Shown: positions 1 through 64,000 of the stretch, piece by piece
How positions within the stretch are numbered: the stretch's first letter is position 1
Layout of the letters: every line of letters begins with the position of its first letter
Origin: Pseudovirgaria hyperparasitica
Taxonomy: Eukaryota
Reading direction: 5' to 3' (one strand)
Assembly (NCBI GenBank): GCA_010093815.1
Contig: ML996566.1
DNA length: 64,000 bases
Made by a program: the position numbers and the translations under genes
The notes under the pieces: model-generated
The model's database searches: none
The model's input: the letters and a program-made list of their open reading frames with translations, nothing else
Told to the model about the DNA's origin: nothing

Positions 1-1
1 G

Positions 2-214
2 GCTCCTGATATCGCTGGCAAGCAGCTTGCCAACCCTACCGCTCTGCTCCTGTCCAGTATCATGATGCTTCAGCACATGGGTCTCCACGAACACGCCAAC
101 AAGATCCGCGATGCGATCTTCAAGGTCCTTGCCGAGGGCAAGACCATCACGGGTGATCTCGGCGGCTCAGCAAAGACGTTCCAGTATGCGGATGCAGTCA
201 TCAAGGCTCTATAG
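2..214 (+). CDS. IDH2: NAD-dependent isocitrate dehydrogenase subunit, C-terminal part (gene begins upstream of the window)
   Basis: Manual translation of frame 2: APDIAGKQLANPTALLLSSIMMLQHMGL...GKTITGDLGGSAKT...IKAL*, the typical IDH/IPMDH-family C-terminus; TAG at 212-214. Confidence 0.88.
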   Translation, partial: APDIAGKQLANPTALLLSSIMMLQHMGLHEHANKIRDAIFKVLAEGKTITGDLGGSAKTFQYADAVIKAL

Positions 215-498
215 GCTCTTTCTTCTCCTTCAAACTCGGATTCTCCTTGGCTTCTTAAACATAACGCGCGCATATGGCAGTAGACGAACGAACGAACGGA
301 AGGAACGGAGGGGTATGATGGGAATGATGCATCTTGTTGATATGTACTGCGTGGCCTCTTAAATAAAGACTGTACTATACCTGGCACGGAGTGTTTCCCC
401 CTCCAACCCAGGCCTAGACCTTTAGCGATGAATACATATACATATATATACATACACCTACTCGTACACGTTTCTGCTCCACACACCTACTCCCACAA

Positions 499-2448
499 CT
501 ACACAAGCTCAAAAGACCGATCCAGCCAATTCCCCCCTGAATCCTCGCCGACACGACTATTCCTCTCCCGCCTAAACACCGGCTTCAGCCAAGTTCTCTG
601 ATCATCCTTACCCGGAAACGCCGCGGCAATCGCCCCGACAGTCTGCGGATCAAACACCGCATTCCGCGCAATCATCTGCTCAATCGCCCACCTGCAGCGC
701 GGATCCCCGGCCTCGGCCGTCTTGCGGACCAAGAAGCGCCAGGTGCCCGGGCGAGGCTCCCAGTCGCGGCTGAGCATCTCGTCGAAGTAGCTGAAGGCGG
801 CATCCCAGGTGTCGGGGCTGTGCAGGTGGACGAGCACGAGGCGGTCGTAGGTGAGCAGGTTGGGCTGGAGACCGTTGTCGATCATATACTGCGCGAGATA
901 GGTGGCGATCTCGCGGCGGGTATTGCGGACGCAGCCGCGGAGGAGGATGTTGATGGTTGAGGTCTCGGGCTTGCCGCCGGTGCAGATGTCGGGGAGGAGG
1001 GACCAGAAGTGCATTGCGTCTTCGAAGCGGTTGAGTTGCACGGTTGCTTCGATGATGACGTCCATTGCGGGGACGGGGATGGGGGCGCCGCGGAGCTGGA
1101 TGCGGCGGAGGCAGTCGATTGCTTGGTTGGGGCGGGCGGAGTTGGAGATGAGGTATCGGTAGAGGGTGCGGGTGCAGGAGGCGTCGATGTAGACGTGGGC
1201 GTCGGTCATGATGCTGAGGACGGACAGGGCGGTTTCGAGGTCGTGGGCGGCGAGGTAGGCATCGATGAGAAGCTCGTAGTGGGAGCGGTCGAGGACGACG
1301 TTGCGGGCGGAGAGGAGGCGGAAGACGTCCGTGGCGAGCTCGACGTCGCCGGCGCGCGAGGCGGTCATGAGGACGTTGAGGCAGATGCCGGTTGGGGGCA
1401 CCATGTATGCGGGCTCGACGCGCTTGCGCCAGACGTATTTGACGGCGTCGTAGTGGCTTTGGGAGCTGGCGGAGTCGAGGAGGTGCTGCCACATGTTTGC
1501 GGAGATGGGGTAGGTGCTGCTGTTCTCGCGCAGTTGGAGGATGTGGAGGGCTTCTGTGATGTTGTTCGGGGTGCATTCGGCCATTATGTAGTAGAGCATG
1601 TCGTGCAGCCACGGCTCGACTGGGGTGCCGCCGTCGACCATGGCCTCCATTCTGTCCATGGCCAGTTCGAATTGCCTGTCCTTGATCAAGCTCGCTATGA
1701 CACTGTGTTGCCCGAACTCGGACAGTACGTACCATTTCGAGTCCATGTGTTCGAGCATAAGTGTAAGGAGATTGTAGTCTGGATGCACCGACAGCACCTA
1801 GTTGTTAGGTTGTCAGCATCATATGTCTCCAAGGTAGGCAATCTTTCATAGACGTACTTCCAACACATAATGGCATATTTCTTCGTCGAGTTCAATGCCC
1901 TCGTCTTGCATCTCAGTGATGATCTCTGCCAGCATAGCCGCACCTCCTCTTGTTGCACTTGAGCATGCCCGTATCATAGCACTATACAGCTGTCGGTTGG
2001 GTTTTTCTCGACATGTGACCACAAGATGCTCGACGATGTACCAGACAAGTCCCGGATCCGAACGTGCGGCCTCCTTCGCCAGAAGTTCGTAGAGAGCTGG
2101 AACATCTGCCGAGTCGTCCTTTGGTATGATTTCCAGGAGCAATCTTTTCTGTACTAGTGGTGTATGTTTCGGGGGAAAATACCACTTGGGCGCAATACCA
2201 TGGTAAGTACCAGTGGTCCGTGGACTTGAGTAATCGGACCCGATCCTGCGAAAAACCAGGTGCTGCGACTGAGAGGGTTTTTCATTATGGATGCGAGAAT
2301 CGTCGTCGGACGCAGTTGAGAAAGTTACTCGGTAGAACGAAAGGATGCGTTTACGACTGGGTATCCGCGGGCGCGTTGCGGAGAATCGAGGGTAAGCTGG
2401 GCACAGACACTGCCATAATCCATCAGCTATGAATGCGCGCGCGGCCAT
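499..2448 (-). CDS. Pentatricopeptide-repeat (PPR) protein, probably mitochondrial; 2 exons (2448-1858, 1797-499)
   Basis: PPR-like helical repeats (KPNRQLYSAMIRAC, KPETSTINILLRGC, QPNLLTYDRLV); GTACGT...CTAAC...TAG intron at 1857-1798 joins two long ORFs in frame; basic presequence-like N-terminus. Confidence 0.85.
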
Positions 2449-3007
2449 GGTGAGGCACGACGCGACCAGGAACGAATATGCGTGTTCGAGATAGAAGATG
2501 GAAGTTGACAAAACTCCGTCCGGTGTTTTTCCGCGCCGTGGTGGAAGCTAGCGGAGCGGAGAGCGGAATATCGGACCATCCTTGGACGTTTATGATGGAA
2601 TGAAACAAATCCCCTCCTGCTGCCACCACACCATCTGATTTGATGCATTGGTGTATCACTGCTGTATAGAGCAGGACTAAGTTGTTCACATTGTTCTCAT
2701 TGACATGTCATCATCATATACGTATCATCAAACTACGGGGGTATACGGGGCTGGGCCAGTGATCATTCATCTACGGCGCATGGCTTTTGGAAAGCCAGGT
2801 TGATCCTATTTCTGTACCCGCGTTTGGCGACCGCTTTCCTTGGGCAAGGATATCATTTACCCTGTTCCATCCAAGGTGACTACACCATGGTGTAGTCCTC
2901 CATAGGTCTTGTCGCACGCGTTTTCTTAACCAGGACAAGGGCCATGTACAGCGACTGCACCTTCCGTCTTATTTTATTGATGGGACTGACATTTGACATT
3001 CAAATGC

Positions 3008-3488
3008 TCAAGCTCCTCGACCCCGGCCTCTTCCTCCACGGCCACCTCGGCCCATCCCTCGTCCACGATCTCCCCGGTCTCCGTGACCACCACGATGACC
3101 AGCTCCTCCGCGAGTTGAGCGTTGCGCTTGCTCGGCAGCTTGTATTTTCTTCAGATCGTCCATGATTGAGTCCTCCACTCGCAGGAACTTGATCTAGCCG
3201 CAGATCAGCGTACGAAATCCAGGAATGGTGGAACTAGATACCGTGTTTCCTCTAACATAAGCTTCTGGTAGCCTGAAAAACGTCTCTCCATCTTTGCTTG
3301 TCGACACGACTTCTTTCAGAGTCAAGTTCATCCATGTGTCGCATGCTTCCAGGTGGCCTGTGAGCGACTCGCCATCTTTGAGCTCGACTAGCACTGAGCG
3401 ACCCTTTGCGGCGTTGAGGAGACCGAGCGGAAGCTGTGGTGGAGAGAGGTTAGCGTTGGCCAGTTGAGATGCAGGACAGCCATACCAT
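3008..3488 (-). CDS. LSM4: U6 snRNA-associated Sm-like protein LSm4; 3 exons (the first is only the ATG)
   Basis: MLPLGLLNAAKGRSVLVELKDGESLTGHLEACDTWMNLTLKEV...FFRLPEAYVRGNT|IKFLRV followed by an RGG-rich tail; canonical introns. Confidence 0.93.
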
Positions 3489-4075
3489 GCTGAGGAAGCT
3501 AGAGTGTGCGATTCCAAAAGTGGGCGACGAGCGTTTGAGTGGTGAGCTGGTGAGCCGGTGCGCGTAATTGACGTTCAGGCAATGTACTGTATCTAACTGT
3601 GATTATTACAATAAGACCCCAGCTACAGTGTATTGCGGTGGCGGATGAACGTCGGCGGATCTCCAGCGCCGCAAGAATACTTACTTACTTAGTACTGTAC
3701 TGTACCTGACTGTACCTTTGGGGGGAGGTATTTAGCGTGTCGGGGGCGGCTGTTTGGCGTGTTGGAGCCCCGAAGAGCCCTAAAAAGTCCGAAAACAGCT
3801 GCCCGGACTGCCCAGAGGCCCCCAAACTCCAGCTGGTTTTGGGGGCTGTTACTGTTACTACTACTACTGGTTACTGCTGCTGCTGCTGCGCCACGCCACG
3901 CGTTCTCAATTATTGCTGCCTGGATGCTATCTGGAGACACTTTGTCACTTACTCTCGTCTCTATCTCCACTCTACTTGTCACCTCAGGCGCTCTGGCTAC
4001 TGGGGACATTCTGGGAGACACGATAGTACTCCGTTTCTTGGTTCTATTCGTTTTGTTCATTCGTTTGCGCGAGCT

Positions 4076-6120
4076 ATGCGTTTCTCCGTAGCATGTCTCG
4101 TGGCTCTTCCAGCTGTCATCTATGCAACTGTCATCCCAACTTCTCCAGACTCGCAGAACCACCACGTACACTCGAACGGCCCTGCACGGCCAGAAATAAT
4201 CAATCTTGGTATATACTTGCCTGATCTTTTGCACTTGAGAGTTTTGGCTATGCTCACACAAACTCAGAGCTTACACACAACCATCCAAAGGCGCTCTTTA
4301 AGGTCCCGTGCAATGGAGGCTGTCTTGGCATTGAGGATGAGGATGACGACGCTCTGGTGCGTAATATACACATATATATTCACCATGTCAGGCAGCAACA
4401 TTTTTGACCTTCTAACATCTTTTAGCTTTTTGACTTTCAAGCATTCCCTTCCAAAGAGCCGTGTGGTGTGGCCAACGTCACTGTCAACGGCCATTCCCTT
4501 ACCCAGGCCTGGAACGGGACTCACGCTCTTGGAGCCGGCTCTGTTCATTCGTTTCCACTGTCATCCTTGACACCACGCCACGAATTGGGTCTCTCCTGGC
4601 ATTCATCTTGCGTAAATGAATCAATAGCAAACCCACATCGAGCAGCAACTGCGCAGGTCATTACAGTTCTTCTTCAGAGCATAGATGGGAAATCGATAGA
4701 ACAATCTTCAGGCTTCACAATCTCGTTCAAGCCTCTCTTTCCCCTTGAGCTCTTACGTCTCTCCTCGACTCCTGACTTCGCAGCCACCGAACCACAATAC
4801 GCACAGTATTGGAGAGATCCACCGGCCCATCTCCGTCTGACCTCACGGCCTTCTCCTGATCTACCAAGCTCTGAGAATGAGGAGAACCCTTCGTCAGCAA
4901 CTAACACTGACCCTGTCCAAGAGCTGAGGCGTCTTGAAGCCGAAGCACTCCGTATCAACGAGCTAATCGAGCAGCAAAAGTCATTGATCCAGGCACTCAG
5001 ACAGGACGAATCCAATACGTCTGTTGATGCTCCAACATGTCTTGGCATCAAATGCACACTGAACAACATTGTCAGCAAGGCCAAAGACGCGCTAGAGGAC
5101 ATCTACATGTCTATCCGCATCGCGCCCTTCCAGGGAATCAGGCCACATCAAGTAGCGTTTGAGGACCATAAGCCATCTAGCGAACTCTTACCGTCCCCCA
5201 CAACTGACAATACTCATCATCCTTCATCTACGAGATCACTCACCTCAGCTGACTTGCTGACCTCTACATCCTCAACTCATTCCGCCGATGACGGGCAGGA
5301 GTGGGTTCCTCTTCTAGGCGATACCCCATCAGACGCGTCAGGTAGTTCCAACATCGACCCTTTGTCCATAACCCTCAAGATCGTCGGGGCCGTCACAGGC
5401 CTGACATGTATCTACATATGCTTCCGTCGAAGCCGCTGTTGCAACCCACGCGCTCAAGCCGAACGTCGCGCAGAACAGGAGGAACGCGCCACCCAACGCG
5501 CCTACCGCAGAGCCGCCCGCAAGCACCGTTTCCAACAATGGTGGGCAGCCTGGACCGGCCGCCAGCGAGATCACCAGCGCATCACCGACTACGAAGAAAA
5601 GCGATCTCTGATCCGACAACAGGAGGTCATCCTTGAGTCCGCCATGCAGGACGAGATTAGAATGCTACGCGCCGCGCACGATGCAGTAAACTCCATCTTT
5701 CATACCACCACCCGCGCCTCCCGCCATTCCCCTCACGCAACCTCATCCGCCGTCCCCATCTTCCCCCACTCGACACGCCATAACATCACTCCTTTCGAAC
5801 GTCCATATTACCACGATTCAGAAGAGCCCTGGCACCGCGCCCCAAGGAGCCGCACCGACAGTCTCCCAGACTACAGAAGCGACGCCGGCAGCTCACAGGT
5901 CATCACCGAGCCCCCCGCCTACTCCGACGACGAAGGCGATCTCATCACGAACGGCTTCAGCGGTTACAGACCGCGGAGCGGCACTCTTGGCAGCGACGAT
6001 AGCACCAGCTTGCCGTCGTCTCCTACTGCGCGCGAGCATCACCACCGACGCTGGACGCCCGGGAGTAGCGTTGTGTCGACGAGTCCGCGGCCGAGTCAGG
6101 AGACGATGCGGTATCTTTGA
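4076..6120 (+). CDS. Hypothetical single-pass membrane protein with signal peptide; intron(s) between about 4210 and 4440, exact structure uncertain
   Basis: MRFSVACLVALPAVIYA signal-like start; 550-codon ORF with a coiled coil, a TM segment (ITLKIVGAVTGLTCIYICF), a basic juxtamembrane stretch and LPDY/PPAY motifs. Confidence 0.7.
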
Positions 6121-7128
6121 GCTTGGTTGAGGTTTGCGTTTTGAGAATCATATAAGCGTCTGGTGTTTTGGGGAACTGGAAGTCGCGTCGTTTCGCTTTG
6201 GTTAGCTATTTACAGGGGAGGGGGGTAAGACATATTATCACTTGTGCGGATCTATAAACCTGGCGTTTTCTTCTCTTTTGGGTGGGACGGGGAGTTGCAA
6301 GGCAGGGGCGATCTGAGCGGATAACATGTATGTAATATGTCAGAAGACGAGAGTGCATGGGAAAAAACGCTCCGTAGTTTTGGTGTTTTTTTGGTTTTGG
6401 TTTGGCGTTTGTCTACGATGCCAGCTTTCTTTGGCTGGGTTGGCTGCTTTCTCGGTCTTGTTGGTGGGTGTATGCATGTATGCATGTATGTATGTATATG
6501 TGTATGTATATGTATACATTCACGCGGACGCAGAGGTAATATATATCATATTATCACATAGCATGGCATAGCATGTCTTGTCAGCAGGCGCATTGACATA
6601 TATGCTACACATATTCGACACGTCTTTCTCTATAAGAAAAAACAAAAGAACAAGATATTAGCTGCAACAACGTGTTTCACACAATCTTGTTGCCACGGTC
6701 CTGGTACATGCATACATACATACACACTGAGCGAGGAATCCCATGTCTGTATATAGATACATATTCCTACGGAATCATAAAAAGATACAACGTTTTGTCT
6801 AGCGCCCGCTAGCGCCCTCACCAAAACCACGACGAAAAAACCACCTTTTGCGACATATTAAATTAACTAGGGCCTAATTCAAAAATCTGGTCCCTAGTTT
6901 TATAGCCCTGCCTGCGACGAGTATTTTCATATACTTTTTACCCTCTGCAGGGCTATACTCACGGACGAGATAGGTTTACAAGCCTCTGGTGTCGCGTTTG
7001 GTGGCAGGTTCAAGAGTTGAAAATTCGTATGTCTTGGCGTGGAGTATTAATCTTCCGGCGTGCCTAAGGCCCTTTTTTTTTTCTCTCTTCTATCCTCTTC
7101 CCCTATTCTCTTCCTCTATATATCTACT

Positions 7129-10100
7129 ATGCCGCCGCAAACAAAGAGAAAGAATACAAATATTCAAAAGTTACAGCAACATGTATTACTATCTCTACCA
7201 GCCTCCTTACAAAGTACCAGCTCTACGACAGACCAGGATACTCTACACCAATTTCCACTTATATCCTCCCAAGTCCCTTTATTACGGCAGCATTCACGCC
7301 AACTTCTTCCCTCCAGTCCTCTACAACATCGAACTATTATCCCCTTTACACCCCGTCCTCCGCGACAGTCGTATCTTAAGAGCCAGAGCCGCCAACGTCG
7401 TCGCCGACTCCATAATGCCTTCCAATCATCACCCTACCACATCGCAAGCAATCCAAATACCCCCCAAACAACCCCATACCACGCTAATAGCCTTCCATAT
7501 ACACCACGGCGCACTCTCTTTGGCGTACACCCAGCCAGACCTCAATCTATTCAAAAGCCAATTCAATTCAATCTGCGACAGTCCCGGACAATAGGTAGTT
7601 CTATAGGTAGATTAGCAAGTATTACGATAGATGAATACCCACCAGACGACGTGTTTAGAACTCCTTCTATACCACAGTCAGGACTAACGCTCGCCCTACG
7701 ACAGCCACCTTTAGTCGTAGAGGAAGACTCCTCCCTAGACCCCCTACAGCAGACACCACGAAGTCGTTCGCGCAGAGAGAGTCGAATCGTCGCAATGCAG
7801 GAATCGCCGTCTCGACGACGGATACCGCCTATCCCTTACCAGCAGTCGCGTTATGACCAGGACTCTTCCTTAGATGCTCTCCAGCAAACACCACAAAGTC
7901 GTTCCCAGGTAGAGTATATCGTAAGGCCAGCGTCGCCGTCTCAGCAACGTGTACTCCGTACCCTACGCCAACGGTTACGTCGTAATCAGGAGTCTTCCTT
8001 AGACTCCCTCCAGCAGATACCGCAACCTCAATCCCAGGTATACCAAATGCCTATGCGTCAGCGTCGCGAAGTGGTGAATAATCGAGTACTATACTATACG
8101 ACAGGTACCTACTACCATAAACCTAGGCCAGCTACCCTATGCGCCCGTATCACCCACCCTATCACAAGTGACTTTCGGCATATTCTCTGCCGTCCAAGTA
8201 CGTCGTGTAGGTTCTGTGATGCCTCCTTCTGGCGTGAAGAGGTTCCAGCGACGAGGGTAAATGGGGAGATTCGGATGCCTTGCTGCGGCAATGGTAAAGT
8301 ACAGATCCCAGTACTACCTGAATATCCCCCCGTCTTACGCGAGCTTCTCTTACAGACACGACAGACTCGGAATAGTACTACTGTTTGGGACTACACGACA
8401 GAGAAGTTCCGACAGAGTATACGACACTATAACCAGTCAGTGTCATTTGTTTCTGCGAAGATCAACATTGAGAATGGCGCACTACAGGATGCTCTCCCAA
8501 GGAATAGCCATCAAGGCGTGTATACTCTGGTCGCAAAGGGTGAGCTTCTCCATTTTATAAGCAACCTACGACCAGACCACGACGACCCGAAGTATGCACA
8601 GCTATACATCTACGATAACCAGACTGAGCAGGGTAGGCTACGTCGTGCTGCGTTTCAGAATCTCCACGACGATATTTTACGACGCATTGAGGAGGTTCTC
8701 TACCGTATAAATCCGTTTATCCAGACATTTCGTATGAATGCGCAAACACTACGCGACCAGCCTGCCCTTGGTCTTAGTATTGGTATTATTGAAGACCACG
8801 ACCACGACCCAAGGAGATGGAATACACCAAACTGCGACGAGATTGCAGGACTCCTCCCAGTTGGGCCGCAGGGTGAGCCAGTTGCGGAGCAGCGTGATGT
8901 TGTGCTCCGATACATAGATGGTACTCTACGCCAGATGAGTGACCTCCATGCGACATATCTCCCAATGCGCTTTCCACTACTCTTTCCGCATGGGTCGCTA
9001 GGGTGGAACTGGAACTACCCTGCGCACCAGAATCCCTATTATCCTCGAGGCGCAGGCCGCCGTGAGCAGGCTATAGCTATTCCAGAGAGAGGTCGTGGTC
9101 GAGGTCGTGGTCAAGGTCGTGGTCGTGGTCGTGGTGATCGTGGTCGTGGTCGTGGTAGTCGTGCTATCGAAGATGAGCAGGCTCCAGTCCAAAATATCGC
9201 TACTAGGCGTGGATCTCGGCTTGGCCGTCGTGGGCATGAGCAGGAGCGTGTTAGCCAGCAGATGTGGTGGAACTGCTTCCTACAGCGCCGACCTAATTCT
9301 CTTAACCCAGTACTCCATGCTGGACGCCTATTCCATGAGGTCGTAATAGACGCATGGGCGTCAATCCAGGGAAATCGCCTTGCCTGGTGGCAGTAAAACC
9401 AGAGTAAGGTCCGTCGTGCACACTTTACTGGGCTCCTAGAGGCGCTTGGAAACTCTGATGTAACTGGTCGTGAGCTGGGAAGTACTATCGTGCTTGGGAA
9501 GACTTTCCATGGCGGGCCTCGGTTTATGCGAGAGCTATATTTTAATGCAATGGCTATGGCGGCGTATAGTGGGCCGCCAGAGTTCTTTATTACCATGACA
9601 TGTAACCCAGCCTGGCGTGAGGTAATAGATGAGCTGGCGCCAGGAGAATCAGCAACAGACCGAATTGACCTCTGCTGTCGCGTTTTCCATATAAAGCTGG
9701 CGCAGCTCCTACACGACCTAACGAAGAGCCATGTCCTTGGGAAGTGTGTCGCGTACTGCTACTCTGTTGAGTTTCAGAAGCGTGGACTACCACATGCCCA
9801 TATTCTTATTATTACGACACCAGATGATCGCGCCACTTCTATCGAAAAGATTGACGCCGCTGTATGTGCGGAGCTCCCAGACCCAAGCTCTGATCCAGTA
9901 CTATTTGGAATCGTCTGTCGTACTATGCTACATGGGCCTTGCGGCGACGTAAATCCGTTAAGCCCATGTATGACGACAAGTAAGAGACATCCTGGTCGCC
10001 GTAAGTGTCGCCATCGGTTCCCCTTTCCATATACGAATGAGACGTCGCTACCAGTCGGGAAAGAGCCATCCTACCGGCGTCGTGCTGGCGCATATACCTA

Positions 10101-12755
10101 CCAGAAGAATGATAATCAGTACATCTACTCAAGTCGGGATGTCGTGCCATATAATCCTTACCTTTCAAAACGGTATAATGCGCATATCAATATCAAGTCG
10201 TGCCATGGTATGGACGTGTTTAAGTACGTATTCAAGTACGTATATAAGGGCCCAGATATGGCAAATGTCCTTATACAGCGCGACAACCTGAATCCTTCTA
10301 GGTCGCACCTAGACCTAGGGCAGCAGGTACATATAGGTGGTGTACGGCATCGCGGCCGTGGTAATAGTCGTGCTCGAGCTGGTCGTCAGCAGCAACAGAG
10401 TTATCGTAGTACTGGCGCAGAGTATCCTCCCCAGGATCAGATTCTTGATGAGACAAAGGTCTTTGTTAACGCACGCTATCTCTCTGGCTGCGAGGCTATC
10501 TGCGGCATTATGAGTCTACCATCCCACGGCCAGTTCCCCCCTGTACAGGTACTTGCCGTGCATGAGGAGGATCAGCAAATGGTTGTCTTCCAACACAGCG
10601 ACAATGACTTACCAGGGAATATATCTATCCCGGCGCGGGCTGGGAATACAATGCTAACTGAGTTCTTTGTCGTAAACCAGCAGCGTGCTATCGCAGGGCT
10701 ACCACGACTCTATTACATAGAGATTCCCCAGTATTACACCTGGATCCAGGATAAGGCATGGCGCGAGCGACGCGGCAAGTTCTCGATTGGTCGTCTACTC
10801 TGGGTGCCGTGGACAGCTGGGGAGGTATTCTATCTACGAACTCTGCTTCTCCATGTCCCTGGGCAGGTATCATTCGACGACATAAGGACATATAATAGTA
10901 TAGTATATCCTACATACCGCGACGCATGTGCTGCACGAGGACTGCTTCATGATAATGGTGAATACCGGCTGGCGCTTGCAGAGATTATAGGTACTTGGCC
11001 TGCAGCAGGCCTACGACAGACATTTGCTATCATGGTACAAGCCAACGACCAAGGTAGTAATCGAGATCTCTGGGACCAGTTTAAGGATGCCCTTAGCGAC
11101 GACTGTATCCACCAGCTCCGTGAGTACTTCCAGGTCCCTGAGCCAACAGTCGCACAGCGATATGAGCTAGCACTCTGCTATATTCGCGACTATCTCCAGC
11201 ATATGGGAACGGATATGAACCGTGTCGCACTCCCTACGCCAGCCTTTGATTGGCTCTGCACGACTGCACCAGATGGAAATCGTATCCTTTATGAGCAGAT
11301 AAACTGGCGTCGTGATGACCTGGCGCAGTTTATTACACAGTATCTCCCTGGTCTGAACCAGGAGCAGCGACATGCATACGACACCCTATTAGGCGCTGTA
11401 GAGGCTGGTCGTGGGGGGGTCTTCTTCCTTGATGGGCCTGGTGGAACAGGGAAGACACTGGTACAGAATCTGGTACTAGATACACTACGACTTTCTGGGA
11501 AAGTCGCACTAGCAACTGCCTCCTCTGGTATTGCTGCGATTCTTTTACATGGTGGCACGACAGCGCATTCCCGTTTTAAGATTCCCCTCCAGGTGGAGCG
11601 CGACACCAGCTGTAATATTAGCGCCAGTACCCATCTTGGCCGTACACTCTGCGCCGCAGATATGTGTTTCTGGGATGAGTGTGTGATGTCGCATCGATAT
11701 TCTATTGAGGCAGTAGATCGAACAATGCGCGACATCCGTAATCAGGATACAGAGGCGTTTGGTGGTATGGTAATGTGCTTCTGCGGCGACTTTCGACAGA
11801 CTCTCCCAATTGTCCCACGTGGTACTCGGTCGCAGATTGTCCAATCATGCCTAAAGAACTCATATCTCTGGCCCCAGGTCCATATACTGCGCCTTACTAC
11901 AAATATGCGTCTTTGGGCGCCTGGGATGACAGAGCGTCGTCGTGATGAGGTAGGGCGATTTGCGGCAAAGGTTCTTGACGTTGGGAATCGCTCTGGCCGT
12001 AATGGGTATACCGCTTGGGGTACCCAGCACTTTATACCTGGTCGCAGCCTAGATGTATTAGCAAGCCGAATCTTTCCTACTATACGACAGCCTGGGGGTC
12101 TTACCTTAGAGGCCCTCCAATCATCTGCTATTCTTGCCGCACATAACCAGAAAGTAGATGTGCTAAATGAATATCTACTGTCGCAGATACCAGGAGAAGT
12201 TACAACCCGATACTCGGTTGACGAACCAAAGGATAATAATAGTGCTAGCTTTACGACACTCGAGCAGATGAACGCATTTAAGGCACCAGGAATCCCACCA
12301 CATGAGCTGCGACTCAAGATTGGATGTGTCGTGATATTACTACGAAATATCAATCCAAGTGATTGTCTCTGTAATGGTACACGACTTCGAGTACTGGTAT
12401 TAATACTAGAACTATCACGGCGCAGATCCTCGGTACACGACGACATGGAGAGATAGTCCAACTCCCACGGATACCATTCGTCGCAGAGAAGCTAAAGGAT
12501 GGGATGGACTTCAAGCGACGCCAATTTCCAGTCAAGCTAGCATTTGCTATGACAATTAATAAGTCGCAGGGCCAGAGTCTTCAGAATGTAGGCCTTCTCT
12601 TAGACCCAGAGGTATTTGCCCATGGCCAGCTATATGTCGCTGTTAGCCGCGTTACCAACCCTGAGGGTATCCATATTATCCCACCTGATAATAATAAGTA
12701 TATGCCAGATGGTATGCTAAGGAACGTCGTATACCCTGAAGTCCTTTCTACCTAG
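7129..12755 (+). pseudogene. Helitron RepHel transposase with a premature stop (9394-9396) and a 1-nt frameshift (about 12397)
   Basis: Zn finger CRFC...CC; Rep motifs FITMTCNPAW, VEFQKRGLPHAHIL (HUH), KYVFKYVYKG (Y2); Pif1 motifs DGPGGTGKT, WDECVM, GDFRQTLP, AMTINKSQGQS, HGQLYVAVSR spread over three consecutive ORFs. Confidence 0.95.
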
Positions 12756-13183
12756 CTACGACGCTGGTCTTGCTCAAACTGCTCTACGATAGTCTTAAGC
12801 ATTTCCTCCTCTTCTGGTGCTATATTATCCCAGTCGTCCTGTCGCTCTTCACGTAGGCATTGTAGAAACCATCGCCTATATCCGCGACACGAATCATCTT
12901 GATCCCCACTCATATTTGAATTCTGTCGCGCTTCCAGTATTTTAATTAGACGTTTTCCTGGGTGCCGCACCTTCCATTTATGTGATATTCTCTTACACCT
13001 GTCGCAAAATGTGCTTGCCAGTATATTCATGTGTTTACCACGGTAGTCGAGTCGCGTATCGATTGGTAGGGTTATAATAAGCTCAGGTACTCTACGACGG
13101 TCGTAGATGCGGCGATATGCGTAGAGCTACTGAAATCGAGATCGCTGTTGTTTGCGCCAGCGGTAGGGCCAAATAATTGCCAT
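12752..13183 (-). pseudogene. Small Helitron cargo ORF of about 143 codons (CxxC, acidic helical C-terminus) with one in-frame TAG at 13127-13129
   Basis: Reading frame MAIIWPYRWRKQQRSRFQ*LYAYRRIYDRR...MNILASTFCDRCK... is open except for one CAG>TAG-type stop; convergent with RepHel. Confidence 0.45.
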
Positions 13184-13479
13184 ACCTATGTTATAGGATG
13201 TCGTAGATTAAGGAAGTTTCTTTTAATTTTAGGTGTTACACGTCGCCGTATAGTGGTAAGATTAATACCCTAAACTATTCTCCTTTAGGTTAGCGCTATA
13301 TCTCCTAGACTTCACGACTATATAGCTAAAAATTTTAAAATCACGACACTTATCATATACATCTAGACAGAATAGATATTAGAGAAAGAGCTTAGTATTC
13401 ATCTATGTAGAAGTACAGTCGCAATATAGAGTAGTACCGCCACCACCCCAACCAACCAGCCATGTGGCGACAGTACTAT

Positions 13480-14437
13480 CTACTCAGAGAAACCCTCAAA
13501 GTCAGTATCAGCCTCAGCGTCGTTAGCACGTTCCTCCATCTCCTTTGCAAGGTCGCGAAGTTCACGGGCGCGGCGGCGCATGGCCTCAGCATCCTCAGAG
13601 TCAACAGCCCAGGCGACAGTCTGAAGATCAGACTTCTTTGCAAGACGGCGCGGCGCAACTGGCCCAGAGGTCATCTTTGCGGCAGACGACTGGCGTGAGT
13701 GGGAGGGTCCACCGGCGTGCATAGAAGCAGCAGAAGACTGACGAGAGTGCGAGGCTTTACCGGCGCGGGCAGAGGTCTCAGCTGGCTTTTCTAATTATTG
13801 GTTAGAGATCTTTGTCGTAGTATAACCAAAAGAGATATAACTTACTTTCATCAGCTACGAAGGAACAGCGCGACCACTTGCCACCCATACCACAATTAGT
13901 ACACCCACCACGACCAAATGATGCCTGGAGGCCGGAGGGGGGAATGCGGCAGGACTTGAAGTGGCGTTTGTTCTTACGACAGGTCACACATGCCTTTACG
14001 GCAACCTTGGAGCGGACATGGATGAGAGCCGGGTGCCTGAAGTGAGGGCGGCTGAGATCGACCTTATGACGCCTGGTAGATGCGACATCAAGCTGCGCCA
14101 TCATTGGGATGAACTTCTTGATCTTAGCGTCATTCCCGGCGCGGAAACGCTCCAGATTTTCAACAGTGAGGCGCGCCTTAAAGTTCTTGCGGCCATCAGC
14201 TACATAGAGTTAGATAGTCTTCTTACTACGACGGTAGGTTGACTTACGAAGGATCTCTTCATCGTACTCACTATCAATACCTTCATGGGAGCTCTCTGTC
14301 TCAGGTGAGACACAGTAGTCGTCGTCGTGGGATTTTGGTGGCTGCTTTGGAGGGCCACGACCACCACTACCGCCACTTCCACTACGACCAGGAGTGCCAG
14401 TCGCGTGGCTACCAGGTGCATAGTCAACTGTTGCCAT
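13480..14437 (-). CDS. Helitron cargo gene, 284 aa, six-cysteine DUF3716-like domain; 3 exons (14437-14248, 14199-13846, 13790-13480)
   Basis: Two GTAAGT...CTAAC...TAG introns join three ORFs in frame; C-x2-C-x9-C-x15-C-x2-C-x8-C-SF pattern; C-terminal coiled coil and acidic end. Confidence 0.75.
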
Positions 14438-14547
14438 TGTCGTAGTAGGGATTGCTTGGTATAAGGGCCTATAACTTGATATTAGCCGTGTAAGAGTAGA
14501 GGAGAAGTTGCTTTAAGGTTGAGAAAATCAGAGGTGAAGATTTTTCA

Positions 14548-14605
14548 CTGCGCCGAGCTATAGCTTCGCTGCGCCGAGCTATAGCTTTACTACGCCAAGC
14601 TATAG
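14548..14605. repeat. 21-bp tandem repeat (about 2.8 copies) containing the palindrome AGCTATAGCT, upstream of the cargo gene
   Basis: ctgcgccgagctatagcttcg / ctgcgccgagctatagcttta / ctacgccaagctatag. Confidence 0.9.
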
Positions 14606-15048
14606 TAAGAGAGTAGAGTAGGGTATAGAAGGTATAGGAATGAAGTCGTGATAGAAGGGGTAACTTACTTCGTTATTTTAATGATAAGGGCCTTCCTGGC
14701 GTAAAGTGGTGATAGTAGTAGCTAAAGGTGAGGTCGTAGAGAGATACCTTTATACTATGTAATATGAGCCCCGGATCAATACCGGCGCCACCTTTAGTCG
14801 TAGTGAATAGGATACATTTCTATTATCACTCTATTGTTCTACTAGCAATGACATCATATAGTGTTCTACCGACGGCAGAGAATTTTCTTATTGGCTACTA
14901 TTCCCTCCCTGCGACGGATAAAGACCATCTATTGGCTATCTACTTATATGTAAGGGATGAGGTTTTAGATATGTCGCCAAGAACTCACGATACTCCAGTT
15001 TAGTTATGGCCTAAGGCCGTATATATATCACGTGATATAGTCTCTTTC

Positions 15049-15099
15049 TAAGACTCCACTCCACGACACCACACTCTATAAGACTCCACTCCACGACAC
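15049..15099. repeat. Subterminal direct repeat (21 bp, period 30) in the Helitron 3' region
   Basis: taagactccactccacgacac at 15049 and 15079. Confidence 0.9.
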
Positions 15100-15138
15100 T
15101 AATACCTTTAGAACCCTAGGAAAGTAGCCTTGAATTTA

Positions 15139-15175
15139 AGGCTGCTTGCAGCCTGCCGGCCGCAGGCCACCCTAG
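15139..15175 (+). other. Helitron 3' terminal signal: overlapping hairpins plus CTAG
   Basis: AGGCTGC-tt-GCAGCCT overlaps GCCTGC-cggcc-GCAGGC, then CACC-CTAG. Confidence 0.88.
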
Positions 15176-15523
15176 TTCCAAAGGAATCATAAAAAGATGC
15201 AATGTTTTATCTAGCGCCCGCTAGCGCCCTCACCAAAATCACGTCTAAAAACTCACCTTTTGCCACATATTAAATTAACCAGGCCCTAATTCAAAAATCT
15301 GGTCCCCAGTTTTGTAGCCCTGCCTACGACGAGTATTTTCATATACTTTTTATCCTCTGCAGGGCTATACTCACGGACGAGATAGGTTTATAAGCCTCTG
15401 GTATCGCGTTTGGTAGCAGCTTGAAAATTCGCACGTCTTAGCCGTGGATTTTCCGGCGTGCCTTAGTGCCTTAGTGCCTTAAATTGAGACTGCACGCAGT
15501 CTGCCGGCCGCAGGCCACCCTAG
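15176..15523 (+). mobile_element. Non-autonomous mini-Helitron (348 bp) of the same family, head-to-tail with the large element
   Basis: About 290 bp homologous to 6764-7068 joined to a copy of the 3' terminus (…GCAGGCCACCCTAG at 15523), followed by host (TA)n. Confidence 0.9.
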
Positions 15524-15748
15524 TATATATATATATATATACAAGTCGTACACATGTACATGTATGTACACGCCACAACCAAACGCAGCGACGTCCACAC
15601 ACAATGCATCCTTTTTCTTTCTCAATCTATAACTATCCCTGAGACAATCTTACAGCACTTCTCCTATATATACATACACACACACACACATCCGCCTCCA
15701 TACACACACACATACAGACAGCCAGAAGATCTAAGCCCCGCCCCCCTT

Positions 15749-17253
15749 CTACCGCCGCCGCAAGTACCAATTAAACGCAAGCTGACTAGTCTCCATGTTA
15801 AACGGGGTGGGCACCTCCGCAATGCCGGCCCGCGCGACCGGATGGCGCAGATAGACGGCCGCGCAGACATTCTGGTTGACCTCGAGGTAGCGCGGGATGA
15901 AGGCGAAGGGGCTCATGTAGCGGCGGGGCTGCCAGGGGGTCTTGTAGGGCTTTGATTTATCGGCTGCCTGCTGCTCCTCGTGCGCGTCCTGGATGGCTTC
16001 TTGGATGGCTTGCTGGAGGTCTTGCTCTTCGGCTTCGGAGATGACGAGGTTTTGGTCGGTGGTGGTGGTGGAGGAGGTTGATTGATTGTCTGAGTTGGCG
16101 GTGGCGGAGTTGCGCGCTTTTGCGGGGGACATTTTGAGCTTGAGGGCTTCCATTTGGGCGACTAGGTCGTTGATTGTGGTGACTTGTTGGTGTTCTGCGG
16201 TCTTGCTGCTGCGGGAGAGGGTGCGGGAGACGAGTTTCTTGAAGGCGCGGATTTCTTGCTTGGTTTTGCCGGAGAGCTCTCTGGTTCGTGGGCTGGAGGC
16301 GATTTCCTTGGCGGCTGCGAGGATGGCTTTTAGGCGTTTGTGTGTGTCGGCGGGCGTGTCTGCTTCTTCTTCGTCTGCGTTCTCGGATTCGGGCTGGGTT
16401 GCGGCGGATTCAGAGGTTGTGGTTTCTGGTGATTCCTCTGCTGCTGCTTCTGCTTCGGCTCCTTCGTCTTGTTCGGTCTTTGTGGCGTTCTTGCTTCCCC
16501 GGGTCTTGAATGCTGTGACTTTTCTGCTTTTCATTCGCTGTCGTGTCCGGTGGTTGTTGACTTTCTTCGCGCCGGTCGCGAACATGACGCGGTCTGGTTC
16601 CACCTGGAACATGTCGCCCGGGTTGAGCAGGTAGCTGGGATGCCTGAACTGTGGCAGGCGTCAGTAGAATCGATGACTACGACGAATATCCACTTACGGG
16701 TTTGCCATTTACTTTAACATAGCCATGTACCACAAACTGTCTCGCTTGTCTGACACTGCTTGCAAACAACGCTCTCCAAATTGCCATATCCAGACGTCTT
16801 TCGATGGGGAAATAAGTCATCTGCATGTAAGGCGTCGTCGAATCTAGTATTTTATTGTCCTTCCGGGAATCTGAGCTTAGACCAGAGCCACGACCCATTG
16901 CTAGCTCGGAGCCGTCGTGTTTGGCCATGTATTTCGGATCCATGCTGACCACGGCCGGAAGCTTCTTGCTGAACATGCGTTGCCATTTCTTCTCGCGAAT
17001 CACCTCCCCGTGGTACGCTCGCGTCGCCTTCTTCGCAGCCCATTTCTGCTGGAAGTAGGTCCTAGAAGCTTCGTTCGCCCGTCGATTGCGGTCAAGATTG
17101 AAGAGTGTATATTTGTTCCAATCCGCTCGGATTTTCTGTTTGCAGATAATAGAGTCAGCCTTGCCAATTGAACATGAAGACAAAGAAAAGAAAACAAGAA
17201 GAACAGAGCTAGCATACCGCCGCTTTCAGGCTTCGAAACTTCTGCCGGGACAT
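15749..17253 (-). CDS. NAM9: Mitochondrial ribosomal protein uS4m; 3 exons
   Basis: [26 protein letters not shown]...[17 protein letters not shown]...[33 protein letters not shown] (S4 domain)...[14 protein letters not shown]...AFNWYLRRR. Confidence 0.93.
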
Positions 17254-17753
17254 TATTGACGGTGTTGGGGATGTGGTCGCATGGGGGCATGGGTCACGGC
17301 CAAAGGAGATGTTCTTGACAAAATCCGTAAATCAGGAAAGGCGTCCGTGCACTTTCTAGTCCACGCCAAGCTTACCGCCCGCCCGCAATTTCTTTGCGCG
17401 CGCATGCGATGGAGCGGAGCTACCTGTGCAATTATTTCTTGCGGTTTTCACTTTTGCAATCTTCGTTCACTGCATTCTCGCACACCTGTGTTCACGACAC
17501 AATAGCTGCGATTCGGACCTCTTGCTATTGAGGATCAACCATCGCCATATATATAGATTGCATGCGCCTCGCATATCTCGCAAGATTTTCGCCTCATCTG
17601 CACCCCCACCTGCATCCAATCCAAGCCTTCTTAGACCTTTCTTGACGATCAACAGCTTTCGCGACCTCCTACACCTTAACGTGCACTTTCCTACCTCCAA
17701 CTGAACGTTTCGAACAGCAAATCCCCACGTCAATCGTCGCTGCTGCTGTCGCA

Positions 17754-19162
17754 ATGGCTGATATTAAAGCTCAAGAGGCACCCCTCGCGCACACTGCAGC
17801 GGAGGCTCCTGCAAGCACGGAAAAGCCTGAGTCAACCAGTGTTGAGTCTGGCACGCAAGAGAAGGCATCAGAGGCCGCTACTGTAAAGTCGGATACGAAC
17901 GGCACTACCGATGTCAAGAGTGAGCTGTCTGAGTCATCAAAGTCATGAGTCGTCATTAACACGCTACAGCCACCTCAAACGAGGCTTCCAAACCCATTGA
18001 GGAATCAAAGAATGGCAGTGCCCCCGAAGACTCTGCTACCAATCCAGATGACGCGGATAAGCCCCAGAAGTCGGTTGAGCCTGCTGAGAACAAGGATTCC
18101 AGCAACGGCAAGCGAAAAGGTCGGCCCAACGGCAGCAAGGCAGACTTCAGCCAGCTTCCCCAATCCAGCGACCCTGACGAGATTCGCCGACAGGTCGAAT
18201 TCTACTTTTCCGATTCAAACCTTCCGCAGGACAGGTTTCTCTTCAACCGAATTGAGGGCTATAAAAACAAGCCCATCGACATCAAGGTCGTCGCAGATTT
18301 CGGCCGTATGAAGCGCTTCCAACCTTATACTGCCGTTGTCGACGCTCTGAAGGAAAGCAAGGTACTCGAGGTCATCGAAGGCGAAAAGATCCGTCGCCGG
18401 GAACCTATTGATGAAGCCTACGGAACCGAACTTTCAACCACCAACCCTGAGGGTGGTCCTGCTGGAAAGGCTGCGCAGATTTGGAGTGATAAAACTATGC
18501 CACGCAGCGTCTATGTAAAGGGCTTTGGCTCTCGGAATGAGAATGCCACGACCCAGATCGACCTTGAGAAGTTCTTCGATACATGGGGCCCGATTAGGTC
18601 CGTTCGCCTTCGTCGTGGTGGAGACAGGGGCTTCAAGGGCAGCGTCTTCGTCGAATTCGAGGATGAGAAGGCTCAGCAGGCCTTCCTTGCCCTCGACCCA
18701 AAACCGAAGTACAACGGCGCTGATCTTCTGATCAAGTCGAAGAAGCAGTACTGTGACGAGAAGGTCGAAGAGAAGATTGCGAATGGCGAGCTGGACCGGG
18801 ACGACGTCAACAAGCAGAACAAGGGCGGCAACAGAGGTGGCAGGGGTGGTAACAGAGGAGGTAACAGGGGCGGTAACAACCGCAATTCGCGAGGCAACGG
18901 GCGGGGCAATCGAGGATCCGGACGTCATGGCCGAGGCGGGGGCAGAGGCCGCGACGACAACAGGGGCTCAGGCCGAGATGGAAATGATGGCACGTCGAAG
19001 GGAAGTGAGAAGATGAATGTTGATCAGAAGGCGGCTGAGGCCAAGAGCACCACTGAGAATGGCCAGCAAAATGCTGTGGAAAAGGACACAACCAGCAAGA
19101 AGCGCTCTGCCGAGGATGACGCCGGGCCTGACGGTGAAGCCAAGAAGACAAAGAGTTCATGA
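17754..19162 (+). CDS. LHP1: La protein homolog (La motif + RRM + RGG tail); intron at about 17920-17969
   Basis: DEIRRQVEFYFSDSNLPQDRFL La motif; RSVYVKGF and FKGSVFVEF RNP motifs; C-terminal bipartite NLS-like KKR...KKTK. Confidence 0.92.
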
Positions 19163-21082
19163 GCCGTTCTACACATTCACAGAGCAATTCTTTCTCTGGG
19201 GCTTTGTAAGCATATGTTGCCATACCTGAATGCATTTACGGCGCTGGCGTTATTGGAATGTTGTGCGGGTCGGCGGTATGGATATTCCAAACCAAAAAAG
19301 TTGTTGCTCTGCGATATTGTATTGTATATAGTGTCCACCATCATAGCTCCCACTGTTGTCCAGTGGCAATCACTTACAGTATATTTGGGACATGACCACT
19401 TCCTCCAATGTCCCGTATTTTTAAGTGATGTTCGTCTTGGTCCTAGTGGAACAGTGTGAAGCGCATCTCGTTGTAATCAAGTGAGCCTACTAAATTCTAT
19501 GATCCGAGACTACGTACTACATAAATCTCATCTAAGCCACGCAGGAATCTGTATACCTGCCTCTGCGTCCGATTAACCCAAGGGTCAACTAGCGCTAGAT
19601 GGTTATTCTAGCTCCGTGAATGCAGCTTGATACGTCAGACCTCTCGACTGCTGCAGCAGGAGTCCACATCGATTGAAGACAACTTGAGCCACAAGCAGCA
19701 CGTAGCCTCTCTCGTAAGTGTCCATATTTCTATATCTCAGACGCAAAAAATGCCGTCAACAACGTCGCAAAGCCAACGGACAGGGGTCTTACTGGCTGAC
19801 GGACAAATCGGTCGACCAGTCAGAGCGCACCCCCGGTTCAACGTTCATCCGCGCCGTCCAACGACAACCACTAAGGTCCATGCTTTTGCCCATGTTTCCC
19901 AAGCCTGTGTGACCGCTCATCGCAACACGTATGGTGCCAGAGAGATCTTCATGTATGGCAGACGGACATGGAGACATGGTTTCTGTATGTGTAAACTAGA
20001 TGACAGTATAATGCATGATGCCTGGTGCGGCTTGTGTGTACTGGTTGACATCTTAACGCGTTCTTGTTGTTGCTGTTGTGACACGCCTCGGATTGTATAA
20101 CAGGACAGGTTAAGATTTCGTCTGGGTAGGAGGTAGGTCTTGCGATCGCAGGTAGGTCTTGGGTGAGTGTCATTATGACCTTTTAGACTTGGTGCTAATG
20201 TTTCTTTCAGGTCCTTGATGATCATTTGTTGACATGATGGTTGATCTGTATCCCGGTCACGACGTCGAAGGTATGTACCGTTGGCGGACTGTCCCATGGT
20301 GTCTGACTACGGCATATGTCGTGCTTTGGTACGGGCTGCATTTTATGTCGAAGGTCATGCATGGAGTAAAGTAAGAGCAGTGTATGAGATGGCGAATTGG
20401 AAAGGGGTTATGACGGTGTCTGGAGCGCAACCTATCCGTCTGGAGTTGATGTACTCCCACGAACTGGTGCGTTCATCTGGAGGACCTCGATCGTGGCAGC
20501 CGCCTCTATGGACGACTGCCCCCGATCGAGTAGAGCACTTAGGGGGCATAGCCCAGCTAAAAAGGTCTCTCGGGGGGCTCAGTCAGCGCATTGCTGCCCC
20601 CTCGCCAGTCAGAGCAGTTGGACTCGAGATGGCCAGCCGAGACATTTGTGGCACCCGCGAAACATGGCTGCCTCAGACCGGATCTACGCCCATGACCGGG
20701 CCTTACGCAGGCACTCGACACAATGCCCTTCTCGATACACAATTGTCTACATGGTCTCCATAGCACCTGAGGCCTTTCGTCAATCGGCTGAACTTGGTGC
20801 TGTGGTGCATATCTGGCAAGATCATCTGTATGGTTTGGTGGTAGGCTACAGAGATATAAGTGGTTCCTCCTCTCTTTGCGGCCGACCCACTGCCTATCTA
20901 TCGTAAGATATGATGACTGAGCGCGCTCACTGCACATGTGACTTTCCTGCGGCTTCCGGCAGGCCAGAGTTTACCCGATCGTAGCTACTTCACTCCAGCG
21001 CTCGCTCTTTCACATCATCACACTCTCATCAACCATCCAGACAATCAGCTAAGTACCCAACAACACTTTTAAAAGCTTTAAG

Positions 21083-21489
21083 ATGTCTAACAGGATGGAA
21101 GACATCGAGATGATGGCAGGTGCAGGTTATCCTGCCCTGGAGCGTCCTGCTGCGGCGGTGACGCGCCCCCAAAAATCGGTGACCTGGGGGGTCATCGAGA
21201 CAAATTTTGTCGATGAGTGGGACGAGGAGGTAAGTTCCTGCTCCTTTGAGACATCATATTCTCGATAGCCATTAGAGCTTTCTACGGTTTCTACTGCACT
21301 AGCTAACGCAATATTACAGAGGTGGGAGAGGTTGGAGTGGCAGGAGGAGGTGGTGAGTCACACCTAACGCGTACCCACGTCAACAAACAACAGTTCAGCT
21401 AACCTCAACAACAGTACGGGTATGCTCTGAGGAGAGCATTCTGGGGTTGGTTGTGTTGTGGGTGGATGTCGTGTTTGAAGTGCTGGTAA
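21083..21489 (+). CDS. Unannotated 84-aa micro-protein; 3 exons (21083-21229, 21320-21352, 21415-21489)
   Basis: Two phase-0 introns with consensus signals (GTAAGT..GCTAAC..CAG; GTGAGT..GCTAAC..CAG) give MSNRMEDIEMMAGAGYPALERPAAAVTRPQKSVTWGVIETNFVDEWDEE-RWERLEWQEEV-YGYALRRAFWGWLCCGWMSCLKCW*. Confidence 0.65.
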
Positions 21490-21506
21490 GGAGTGAGACT
21501 GGCAGG

Positions 21507-21592
21507 ATTTCCTTTGTTTAACTGCATTTCCTTTGTTCACTGCATTTCCTTTGTTTACTGCATTTCCTTTGTTCAACTGCATTTCCTTTGTC
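21507..21592. repeat. 18-19 bp tandem repeat, 5 copies of the core ATTTCCTTTGT
   Basis: (a)actgcatttcctttgtt(t/c) units; cores at 21507, 21526, 21544, 21562, 21581. Confidence 0.92.
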
Positions 21593-22566
21593 AATACCCG
21601 CTGGCCGGGTCGGATATCTTTTTGTCATATAGCTGTACATAGCGGAGTCTCAAGTCCTCTGCGCGGCCTCCTCGTGGCGACTCTGGAGACTCCAGTGACC
21701 TTTAAAGGTCCTGGTGAGCTGACAGCGCAAGAGGCATCTGTACATAGTGAGGTCATGATCACGTAGATAGAGAGAAACGTGACTTTCCCGCGTATCGCAA
21801 CGCAGTTTCTTCGGTCTTAACATTCCATATCTTACCTTGTCTCTTGAAGTGAGAGAATATTAGAGTTGAGACCATGATCCAATATTACATACCCATTGTG
21901 CTCCCCGGCTGATCTCTCTTTTGGGTAGCGACGATATGCGTGCTTGTTGTCGTCACCTTCGAAGCTATGCAGACGGCATAACACAACATCTTGTGTTCAT
22001 CTCCAGCTTTCTCGCAGTTCTTCTACCTGCCAATACCTACTTACTATGTACCCGGTACGTGGTTTCCAAGTTCTCTTCACGCCTCTCATGAAAATCTATC
22101 GCCTCCCAACACACCGCAACTTGAATTCACAAGTTAGCAATACCATACCTTCTCCTTCCAATCACACTACCATCTGATTTCGCAGGAAATGCTAACCATG
22201 CTTATACCTAGCCATCAGACCTTCACGCTGCTTCGTCTATCGCACACATCTAACTCCCTCCTTCCGATCGTACTATACTACTATCCCGCTCGCAGATCGT
22301 CCTTTATAATCTCTCTCTTACTGTAAGTTTATAATGTTGTTCTACCTGGGGTAGTAGGATAATATTTTGTCTCTGTCGACCTCATACTGTTTTGGGTACT
22401 TTACATTTGGGATATGTTTGTCATTAGTATACTACGGCTCGGTTTCTAGAGCTGGGTATAGTTAATATGTATGTTGCTGGAGTGATACACGCCTGTTTTG
22501 CTTGCTGGGTATGGTAGAAATATACTGTGGTAGTATATCATGGGCTTGTTGTGCTAGGTAGGTATA

Positions 22567-22860
22567 CTGAATATACACGCTGCTAGTACAATTTCGACCT
22601 GTGTTGCCAGCTTAATATACTACATCTATGCCTTGCTAGTACACTCTAGCTCTATTTTATCCACTAAATACATCGAAAACACACGCTGCCAGTATAGCCT
22701 TACTCTTTTTCTCCAGCTTCAAATATCGAATACACGCTCTGCAAACACATCGTCAAGCTGTTTCGTCCGCTCGATACGTCAACTTTGCACTCTTGAAACA
22801 TGAAGTTAAGCTGTTTCATTCGTCCGATACATCGAAAACACACGCTTCCAATCCACTACG
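22567..22860. repeat. Degenerate tandem repeat of about 53 bp (at least 5-6 units)
   Basis: tcgaaaacacacgc at 22673 and 22832; tcgaatacacgc at 22726; tcaactttgcac at 22779: exact 53-nt spacing. Confidence 0.7.
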
Positions 22861-23199
22861 TCGTCCTTTCACCTCTTTACAATATCCCCTCACCCTGTTT
22901 GTTACCAGACCATAAATCTCACTCAGTGCGACAACTACCGCCCAAATGTCAGCATTGTCGATACTGACAAAAAGCCAGATCTAGCCACTCAACGCGACGA
23001 TCATATGCACAACTTAGAAACCACCTCCACGCCCGACTAGCTCACCGACTGAATATCTCCCGGGCCATCCTCACGAATCCCCAAAAATCCTAAGCAAGCC
23101 ACCACCAAGCACCACTCCGATAAGACGCTCGCTGGTAGTCTGATCAGACGCTCCATCTCATTCACAAATACATGAACGCGTGTAGCCAAGACAGTAGCT

Positions 23200-24700
23200 A
23201 TGTCGAAGAGAGCTAGGAAACCATAGAGATGCTGCAGGACAGTACCCCCTCGAGGCTGTCGGTCTTTCTACTTCTCCTGGGCTGCTTCTCTATGAAGCAA
23301 CCGACTAAAATAGAGAATATGACCTTGGTTACTATGCTATATTAATGAGTCGGTAGGATCGAATGTATATCCTTTTAGGAGATTATGCTTCCATTCTATC
23401 AGCTTAATACGTTAATATCTTATGTCTCTAACAACAGACCGTGCCCCTCTTTCGCGGTTAGGTTGGCCTTGATACAACGTTTAGCATTATACTGCCATTC
23501 GATCTATAGACCGAGTGAGATTTCGCGTACAATCTGCTACGTCCTACGTATCAACATAACTTCTCTACTTCCAATTAGATCCATCTATATGACTCCGCTA
23601 GACAGAACAACGTTTCCTGAGAATCAGTGTATTCTTTTTCTGCGATAAGACATACATACGAAGGTATCGTGTAGAACTTTCAAATATCGTAATTGGCCAT
23701 GTCTCTTATTTCTCCCATGCTAGAATTCCCGGTCTATTGCCGGCGCCTTCTTATTATGTGGCTAATTCTAAGTCTCTAGAATAATCTTTTCTGGTCGATA
23801 TCGTGACCGCTACTTATGACTGGCTCTTTAGAGATATTAAAAGTGTAAGGAACTACCTCTCTTCTATCTAAGAATATCATAGAGAGTTAGAGATGAATGA
23901 GATATATCGAGAAAGATTCATGTATCGTATTGTAAGCAGGTATAAGAAGACATGTATATATATTATAGCTATAAGTATAGGTACATAGATATATATCTTA
24001 CTATCTACTCTACTCTACTACTAATAATTTGATATTATATGACTCTACTTCATCTGATTTGCTTCTTACTTAGATCCATATTCTCTAGATAGCGCTAGAT
24101 GATAATTCAAGCCTGCTAGGTCTATCGAACTTTCATATCCGACTCAATTCATCTCAACTCGATGAAGTCTCTTTATTTGAATTCTCTGAATCTAGCTCAT
24201 TGCCGCTATGAAACAGAATCTAACAGGTACCATATATGCTATGAAAAAGCGAAGTGACGTGAGCAAGACGTAGCATCTATCCACCATCTAATCGTTATAA
24301 TCTATCGACCTTAAAAACCTGGTACCCAATGTTTCATCCATGAATTATCTATTCGTGATTTATTCACAACCTTTCTTCTCGATATCCTTCGTCTCTATAT
24401 TCGTCTATCCAACTCTTTCCGCCTATACGTATATAGATTCCTCCGACATTTCATCCTACGTGACTAGAGAGACTCTCATTTCTCTCTATAACGAAGGTGA
24501 TTACACCAAGAATAGGACCTAGTAAAGGGTCATATATCACGCACTACGACGACGACGAACGTGAGGATGATAAGAACGGTATTGATTGATAGCTAAGTAC
24601 GAAAGTAGTCAAGACCCTTCCATCTATACATGACATTAACTGCATAGAAGCATAGCTACGCACACATCTATCATACCTTCCAACGATACTCTTGTACCTC
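23200..24700 (+). pseudogene. AT/TpA-rich degenerate coding relic, probably a RIP-mutated transposon or repeated gene; identity not recognised
   Basis: Conspicuous TpA richness; around 23440-23800 one frame reads protein-like apart from TAG/TAA/TGA codons compatible with CAG/CAA/CGA mutation. Confidence 0.4.
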
Positions 24701-27700
24701 GTCTTTATTTGTTCTAGTTTTATTGTCTTTGGTTTTTTTAATTTCGACTGTCCGAGTACCTAAGAACTACTACCATTGACTAACACCAACATCACCACAA
24801 CAACACCCACTACCAACCGTCCCCATGTTCGCGCACATATTCCCAATAGACATCATCAATCCCTCATCCCTACTCTCGCAAATCTTAACTCAACGGCCGA
24901 ATGCAGGCATACCCACCTACACTCATTCACTCTCTCACGCAACATACATCCATGTCAGCCAAAAAGCCAAGAAAGTCATTCTTCCACAACGCCTCAGCCC
25001 ATCCTCGCACAGAGGGGTCCAGGTTCCTTCCTCTCTCTGCCCCAAAGCGCTACCAAAGCTCTACCAAAGCTCTACCGCACCGTACCGTACCGTGATCTCT
25101 CTACGTGCGTACGCACGTACACACACAAACGCCTCGTACCACTAATACACGCCGCCACAAGCCCGTACAGGACAGTGCAACTATTCTGGTCATTTCGCCA
25201 TGCCGCCATAATAAGCCATGCAGCCTTTTCAGCCACCCGCACCACTACTACTAGTAAGTAGCACCACCAGCGCTAGCACAAACCGTCCAGCCACGTGGCT
25301 AGAGTCTATAATAAGCATGCCCGTGTGTGCATCATCATCACTAAGGGCACGGCCACGGCCACGGGGGCGCGTGTGGTCAGTAAGCTCTTGCGTGTTTTGG
25401 CCTTTTAGCTTTCTTGGGCTTGGTCGAGGTAGATGGACAGATATGTAAATAAATAAACAAACAAATAAACAGAGAACAAACTGAAGGGTAGAAGGAGGGA
25501 AGGTAGAGGGGAATGAACGGATGAATTAAACAAAGGAATGAATAAATAAGTAAGTAAATAAGTAATACAGAGCGAATGAACGAATGAAGAAAAAAGCGAT
25601 AATAGTGATAATATTCTATTCGCCAAAGTCCTCCGCAAGCAAGTCCCTTCCTACAACCACACATACACCCAAGGCAACGCACATAGCATAGTTACAGTTA
25701 CATTCTCAAATTCACCTAGTACATGCCTTTCATCTTTTCATCCATCCATCCATCCATCCCATGCCACCACCTAGCTATCAATCGATCCATCCCACCCACA
25801 TACATACCTCCCTACCCCACCTACACACCCCCAAGAAAGTCTAATTAACAACCAGAAGCCCTTAATCATCACCACCATCAACCCAGCACCCTCCATTAAT
25901 CTGACTCTAACATGATTAGATACAAAGCCAAGACGAAAAGTAAGACAAAGCGGGGGCGCGGGGAGGGGTAGGTAGGCAGGCGTGTGGGCGGGCGCGCATT
26001 CACATCAAACCCACACATAGACCCCCCCCAAAAATGTGGAAATTAAACACCACCGTAGAATACTACACACATACCACAGAACAACGAACAAACGAACAGA
26101 GAACAACCCTGTTCTTTTAATAGCCAGAAACCAAACTATCAGCCAGACCAGCCAAACCAGCCAGCCAAGCAAAACTAATCTAACGGCCGAGAAACAAAAA
26201 ACAGCCCTTTTCCCCTCAAGCCTCAAGGGTCTGTCTGTCCGTCTCGCTCAACGTCTTGTAACTAATTAATTAACTAACCAACTAGCGGGAAAGGTTATCT
26301 GCCCACGTCCTCCCTTCATCCTTCATACATACACAGTCTTCCATACATCCCTTCCCTTCCATCCCAACTAAATTACCTACACTAATTACATGCAAACACA
26401 CCAACACGCTCAACATTAAACCTCCCAACGTAGAAGAAACATGGAACCGTAAATACCAAGCGTCCCAAGACCTTCTAGAACGTACGTACCTTTGGGCGCC
26501 CGAGTTTTTGTCGCGGCTGTGGTGGTACTTGCTCTGTTCTACTTGCCCTACGTACTTACCTACCCACCAACTCTGTTATACTAGATCAACACACTGCACT
26601 GCACTGCACTGCACCGCAATGATGACAAGTATATTTATAAACTGAGAGTTTGATAAGAGTGGATGGAGTGGTGGATCCATGGCACGTGAGACTTGCTGGC
26701 ACGTGAGGCCGGAGCGCTGCCCGGTAAGGTAGGTACAGTACAGTACGGTGCAGTAGGTAGTAAAATTACGCACCTGCCCGCCAAGCCAAGCCAGCCACAA
26801 CACTCTCTGCCTAAGGCAGCAAAAACCGCGTTCTAGCGTGTCCTCCTATAACCGCGAGTAGGCTGTGACGGTCGATATCGGAGAGGGAGGGAGAGAGGAA
26901 GGGGGACACAATGTAGGAAGTGCATGATGATCACGGCTACTTTAGCTAGCTAGCTAATCAGCGACAGTCCAAAGCGACACACCCTCCTTCCTCCTCCCTC
27001 TCTAGCAATATCGTCCAAAGAAGGGCGTTACAGTAGCATTTTGATAGCATTTCGCAGCAGCAAGGAGAGAGAGAGAGAGGGGGGGGGGGAAGAGCCTGGA
27101 GAGGTAAGCAAGGAGGTTTTGCGGCGGCGACGGTAGAGACTAGAGATTAGAATTGGGGGGGAGAAAAGCTACCCTACCCTACCCTATCCTACTCATCACA
27201 TTCATTCATGAAGAGGAGAATGAGGAGCGACAACAAACCAAGTCAAGCCAAGCCAAGCTCCAGCCACGACATTTCCAACCACCTACAACATAGCGGCAGC
27301 AAAGAAGCAAAAAAAACAAAAACAAAAGCAAATAAACACCAAGAAAAAGCAAAACACCATCCGACAGAAGGAGTTTCGCTATCACAAAGCACGGTGTTCC
27401 AATAAGGTAATCATCATATCATCAATTCATCATCACAAAACAAACACTACGAAACCCAAGTGAAGACTAAACCAAATCTGTCTTAATTACGACCTATCCT
27501 ATTCCTACCGATGTTTGTTGTAATAGCAACAAAAGTTGCCAAGGTAAATAATAAGTGCCAGCAAGCCAGCCAGGGCCCCCGGCCAGCAACGGCAGGTTCC
27601 GAGTCTTGGCATGTTTTGAGCAGAGAGCCAGACAGACAGACAGATGAGAGCACTGTTGTGAAAAAAAAGTGTGTATGAGAGAGTACGTGCGTATGTTTGT

Positions 27701-30700
27701 GCGTGCGTGTGCTCTGTGTGCGTGCGTGCCTGTGTGCGTGCGTCCTGTGTTACTAGCTATACTAAATATGTACTGTGCATGTGCGAGAGAACTGTGTTAT
27801 CCGTTTTGGGCATACCTTACGCGCACGTTGCGCCAAGGAGCAAGGCTCTTACGCGCCGCCCCTCTGCACCCCTGGCCCGCTGGAGCAGATCACAGGATGG
27901 TACAAGGGGGGGAAGAGAGGAAAACGCGGCTCGCTGGTATGGGGTCGACGAGAGCGGGAGCGAGGGAGGGGGGGGTGTTGACCACGGTGACATTCATAGC
28001 CAAACTGGAAGAAAAAATAAACCGCACCGCACAGTGCACATTAGTGTTATTGTTGTCGATATTTCGCAACAATGTCCCAAATAGAGGAATGCATTTGGGC
28101 TGGGCCGGGCCGTATTGGGGCCAGACAAAAGGGGCTAACTATGGAACTGCAGTGCGTGTGTATGTGTGTGTATTTTGGGCGAGAAGAGTGATACAGATGA
28201 TGCATCTGATAGGAGAGAGAGGGAGAGAGGGAGTCGAGAGAGTGTGTCGTATTCCCCGTTTATTGAATTGTCCGGTTTATCAGCGTCGTCACCAACGGAG
28301 CCAGCTCCTTGGGGCTAATTAGTTTTGCAAGCCCTTTGTCTGCCCCCGAGTAATGAAAGAAAGATCTGCGGCGGCGGGTCACGGAGCCCGCTCCTTGGAT
28401 TGTGTACGTACTATGTAAGAAGACTCGAGTCAAAGGCGCGGCATGGCTACCCGCTGTCGACTAAGAGCCCTGTGCATGGCCATGCAGGAGGGAGGCTAAG
28501 CTGCATCATAGCCCATGGCTTGGACCGACGGCAACAAGACTCCCTGTTTTAATAAAGTTAGTTGATCGTTGATCTGGGGAGGGCACTACGATAATGGGCA
28601 ATACAGTAGACTGCACACACATTCCACCTTGTCTGCTGCTGCCCCCGTGCGGGGGACAGCGGGTGGGAGAGGAGCCAGGAGGGTGACAGGATCAGCTGGT
28701 ATTGCTACCCTGGCCGTCCATGGACTGACTCATGGGGCGTGCGGGCCGAGTAGGCGAAGAAACATGGAGCCAAATAGGCCTGCTTCTTTACTACTGTCCG
28801 TCCCTGATTCCTAGAACATGCCTGAGATCTACGGCGCAGCTATGATGCATCATGCAATTGTGGATGGAACTGTTTCACACTGGTCGGCACTGGGCACTGG
28901 ACATCGTAGTCGCAGACTGTGCACGTTTCGCAGTGGCGAGCGACCATTGCATATGTTCATGCAATGGATCTGAAAAGACACGAAAGAGATGTGAGGTGTG
29001 CTCCTCCAGAATGAGCCATTGTTGTTAGGCAGGATGATCGCCAAAGAGGTTGCCATGTCTTGTGGAGTCAGTTGGCATTAAGGTTTTGACATACGCAACG
29101 GTTGCTGGGCAAAAGCCACGAGTCCGCGAAGCTTGGTACAACTGTTGAGATGATGATGTAAACTATCGACGGATATCACTGCCGCGTAGACCATGCAAAC
29201 ACAACGTGATGCTGGCTGGGCATCCATCCAAGGAGTCTAATAATTTCGCGGTTAATCAACATACCCATGACCACTTACCGTAATGGCAGCCCAAAGCTCT
29301 CACTGATCCTTTCTAGCTTTCTCAACAACGCACGCCCCTTTTTGGATATCGGATCGTGTCTTGGACCTGGTTCCTGAGTCAATTTTCCGATGAAATAGGG
29401 GAGCGCTGGAAGCTAAGGATGGATCACAATGCCAATGCCAATGCCAATACCAATACTAATGCCAATACCATTAGTTGCCAGACGGTTCGGCGAGTCGGCA
29501 CGATGGTCCGGATTGAGCGGATGGTGAGACTGCATGATGCCTGTCTATAAGGCAGCTTGCCTTCACATGGAGCGAGGACCAGCGCATGCAAGTCTCTTGG
29601 GAGTCGGGCTCACAGCACCTTGGAAGACAATCCAGATCATTGTCCCAAGCTATGTCAATCTGAAGCACTGGAAGTGAGAATAGATAGCCCAAGCAGAAAA
29701 CGCGGCAGATCCCATATGGCAAGTGTGGCGGGTCTGAAAGCTAATGCTAGAGGCGGTCTTGAATTCTAGTGACTCTGGTCTGGCAGAAGAGAGGTACGAG
29801 CAGAGCCGAAGAGGGGAAAGGACCGTTAAAGGATGCAGACGGGCCGTTTGAAGGAGGAGTTTTTGAAGATAGCGTAGGAGGGACTGCTCGATAGGTCGGC
29901 GACGGGCCACACATAGTAAGCGTGCCGGAGTTTGTTGGATGCATTGTCTCTCTGAAAGATGCAGGGTGGATGAGTCCGGCAATTCTTGAGGTCGTTTTGT
30001 AGGGGACACCCTTGTGAATGGTACTGCGATGAACCCGGTCGAGGAGGCAGCTTGGCGGATGCGCGTCATGGAAGTCGATGAAGAATCTGCTGGTGATAGA
30101 CCGTGCGCGCTATGAGAAAGTTTGCACGTACATGAGCGAGCGCATTATTGAATCCGCGAGAAAATCGAGACTAGCGACAGAAGACGAGAGATGGGCGCGT
30201 AGCTTAGTTTGCAAGGGATACGAGTCGAGTGAGGACGAGTAGGAGGATGAGGATGAGAATGAGGATGTACAGGTGAGAGAGTTGAGGATGAGGATGAGAA
30301 AGAGGAAGACGGACGTGGTTGCAACAGGGAGGGAAATGCCAAGGCCGGGTTAAGACCTCCGACGGGGCCAAACGGGAGTCCGTGATCAGGACTGCGGAGG
30401 TGGGGCCTGCCCCATGACTGAGCATACGCAGCTTTTCCAGCGAGCTATGCGCCGCCGGACAGCCTGTTTTGCGGCTGCGTCTGCCTCGCCCCCCTTACGC
30501 CCCCAGCAATAGCATACACTTCACTGTTTACCTATCATTTTGCCTGTCCGCCCCCGCCTCCACGCCGTCTCGTGTCTCCCGTCTCTTGTCTCTGCGCCCC
30601 TCAGTAGTCAAGGACCAGGCTTGCGATGATAACTGTTGCACGTTGTAGAGCCACTGACGATGCTTGTAATGCCACCCATCATACAGTATTACTATACACT

Positions 30701-31457
30701 TACCACCATCTGCTGCCGTGGTTCGCTGCTGAAACGCGACATCTGCCTTGCTTGCATTTGCCGTCTTCGTCATGGTGCAGATGAAACAGAATCGAAGTTT
30801 CGAAGCCTTGATGGCGCAGCACCGATCCTCACTTCTCACCCACCGCCTGTGGCCACGGTATGTCTTCCTGAGGCGGGATGAAGGGGCACCGTGCGTGGCC
30901 AGCTACGTACGAATGCGAGCGAATGAGTAGATACAAGGACAAGAGAGACAACTAAAGAGAGTGAAAGCGAGACAGAGAGAGAGTCAGAGCACGGGCTATT
31001 AAAAGAACAAGCCATCTGGTATAAGCTTTGAGCCTTGAGCTATGGCCTAAAACATCTACATACACTCTACAATGTATACCAACCAGTCCCCTTCCAGACA
31101 AACACAAACCAACCGCGAAACATTATGTAGCAGCCTCGATACAGCATAGACGTACAACTTTTTGAAGTCGAACAGCGAGGCCAGTGTAGAATATTAGTAT
31201 AGTGACAACATGCCAGAGCGAGAGCCCCCCCTCCCGAAAAAACACCCTCCAGTACCCACAAGTGTCCTAGCGTCGCACTGCCCCTGCCGGAAGCCCCGGA
31301 GACGGATCGGTGCGCAAGACGACGTTCGCACACCGCGTTCGTCGACATGCATGCATTGGTGAAACAGTTCAGAGAGGAACAAAAAAAACGGCTCTTGATG
31401 CTTGTCCGGCATCTTCTCCCCCCCAGAGCCCCAGAAGAAGAGTCTGCAGCGGCATCG

Positions 31458-32273
31458 TCATCGTCGGACCGCTGCTCGTTTGCCCAGAACTGCCGATGCA
31501 CCCATCATCGCCGCCTGCTTCCTCAGTTCCGAGTTTTCCTCTTTGAGTAGGTCCCGTTCCGACTCAAGACCTTGGATGTACTTGATGGCGCTGGCAAGTA
31601 CTGTTGCTTTGCTGGGCTTTGGTGCCGAACTGCCCTCCTCCGGGCTAGGCTGTGGTAGAATCGGAATTGCTAGCCGTAGCCGGTCGAGTTCGGCGTTCAG
31701 CCCTTGTCGGTACTTCCTCTCCACTTGGTTGTGTGGGAGACGAGCACGACGAGGCCTGGAGCTGGTTGGGTCAAAGTTCTCGTCGTCTGGGGAAGGGAGC
31801 CGTGGGCGCCCTCGGCGGCGAAGGAGGCGCTTTGCCGGTGGTGATTCACTGGGAGAGTCTGATGATTTGAGGATAGATGCTGTAGGAACCGTTGAGAGCA
31901 GATCCTGAGAGCCGCTGGACAGGCTGCTGGATCCTGCACATGAACTGAGTGTTGGTGATGGTGACGTCGGCCTGTTGAAGTTGAACGTCGGGGTCGTAGG
32001 GTCTGACTTGATGATGGGCACTTTTGCTGCTGTCGGTTCACTTGGGTAGGTATAGGCCGCTGGTGCTTCAAAAGTAGGCTTGTGGATAGGGTTCGGATAG
32101 TTCATCGGCGTAAAGGGGATATCTGACTTGAACATGGGGCTTTTTCCGTCTGTGGATTCTTGGAGGTAGTCCATCGGCTGGACCTCCAATTCCCCGTATT
32201 GTTGATTGTATACACCATATGAGTTCCAGGGATACCCGAATGAGCTGCTGTAATAAGTCCACTCAGGACTCAT
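31458..32273 (-). CDS. bHLH-zipper transcription factor, SREBP-like (Tyr in basic region), no TM segments
   Basis: RRARLPHNQVERKYRQGLNAELDRLRLAIP...KPSKATVLASAIKYIQGLE + zipper; AT-hook-like RRRGRPR; start taken at MSPEW. Confidence 0.88.
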   Translation of the reverse strand: MSPEWTYYSSSFGYPWNSYGVYNQQYGELEVQPMDYLQESTDGKSPMFKSDIPFTPMNYPNPIHKPTFEAPAAYTYPSEPTAAKVPIIKSDPTTPTFNFNRPTSPSPTLSSCAGSSSLSSGSQDLLSTVPTASILKSSDSPSESPPAKRLLRRRGRPRLPSPDDENFDPTSSRPRRARLPHNQVERKYRQGLNAELDRLRLAIPILPQPSPEEGSSAPKPSKATVLASAIKYIQGLESERDLLKEENSELRKQAAMMGASAVLGKRAAVRR

Positions 32274-34474
32274 CGTGAAGTAGGTCTCGAAAATCTCGAG
32301 TGATTGCCTCCCTTTGTGGTGGATGAGAGCAAACTCTAGGGTGATAGGATGAAGGACCGAAGTAGTACTGTGCAAGTGCCTGGAGTGGATAGAAACTTTT
32401 TCAAAAGTGTCGGAGTGGATGAGATAGACAACAGAGTGAGTATATACTCGAGTGAAGGTAAACAAGTTCTTCGGAGGTTTGACTGTAAAAAACGGGGAAA
32501 CTAATGACAAACGAGTGCGATCTCCGCTCCTATATACTTCCAAGAGCAGACGGGAGATCCGCTCGTGCGTATTGAGCAGTAGACTTGCATGGATCCGAGG
32601 GCTTGTGGGAATGGTGAGCCCCGGCTCTCTCACAACTCACGTTACGGTTCAAAGATGATCCCGGACTTCTGCAACTCACCAGGCCCGGATTCTTGGGAAA
32701 TGAGGTAGACTCATTAGCACTGAACGTGTTTATCCGCAAAGACTGCTAAGACCATCATCGCTTGGGGCGCAACACTCGCAGGCCTGGCAAGTACCCCAAA
32801 GGCAGTTGTTCCCTCATGGCGGATGCGGACGCTGCTCGTGTTGACGTGTTCCTCGTCGCTCCGCCCTCGATCTGCACGGTGATGGCAGGTCCAGGTCGAG
32901 ATCTCGAGCGTCAAGTTCGAGCACCTATCCCTGCGCGCAAAGGTTTGCCGTTGCTTGGGGCCCAATTAGCAATTGGCAACTGGCAATGCACAGGTTGCGC
33001 AACGGACCGAAAGCAAACAGCGCGAGCCCCCATTTGGAGCAACAGGGCTTGCAAGGAGCAGCATGGCCAACTTTCTCGCAGCACACTCCGCCTCATTGGT
33101 GCCCAAGATACAGCAACCTTGCCAAACGTCCTGTCTCTCTACCTAGCAGGGAGAACAGGCCAGGAGCCAGGACCGGGTGAGGACTAGACAAAACGGACAA
33201 GGTTACGACCACGAGCGAGAGCAGAAGAAGAGTAGTAGTAGAGTGGTGGAGCAGTGGAGCAAAGTAGTCCAGGACCCAGAAATAGGGGCGCACAGACTGG
33301 TGCAAGTCAAAAGATGGGCGGCCTACCATGACACCCATGCAGCCGTTGAGAAGTGACAGTGATGTTTGGAGTACAGTGCAGACACTAGAACATCCTACTG
33401 ACTCTGCAGAAAGTCCGGGGGAGAGATATTGGAGGCGTGCGGTCAAATTAGAGACGCAAGTTGAACGTTGTTGTCTCCTCCACTTGGGCTCAACGGCTGG
33501 ACCGCCGCGCACTACCGGCAGGAGACCAACCTTTCCCCCTTGGGTTCGTCGATGCGTTAAGCTATATGCCGAACATTCAAGCATTTTCCTGTCGTGAATG
33601 CATGCATCAGCTGCATTGTTGCAGGCTGTCGTCCTTTGTTGTTTGATGCACGTATTGGCATGCCTCCTTCTCTGCGCACTGCATCCGATGGTTGATTATA
33701 GTCGGCATCCCGGTCTAGCAATGCTTGGCCTCGTATTCTCTCCTGGTCTTCCCTCCACGCCCCCTTGACTACCCCCCTACCCCCCCTACCCCCCCCTTCA
33801 ATCATCCATCATCCCGCCAGAATCGACTGCCCTAGACTCCTGTGCCTTGAGCAAGGAGGAAAAGATTGCCGTCTTTCCATACAGCTTGTCTGCTGCGGTC
33901 GAATACGCGGCTCTCTGGCGCCAAACAGCCAAGCCCTTGTATACACGCACGTGGTGGCTTCGTACTTCGTTCGCATCCAAGAGCGAGTCTGCCGCCAAGA
34001 TGCCTCTCACTGGACGACGATCCCAAGGCCTCCTCGTCATCACGCCAAGCTCGACTCACTAGATAGTAGATAGCCGTTGGCTTTGTTGACTGACTGTGCG
34101 AGAACGACGCGCTACCAAGCCATCGCGAGTCTCTGTTCCTGTCACTGTCACAAGACTAGCATCTGCTGTGTGCGAGGCCATTATTCGGACCGTCATGGTG
34201 TTAGCCGAAGGGCGGACAGCGCATCAAGTAATTATACGACGATTCACGACACGATCGCCGCTCATGGATATCGACAGGGTCTACGCAAGTGCGGCGGCAT
34301 GGCCATCTCCTAATGACTTCTTGCTCGTCAATGCTCCGTCACAACGAGGTCTTTGCCAGTGTCCGGCCGACTTCGGAGTGCGCAACGTGCGGTGATCTTC
34401 ACAGTTCATCGATGTAAACAAGAATATATTGATCTGGTGCAAGGAGCATGCTTGAACCTGCGCTGCCAACATTT

Positions 34475-36958
34475 TCACTGCTTCCGGCGCTTGGAAGGGC
34501 CTGCGCCTTCATCTTCTGCGCCGACCTCCTCACCATCCCGTGTCCTTTCCGCACTACGCCAATTGCTCACGGCCTGTTGTGTGGCTTCAAACATGTCTCG
34601 AGCATCCTGTACTACACCATCCTCCCCAGTATTGAACATGACCGCATTGGCAAACATCCGCATCAATTCGCGTTCAAGTTGCGCTGAATTGACTATCGCT
34701 TTCGGGGGCATCACTTCTGCGCTCACCGGGAGGAGCACGTTCCCACCACCGCCTCCGGGACTGCCAACTGATGGCGTATCCATCGATGCTGCCGCTGCTG
34801 CAACAACCTTTGAACCAACGTTGATCGCGGTTCGGATAGACTTCAAATCCTGAGGCCGCTTGATCATGTCCTTATATCCCGCTGCGTCCTTTTCCTTGAC
34901 CGGTGCACTGAATAGCGATGCGTACTTGTGAGATGTAATGTCATTCAACAGTGGCTGACTCATCTTGTGAAAATATCGCGGAGCCACAATTTGACGCGAC
35001 CCAGGAGAGCCGGGCTCCTCAGACTCTGCGGCCTCCGATTCTTCTTGAGCCTCACGCTTTCTTTTGGTTGATTTGGCTGATGTTGCCACGTTCCGATTTC
35101 GTCTCACCAGCCCACTGGCCGCACTCTCTATTCCAGGCATGACGTCCTCTAACATCCCCGGAGTACTCGGTTCGTGCTTCACTGCGTGTCCAATGTGACT
35201 CTCATCCACGGACATTGCATCCACGTGTGACACTGCTGACTGACTCCGTGTCCGACCTCGTACAGAACTCTCAACCGCAGATGAGGTCACACTTGCACCT
35301 CTTGGACGCCGACCGCGTCGTCGCGTACTCCGAATCGAGCGTGAGTCATCTTCTACTGTAGTTTCCACTGCTTTCGGTTTCACTTTTCGTGGCCGTCCCC
35401 GCGGCCTGGAACCAGGTACTGGGAATGCAGGTGGTGGAGCGAGGTCGTTGATGGGACTTACGCTCGGTGATCGAAGCGTTGCGACAGTAGGTAGATCCTT
35501 CTTCCACTTCGTCTCGCTACTGGGCGTATTCACCGCTGTCAACGGGCTTGGTCTTGCAGCGTTGGGACGCCACGTTTTCGAGCCTAGTATTCGAATGACT
35601 TCAGTGTAGTCCACTGTCTGGGTCGGCAAGCGACTAGGAACAGTCGAAGGCGTTCGGGGAAGCGTTTGTCTTGGTGGAAGAGGGCTCGCGGTAGTATCTT
35701 GTCGTTGCTGCTGTTGGAGCGGTGTTTGGGGGGTGACTTGGAATGGAGGGAGCATAACCCCTCCTTTCGATCCGGGTGGTTGACGTTGCTGGGTCGACGG
35801 TTGTGATGGATAAGCAGGAGGATGGTATTGAGGTGTACGCTGAGTTCCAGGTGGCTGCGTCACGGATGATGGTCCTCCAGCAGAGTGCCCAGCAGATCCT
35901 TGCGGTCCAGCATGTTGGGACGGCAGTGGGTAGATATATCGTGATGGTGAGGGAGAGAACGGTCGTTGTCCTTCGCCTGAATATGATGAAGGTTGGAGAT
36001 TATGCAGAGATTGTGCACTATGTGGTGGAGTTTGCGCGCTGAGACCTGGGGCATTGGCCAACTGTGTGCGTGTATTCTGAGAAATTCCTGACGGAGGTAC
36101 TGGTGTAACATAGGGTGATTGGTGCGTGACAGGAGGAGAGTATTGAGAGACAGGAGTCCTTGCAACAGGAGGGGAGCCCGCGGGAGCAATGTTCTGTGAC
36201 GTGGGGCGGCTTTGCGCAGCCTGGGCTGGGGCAGGACTTGAAGAGGCCTTTGTGTGAGGTGATATGTCTAAATTTCCAGCTGCTCGTCCGTTGTATTGAA
36301 CTGGTTGAGATCCATTACTGGACTGCAGTGGTCGAATGTAAGGAGGTGCACTTGAAGCGACTGGAGAATGCAATTTCAGAGCATTCGGTCGTTCACGCGC
36401 TGCCGACGGCTTCGTGGCAGATGAACTAGCCTCAGCCTTTGGTTTCGACGGTAGGCCATTCGTCGCTTCGATCTTCAGCTTGTGATCCCATTTCCCACTC
36501 TCAATCTCTTCCACCTCCTGCTTCAGCGTGCTCCATTTGCGCTCTTCGCGTCCGACCTCTTCTGCGATGCTCGAGCGATACCGATAGTAAAGCTTCTCGA
36601 CCAGTTTAGGTATCAGATCTGGATTTTGTGCGGCGTCTACTGCGGAAGGAAGACTTGGTATTGGAACTTTACGTTTCCTCGAATTCGGATGGTCGCCGTT
36701 CGTTACTCCTATGTCTGATGTATGGCCTTCATCGGCATTGATCGCTCCCTCATCTTCAACAAGCGTCTGATAAAGGTCCCGTAGTGCGTCTGGGCTAAGT
36801 CGAGCTTCGTCATACTCCTTTGCGCTGCGGACGTAACGGTTCTTCTTCAGCAAGTCCGAGATCTTGCCAAAGACCGATCCTTCTACACCATGGATTCTCA
36901 GTGATTGGAATAGAAGCAAAGTTTCTAACGACGTGTAGGCTGAAAGACTGATATTCAT
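34475..36958 (-). CDS. Bromodomain protein, BRD8/Bdc1-like (NuA4/SWR1-associated candidate)
   Basis: N-terminal YTSLETLLLFQSL helical domain and coiled coil; Pro/Ser/Gln-rich middle; AT-hook RPRGRPRK; C-terminal bromodomain LFSAPVKEKDAAGYKDMIKRPQDL...MFANAVMFN. Confidence 0.85.
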   Translation of the reverse strand: MNISLSAYTSLETLLLFQSLRIHGVEGSVFGKISDLLKKNRYVRSAKEYDEARLSPDALRDLYQTLVEDEGAINADEGHTSDIGVTNGDHPNSRKRKVPIPSLPSAVDAAQNPDLIPKLVEKLYYRYRSSIAEEVGREERKWSTLKQEVEEIESGKWDHKLKIEATNGLPSKPKAEASSSATKPSAARERPNALKLHSPVASSAPPYIRPLQSSNGSQPVQYNGRAAGNLDISPHTKASSSPAPAQAAQSRPTSQNIAPAGSPPVARTPVSQYSPPVTHQSPYVTPVPPSGISQNTRTQLANAPGLSAQTPPHSAQSLHNLQPSSYSGEGQRPFSPSPSRYIYPLPSQHAGPQGSAGHSAGGPSSVTQPPGTQRTPQYHPPAYPSQPSTQQRQPPGSKGGVMLPPFQVTPQTPLQQQQRQDTTASPLPPRQTLPRTPSTVPSRLPTQTVDYTEVIRILGSKTWRPNAARPSPLTAVNTPSSETKWKKDLPTVATLRSPSVSPINDLAPPPAFPVPGSRPRGRPRKVKPKAVETTVEDDSRSIRSTRRRGRRPRGASVTSSAVESSVRGRTRSQSAVSHVDAMSVDESHIGHAVKHEPSTPGMLEDVMPGIESAASGLVRRNRNVATSAKSTKRKREAQEESEAAESEEPGSPGSRQIVAPRYFHKMSQPLLNDITSHKYASLFSAPVKEKDAAGYKDMIKRPQDLKSIRTAINVGSKVVAAAAASMDTPSVGSPGGGGGNVLLPVSAEVMPPKAIVNSAQLERELMRMFANAVMFNTGEDGVVQDARDMFEATQQAVSNWRSAERTRDGEEVGAEDEGAGPSKRRKQ

Positions 36959-37938
36959 TCCCCAATGTACGTCCAGCAAGCCAAGGGGACGATGGGAGAA
37001 TATGGTGGGCTGGATGGGAGCCAGCACGTCCAGCAGCTCACGTCGCGTTCACTTTGGAGAGGTCTGAGCATCAGACTGGTCGTAGATGTCGATATAGAGA
37101 TGGGCGGCCGACGGTGGAGATGAGCTCGCGTGAGAGTTGTGTGTTCGGTGATGAACAAGCTTGGTGTTGTGGTTTGCTTTGCGACTGTAGAACGAAGGAG
37201 CCAATGAGCGACAGAAGGGACGGCGAAATATCGGGGCTTGCAGCTGAGCATGTGACACAGGCCGATACGTCCTTAGCTCACTCCTTATCTGTTGTTTGGG
37301 CCAGGCAGGGCAAGAGGGATAGGGAGGCGCGACCACCCTAGTGCAGTTCGCGATTGCCCCAAGATTCAACAAAATAGTTGTTGTTAAGCCCGCTCCTGCC
37401 GCCCTTGTAAGTGTCAACATGAGATTGTTGTTGTCACAACAATGATAGAGATGTCATTAGGTAGAGATATCTAATTCGTATGGAAGGCCTGTCACATTAT
37501 GTTATGTCAGGCTGCACCTGTTCTAGCCCACAGTATTAGTGTCCCTGTCCGCTGTGTCATTCCATTCGACGACTGAGCATTCGACCCATGGAATGGATCT
37601 ATAGCTTCCCCGCCAGAGGGCCGATCGCATTCTTGCCTGTCCGAACCGAGCATACTAACCACCACCACATGTCCAACAGGCACAGGATACCTCCTTTTCA
37701 TTTCATACAGCCCACTACTGCCCAATCAGTTACCACTACCTTTCCCCTCTGTGCCAATCAACACGCTCCCGAGCGGGAGGATGCTCCCGTTCAGCTCTCC
37801 TGCCCCGAGTTCACTATAGCCATCATACCTATACACGCTGTGACCAAGACCTCCATCCCTCCTTAAAGTACTTGCATCGCCATCACAATTAGGGTGTCAC
37901 TGTTCGACAATTGTGTATTTTCCGAAGTTACCTTCACG

Positions 37939-38447
37939 ATGCAAGACAACGAGGCTGTTCATGATCCCGACGCCGGGTGGAAGTCGAAGAACCGCCCTCA
38001 GTCGTAAGTCGGGTACTCAGACATGCATGAAAGCTTGCTGATCATCTAGGACTGTCGCCCGCAACTTTTCTGCTGCCCTCGACGATCTTTTTAAGATGGA
38101 TAATGACCTCGACAGTCTATCCAAGAACGTCCATCAGAAGTTCGCGCCCCTCTCGCACCCCTCCTGTTTAACCATCAATTGACAATCACAGGAAGCAAGC
38201 AGTCACATCACAATCAGCTGAGCTGGAGGCCCTGGAGGCGCGGCTCAAGGCAGCAGAAGAACGCCTGAAGAATGCTGGCAAAAATCCCGCACCTTTTCCC
38301 AACTCGCGGAAGAACAGCCAGCGACGTACACCAGTGAAGGGAGCATTTGGAGAGGATGGCGACGGCTCGAATGGCGCTCCCTCAAGTCCTCTAGCCCAGC
38401 AGTCGAACGACGACTCGAGGCAGCAAACAAACGGTCATCCGGATTAG
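37939..38447 (+). CDS. Small coiled-coil hypothetical protein (about 136 aa); 3 exons, missed by the ORF track
   Basis: MQDNEAVHDPDAGWKSKNRPQS|TVARNFSAALDDLFKMDNDLDSLSKNVHQK|KQAVTSQSAELEALEARLKAAEERLK...; introns 38004-38049 and 38140-38191 with branch sites keep the frame. Confidence 0.8.
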
Positions 38448-39285
38448 ACTTGATCATCTTCTATAACATCACAAGTAAGAGCTCTTCAGAGCCAAACCCC
38501 GAGTCTAGGGTGGTAGGGATATAAAGTCAGCACTACATCAGGGACGTGGTGCGGCAGCATATTTTTGGCGCAGTGCTGTGTCACAAGAGGGACCTGCACC
38601 TTCGGGGGTTTGTATACATAATAACTATTTGACGTCAGTTTTACGCATCGACCAATACGAGTCTCAGCATTATCTATTAGGCGCTTACTTCCAAATATAC
38701 AATAGTCAATAAGGCTGGCTACCTGTTCTCGGTCCATAGACTTCAATCTCTAAAAGTGACCAACAACAAATACTGGGTATCCCGGACTAAGAGTTTCAAC
38801 ATCCCTGCAACAGCCTGTATAGTGTATGCCAATGGCCTGTATGCAAATGGCTATTAGCTGCATGGCGAAGTGTCCAGATTTGGATTCACTACAGGGTCTC
38901 ATCATGCTTGAGTAAGTATCTGCTTAGGTAGGTAGCACTCAATCGAAATACAAGACCACCCTGCACAGAAGGTAAGACTGTAGAAACACGTCACTGATCC
39001 TGAAATTATGGTGGGGTACGTGCTTTCATCCTGCATGCATCCATCCGCGTTCCCCAGATCTAGCGTCATGAGTCACTCGGCTGCTTGAGTTTAATCAACC
39101 CCCAGGCCAAAGGTGGCATACACAAGTTGCCATATAATTCGGCATACACAACATCTTCCGATTGCTACCAAGAGATTTACTACTGGAAAGCTACGATCAA
39201 ATCCCAAACACTGGACTCTTCCATTCATGTCGAGCAACATGGCTCTTCAGACATATGCACCAACGACTCCCTCTCCAGTCTGAAA

Positions 39286-40047
39286 ATGCTCACCTTCCTA
39301 GACCTGCCGAAAAACGTTCGGATGCAAACATACAGTCTGCTCTGCCCTACGATACCAGTACCGCCTGGTCTCAAAGGCGTTCAGACACTTCGTCATGATG
39401 GCGTGCGGTGCAGCGTCACATTCCTTCGGTCTAATCGCGCCATCTATAAAGAAGCCGGTCACTTTCTGTACACCTCCACGGCATACACTCTGCGCTACAA
39501 CAACGCAACCTGTCTGTTCTACTTCATTAACAGCATTTACGACGCCTCGGAGCTCCACAGTTTAATGTCTCGACTGCGCAAAGTCCGCAAGTTGATCTTC
39601 GAAATCCGTTTGGGCGATGACATGTCACGTGCTGAGACAAGGCAAGGACTGAGCATTCTATATGGTTTCGCAGCCTTGTTTGGGGAATGTGAAAGAGAAT
39701 TACAGGCCTTGCAGTTGAAGGTTTTCCCTGTCGAAGATGTAATGAGGAAGGACGAGATCATTCTACCCAGTTTTTCCTTTGCCGAACTTGCGCTGGCGTG
39801 TCTGGTGGAGATGGGGCAGGTCAACGAGGTAACAATTGAAGCTTTTTGCGTGAAGAAGTGGATGAGACCAGAGATTCAGCCTGCAAACTGGGGCGAAAAG
39901 AGGTTGAAATGGGAGAGATTGGTCAGCGATATGAGTACTACTTTGATGGAGGGCAGTATCTTGCGGGGCACCAAAGACTGGCTAGAGCGTATAAATGGTG
40001 GCCAGGTTGAATACCTCGAAGGAGAAGTCGACAGCGATAATGAATAA
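39286..40047 (+). CDS. Hypothetical protein with an N-terminal F-box-like motif
   Basis: MLTFLDLPKNVRMQTYSLL and FLRSNRAIYKEAGHFLY match the common fungal F-box-like pattern (FLDLPxEIRxxIY ... LLxxxRxIYxEAxxxLY). Confidence 0.7.
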   Translation: MLTFLDLPKNVRMQTYSLLCPTIPVPPGLKGVQTLRHDGVRCSVTFLRSNRAIYKEAGHFLYTSTAYTLRYNNATCLFYFINSIYDASELHSLMSRLRKVRKLIFEIRLGDDMSRAETRQGLSILYGFAALFGECERELQALQLKVFPVEDVMRKDEIILPSFSFAELALACLVEMGQVNEVTIEAFCVKKWMRPEIQPANWGEKRLKWERLVSDMSTTLMEGSILRGTKDWLERINGGQVEYLEGEVDSDNE

Positions 40048-40280
40048 GAGGCCGGCAGCATCTCTATGTCCCATATCACGAGTCCAGGCCATATCGAGTT
40101 ATGTTCCGGGTGTTGTGGCGTGAATGGCTCTACAGTTACTGTGTCGTCTATCTGAGAGTGGCTTGAGCTGGCCGTACTATGAATTCAATACACATACTTG
40201 TTCCCGACACACATCATATTTTGCAAAATTGGTGGAAAGTTTCATGGCTTTTTTATATATATTACAAGCTATGACAAATG

Positions 40281-41198
40281 TCATCTGCCCATTGGCACTG
40301 GTTTCAAGTGACCTTGCTTGTCGTACTTCGCCTCTGAACAGTAGTCAGTACAACATCCGCCGTGCGTGGGACGAACTTACTGAAGAATGTATAACTCAGT
40401 GTTATCGTCTCAATGCCTCTCATATTGAGATCCTTGCTAAACTCAGGATCAATGTAGAAAAAGACTGGCATATCTACTGTCTCACCGGCCAATAGCCGTT
40501 GTTCTTCAAAGCAGAAACACTGTATCTTGCTGAAATATGGTGCGACCTGACCAGGGGTAACACTATACGTTGCGACGCCAATTATATCTTCATCACTCTT
40601 GTTTGTTGCCGTGTAGAATGCCAGGGCTGTTTCACCCGGCAACACACGCACCTCACGCTGCTGTGGCGTGAATTTCCAAGGCATTATATCGGACACAGTC
40701 CCGCTGAACGTTATGCGCAGCCGTTTGGCCGACGTATCGGGTCGTAATCGCACAGATGGATCTTCCGAAGACGTGCCTGCGTGGGCGGCACTTTTGATGG
40801 GCTGCCCTCCCCAGCCAGTGGTCTGACAGATCATTTTATACATTGGTACAGAGCCGTATGAGAGTGCCACGGTACCAAGGATTATGGAAAGTGTGTAGTA
40901 TCTATAGTTGAAATCAGAATTGCCATTGGCAAAATTTGTGGCTAGGAGCAGCTGCGCTTGATTATGAGACGTACAGTACAGATTGGTTTCGAATCTTGTG
41001 GTGGTCGCGAACTTGGTCCATGGTCGGACTGGTGTGCTGTCTGCGGTCATGGCTGGAGTTGATGAATCGTCGCGAGATAGCCCGGCGGAGGGTCCATGCC
41101 GTCAGCTTCGACTGGGAGCTTTGCAGGCATGAGTTGCATATCCAGAACTCAGGACCGGTACCGTGTCTGAGGATGGACCTCGTGATAGGTCTTGACAT
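40281..41198 (-). CDS. COX11: Cytochrome c oxidase assembly copper chaperone Cox11; 3 exons
   Basis: LSYGSVPMYKMICQTTGWGG, PWKFTPQQREV, YFSKIQCFCFEEQ (CFCF Cu motif), TITLSYTFF; last exon AKYDKQGHLKPVPMGR*. Confidence 0.95.
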
Positions 41199-41386
41199 AA
41201 TTATAGAAGTATGCTGGTCAGGAAGCTATTCCTGTTCTGCGGCGTTTCTGGAAGAGGTTGCGGAGCTCGGTAGAGACTAAACCTAATTCGAAAAATATGG
41301 ATTCAAACTTTCGACGTCACGACAATGTCTCACCACAAACCTGTTGAGTACATTCTACTTGACCTGGACGATACCTTGACTCAAAC

Positions 41387-42008
41387 ATGCCTTCTAACTG
41401 TGGCATTTGTGAAAAAGAGGTATCGAAGTATAAATGCCCGACCTGTGCCATTCCATAGTAAGTATAGTCCATCCTAGACGCGAATGTTCGCTAATGTACG
41501 AAGTTGTTCTTTGACGTGCTATAAACCTCACAAAGCTGCACATGCTACAGATACTATACCTGAGCTGCAACATGAAGACCAGGAAGAAGCGCAGCCTGAT
41601 CACGACACTCCAGCACCCCAAGGCTACGCGTCCTGGCCACCCGACTTTTCTGCCTTGCCGGTCAATCCCAAGCTAGAAAATCTGCTGAGTCAGTATCCGA
41701 ATCTAAAGGATCAGCTTCGATCAATATTTCTCAAGACTTTTGAGCCACCAACACAAGACCAGAACGACTCCAGTAGCTTCCGTGGGCGAGGGAGAGGTGG
41801 TCGTTATCGTAACGGACGGGGCACATTCCGCGGTCGCGGTCGTGGTGGACACGGGCATGGACCGTGGACGAAAGAAAAGGGAGATAAAGCTGCTCTATAC
41901 CATATGCAGCAGATTGAGAATTCGAACAGTGAAGGCAGTGAAAGTTTGCAAGCTTTTGTGGAGACTGTCTCTGAGCTTTACGAAAAAGAAAAGATTGCCT
42001 TCACTTGA
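41387..42008 (+). CDS. HIT-type zinc finger protein (Hit1/ZNHIT3-like, snoRNP assembly); 1 intron
   Basis: MPSNCGICEKEVSKYKCPTCAIP|YCSLTCYKPHK zf-HIT; LENLLSQYPNLKDQLRSIF helix; RGG segment. Confidence 0.85.
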
Positions 42009-43042
42009 TTTGCGCATCACGACCATGCACCAACAAATAAGCTCCGCAAACCATCGTTGACTGCTGAACGGTAAGCTAAGGCTCTCATCATTCGTGGGTT
42101 GGAACAGGCGCCAATACTGTGCCATGTCGAGTCTCATTCGAAAGCATTGATCTGTTCGCTTACTATCTTGCAAGCGAGCGGGGCAACCGCTCTACGCACA
42201 AGCGTTGTGGTGCAGTTTCTACCTCCATGTCTCAACGAGCAGACAAGCATCGGAAGACGGGCGACTCATGCGGAAAATCAGCTGCTCGGCAGCGATGTAG
42301 CTGCATTTTACAACATTCATGCTTCTATGAATCAACATGGTATCATGAAAAGTTTGTACAGTTTTTGAGAAAGGATCGAACTACAGATCGCTCCTTAATT
42401 CTCTTATAGACGCACTGTAAACCAGATATCGATCCTAAAGCCTTTCCTTGGCTGCCGACAATACCAGACGACGCAAACACCACCACCCCTGTTAGAACGT
42501 AAGTCGCTGTTATATAAAGATCCGACCCATGTGGAGATGACTGATATCAGCGTAAGGCTACCGCAAGGCGGCTGTGGCGCCGAAGAAAGAAAAGTCGAGA
42601 AGAATACAGGCTGATTCGTTTAACATGACTCAGGCTACTGTCACTTGCTGTACCAACAAATCAGAAAGCTTTTCTAACGTCCAAGACAAGCATATACCAA
42701 GTAAAGATCTAGTCATGCGAGTTCTTTCGGTCTTCGTTATCGTAATTACTGGCGACTCCTCGATGAAGGGCATTTCTATCCCGGGTCACTTTTGAAGAAT
42801 GCCATCAAGTTAGGCATATGTGTTGGAGATCACTTCCGGTGTTACTGAGACTCTCACCCCATGAGTATGGCATCCCCTGCCGATGATGAGCCACGGAACG
42901 TCAAAAGTACCTTGTCTTGCCCTCCCATCTCCTCATCGTGATCTTTCCGTTCCACTCGTCGGTACGTATCGAGCATTCACAGCCTCAGTTTCAGCCATCC
43001 ACTACATTGGAAGACCAACAAGAAAGCTTGGTCGGAAGCAGT

Positions 43043-44650
43043 ATGAATGACGGTGTTGGACCTGATGAGACTGGTGTATCGTTCGCGAAGAAGAACGCTA
43101 ATATAACATATGGTCTTATCGGTATTTCTCTCATTCTGCAAATTACTTGCGTCACGACAAGACTCTATGGGAGGTTGAAGCTGCGAGGCCATTTACGGAG
43201 TGATGATTACATCATGGTAGTAGGCTCGGTCAGTTTATAACACTATCAATGCTGCAATTATGCTAAACCTTCGCAGTTGGCAGTGTTGGCGGTCAGTATC
43301 ATTGGGATACTTGGGCCGAAATGGGGAGCCGGTTATCATTCAGAGGATTTCGAGCCATCCTGGAGAGAACATTTCGCGAGAGTAAGTTCAGAGAGATCGA
43401 AAGCGTCCAACTGCAGCACCTACTCACAAACATAGCTTACATTCGCCTTCAACATTGCACACCCACTTGCTTGCTCGTTACCAAAGACTGCGATATGCAT
43501 CACATACCTCCAGCTGTTCCCCTCTCCCAAAAACAGACTCTTTTGCCATATCTTTTTGGTCTTCACTATCAGTTGGTGTATAGCAGCAATAACTGTTAAT
43601 ATCTTCCAATGCATGTAAGCTTTCATTCTTTCCTATAACTTAATCAGTCTAGTAAAGCTAAATTGCGTTCAAGTCCCGTGAATGGCATGTGGGAGTTACT
43701 CCCTAGTTTATCAACGCGTAAATGCATCAATGTAAAGGTCGCGCTGGTCATATCTGCGTCGTTCAACAGGTATGCCGCCCTTCTAGATTACGAGTCAAGT
43801 TGTAACGTAGCACAGTCTGTCCGATCTGTGCATCTACTTGTGGCCTACGCGGATGATTTGGCGTATCCAAATCCCTCTCCGGCAACGACTCGGCTTGATT
43901 GCAGTCTTTTGCACGGGAATTTTGATATGTGTTACAGGTGCAGTGCGGATGTGGTACCTTGCGCGCTTCTTCGATTCAAATGACCAACTCGGTATGCCTT
44001 GTCCCGGTCTGCCCCTTGCAGCGTAGCCTCCCTTCCTTCGCCGTATTCTGCTTGTGGTCGCCCGTTCCCCGCCCATATGGGCCTATGCGCTGTAAAGCTG
44101 ACCTTTCCACATAGCACTCGCTGCCATTGTCTGGGCCGTATCTGTCGTCGAGGTAAATATGGGCGTTATATGCGGCTGTCTGCATGGCGTCCGCGCCGTT
44201 GTCTCGCTGTCTCCGGGTATATTCTCGTCGGAATACCGCGAAAACCATCACCCTCAGCATCATTACACAAATGGCGGCGCAGCATTCGAAACCATCGATC
44301 TGCGCAACAGGTGTGGCAGCTCTACACTAAGGCGAACAGACCAGGCGTGGATACACGACGTTCTCGGTAGTAAACCGAGACATGGAGCGTCGAACATTGT
44401 CGCGATGGAATTGAACGACCGCGCAACCCTAAAGCGGAGTGGATCCTCTCGCAGTGACTGTATGGGTGTCAATACGTGGATCACGACTGGATCTCGGGAC
44501 TCACAGCTACCGAAGACTGGCATCGAGCTCACGACCGAGGTGATGACGGAATATGGATGTGGCCCGTCTATGACCTCGAGAAGCCTCAGCCTCAAGGCAC
44601 GCAACTCGGCTGATGAGTTGATCGTATCATCATCCCGTGAATCACGGTGA
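43043..44650 (+). CDS. PTH11-like (fungal rhodopsin-domain) integral membrane protein without CFEM; several introns
   Basis: RLYGRLKLRGHLRSDDYIM, KTAICITYLQLF, NIFQC, PTRMIWRIQIPLRQRLGLIAVFCTG, WAVSVVEVNMGVICGCL motifs across exons. Confidence 0.8.
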
Positions 44651-45001
44651 AATTTATAAACAGTGAGAGGCAAACATAATCACAATGAAGTAGCGGGTGG
44701 CAGAGTAATGAAGGTTCCCATCCCAGTCGACCGAATTCCTCTCATTCTTCCTCACACTGTACATAGAGTGTCCTCCACACGCACCTCTGGTCTTCACCCA
44801 AACGCATCTTCTCTCCACCATGCGTGAAGCCCACTACGCAGTCACTCGACCAGCACATCGACACTACATATCCCCAGCCGCTCTCTTCCCATTACTTCCT
44901 TACTTCCTTCCCTCTCCCTTTTCCCCCCTGGATACAAAACCCAATATACGTAGACCGTATACCATGCCCTGTACACATACAACCCTAACCCTCCCAATCC
45001 C

Positions 45002-45919
45002 ATGCCCCGCCCCATCACCACACTCACAATCCTCATCCCCACCCTCGCTATCGCCATCACCGGCACCATCCTCGGCATCACAGCCCTCCTGATCGACGTC
45101 CGCCGCCGCCGTCGATCCAAATCCCGCCTCTCCAAGACATCATCATGTTCTAGCACCGCCACACTCGTCGGTAATGAGCGCGCCCAGGCGGCGAAGGACC
45201 GGTGGCCGCCGCCTCCACGTGTGGATTCTGCGCTTGTGTGCCATAGTGCGTTTCGCCCTTTTTCGGCGCTCGAGCGGGCGGTGGCGTTTTTTACGTCGTC
45301 GTCGTCGTCTGCGGGGTCTAGGCGGAGTAGTAGGAGTACGACACGGACGCAGGCTTCACTGCCTGATAATCCTCCTCCACCTCCTCCTCCTCCTCCTCCT
45401 CCTCCTCCATCACAAGCAGAGCAACACCCCGCCCGCCGCACATCAAGTATATACTCGCCCGGCCCGGCCACCGCATGGCCCTTCCAGCGGACACAAAATG
45501 CGCACTTCTCAGACGGATTCGAAAGCGGCAGCATTACATCCTCATCCTCATCATCAACATGGCAAACAACCAACACAGCGACAGAAACCGGGTATTCGTG
45601 TGCGAAGCTGGGGCCACGGCATCAGTGTCCGGGGTGTTGTGAGGATGCGGGGATGATGCCGGGGGCGTGGTGGAAGAGGGGGACGATTGATAGGAATGGA
45701 GAGGGGGATATGTATGAGGTGGTGTTGGAGATGGAGAAGGGGAGGGATGATGCGGCGAGGATGACGGTGTGGCCGGCGGGTTGGCTGGACCGGGGGTCGG
45801 AGCGGAATGTCGAGGTTGTGGAGAGGGAGTGGCCGCGGACGCCGCGGTTTGAGAGGGCGTATCTGGGGGAGGGGAGGGATGTGGAGGGATTGCCGTGGCG
45901 GGCGGAGGGGTGGGTGTGA
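45002..45919 (+). CDS. Hypothetical low-complexity protein with an N-terminal TM segment and poly-Pro
   Basis: 305-codon ORF; hydrophobic ILIPTLAIAITGTILGITALLI followed by RRRRR; (CCT)n tract. Confidence 0.55.
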   Translation: MPRPITTLTILIPTLAIAITGTILGITALLIDVRRRRRSKSRLSKTSSCSSTATLVGNERAQAAKDRWPPPPRVDSALVCHSAFRPFSALERAVAFFTSSSSSAGSRRSSRSTTRTQASLPDNPPPPPPPPPPPPPSQAEQHPARRTSSIYSPGPATAWPFQRTQNAHFSDGFESGSITSSSSSSTWQTTNTATETGYSCAKLGPRHQCPGCCEDAGMMPGAWWKRGTIDRNGEGDMYEVVLEMEKGRDDAARMTVWPAGWLDRGSERNVEVVEREWPRTPRFERAYLGEGRDVEGLPWRAEGWV

Positions 45920-46047
45920 TGAGAGGGATTGGGAAAGGGGGGAGATTATGTATAGAGAGAAAGGAGCGATCATGCGATATACTGATTGTGGAATATTGGA
46001 TATGTGTTTGGTATCATTAGTTTATGATATTAAGATTCTACCTTACT

Positions 46048-47412
46048 TTAAGCTGCGGGGGCTCGCCCAGGGAGCTTTTCGTTGTATTTGGAGCCGTCGG
46101 AGCTGGAGCTCGCGTTGCTGAGTGTGCTCGCGCGTTTGCTGAGGGTTTGTGGTGGTGGCTGGTCTGTCGGCGTCGTGGGCCGTGAGTTTGTCGGCGTCAG
46201 TCTGGATGGCCGCGTGCTGTTGGATAGGCCTGATGCGCCGCTGACTGCGCGTTTGCGCCGCCTGCCTTCTGTGCTTCCGGCGGTGCTGTTGCTCCATCTC
46301 CGTTCTCGTGCTTCCTGGCGTCCGGGTCGGTCAGGTCGGTCGTCGTCAAAGGCGGCTACCGAACTGCGTGAAGAGGAGCGCGAGTGGGAGACATCCCGTT
46401 CGCGTTCTCGTATGACGCTTGGTCTTCGCTTCTTGTCCTTGAGGTGCGACAGACTGTGGATGTTTGTGGGGACAAAGGACTTTTCGTAGTTTGGCTTCTT
46501 GGCTCTGTGCCATCCTCTCCACCCTGTCCACCAGAGCCATCCGCCTTCTTGTTTCGCGAGTTCACGGTCGCGCTGCTTGACCACCTTGCGCAACTCGGCG
46601 CGTCGTTCGTTCTCTCGTTCCCAGAATTCGAGCCGATAAAGCTCCCAATTCTCTCGGAATTCGGGCGAGAATGGTTTTGGTAGGAGGATCAGACGGATGT
46701 GGTCGCCGCCGGGAGCGATATCCTCCTCTATGTATTGGTGTCCGTGGTCGCGAAAGGTGTGTCGCGCGATGCCTTCGTGTTTCTGGCTTTCGGCGTGGTC
46801 GATGAGATGGTAGGAGGAGCCCGGCGAGGGGAAGAATAGATGAACGGGAACGATGAAGGATATGTAGGATAAAGCTTCCCTCCACCAAGGCCCTTTCATG
46901 ACTACGATCTTGCAGTTCATGCCTCTGAGGCCCCGATTTGTGACTCCCACCCAGCGTCGCGGCCAGCGCACGCCTCTTTCCCATTGTCCGGCTCCCCAGA
47001 ACAGCACGCCCAGGACCACTCCGCCTATCCACGCTACTTTTTCAGCCATGTCTACAACCCAGTATACCGAACCTCCAACGCCCTGGCCGTCTTCGCGGGG
47101 TCGGAGGAAGAGCAGATAGGAGAAGCCAGTGATCCATAGCATCAACAGTATGAGAACGAACGTGTTGATCCTCCGCCGTGCGCGAAGACTGAGATATTGC
47201 GAGCGTAAGGACGCCTCAAGAATGAGGAGATTGAGGTAGATTTGCGAAGGCGCGGAGGGTAGTAACGATGTGGGATCAGACACGGGATTTCTGGGAGTCT
47301 TTATGGCAGCGAGACGCTCATTCTGGGAGGCAGCGAGGTTGGCATGGTGTACGGGACTGTTGCTTGGTGGTGGTGCTCCTTTGACGACCTGGTCCAGTGT
47401 AGCATCTGACAT
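46048..47412 (-). CDS. SPO7: Spo7, regulatory subunit of the Nem1-Spo7 phosphatase
   Basis: IYLNLLILEASLRSQYLSLRARRR, two TM segments, PRRWVGVTNRGLRGMNCKIV, LLPKPFSPEFRENWELYRLEFWERE. Confidence 0.9.
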   Translation of the reverse strand: MSDATLDQVVKGAPPPSNSPVHHANLAASQNERLAAIKTPRNPVSDPTSLLPSAPSQIYLNLLILEASLRSQYLSLRARRRINTFVLILLMLWITGFSYLLFLRPREDGQGVGGSVYWVVDMAEKVAWIGGVVLGVLFWGAGQWERGVRWPRRWVGVTNRGLRGMNCKIVVMKGPWWREALSYISFIVPVHLFFPSPGSSYHLIDHAESQKHEGIARHTFRDHGHQYIEEDIAPGGDHIRLILLPKPFSPEFRENWELYRLEFWERENERRAELRKVVKQRDRELAKQEGGWLWWTGWRGWHRAKKPNYEKSFVPTNIHSLSHLKDKKRRPSVIRERERDVSHSRSSSRSSVAAFDDDRPDRPGRQEARERRWSNSTAGSTEGRRRKRAVSGASGLSNSTRPSRLTPTNSRPTTPTDQPPPQTLSKRASTLSNASSSSDGSKYNEKLPGRAPAA

Positions 47413-48168
47413 TTTGGATGCGGCGAAAGGGGAGTTGGGCCAGTGAGTTCCCGGTGGCACACGATGTTACGAAGCCATGCAGCAGCTCGGACGGAACGAG
47501 CAGAGCATTCTCCCTGGCAGCGATATGAGTTTGTGAGTGGGAAACGGGGAGAGACAATATAAAAGATAAAAGACGGCGGTGTGGCTTTCGACGGTGTTGC
47601 ATGTGCTCGCCAGCAGACAACCAGATAGTGCGCTAACCGCTTCCAGCCGAGACATGGAACAATCAAAACACGGGATACACAGTACAAATACAATAGAAAC
47701 AATCACAACAGCACTTCCATTTGCGAATAACAATAGATGGTTAGTAGAACGTGTCTACTATTCCTGATGTCGGGCGAATATTATATATGCCTTGATGCCT
47801 TGGTGCCTGGCACGGACGATATTTGGCCCGAGGCTCGCTAGGCCGCACGGTTTCTGCGGACGTGGAGCATTCATTCCACCTAAACTCCGGCCCGCCACCG
47901 TCTTCTGCTTTCGGTGACGCGTTTTGTGCATCTTCTCTCTTTTGTAGCGCTTGTGTGATATATATAGGAATACATTCTCCTCCTTTGGCTGCGGCAGGCA
48001 ATCTGGTCTGCTGCCTTCTCTTATATCAGCGTGTTCCCGCTCATAGATTCGCCGCTGCTGGCGATCGTCATTTGCATCTCCAGGACCCGGCCGGCGCTGC
48101 CTTATACATCCCTATATCCTACCTCACCCCTGCAACATATCCATAATCCTAGAAGATATCTTTCCGCC

Positions 48169-49811
48169 ATGGCGACTCAAAGTGGTTCAGACGACATCAA
48201 CACGCGGACGCAGCACAGTCCCCTTGCATCGCAACGGGGCAACTACCAGCCTCCTACTGTCCCCAGCGGACATCCTCCAGCAACTCGAGGATGGTTTCCC
48301 TTGGGATACAAGGAGGCAGCCAGTCAATGGGTAAGATCCGTATATGATTTACCGGAATCAGTTGTGCTGATGGGTAGTAGTGGGCTGGACTGGCGCCAGC
48401 AAGTACAGAGCACTCCGTCCTCTCATTCGTACCCTATCTCCAGAAACCACCTACACACACCATAACTGGCTCAGCTCCCGGATCCGCTACCGCTTCCTCA
48501 GCAAACCTGCAGTCGAGCAACAATACGAGCCCTGTCACAACGACAAGCTCAATCACTGATCCATATGGACCGCGCAGATGGGTATCGCAGATGGTGAACC
48601 TCAGTGGCAAGGATCGTGCGCTGAACGAATTCTCGGTAGAGAGAGTCGGAGAAGATGTGGAGCACAATCTGGTCATGCTGCATGGGTACGGCGCTGGTTT
48701 GGGCTTCTTTTACAAAAACTTCGAGGGGCTAAGTCGAGCGCCTGGCTGGAAGCTGTACGCTCTCGACATGTTGGGAATGGGCAGGAGTAGTAGACCCCCG
48801 TTCAGGATTTGCGCCAAGACCCGGGAAGAAAAGATTACAGAAGCAGAGAACTGGTTCATCGACGCCCTGGAAGAGTGGCGGATCAAGAAGAACATCAACA
48901 AGTTCACCCTGCTCGGGCACAGCCTGGGGGGATACATGGCCGTGGCATATGCTCTCAAGTATCCAGGACACCTCAACAAGCTCATACTAGCCTCTCCTGT
49001 TGGTATCCCCGAAGATCCATTCGCGGTGAACGCAGAGATGCCCGAGCCCAGCCAATCCACGATAGACAACGAATTCACCCAAGACCAGAACTCGACCGCA
49101 AACTCCTCTTCTAGCAAAACCCAAGACAAGCCCCCTCGCAAACCCATGCCTAAGTGGCTCACCACCCTCTGGGATGCAAACATCTCACCTTTTAGCTTTG
49201 TCCGCTGGGCCGGTCCAATTGGCCCGCGTCTTGTCTCTGGCTGGACGTCTCGCCGCTTCTCCCACCTCCCCGAAGACGAAGCTCGCGCACTCCACGACTA
49301 CGCATACTCCCTCTTCCGCCAGCGCGGCAGCGGCGAGTACGCGCTCGCATACATTCTCGCACCAGGCGCATTCGCTCGCAGTCCGCTGATACGACGGATC
49401 CAGGGCGTGGGACGACAGTATCTAGGCGTTCACGCCGCGCCTCTTCCAGACAGCAGCGCATCGTCGTCTATACAGTCACCAGGATCATCCACAAACCCTC
49501 AAAATAACACACTCTCAGCCTCCTCGTCGCCTCGTGAGACAGGTCTTCCTGTCGTGCTAATGTACGGCGAACATGACTGGATGGACGTGGCCGGCGGCTT
49601 CGCAGCCGAGATGAAGCTGAACGCAGAAACATCAAAGGTGCTTGCGACAGCGGACCCAGAGACGCGAAAGTCAGATAATGGGAGCGCAAAGGTGGTGGTG
49701 ATTCGCAAGGCGGGGCATCACGTCTATCTGGATGGCTGGGAGCAGTTCAACGAAGTGATGCGCGAGGAGATGGCCGACGTAGAGAAGCGGGAGAAGGGCT
49801 GGAGGCCATGA
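48169..49811 (+). CDS. Alpha/beta hydrolase of the Cld1/Ict1 (ABHD4/5) family, cardiolipin deacylase-like; intron at about 48331-48380
   Basis: LHGYGAG oxyanion motif, GHSLGG nucleophile, YGEHDWMD, AGHHVYLD (HX4D). Confidence 0.88.
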
Positions 49812-51149
49812 GAGTCAGACGCAGCCAGATGGATTGACTGGATGGGTGTGTGTGCAAGCAGATGTGTGCACTTGGCGGTGATCTTGCGGCGTTGGTATAT
49901 ACCATTTTCTTTCACTCTTGCATATATAATATAGATGAGCGACGAGCGGTATGAATAGACCATTGCATCTTCAGGGACCTGTCTTGATCTGACTAGACGC
50001 CCTATGCTTGTCTCCTACTTTCCTATGACAGACGGTCGAATCAAAAAGACCCAGATATTGTACGCGGCTTTTCCACACAGTCACGTGTATCTACATACAT
50101 ACATAATACTCCTAGCGCACATACGTCGTCATCAACCAGCATGCACGACGCAGGAGACAACATCTCACCACCCACTAACTAACTCCCTAACACAACATCA
50201 CCCATCATAATGAGTATCCCTCCGATCAGGACACTTCTCTCAATCACGGTGGGTTTCCATTTAATGATATAATTACCCCCCAACCCGTGTCGCAGCCGCA
50301 GGGGAAAGTCGATTATAATCTTCCAAGATTTGCTTGGATCTCAATCTCCTTTGGGGGAATGATGGTGGTGGTGGTGATGATGGTGGTGATAATGGTGATG
50401 GTGATCGACTTCGTGTTTGCACTGTAGGTGTAGGCACACCGATTATGATGTGCGATGCTCGGTTATTGAGGAATTTTGGATCTACGCCTGCTTCTGCGGT
50501 TCTGCGAGGGGGAGGTAGGCAGGTAGGTGAGGTGGTGAGGTGGGTAAACGAGTCCAATGATCTCGATTATTCCTTTCTTATCGATTCTTCCATCCTTCAA
50601 AGGTTCTAGTTCTGTTCCGCTCAGCTCAGCTCAGCTCTACTTACTACCCCTGAGCCTAATCAGATATCATGCACTATGAGTTGTCCATTCTTCTCCCCGA
50701 CATGAGTATGAGTATGCTCGATAAAATGACTATCCTATGAAAATTTCTACTACGTTCTCCTGCACATTCGCCACCACCACCGCTAATGAATGCAATGCAC
50801 GCAACGCTGTACCTAATCGGAGTATTTATCTACACACATATTCTCCTACACACGTACGGGACGGTACTTTATGGGATGCGGCAGAACGCTCGGTCTTGGT
50901 CCGTGGTATGGACGGTAGGTAGGTAGGCGTATGTATGTATGTATGCGTGCTGTCATTCTCCCATATATACCTCGTCCTGCCTGCTTCGTTCTCTCTCTCA
51001 TCTAGACAGACAGACACACAGACACACAAACAGTCAGACATTCGTTACCCATCGAACCACCAACCGCCAACCAGCATTTCACTTTTTACTTTTCAACCAA
51101 AAACCACACCAACGCAACCAAACAACCAACCAAACCCCCACCACCAAAA

Positions 51150-51740
51150 ATGCACCCCTCAACCCTCCTCGCCCTCCTCCCCATCCTCGCCACCACAACA
51201 ACAGCCTCCTTCCCCGGCGGCACAAACTACTACCACGACGACACCCCCTACCACTCCGAGGTCCACGCCCCATCCTACATCCACTCCCTCAGCCCAGGCA
51301 CGACCCCTCTCCCCAGCGCCCCGTCATCCATTGCACACTCCTTCCTCCCCAGCGCCCCTTCATCCGCCGCATCCATTGCCGTAAACACCACATCCATCAC
51401 CCCATCCATCATCCCATCTCCACCCTCCTCGTTCGTCCCCGGTATCCCGTCCTTTACTCCTCCAACCCCGGCGCAATCCTCCTTCGTCCCGGCTGGGAAT
51501 ACGACGGTGTCGATTATCCCTACGCCGCCTGCGACTGGGTCGTCTGGGTTTGTGGTGGTTGGGAGTAGTACGCCGACGAGCGCTGGTAGTGGGTCTAGGT
51601 CTGCGACTCGTACTACTGGTGCGGCGATGGCGAGTGCGACGAGTCCTAGTGCTGCTGCGGCGGGAGCGGCGGGGTTGAGTGTGGGTGTTGTTGCGTGGGG
51701 ATTGGTTTCTGGGGTGGTGGTTTTTGTGGGGGGGTTTTAA
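51150..51740 (+). CDS. Secreted Ser/Pro/Thr-rich, probably GPI-anchored cell-surface protein
   Basis: Signal peptide MHPSTLLALLPILA; repeated SFxP units; small-residue omega region and hydrophobic C-terminus. Confidence 0.75.
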   Translation: MHPSTLLALLPILATTTTASFPGGTNYYHDDTPYHSEVHAPSYIHSLSPGTTPLPSAPSSIAHSFLPSAPSSAASIAVNTTSITPSIIPSPPSSFVPGIPSFTPPTPAQSSFVPAGNTTVSIIPTPPATGSSGFVVVGSSTPTSAGSGSRSATRTTGAAMASATSPSAAAAGAAGLSVGVVAWGLVSGVVVFVGGF

Positions 51741-52158
51741 GGGGGGTTATGAGGGGATAGAAAGGGGTGAGGGATGAGGGGATCGATGGGGCATGAATGG
51801 GGATGGGACGAGGTTGTGGAGGGGATGGATAGTAGAGAGAGTGAGGGATGGAATAACGTGGTGGATTGGAAGATTTTTATTTTGTTTGTGGGAATGTTTA
51901 ATTGCAAGAAGGGTGTTTTGGAGTGTGGGATAGATTTTTGGGATGGGTTTGTTCAGGGCTTGCGTGAAGTGGGGGGGCGAATTGTACATACGCGCAGGCA
52001 TGAATGACAGGGATTTCTCTTATGATATGTGGGTTATGTGTGTTTGTGACATGTTGAGTATAAGAAGATCTCTTTGCCGTTGATTGTCATGTCATGGATT
52101 TCATGAGCTAGAAGGAGACTAAGGTCCAGCCGCTCCGACCTCCCTCCCTACCTACCAT

Positions 52159-53560
52159 CTACGTATACCACGTCGGCTCCGGCACCTCATCCAGCAGCAC
52201 GAACCGGCCCAACTCGTGATTCTTGTACGCCACAGGATCATGCAGCGTATGCGTGCGCACATCGCGAAAGAAGCGATCCAGCCCAACCTTGGCCGCCGTG
52301 GCGCGCGCACCCGTAGTCTCAAACACGCCCGCCGTGACGCGCAGCCCGGTATCCGTCGTCACGACCTTGACGGCTGCAACGGCCTCGGCCAGCACGCCGC
52401 GCTCGCGGGCGCTAAGCTGGGAGCGGGCCTTGAGATCCGCGGACGGGTAGCGGGCGTAGAGCGCTGCGATGTCAGCGGCAGCGGAGTCTGCGAGGGCTTC
52501 GGCGGCGCGGGCGTGGGCGTAGAAGTTGCCGTAGGCGGCGAGGATGTAGAATTCGTCTGTGGCGGCGGGATTTGGGTCTGGGGTGTAGGGCCAGGGGCGG
52601 GTGTGTTTTGCGGTGTAGCGGGCGGCGAAGGTGAGGGCGCCCAGGGTGATGCCGAGGTAGAAGTTGCTGAAGACGAGCTGGATGGTGGGCAGGAGGAGGG
52701 AGGCGTAGGGGATGCCGAGGACGGCAGGGTCAGGTTTCTGCCATTGCGGGTTCCAGCCGAGGGCGTCGGACCAGGGGGCGCGGACGTTGGAGATCTTGAC
52801 GCTGCCGGATTCAGTGAGGCGGAGGCCGATGTTGTTCCAGTTGTAGGCGAACTGGATGCCCGGTTGGGCAGTGGGGACGAGGGCGAAGATGTGGTCTTCC
52901 GTGCCGGCGTAGACGCCCTCGAGCACCGTCAAGTCGGAGATGACGCCGCCGGTGTTGAAGTTCTTGACGCCGTTGAAGACAATCTCGTCGCCTTCCGAGG
53001 TGATGGTGAGGTCGGAGTCGCGGGGGTTGACCGCTCCGCCGACGAAGTAGTTGTTGCTCGTGATGAGGTTTGCCACGCGCTCCGCTTGTTCAGGAGTGCC
53101 GACGACGTTCGCGGTCGTGGACCAGAGGAGATGGTATCCCAAGAGCATACCGAGTGAGCTAGGGCTTCTATCAGTCCCCTTCGTTCTGGACAATGTGAAC
53201 TCGTTTCTCTACTCACCCGTCTCCCTTGGCAACCTCACGAATGACCTTGTAACCAACGCTCCAAGAATGTCCACCACCACCGTACTTCTTTGGCCCCATC
53301 ACCTTCAGTAGACCAGAGTATTTGAGCAAAGCCACCTCAGCCCGCGGAGACTTGTTCTCTCGATCACGAACAGCTGCATCAGCTGCAAGCACCTCTGCAA
53401 CCTCCGCAGCTCGCTGCACCCATTGTGCTTCGGTGGAAGGTAGCTTGCCAGCCCACTTCTTCTCAAAGTCGGCATATACGGCCGGGTCAGTTTGCGGTAT
53501 AGACGCTCCTTCGCCGTTCGGCTTGAACGTCAATCCGTTTGAAGCTCCATTGGTCGCCAT
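52159..53560 (-). CDS. Acyl-CoA-dehydrogenase-fold flavin-dependent monooxygenase, SfnB/MsuC/DszC-like; 447 aa, exons 53560-53217 and 53158-52159
   Basis: AAVRDR, KGDGSLGMLLGYH, FNGVKNFNTG, WNNIGLRLTESGSV, QLVFSNFYLGI, GLDRFFRDVRTHTLHDPVAYK: motifs typical of DszC/SfnB-type sulfur-acquisition oxidoreductases. Confidence 0.88.
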
Positions 53561-54204
53561 TTCCTTCTCGGAAGTCTTGACGGAAGTGTATCAAGACGAA
53601 GAAGTCGGCGGTGCAGAAGTATATATCTACGTGCCCAATTGCATGGCTCGCAGTCCTGGCATTTTATCCCCAGTCACAACAATCCTTGGATGTAGAGCTG
53701 CCAGTAGTCTCGTCAAGCGACCTATCATAGTCACCAGTTCCCACTGATGTTGATGGGTGTTGCTATGGCGTGCTGAGACATCGGAAATGGGGACGCGCTA
53801 ATGCTGTGACTGTAGAGTGAAGATCCGAGAACGCGGAGAGGACAATAGAGGGTATTGGCAACTTTTGTTTTGTATTTTCGTTACGGCAGCGTCTCCTTGG
53901 TGAGGCGGGATGTGTCAGAGTGAATGCCGGTCGGATGATCTACTCATGGGCTGGATTGCGTGCTCAAGTAGCTGGATGAGAGAAGCGATGTCGCTTATCG
54001 CTCTCCTATCGGTCAAACGATTAACCAATCTGTACCCAGACTGCGATATCATATGGCGCAGCTAAACAAGCCCCTGTCATGTCGCGGCTTTCGCTGCGGG
54101 ATGATGTAAGTAGTCGACGGATTCGTTGCTGTTGTTGCAATCTACTCTACCAATAGACATCCCTACGCCTTCGAATATCGCCGTCTGGCTATTGCATCGG
54201 CACC

Positions 54205-55742
54205 ATGACAGCGACCGTATCAGTCACCGCACAGAAACGTGCCTTTGATGAAATAGACGATGACAGAACGTTGAAGCACCGCAGGGTGGGCAATGTTCCG
54301 AATCTGCAGCATCAGCTTCTTCTACACAAGAAGGCTCAGCCATTTGAACTGCATCGGGCTGGAGATGTTCCCGTCGCAAAGCCTGGCGAAGTCCTTATAG
54401 AAATACAAGCAGTTGGACTGAATCCCATAGATTGGAAGAGCGCGTAGGTCCTCTCCATGAAGCTTTGTTTGGTAGACCACTGACGACTGGAAAGGTTATA
54501 TGGTTTCGCGATACCCGCATTCCCCTGTATCAGTGGACGCGAGTTTGCAGGGACCGTGGTATACGCAAATGGCAAGAATGATTCTGGAATAGTAGTTGGA
54601 GACCGTGTAAGTAATGCACTGCAACCTGTAACAAAAGCTGATGGTGCTGGCATATCAGGTGCTGTCAATAGCCACCGACTATCGCGACTTTCGAAAGTCT
54701 GCCTTCCAGCAATACGCAGTCTCGACTGCATTCAACGCTGTCAAGATCCCAAGACATGTCGACCTCGCACATACCACATCTCTCGGCGTCGCATTCGTCG
54801 CAGCTGCACTCGCGCTTGGGGTATGCCTCGGTGTTAACTTCGCAGGCCCAGTGACTGAGAGGTCCCTCTTGAAGACAGCCCAGAATCAAGATCCTGAGAC
54901 TTTGCCCAAAGACGTACGAGACGAAGTTCTGAACGCAATTTCCCCTAGCCACACGCCATATGCAGGAGATTGGATTCTGATATACGGAGGTGAGAACAAC
55001 CACTGATGACAAGACCTCGTGGGACTGACTTCCGCCATTCAGCTTCCTCGATCACAGGGCAGATCTGCATACAGCTATGCAAACTAAGCAACCTAAGAGT
55101 CATCGCCGTAGCAAACGAGTCTCGTCATGGCGAGAGACTCCGGGCTCTAGGGGCCGGTACGTCACGAGGCTGGCGAATACCAGTAGACATGCTGACATTA
55201 CAGATCTAATCGTGGACCGCGAAGACTTGGACAAGGCAGCAACGCAAATCCGCGAGTCCGTACCAGGCTCCTTACGCTTTGCGATAGACTGCGTAGGCAA
55301 AGAGACAGCTGCGTGGTGTCAAGACCTTCTGGCGGGTCAAAGTGCTCTCCCAGCAGCAGAGCTTCGCCGTAGATCGGAGGACCGTGGCAGCGATCCAAGC
55401 AACCAAGGCTATTTAATGTGCCATCTGGTCGGCCTGACAGGTTTGCCGAAGGAACAGGCGGCTAGTGTCAGACAACACCAGGTGCCCATCAAGCTCTTCC
55501 ATGAGAATCACGCCCTGGGACGGGAAATGAGCTCATGGTTGACCGAGCTACTGGGACAAGGCCTCTTACAACTACCGGAGGTCGAATTGTTGAAGGGAGG
55601 ACTTGGGTCCATTAATGCGGGGTTGGACAGATTGAAGAGCGGCGCCTTGTCGGGAAAGCGATTAGTTGTGGAGCTCGACCACATGCTCGAGAGCAAGTTG
55701 GCTGTTTGGCCTCCAGAAGACGGCGGCTTCTGTTGGTGTTGA
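54205..55742 (+). CDS. MDR-superfamily (enoyl-reductase/zeta-crystallin-like) NAD(P)H oxidoreductase; 5 exons
   Basis: PGEVLIEIQAVGLNPIDWKS, GREFAGTV, GDRV, AFQQYAV, ILIYGASSITGQICIQLCK, FAIDCVG, GGLGSINAGLDRLKSGALSGKRLVV; four canonical introns; no catalytic-Zn CHSD motif. Confidence 0.85.
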
Positions 55743-56284
55743 AGCTTGCAGTCGAAGTGTCCTGGACAAATGATGTCGTCGTCTTCGTCGTCGTCGTCGT
55801 AGAGGTTCGCACTAGCATAGCGTATTAGACAGTTTCAGGGAGACTTGGGCTTACCAAGATCCAACCAATGAGATTGGCATCCAGCAAAGTTACACGTCTA
55901 GCGCGAGTCAACGGACCTGATCGCGCCATACACATGACAATTGCAACACTGCTCTGGTGTTTGAATGGTGCTGGCGATCAGCTGTGGGATAGAAGCTTGA
56001 TCCTGGGTGATGTGATCGTTTGAGGGGTAGTACGTGATCTATCGGGTAGCCATCGACATGAGATGTGAAAGAGAACCATTGCGTAGGAGAGGAGCAGAGT
56101 AGAAGCTACGACGAAATGGAGATGGTGTCCTTGTAGTGGTGCTGCATTTCAGGTCATAATCGAATATTGAACCACTTTCCTTGTGGTCGTGGAATAATTG
56201 TCGTGTTGCGTTCTGCGACAGTTTGCTATATCCTGATATCCTGAGCACTCTTTTATCTCTTCCGTTCGCTCCCGTGCAACCATC

Positions 56285-57561
56285 ATGGCCAATTCCAACA
56301 TCAATTCAGATCCAGAACGAGTCAAGTTTGCGTAAGTAGCCGAAGCAAAGCTAATTGCATAACGTTGGAAGCTCACATCGCCAGGTACTGGGTACCTAAT
56401 GTCTCTGGAGGCTTAGTGATATCAAAAATCCCACAAAAGACAAGCTGGGACCTGAAGTCAAACATCAGCTACGGACGAACTGCCGAGGACGTCGGTTTTG
56501 AGTACGCACTCACTCAGATTCGGTTCACGGCCGGGTACGGCGCTGCAAATCAGCACGAATCAGTCAGCTTCAGTCAAGCTATCCTGCAGGGTACGGAGAA
56601 GCTGAAGCTCATTGCCGCGCTTCTGCCTGGACCGTGGAATCCAGCCGTCGCAGCAAAGCAGATTGCATCCATCGACAACTATTCAGAAGGCCGAATTGCA
56701 GTCAATGTCGTGAGCGGATGGTTCAAAGGCGAGTTCACGTCCATTGGGCAATGGTGGCTCGACCACGCAGAGAGGTATCGTCGAAGCAGAGAGTTCATGG
56801 AGTGTCTACGAGGCATCTGGACAGCAGGCGAAGACGGATTCACTTACAAGGGAGACTTCTATCAGTTCCACAACTACAACCTCAGCCCTAAGCCGATCCA
56901 GAAGCCGCATCCCGAGATATTCCAGGGTGGTAACAGCGACGACGCACGAGACAACGGTGCTGAAGTGGCTGATTGGTATTTCATGAATGGCAACACACTC
57001 AAGGGCTTCCGTGATCAGATCCAAGACGTCAAGGCACGTGCCCGCAAAGTTGGTCGCGAAGAGCACGTCAGATTCGCCGTCAACTCGTTCGTCATCCTGA
57101 GACCGACCGAAGCTGAGGCTGTTCTACAGCTTCAGGAAATCCAGGGCAAGGCCGACAAGGAGGCCGTAGAAGCATTCGGTGAGGCTGTCAAGTCTGCTGG
57201 AAGCTCGACCAGCAACAAGAAGGGCATGTGGGCGGATAGCAAGTTTGACGACCTTGTACAATATAACGATGGCTTCAAGACGAAGCTCATTGGCACCGCA
57301 GAGCAGATTGCAGACCGAATTCTACTGCTCAAGAGTCTCGGCGTCAATCTGGTGCTGACGGCATTCCTTCACTACGAGACAGAAATTGCGGCATTCGGAG
57401 CAGAGGTCCTGCCATTAGTGCGTAAGCTCGAAGCTGAAGGCCGTGGAAAGGATGCAGAGTTTGAGATTGCGAAGACTGGAGCAGTGTATGAAGACAAGAG
57501 AGTCGTGAATGGCGACGCGAATGGAGACGCGCGACCGGCGAAGCGCGCGAAGAAGGCCTGA
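56285..57561 (+). CDS. sfnG: Luciferase-like FMNH2-dependent monooxygenase, SfnG (dimethylsulfone monooxygenase)-like; 407 aa, exons 56285-56331 and 56385-57561
   Basis: KFAYWVPNVSGGLVISKIPQKTSW, GFEYALTQIRFTAGYGA, QHESVSFS, WLDHAERYRRS, PEIFQGGNS, GMWADSKFDDLVQYNDGFKTKLIGT closely follow bacterial SfnG as recalled. Confidence 0.9.
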
Positions 57562-59153
57562 GGCAGTACTTGCAGCCTGGGGCAGTAATTGTAGCCTGAG
57601 GCACCGAGTTTCATCGTCGGCGAGATCACCTCTCTATTTCTGTCTTCTCTAAAATCTACTGTACAAATCAGCATATACCTAATACTAGTCTAGTAGTCGT
57701 GCAAGTATGGTAATGATCCAAGCGCCTGAATGGCGGAATGAAGTATTGTTGTTACATATTGCTACAACCCCAAATTCTCCATACTAGATAATCTTCTACA
57801 AAACCACTCGCATGGATGTGTTGTAGCAAAACCATGATACAGCACAGCCAACCTCCCACCTCCCCACAAAACCCCAGCACAAAGCCCCACAAAGAACAAG
57901 GTATATCCAAACCAAACCGACAAAGCGCCGTGCCGTGTCTTGGACGCCCCTTTCAACGACAGGCGCACAGAGACACCCAGTAATTAAAGTCAAGTCAGGG
58001 GATGGATAGCACCGGGTAGGAAATCGAGAACGTCATAGTGCAGACGGATAGACAGATATTAGGAATGGCATGTCCTCCTCATCGTGAAGCATCAATCCAC
58101 AGGCACGACTTTCGATCTACTTCTATATCACAAGCCCGATGTCTGGACGGAACCGTGGCCGTAATTCATTGTTTTCTTCATTCATTCGTTATACTGTATA
58201 CCGCGTACATTTGAACAACACATAGAGACGCCGATTAATTCGACCGTAGTAGACACGCCAATCCCTCGCGCCGCGCCATGCCATGAATGCCATGCCCATA
58301 AGTGTTCACCCAAGAACAACTCCCGAGCCCAACACCGGCACTTTCAAAAAAACGCCCGAGAACACCATGCATCATCGCAACAACAGCAACGAAGAAGAAA
58401 AACACCACAGCCACCCAACATCACACGAACTTGCAAAAGCGTTTCACCAGACCTAGATGCACCCACCAACTCTCGCCCCGGCTGCAGGCCAGGCACTCAG
58501 AAGCCTCAAAAAGAGGTTGTCGATCCCCCCTCCCCTCCCTCAGCCCCCCGAATCCCAATCCGATCACTCCCCGAAAAACGCCAAGCCCGAACCCCAGTGT
58601 TGTGCATCCAATCCCAAAACACACACCAACACCCCCTTCGATCATGCGAGCAATTCACCCAGCAAATCAAAACCACACGCGCATCTTAATAAGAGAACAA
58701 GAAAAAGGAATAGCCATGTCAGACCAAACGTGATTCGCTGCCAACCCCAGATTTTCGCCCATTTGCAGGCGCCACTGCCGGCCGGGTGGCGAATTCATGG
58801 GGTTGAATGATGTGCATCGCGGATACGTCGGGAGGAAAGAATAAGGTGGTGGTGGCGAGTGTGTATTGTGACTCGTGGGTTTCCAACTGGGCGCACGCGT
58901 TTTTGACAGGGCGGGCCTGGCCGTTGTCAGATCAGCGGGCCGTTTTCTGGAATACCAAGGGGGGTTTCGCTGGGGGAAGTATAAAGCAACGACTGGGCCC
59001 CGTCCAGGTATTAAGGCGCAGCACACACACACATTGCACATGACGGAGCCTTGTCTCGTCATTCCGATCGAAGACCCTCGGCACAACTACTTTGGACATT
59101 CAGACCTTTGGGTTCGTGAATTCACGACATCTTCGCTCGTGGGGATTTTTATA

Positions 59154-60700
59154 TCACGGTCGGTCTTGCTCCACAAAGAAGCGTGCGCCGTTGTCGACGG
59201 CTATCCGCATCAGATTCGTCATTGTTGCGGTGCAGGGCTGCTTCAGTGTCATGGACACGCGCACGCTCTGCTGGCCGGGGATGTTGTACTGCGCCGCGTA
59301 GAGATTCGTGTCTTCGGTGGTGGCAGTCATGCTCATATCCGCGTCCATGGATCCAGTCGGATACCCGTAGCCCGCGGACACGGAGTAGCTGCCCATCGCC
59401 GGACTTGTGGAAGCAAACGTCGGCGATGTGGTCAGTGTGTTGCTGAAATACGTGCCGACGTAGCCGTCTGCGGAGCCCTTGTGTAAAAGAGCTGGATCTA
59501 CAGAGCTGTCTGCGTTTACTTGGGACTGGTTCCACCACGTCTGTGGTGTTGGCGTGGGAAGATCGGCATAGGCCGCAGTATCGTATGACGCGGTGGGCAT
59601 GCTATATCCGCCGTAGTAGGTGGAGGAGTTGTATGAAGGGGAGCTGACTTGTGGAAATACAGAGTCTTCGGCTCCCCAGGAGGTACCGAAGTCGCTGTTG
59701 CTATAACTAACGGACCCGCGGGTGCTATCTGAGTAGGTAGGGGAGTTTCCTGTTCTTGCACTGTCGATTCCAGAGTCATTCTCGTAACTACACGAGAAAT
59801 CGTGGTCTGTCTCGGACTGGTATTCACTTTGTTCGTCGTCGTCATCGTCATCATCGTCATTGTTGTAGTAATTGGCATATGCATCAACGCTTCCTCCCTG
59901 GTTTTGGATCTTCCGCGTCAGGACTGTATATCTGGTCGAGAGTTAGCTGTGGTCTGACAAGGATGCATCAAAGTCTTACCTATTCTTGATGCAATTCTTC
60001 GATCTTCCGGGAAAATACAGCTTTTGAATCTCCTTCCAGTGTCGGCCGATTTTGGAGACTGCATAGAGAAGTTGCTGGTTCTGGACATTTGTCAACAATG
60101 AAATCCTGTACGAAGCAACAGACCAGACGTACCTCTTGCTCGGACCATTCACTTCTATCAAGTTCTGGATCCAAAGACTGCTGCCATCTTTTCGCGCATT
60201 CTATACGGAATGTCAATATGTTTGTTATACAGGGAACGGATAGCAGGGGTACTGACGGTCTGCACTCCTGGTCCTTACTTCCTCAGCAACCAAAGTCCAT
60301 CTACTATGACGTCAGTCTACGTTCTAAATATGACTTCCATGGAAAAGAGCAATGGTACGACAGGGTGGAATAAGGGACCTCACCTCTGGCCATGACGTTC
60401 AACGCCTCGTCGTAGCAGAGCGTCTTCAGACTTGGCCCATTGACCTTTCTTGAGGCCTCCTGCAACAGCGTTGTGCCAACGCTTCCGGCAGTCTTTATTT
60501 GTGCGTCCAGGGAGTTTCGAGGCAATCCGGCACCAATCCTTTGCTTCCCCTTCGGCAACTATAGGAGGCACAATCAACACTACTGTACTGGGTGCTGGCA
60601 GTGACCGGGGGCGTCAAAGGGTCCACTCACGTTGTGCAAGGACCTCATTTCTTAGAGCTTTGTCCTCCTCAGCCGTCCATTTCCTAGGCATGCGAGGCAT
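59154..60700 (-). CDS. Three-repeat Myb transcription factor with an acidic/Ser-Tyr-rich C-terminus; about 6 exons
   Basis: RKWTAEEDKAL|DWCRIASKLPGRTNKDCRKRW; KKGQWAKSEDALL|WTLVAEEVRTRSAD|CAKRWQQSLDP; SEWSEQE|WKEIQKLYFPGRSKNCIKNR|Y; then poly-Asp. Confidence 0.88.
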
Positions 60701-63700
60701 GATGTAATGTTGTTGATGCACAATGATATATGGTGGGTATGGGCAAGTATGTATGGACCGGGATGTGATATCGCTACGTGGAAGTTAATCTTGACTTTGG
60801 GTCTGTGACGGAAGAGAAGCTGTTGATGATGTGGAAAGGGGCAACAGGCTGAAGTATAAATCCCAAGCTGTCGAGGCTGACGATGAGTAGGTAAGAATGT
60901 CGAGCGTTGGATGAACACACCAAGCCGATCAAGTGCGACAGAAGGATCATGTCCAGGACATCATCTCGATCTTTTCAACAACCGGATAAACACCTAACAA
61001 GCGAAGACGTGTGTTAGACATGCGGCATATGGACCATGCATGTCCCACGTTCGAGCTTGATGGCCGCCTCTGACTTCATCTGGGGCACAAATGTCAGACT
61101 ATTTCATCACCACGAGGCAGGCATGGGTCGGCCATAGCGTTGGTGGCGGAGTCAGAACAGAGGCGTGCTACATGTTCATGATAAGCTGGATAGGTACGAG
61201 TTCTGAGGCAGCCATGCCGGAGTCTAGTAGATCAACTACCAAGCTATGGATCCAACGAACAGGCGAAGAATTACGACGTCTGAAGGATTCCTGTCTGCAC
61301 GTTAGAGACAATGGTTGTCTTCTCTCTGCACAGATCTATTCGCCTTGCCATGCAACATTGGAACGCCCCATAAACCGTTTGTTGTATGGACTCCACTGGG
61401 ACCCGAGTACTGCGCTGGGTTTTGCGGCTGATTTCGAGGTTCTGGCCCCTGTCTTCAAAGACGCGTCAGGCAGAGGATAGAGGGAGATGCAAGGAGGGAA
61501 GCCAAGCCTGAAGCGGACTGGCTCTCGTATACGAGCTTTATGTGATGGCACAAGCAGTATGACAGCCGAGAGCTGCATCACACAGAACCAGAGGTATGGT
61601 TTTCCGAAGGTCGGATACGGCGTGCTATGGCGATGAGAAGCAAGACCAGTTTCAATGGAAGAGTTGTCCTGCATAATGCTAGCACTGCTACTCGATAATC
61701 AGGGTCTCCGGACGAATTTGGCGATGCCAATGAAGCATTATCTGGGCCAAGCGGATGGCCGGGCCACATGTCTGACATGCATATCCTCGTCGGTTGAGAC
61801 GAATGGTAAATACTGGGCTTGCATCCGACAGGAACGGTACCGCGCTAGGGTCCCCTGCTCCCGGTATCTCAGTATTCGCTGATCGCATTCCCATGTGCTT
61901 TCGCGATGCAGATGATGTTACGGTTAAGCCCATTTTCCCCCGCGCGTTTGCTCTTGTCAGTTATCCTTGCAATGAAGCATGGAGTAGCAGTAAGATTATG
62001 TCTAGCTCAAGAGATCCTCTGGGTGATACTGTGCACAGTAACAGGGTGACATTCGGTATTAGAAGAATCGGTGAGGACCCGGTGCAACCAGATTGGATCA
62101 AGTTGAAGATAGAGCTGTCTTAGCAAGCTTAGGGTACGTTATCAGTTAGCTGATGATGTGGTGACCAAGCTGGAGAATGCTCGTCAGCGTCGTTATACTG
62201 CTCATTCATGCTCAGTATTGTCGAACCAGCGATTCTACCATTCCAACCTCCAACAAACTCGGCATAAGCAAGGTCAGGTCCTGTAGCATCCTGTTGGAGG
62301 AAATGTAACTGTCCAAGTAAGTACTGTACAAGATAGTGGCTCAGCAGCTGCTCAATTGACGGGAGTAACAAGGTGCGGGCCGCGATCGACAGTTGAAATC
62401 CCATCCGGTCAACGTACAAGCGTCAGGTGTAGCACTATGTTATGGAGTATTGCACGGTTTGAGTATTGGTCAAGACATCTTTGACGATCATGTTGGCGTG
62501 TGGGGTTTGCGTAGCGTGGGAGGCTTATCGATAAATCGACCCTAATCAAGTCATAAAGTGATGAAAAACATTCTTTTTTTGGCTGAAGCTACGTTAAGAT
62601 GCACGAGCTAGCTGTGGCTGGTGAGAAAGTTTGTTCGTGCCCCCAGAAAAATGTCTTGTTTATTACTCAATCACTCTATGATCATCGTCTAGCGCAAGTT
62701 TCTGATAGGAGAATTACGCTGGTCAGGCATGCGTCATCATCAAATCACCCCAAGAAAAAATAGTCCCATCATGTCAGGCTCACGGCCACGCTCGACAGCA
62801 TAGCCAACGCGTCGTGCGGTCTCGCATTCTCCCCATATCAATATCTTCCGAGCCTACCGTGCCCGTCCTCCCGAATACCATTTGCCGTGTAGGAAGTAGT
62901 TCTTACACCAACCGGTCCCGCGTTGACAAAGACGAACAGCCAGTAGAACCCATACCAACATTTGAGTTCTTTCGCTACTAGCCAGGTTGGTGATTTTTCG
63001 TATTCCGTGCGTCTCTGCATATCGCAACCGTGAAGTGAGTTGTGCTGCGGAAGGAGTACATAGTCTGATATCTTGCAAAAGGCATCATCCAATGACTAAA
63101 AGCTGCCGTGGCTCTATCGATCCTGTATCTTGGCTCGTGTTAGATCCACCCTCGATTTCTGCCTTACCTTGTCTCAGCACACCCGCTTAGTCGGCATCGC
63201 TCGCCGGACTATCGTGGGCTTCGTCGCTCCTATTGCTGTACCCCACGATACGAAGGTGGCTTTTGCGAGGCCGGTAGACCCTAAGGCAGCAGGGGAAATG
63301 CGACAGTCTGAGGCGAGTGCACGTGAGGTAAGGAACCTGGCTTGCATTCTTTTGTTGACCCACTCCTTCTAAACGTCTAGATGGTGCAGATCTTCTGTGC
63401 CCTGCAGCGAATAGCAAGATACGTGCGTGACGTGGGCCGTGGACTCGTGGACCCATTCAGTGACCTGCTATCTTTGGCCCGTCAGGTACCATCAAGATGA
63501 CTATTCGTAGAACAACCGCAAACCCGATAGCGCAATTGCGATGTTCACAGCTTAAGATCTGTTTCAGGTGTACTGGATGGTGGCCCTCGCATGGGATCTG
63601 ATACATCATGGAGTGGTGTGTTATGATTTAGGCATGTCATCTGTACTCGGGTCCGCTAATACAGTAGACACTCCAAGAACCCCAAGAAGTTAGGCAAGCG

Positions 63701-64000
63701 AGCCAAACCCACTATCACAGCCAGACAGACACCAGCTGAAACTCTCGACCGCTGTATGTCGGACCAAGCTTTCGGGTTTTGGGGGCGTCTCTCTCGGAAT
63801 GCTTGCCGTTGACGCGAAAAGATCGGCCAGCAGCACCCTGCTGTTCTGCCCTCACGAAGCCACAAGCGCGGACAGTTTGTATTTTACTGCATGCTGATCG
63901 GTAAGGAACATGTTCGTCCGGTAACGGTTCCTTTGATGATAACGACGCTATCAACGCTTCTTTGGCTGGGAGTGAGCCATGCAGTGCCTCAACGGGACAT

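Follow-up and report, generated by a model that had tools for sequence, protein, structure and literature searches.

The interval from 52159 to 60700 in a 64,000-nucleotide stretch of DNA from Pseudovirgaria hyperparasitica (Pezizomycotina), hereafter the window, raises the question of whether four adjacent, intron-containing genes of a fungus form a pathway for scavenging organosulfur, and which of the four belong to it. A sequence-only reading had proposed a dimethylsulfone cluster made up of an SfnB/MsuC/DszC-like monooxygenase, an MDR oxidoreductase, an SfnG-like monooxygenase and a Myb factor as the cluster's own regulator. We put a probability of roughly 0.65 on a narrower reading, in which the interval is a three-gene organosulfur (sulfone) module beside an unrelated Myb neighbour, with the enzyme roles proposed below.

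Gene structures and transcripts

All four genes were found where the sequence-only reading had placed them, in the same orientations, and every modelled intron has GT..AG ends. The acyl-CoA-dehydrogenase-fold (ACAD-fold) gene lies on the minus strand (CDS 53560..53217 plus 53158..52159) and encodes 447 aa identical to database protein P0121. Its exon 1 (53217..53560, start codon at 53560) carries PF02771 and its exon 2 (52159..53158, including the stop codon) PF08028 and PF02770; between them lies a 58-nt GT..AG intron (53159..53216), whose joint from 53158 to 53217 occurs in contigs of two public runs. A divergent promoter region (53561..54204) separates this start codon from that of the MDR gene, which occupies five exons on the plus strand (54205-54443, 54495-54606, 54659-54989, 55043-55156 and 55204-55742; 444 aa, identical to P0241). 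Beyond a spacer that includes the SfnG promoter (55743..56284), SfnG follows on the same strand in exons 56285-56331 and 56385-57561, with a predicted intron at 56332-56384 (407 aa, identical to P0001). The three-repeat Myb gene (59154..60700, minus strand, six exons, 411 aa), with PF00249 in two of the four pieces tested, is a neighbour that we judge to lie outside the cluster.

In contigs of the two runs, whose library type is unrecorded, the ACAD intron, MDR intron 2 (observed in run X2) and all five Myb introns are spliced out. Because introns are skipped in contigs of both runs, those contigs are RNA-derived, and the earlier claim that the genes bear introns holds, with spliceosomal introns present and splicing seen. 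The SfnG intron (56332-56384) is unspliced in the RNA-like contigs of the two runs. Antisense RNA is the dominant RNA across MDR and SfnG in these contigs: an X1 contig spanning 52659 to 56451 has the ACAD intron spliced and MDR unspliced, and spliced antisense RNA runs through SfnG exon 2, where a minus-strand intron (56450..56507) is removed in run X2 at a joint from 56449 to 56508 with ends CT..AC, or, read on the minus strand as 56452-56509, GTGCGT..CTTCAG.

Family membership and ancestry of the two monooxygenases

SfnG (PF00296) is a true member of the SfnG family, as had been proposed: its exon-2 reading frame alone scores 554.1 bits against the NCBIfam equivalog TIGR04021 (cut-off 382.95), and the window protein matches the solved Pseudomonas fluorescens SfnG (8t0u) at 463.5 bits. 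The accessible part of the SfnG structure paper gives R55, W121 and N297 as DMSO2-binding residues and W11, Y60, F267, W285 and Y296 as an aromatic cage, and also names Q53 and the O2-site residue N116 (PMC11588060). All ten are kept in the window protein when aligned with 8t0u, and across 35 fungal sequences they are invariant, save Y60, which is nearly so. Among the FMN phosphate/ribityl contacts, H136, Y140 and S189 are kept in the window protein, whereas S188N and N284M are invariant in all 35 fungal sequences and set them apart from Pseudomonas SfnG. The protein is thus an orthologue of bacterial dimethylsulfone monooxygenase, represented in Pseudomonas by the sfnFG/msuEDC system (SfnG, MsuC, MsuD and the FMN reductases SfnF and MsuE), with the same residues at the DMSO2 and O2 sites.

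The ACAD-fold protein carries all three acyl-CoA-dehydrogenase domains (PF02771, PF02770 and PF08028) and is a predicted group D flavin monooxygenase in a fungal clade of its own. The identities first suggested for it did not survive, as it is an orthologue of none of SfnB, MsuC or DszC. P0121 scores 198.2 against a TIGR04022 cut-off of 430.9 for SfnB and falls in a clade apart from SfnB-proper genes, and it scores 268.6 against an NF043015 cut-off of 850 for DszC. Its closest solved relatives, MsuC (6u76, 177 bits) and DszC (173 bits), match it about equally well; by comparison, a Pseudomonas MsuC orthologue (L103:14631-15779) scores 692 bits to 6u76, and the fungal clade falls outside the MsuC-like clade, as its sister. 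The Rhodococcus 4S pathway (DszC, DszA and the reductase DszD) has the same logic of a group D S-oxygenase coupled to a sulfone-cleaving group C LLM enzyme, but the LLM enzyme here is SfnG-type and not DszA-type, and no DszB was found in the window.

In the SfnG tree, 26 fungal SfnGs form a single clade (SH-aLRT 100) nested in a 64-row clade that is otherwise Pseudomonadota (support 97), with cyanobacterial, actinobacterial and myxobacterial SfnGs outside it. This placement bears out the suggestion of bacterial descent and points to a bacterial ancestry of the fungal SfnG. In the ACAD tree, 23 fungal ACAD-fold proteins likewise form a single clade (support 100), whose sister is one actinobacterial gene in an operon with sfnG (L106), the two together being sister to the MsuC-like clade. 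The trees, both of them quick searches, indicate different bacterial phyla, and since the bacterial rows in them are limited to the 80 sequences matching the fungal query best, they do not single out a donor.

Linkage of SfnG with the ACAD-fold and MDR genes

Of the 19 distinct related loci that offer a flank of 5 kb or more on the relevant side, 10 have SfnG no farther than 5 kb from the ACAD gene, six have MDR and five have both; the linkage of SfnG with the ACAD gene exceeds chance. ACAD and SfnG genes lie on equal-sized contigs in 14 of the 18 species common to both protein listings, and their locus tags are two to three apart in five of the six species with comparable tags. In Bogoriella, an MDR gene (M1820_006934) stands between the ACAD gene (M1820_006932) and SfnG (M1820_006935); in Exophiala spinifera, SfnG is KIW15895 and a DszC-like protein is KIW15893 (PMC11778650). 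The association is shared with bacteria, where an ACAD-fold oxygenase is linked in 57 of 80 sfnG loci. MDR is absent from at least five groups with a linked SfnG-ACAD pair and is therefore not obligatory; two loci (L031 and L034) hold the bare pair with unrelated flanks. The genes beside SfnG vary between loci and include GH3, a tyrosine phosphatase and a fibronectin type III protein. Related clusters more usually have as their fourth member a Gpr1/Fun34/YaaH (GFY) channel gene, which this locus lacks, and in L025 and L030 a SLAC1/TDT-family transporter gene adjoins the ACAD gene. Synteny thus upholds three of the four genes first proposed, SfnG, ACAD-fold and MDR, as a conserved fungal gene set, and drops the Myb, which accompanies the set in 0 of 45 groups.

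The MDR protein has GroES-like (PF08240) and Rossmann (PF00107) domains, and its nearest solved chain is the enoyl reductase LovC (3b6z, 69 bits), with quinone oxidoreductases also near. It reads SGREFAG where zinc ADHs carry the zinc-ligand motif GHE, and on this comparison it is a zinc-free, LovC-like MDR of the quinone oxidoreductase/enoyl-reductase type. In 18 of 467 fetched proteins, an MDR tail, a linker of 30-60 aa and an SfnG start are joined in one chain, and two further MDR-SfnG fusions exist beyond those 18. Five of the fused proteins were called on unannotated contigs and are taken as single continuous frames, the junction is bridged in six representatives, and every fused form falls within a single 15-row SfnG subclade (support 87). 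A precedent for an oxygenase fused to its electron-supplying partner comes from two-component flavin monooxygenases, among which natural reductase-oxygenase fusions such as StyA2B occur; there the partner is a flavin reductase domain, whereas here it is an MDR, and we know of no MDR that acts as a flavin reductase.

In three of 13 sampled bacterial loci, namely the Pseudomonadota loci L103, L132 and L108, an FMN_red gene stands immediately upstream of sfnG and shares its strand; five of the 13 have a flavin reductase no more than 3 kb away. It is the slot of this FMN reductase gene that MDR occupies. As in bacterial sfn loci, the gene directly upstream of sfnG encodes an NAD(P)H-using enzyme, but unlike in Pseudomonas it is a fungal-type zinc-free MDR and not FMN_red; an MDR was sought in 80 bacterial sfnG loci and found in none. 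A scan of 237 ORFs belonging to 18 fungal-type loci found neither FMN_red nor Flavin_Reduct domains, and the ORFs of the window likewise include no dedicated NAD(P)H:FMN reductase of either type. The fusions, together with the upstream FMN_red genes of the three bacterial loci, lend support to the suggestion that MDR stands in for an FMN reductase. Further departures from Pseudomonas are the position of the ACAD-fold gene outside the MsuC clade and below the SfnB cut-off, the absence of MsuD/SsuD and of the sigma-54 regulator SfnR here, and the monocistronic, intron-bearing form of the fungal genes.

To call such systems chiefly bacterial, as the sequence-only reading did, overstates the novelty of the locus. 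Fungal FMNH2-dependent sulfone/sulfonate monooxygenase homologues (PF00296) were already predicted for sulfur assimilation by Linder 2018 (PMC5857272), the accessible part of which calls the family uncharacterised in fungi and makes no mention of an SfnG-ACAD-MDR cluster or a fusion; we found neither in the literature. Members of the same family in Neurospora crassa are induced by sulfur starvation and bound by CYS-3 (PMC8550094), and the N. crassa cluster NCU05884-05888, of DszA type and with other partners, differs from the SfnG-ACAD-MDR arrangement.

Proposed pathway and its control

We propose that SfnG, as an FMNH2-dependent luciferase-like enzyme, most likely breaks a single C-S bond in dimethylsulfone or another dialkyl sulfone to give a sulfinate and an aldehyde. 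The ACAD-fold enzyme would most likely carry out S-oxygenation, from sulfide or sulfoxide to sulfone before SfnG, from sulfinate to sulfonate after it, or both. We keep the two placements because group D enzymes of Acinetobacter baylyi do both: according to the accessible part of that study, bacterial group D enzymes take DMS to DMSO and on to DMSO2, while MsuC oxidises methanesulfinate and has weak DMSO activity (PMC13352529). DMS assimilation in A. baylyi comprises Dms1-3, SfnG, MsuC, SsuD and a single reductase, MsuE; the work is bacterial only, the word 'fungi' occurring once, in the title of a cited reference (PMC13352529), and unlike the fungal loci the system has no MDR and no fusion. 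The MDR would link the monooxygenase to NAD(P)H, most likely via flavin reduction. Sulfite release would need further enzymes from outside the window, in which we found no methanesulfonate-cleaving LLM enzyme, sulfonate dioxygenase or transporter, so that the pathway is locally incomplete.

The classical MDRs reduce alcohols/aldehydes or enones, and the strongest alternative, though clearly the less probable, is that the MDR linked to SfnG handles the aldehyde co-product, be it formaldehyde or a longer aldehyde, or another small carbonyl or enone; the fusion would then channel a toxic product, and reduced flavin would be supplied by a general cellular FMN reductase. The SfnG reaction does yield an aldehyde, in the accessible part of the structure paper (PMC11588060), FMN reductases are conserved in fungi, according to the accessible part of Linder 2018 (PMC5857272), and in fungi whose SfnG-ACAD pairs have no MDR nearby the flavin must come from elsewhere. 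Against this alternative, the zinc-ligand pattern is missing from the MDR, its nearest relatives are enoyl and quinone reductases and not aldehyde-reducing ADHs, and it sits exactly at the FMN reductase position of the three Pseudomonadota loci.

It is rather unlikely that the module serves not sulfur nutrition but secondary metabolism, or that it detoxifies or breaks down sulfides and sulfones of xenobiotic or host origin. The MDR's nearest solved relative acts in lovastatin synthesis and one of its homologues bears the name 'trans-enoyl reductase lepG', the window holds no sulfur-assimilation gene, and SfnG takes a range of dialkyl sulfones (accessible part of PMC11588060). Yet the neighbours of the cluster, both in the window and in the 18 scanned loci, include no PKS, NRPS or tailoring genes, the GFY and SLAC1/TDT genes linked to related clusters encode small-anion channels or transporters, and the DMSO2 active-site residues are matched one by one. 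The promoters of related clusters also speak for nutrition: the CYS-3 footprint consensus ATGRYRYCAT occurs six times in the 30.4 kb of intergenic DNA from clusters at 12 loci against once in 158 kb elsewhere, an enrichment of CYS-3-type sites.

In the window itself, the cluster promoters lack the ATGRYRYCAT consensus. In N. crassa, the 'methanesulfonate monooxygenase' NCU10015, which is not an established SfnG orthologue, is about 7-fold up under sulfur starvation and bound by CYS-3 (PMC8550094), and the spacer upstream of SfnG contains ATCGCGCCAT at 55920-55929, which fits the CYS-3 DAP-seq motif of N. crassa, ATBRCGCCAT, exactly (PMC8550094); as that motif has two matches in the window against 0.79 expected, the site is not significant alone. 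Nor is a CYS-3-like site with one mismatch at 53765-53774, in the ACAD/MDR promoter region. Fungal clusters commonly have a transcription factor of their own, and the Myb is convergent with SfnG, lies 1.6 kb past the SfnG stop codon and is strongly expressed and correctly spliced in the contigs, but that it completes a four-gene cluster as the pathway-specific regulator replacing SfnR, as first proposed, is very improbable, given that a tblastn search (E<=1e-5) with the entire Myb, conserved DNA-binding repeats included, found no relative in 56 related loci (45 distinct groups, seven of which had at least 3.2 kb past the SfnG 3' end), that SfnG flanks differ between loci, that related cluster promoters carry CYS-3-type sites and that contig depth is 690/215 for the Myb against 38-153 for the cluster in the same two runs. 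Control by a general sulfur regulator of the CYS-3/MetR type is more likely than control by the Myb, and the three-gene module would have its role in sulfur scavenging.

SfnG and its ACAD-fold neighbour

The luciferase-like monooxygenase (LLM, PF00296) gene of the cluster (plus strand, exons 56285-56331 and 56385-57561; 407 aa, database protein P0001) belongs to the SfnG family, as the sequence-only reading had proposed. Its exon-2 frame alone scores 554.1 bits with the NCBIfam model for dimethylsulfone monooxygenase SfnG (TIGR04021; cut-off 382.95), the next model being alkanesulfonate monooxygenase at 137 bits, and the solved Pseudomonas fluorescens SfnG (8t0u) matches it at 463.5 bits with the entire barrel covered. 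The structural report names R55, W121 and N297 as dimethylsulfone (DMSO2) ligands, W11, Y60, F267, W285 and Y296 as an aromatic cage, and Q53 and N116 as residues of the oxygen chemistry (PMC11588060). Aligned to 8t0u, the window protein keeps 10/10 of these, and across 35 fungal SfnGs they are invariant, except for Y60, which is nearly so. Two FMN contacts are changed in all 35, S188 to N and N284 to M (N199 and M297 in the window protein), changes that may reflect another mode of flavin supply.

The best 120 relatives listed for SfnG are Pezizomycotina or unnamed environmental proteins (72-83% identity), and the best bacterial genes reach 56-65% identity. In a 114-row tree, obtained by a quick search and rooted on eight LLM paralogues, the 26 fungal sequences cluster as a single clade (SH-aLRT 100), nested in a 64-row group whose other members are all Pseudomonadota (support 97); outside that group fall the cyanobacterial, actinobacterial and myxobacterial clades, among others. 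Since one fungal clade is nested among Pseudomonadota, the tree supports a single bacterial origin of fungal SfnG, in agreement with the bacterial descent suggested earlier; its bacterial rows are the best 80 among 587 or more sequences matched by the fungal query.

The ACAD-fold monooxygenase gene (minus strand, CDS 53560..53217 and 53158..52159; 447 aa, P0121) had been read as SfnB/MsuC/DszC-like; it is an orthologue of none of the three. The full-length protein scores 268.6 bits with the DszC model (cut-off 850) and 198.2 bits with the SfnB model (cut-off 430.9), and because both scores are below the cut-off it belongs to neither equivalog; among solved structures it comes closest to MsuC (6u76, 177 bits) and to DszC chains (173 bits). 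ACAD-fold genes occur in 57 of 80 bacterial sfnG loci, where they fall into three groups, SfnB proper, SfnA-like and MsuC-like, the last containing a true MsuC orthologue (L103:14631-15779, 692 bits to 6u76). In the ACAD tree, 23 fungal proteins form a clade of their own (support 100), whose sister is a single actinobacterial gene of 52% identity, and this pair is in turn sister to the MsuC-like clade. SfnB is rejected on the model score and the separate tree position, and MsuC on the 177-bit match to 6u76 and the sister position. The actinobacterial gene, nearest to the fungal ACAD gene among the bacterial sequences compared, forms a three-gene operon with an SfnA-like ACAD gene and sfnG in an Actinomycetota MAG (L106:4114-7881). 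Bacterial affinities differ between the two fungal genes, the ACAD gene being nearest to Actinomycetota and SfnG grouping with Pseudomonadota. Because bacterial group D enzymes of the ACAD superfamily oxidise dimethylsulfide (DMS) to DMSO and on to DMSO2, and MsuC oxidises methanesulfinate (PMC13352529), the fungal ACAD-fold enzyme would be an S-oxygenase acting before SfnG, after SfnG, or both.

Linkage across fungi

With the ACAD protein as query, metagenome contigs yielded 56 fungal-type loci, or 45 groups at 97% nucleotide identity. In the 19 groups whose sequence extends 5 kb or more upstream of the ACAD start, SfnG was present in ten, the MDR in six and both in five, and the gene order and strands of the window are repeated in four loci (L009, L033, L041 and L043). 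Named species gave the same picture: SfnG and ACAD lie on contigs of equal size in 14 of the 18 species common to both protein listings, and their locus tags are two to three apart in five of six comparable species (Kalmusia, Bogoriella, Hymenoscyphus, Drepanopeziza and Mollisiaceae sp.), Piccolia being the exception. The MDR gene adjoins SfnG in Bogoriella, and in Exophiala spinifera SfnG and a DszC-like protein are reported two accession numbers apart (PMC11778650). Clustering of SfnG with the ACAD-fold gene, supposed from the window, is thus conserved among related loci. Experimentally tractable carriers of the cluster include Podospora anserina (PODANS_5_2040), Botrytis, Fusarium and Hymenoscyphus.

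The most frequent partner of the ACAD gene in the 56 loci is absent from the window. In 20/56 loci and 16/45 groups (L001, L008, L009, L016, L020, L022, L025, L026, L030, L033, L038, L039, L040, L041, L043 and L050), the ACAD-fold gene is immediately preceded, on its own strand, by a Gpr1/Fun34/YaaH (GFY, PF01184) channel gene, which is located between MDR and ACAD wherever both occur; this channel might transport small organosulfur anions. At two loci (L025:6101-7879 and L030:4745-5931) the GFY-ACAD pair is adjoined by an anion transporter gene of the SLAC1/TDT family (PF03595), of which the yeast sulfite pump Ssu1 is a member.

No further sulfur gene was found elsewhere in the 64-kb window, whose remaining content is housekeeping genes, one alpha/beta hydrolase and one Helitron-like ORF. 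The latter, a long ORF of a Helitron-type transposon (9397-12453, plus strand), combines a Helitron helicase-like N-terminal domain with PIF1 helicase and Pif1 2B domains. Immediately 3' of the ACAD gene, a 244-aa ORF (51006-51737, plus strand) that is rich in Ser/Thr/Pro/Ala and has no Pfam match looks like a secreted or cell-wall protein.

The MDR and its fusion to SfnG

The MDR gene (plus strand, five exons, 54205 to 55742; 444 aa, P0241) encodes GroES-like and Rossmann domains lacking the catalytic zinc-ligand pattern, and its nearest solved chain, the enoyl reductase LovC, matches at 69 bits only. No MDR relative was found in 80 bacterial sfnG loci. Fourteen proteins from other fungi and unannotated contigs carry the MDR, a linker of 30-60 aa and SfnG in one chain; a motif search of all 467 collected proteins identified 18 chains of this kind, of which P0108 and P0119 bear an SfnG annotation only, and six cluster representatives bridge the MDR-SfnG junction. 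P0250 of Friedmanniomyces is one natural fusion. Mis-merged gene models are rejected as the source of these proteins: five fused chains, taken as continuous reading frames, stem from unannotated contigs on which the remaining proteins are single-exon pieces (for the ACAD gene, for instance, P0122, P0140 and P0180), and both the linker and the motif 'LAYADKLN.DP.R' recur across taxa. The fused forms all share one SfnG subclade (15 rows, support 87) and are for that reason consistent with one fusion event behind them all; the window SfnG, split from its MDR, lies outside this subclade.

Among 13 sampled bacterial loci, three (L103, L132 and L108) have an FMN_red gene immediately before sfnG and in the same orientation, and a flavin reductase occurs no more than 3 kb from sfnG in five. 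In fungi the MDR occupies the slot that FMN_red has in those three loci, and a scan of 237 ORFs from 18 fungal-type loci detected no flavin-reductase domain. The suggestion that an MDR takes the place of the FMN reductase gains support from this position and from the fusion within one subclade. Several linked SfnG-ACAD pairs have no MDR (L031 and L034 each hold a bare pair between unrelated genes), so its role is not obligatory. Our inference is that reducing power from NAD(P)H reaches the monooxygenase through the MDR, the main rival being that it handles the aldehyde co-product of SfnG. Extending the reducing-power reading, we tentatively propose, at a probability of about one in three, that (i) the LovC-like MDR would be an NAD(P)H:flavin reductase of a new type and would have taken over in situ from the bacterial SfnF-type reductase once SfnG had been acquired by an ancestor of Pezizomycotina; (ii) the fused subclade would be a self-sufficient, single-polypeptide sulfone monooxygenase; and (iii) the GFY channel, the most frequent fourth gene of the cluster, would serve to move small organosulfur anions, for example methanesulfinate or methanesulfonate.

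Regulation, transcripts and significance

The Myb gene (minus strand, six exons, 60700 to 59154; 411 aa, three N-terminal Myb repeats) had been assigned as the cluster's own regulator, an attractive but unsupported assignment that is corrected here. No Myb relative was found in the 56 related loci, including seven groups with at least 3.2 kb past the SfnG 3' end, where the genes vary between loci, and its C-terminal exon gave no usable match as an Atlas query. Across 12 loci, the 30.4 kb of DNA between cluster genes contain six sites with the CYS-3 footprint consensus ATGRYRYCAT (PMC8550094), versus one in 158 kb of remaining locus DNA, a comparison set that takes in all such DNA, promoters or not, and four of the six sites share one 10-mer. 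None lies in the window's cluster, the window's two matches both being outside it (1.26 expected). One exact DAP-seq motif match, 365 bp upstream of the SfnG start, is not significant alone, and ATBRCGCCAT with one mismatch allowed matched 18 times across the whole window versus 20.5 expected. In Neurospora crassa, NCU10015, labelled 'methanesulfonate monooxygenase' and a putative SfnG orthologue, is reported as CYS-3-bound and ~7-fold up on sulfur starvation; the DszA-type cluster NCU05884-NCU05888, likewise CYS-3-bound, rises by two or more orders of magnitude, its five adjacent genes (MFS Seo1, a flavin monooxygenase, a DUF895 membrane protein, an 'oxidoreductase' and a DszA-like LLM) going from <1 to ~28-235 FPKM (PMC8550094). 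This is a second, different fungal organosulfur cluster in which an LLM is likewise paired with an oxidoreductase.

All four genes lie where they had been placed, as borne out by models built from the sequence and by spliced contigs. Modelled introns have GT..AG ends throughout, and the ACAD-fold, MDR and SfnG products are 100% identical to P. hyperparasitica database proteins. Contigs from two public runs of unrecorded library type lack the ACAD intron, MDR intron 2 and all five Myb introns; they are thus RNA-derived and confirm the models at those introns. In these contigs, MDR intron 2 is spliced at a depth of only 11 versus ~36 unspliced, no spliced form of the sense SfnG intron was found, and Myb depth (690/215) is several-fold higher than that of adjoining genes. 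A minus-strand spliced RNA (52659-57530, intron 56450-56507) is antisense to SfnG and the entire unspliced MDR and continuous with the spliced ACAD mRNA; it may represent a long ACAD 5' leader or an antisense RNA with a regulatory role. Between SfnG and the Myb 3' end, a plus-strand GT..AG joint in the spacer (57896-57991, skipping 94 bases, at a low depth of 3.7) may mark an intron in a 3' UTR or a small transcript of its own, and Myb transcript contigs extend ~1 kb beyond the stop codon as a long 3' UTR (58102-59153).

DMSO, DMSO2 and methanesulfonate, the oxidation products of dimethylsulfide, constitute a large sulfur flux onto land. Only in bacteria has their use been elucidated (PMC13352529, PMC11588060). 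Fungal FMNH2-dependent monooxygenases have been described as conserved, predicted to act on sulfones or sulfonates, and uncharacterised (Linder 2018, PMC5857272), and a 2026 paper on Candida albicans states that their contribution remains unexplored (PMC13170222). The label 'dimethyl sulfone monooxygenase SfnG' already stands on some fungal database proteins; full-text literature searching found no study of fungal SfnG, of an SfnG-ACAD-MDR cluster or of an MDR-LLM fusion. What stands out are the MDR-SfnG fusion and the proposed replacement of the reductase in situ. The natural fusion offers a direct and cheap test of eukaryotic supply to a two-component flavin monooxygenase, and may provide a self-sufficient C-S-cleaving biocatalyst. 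A conserved, horizontally acquired SfnG module would bring filamentous and lichen fungi, among the Dothideo-, Sordario-, Leotio-, Eurotio-, Lecanoro- and Arthoniomycetes, into the sulfur cycle of DMS products.
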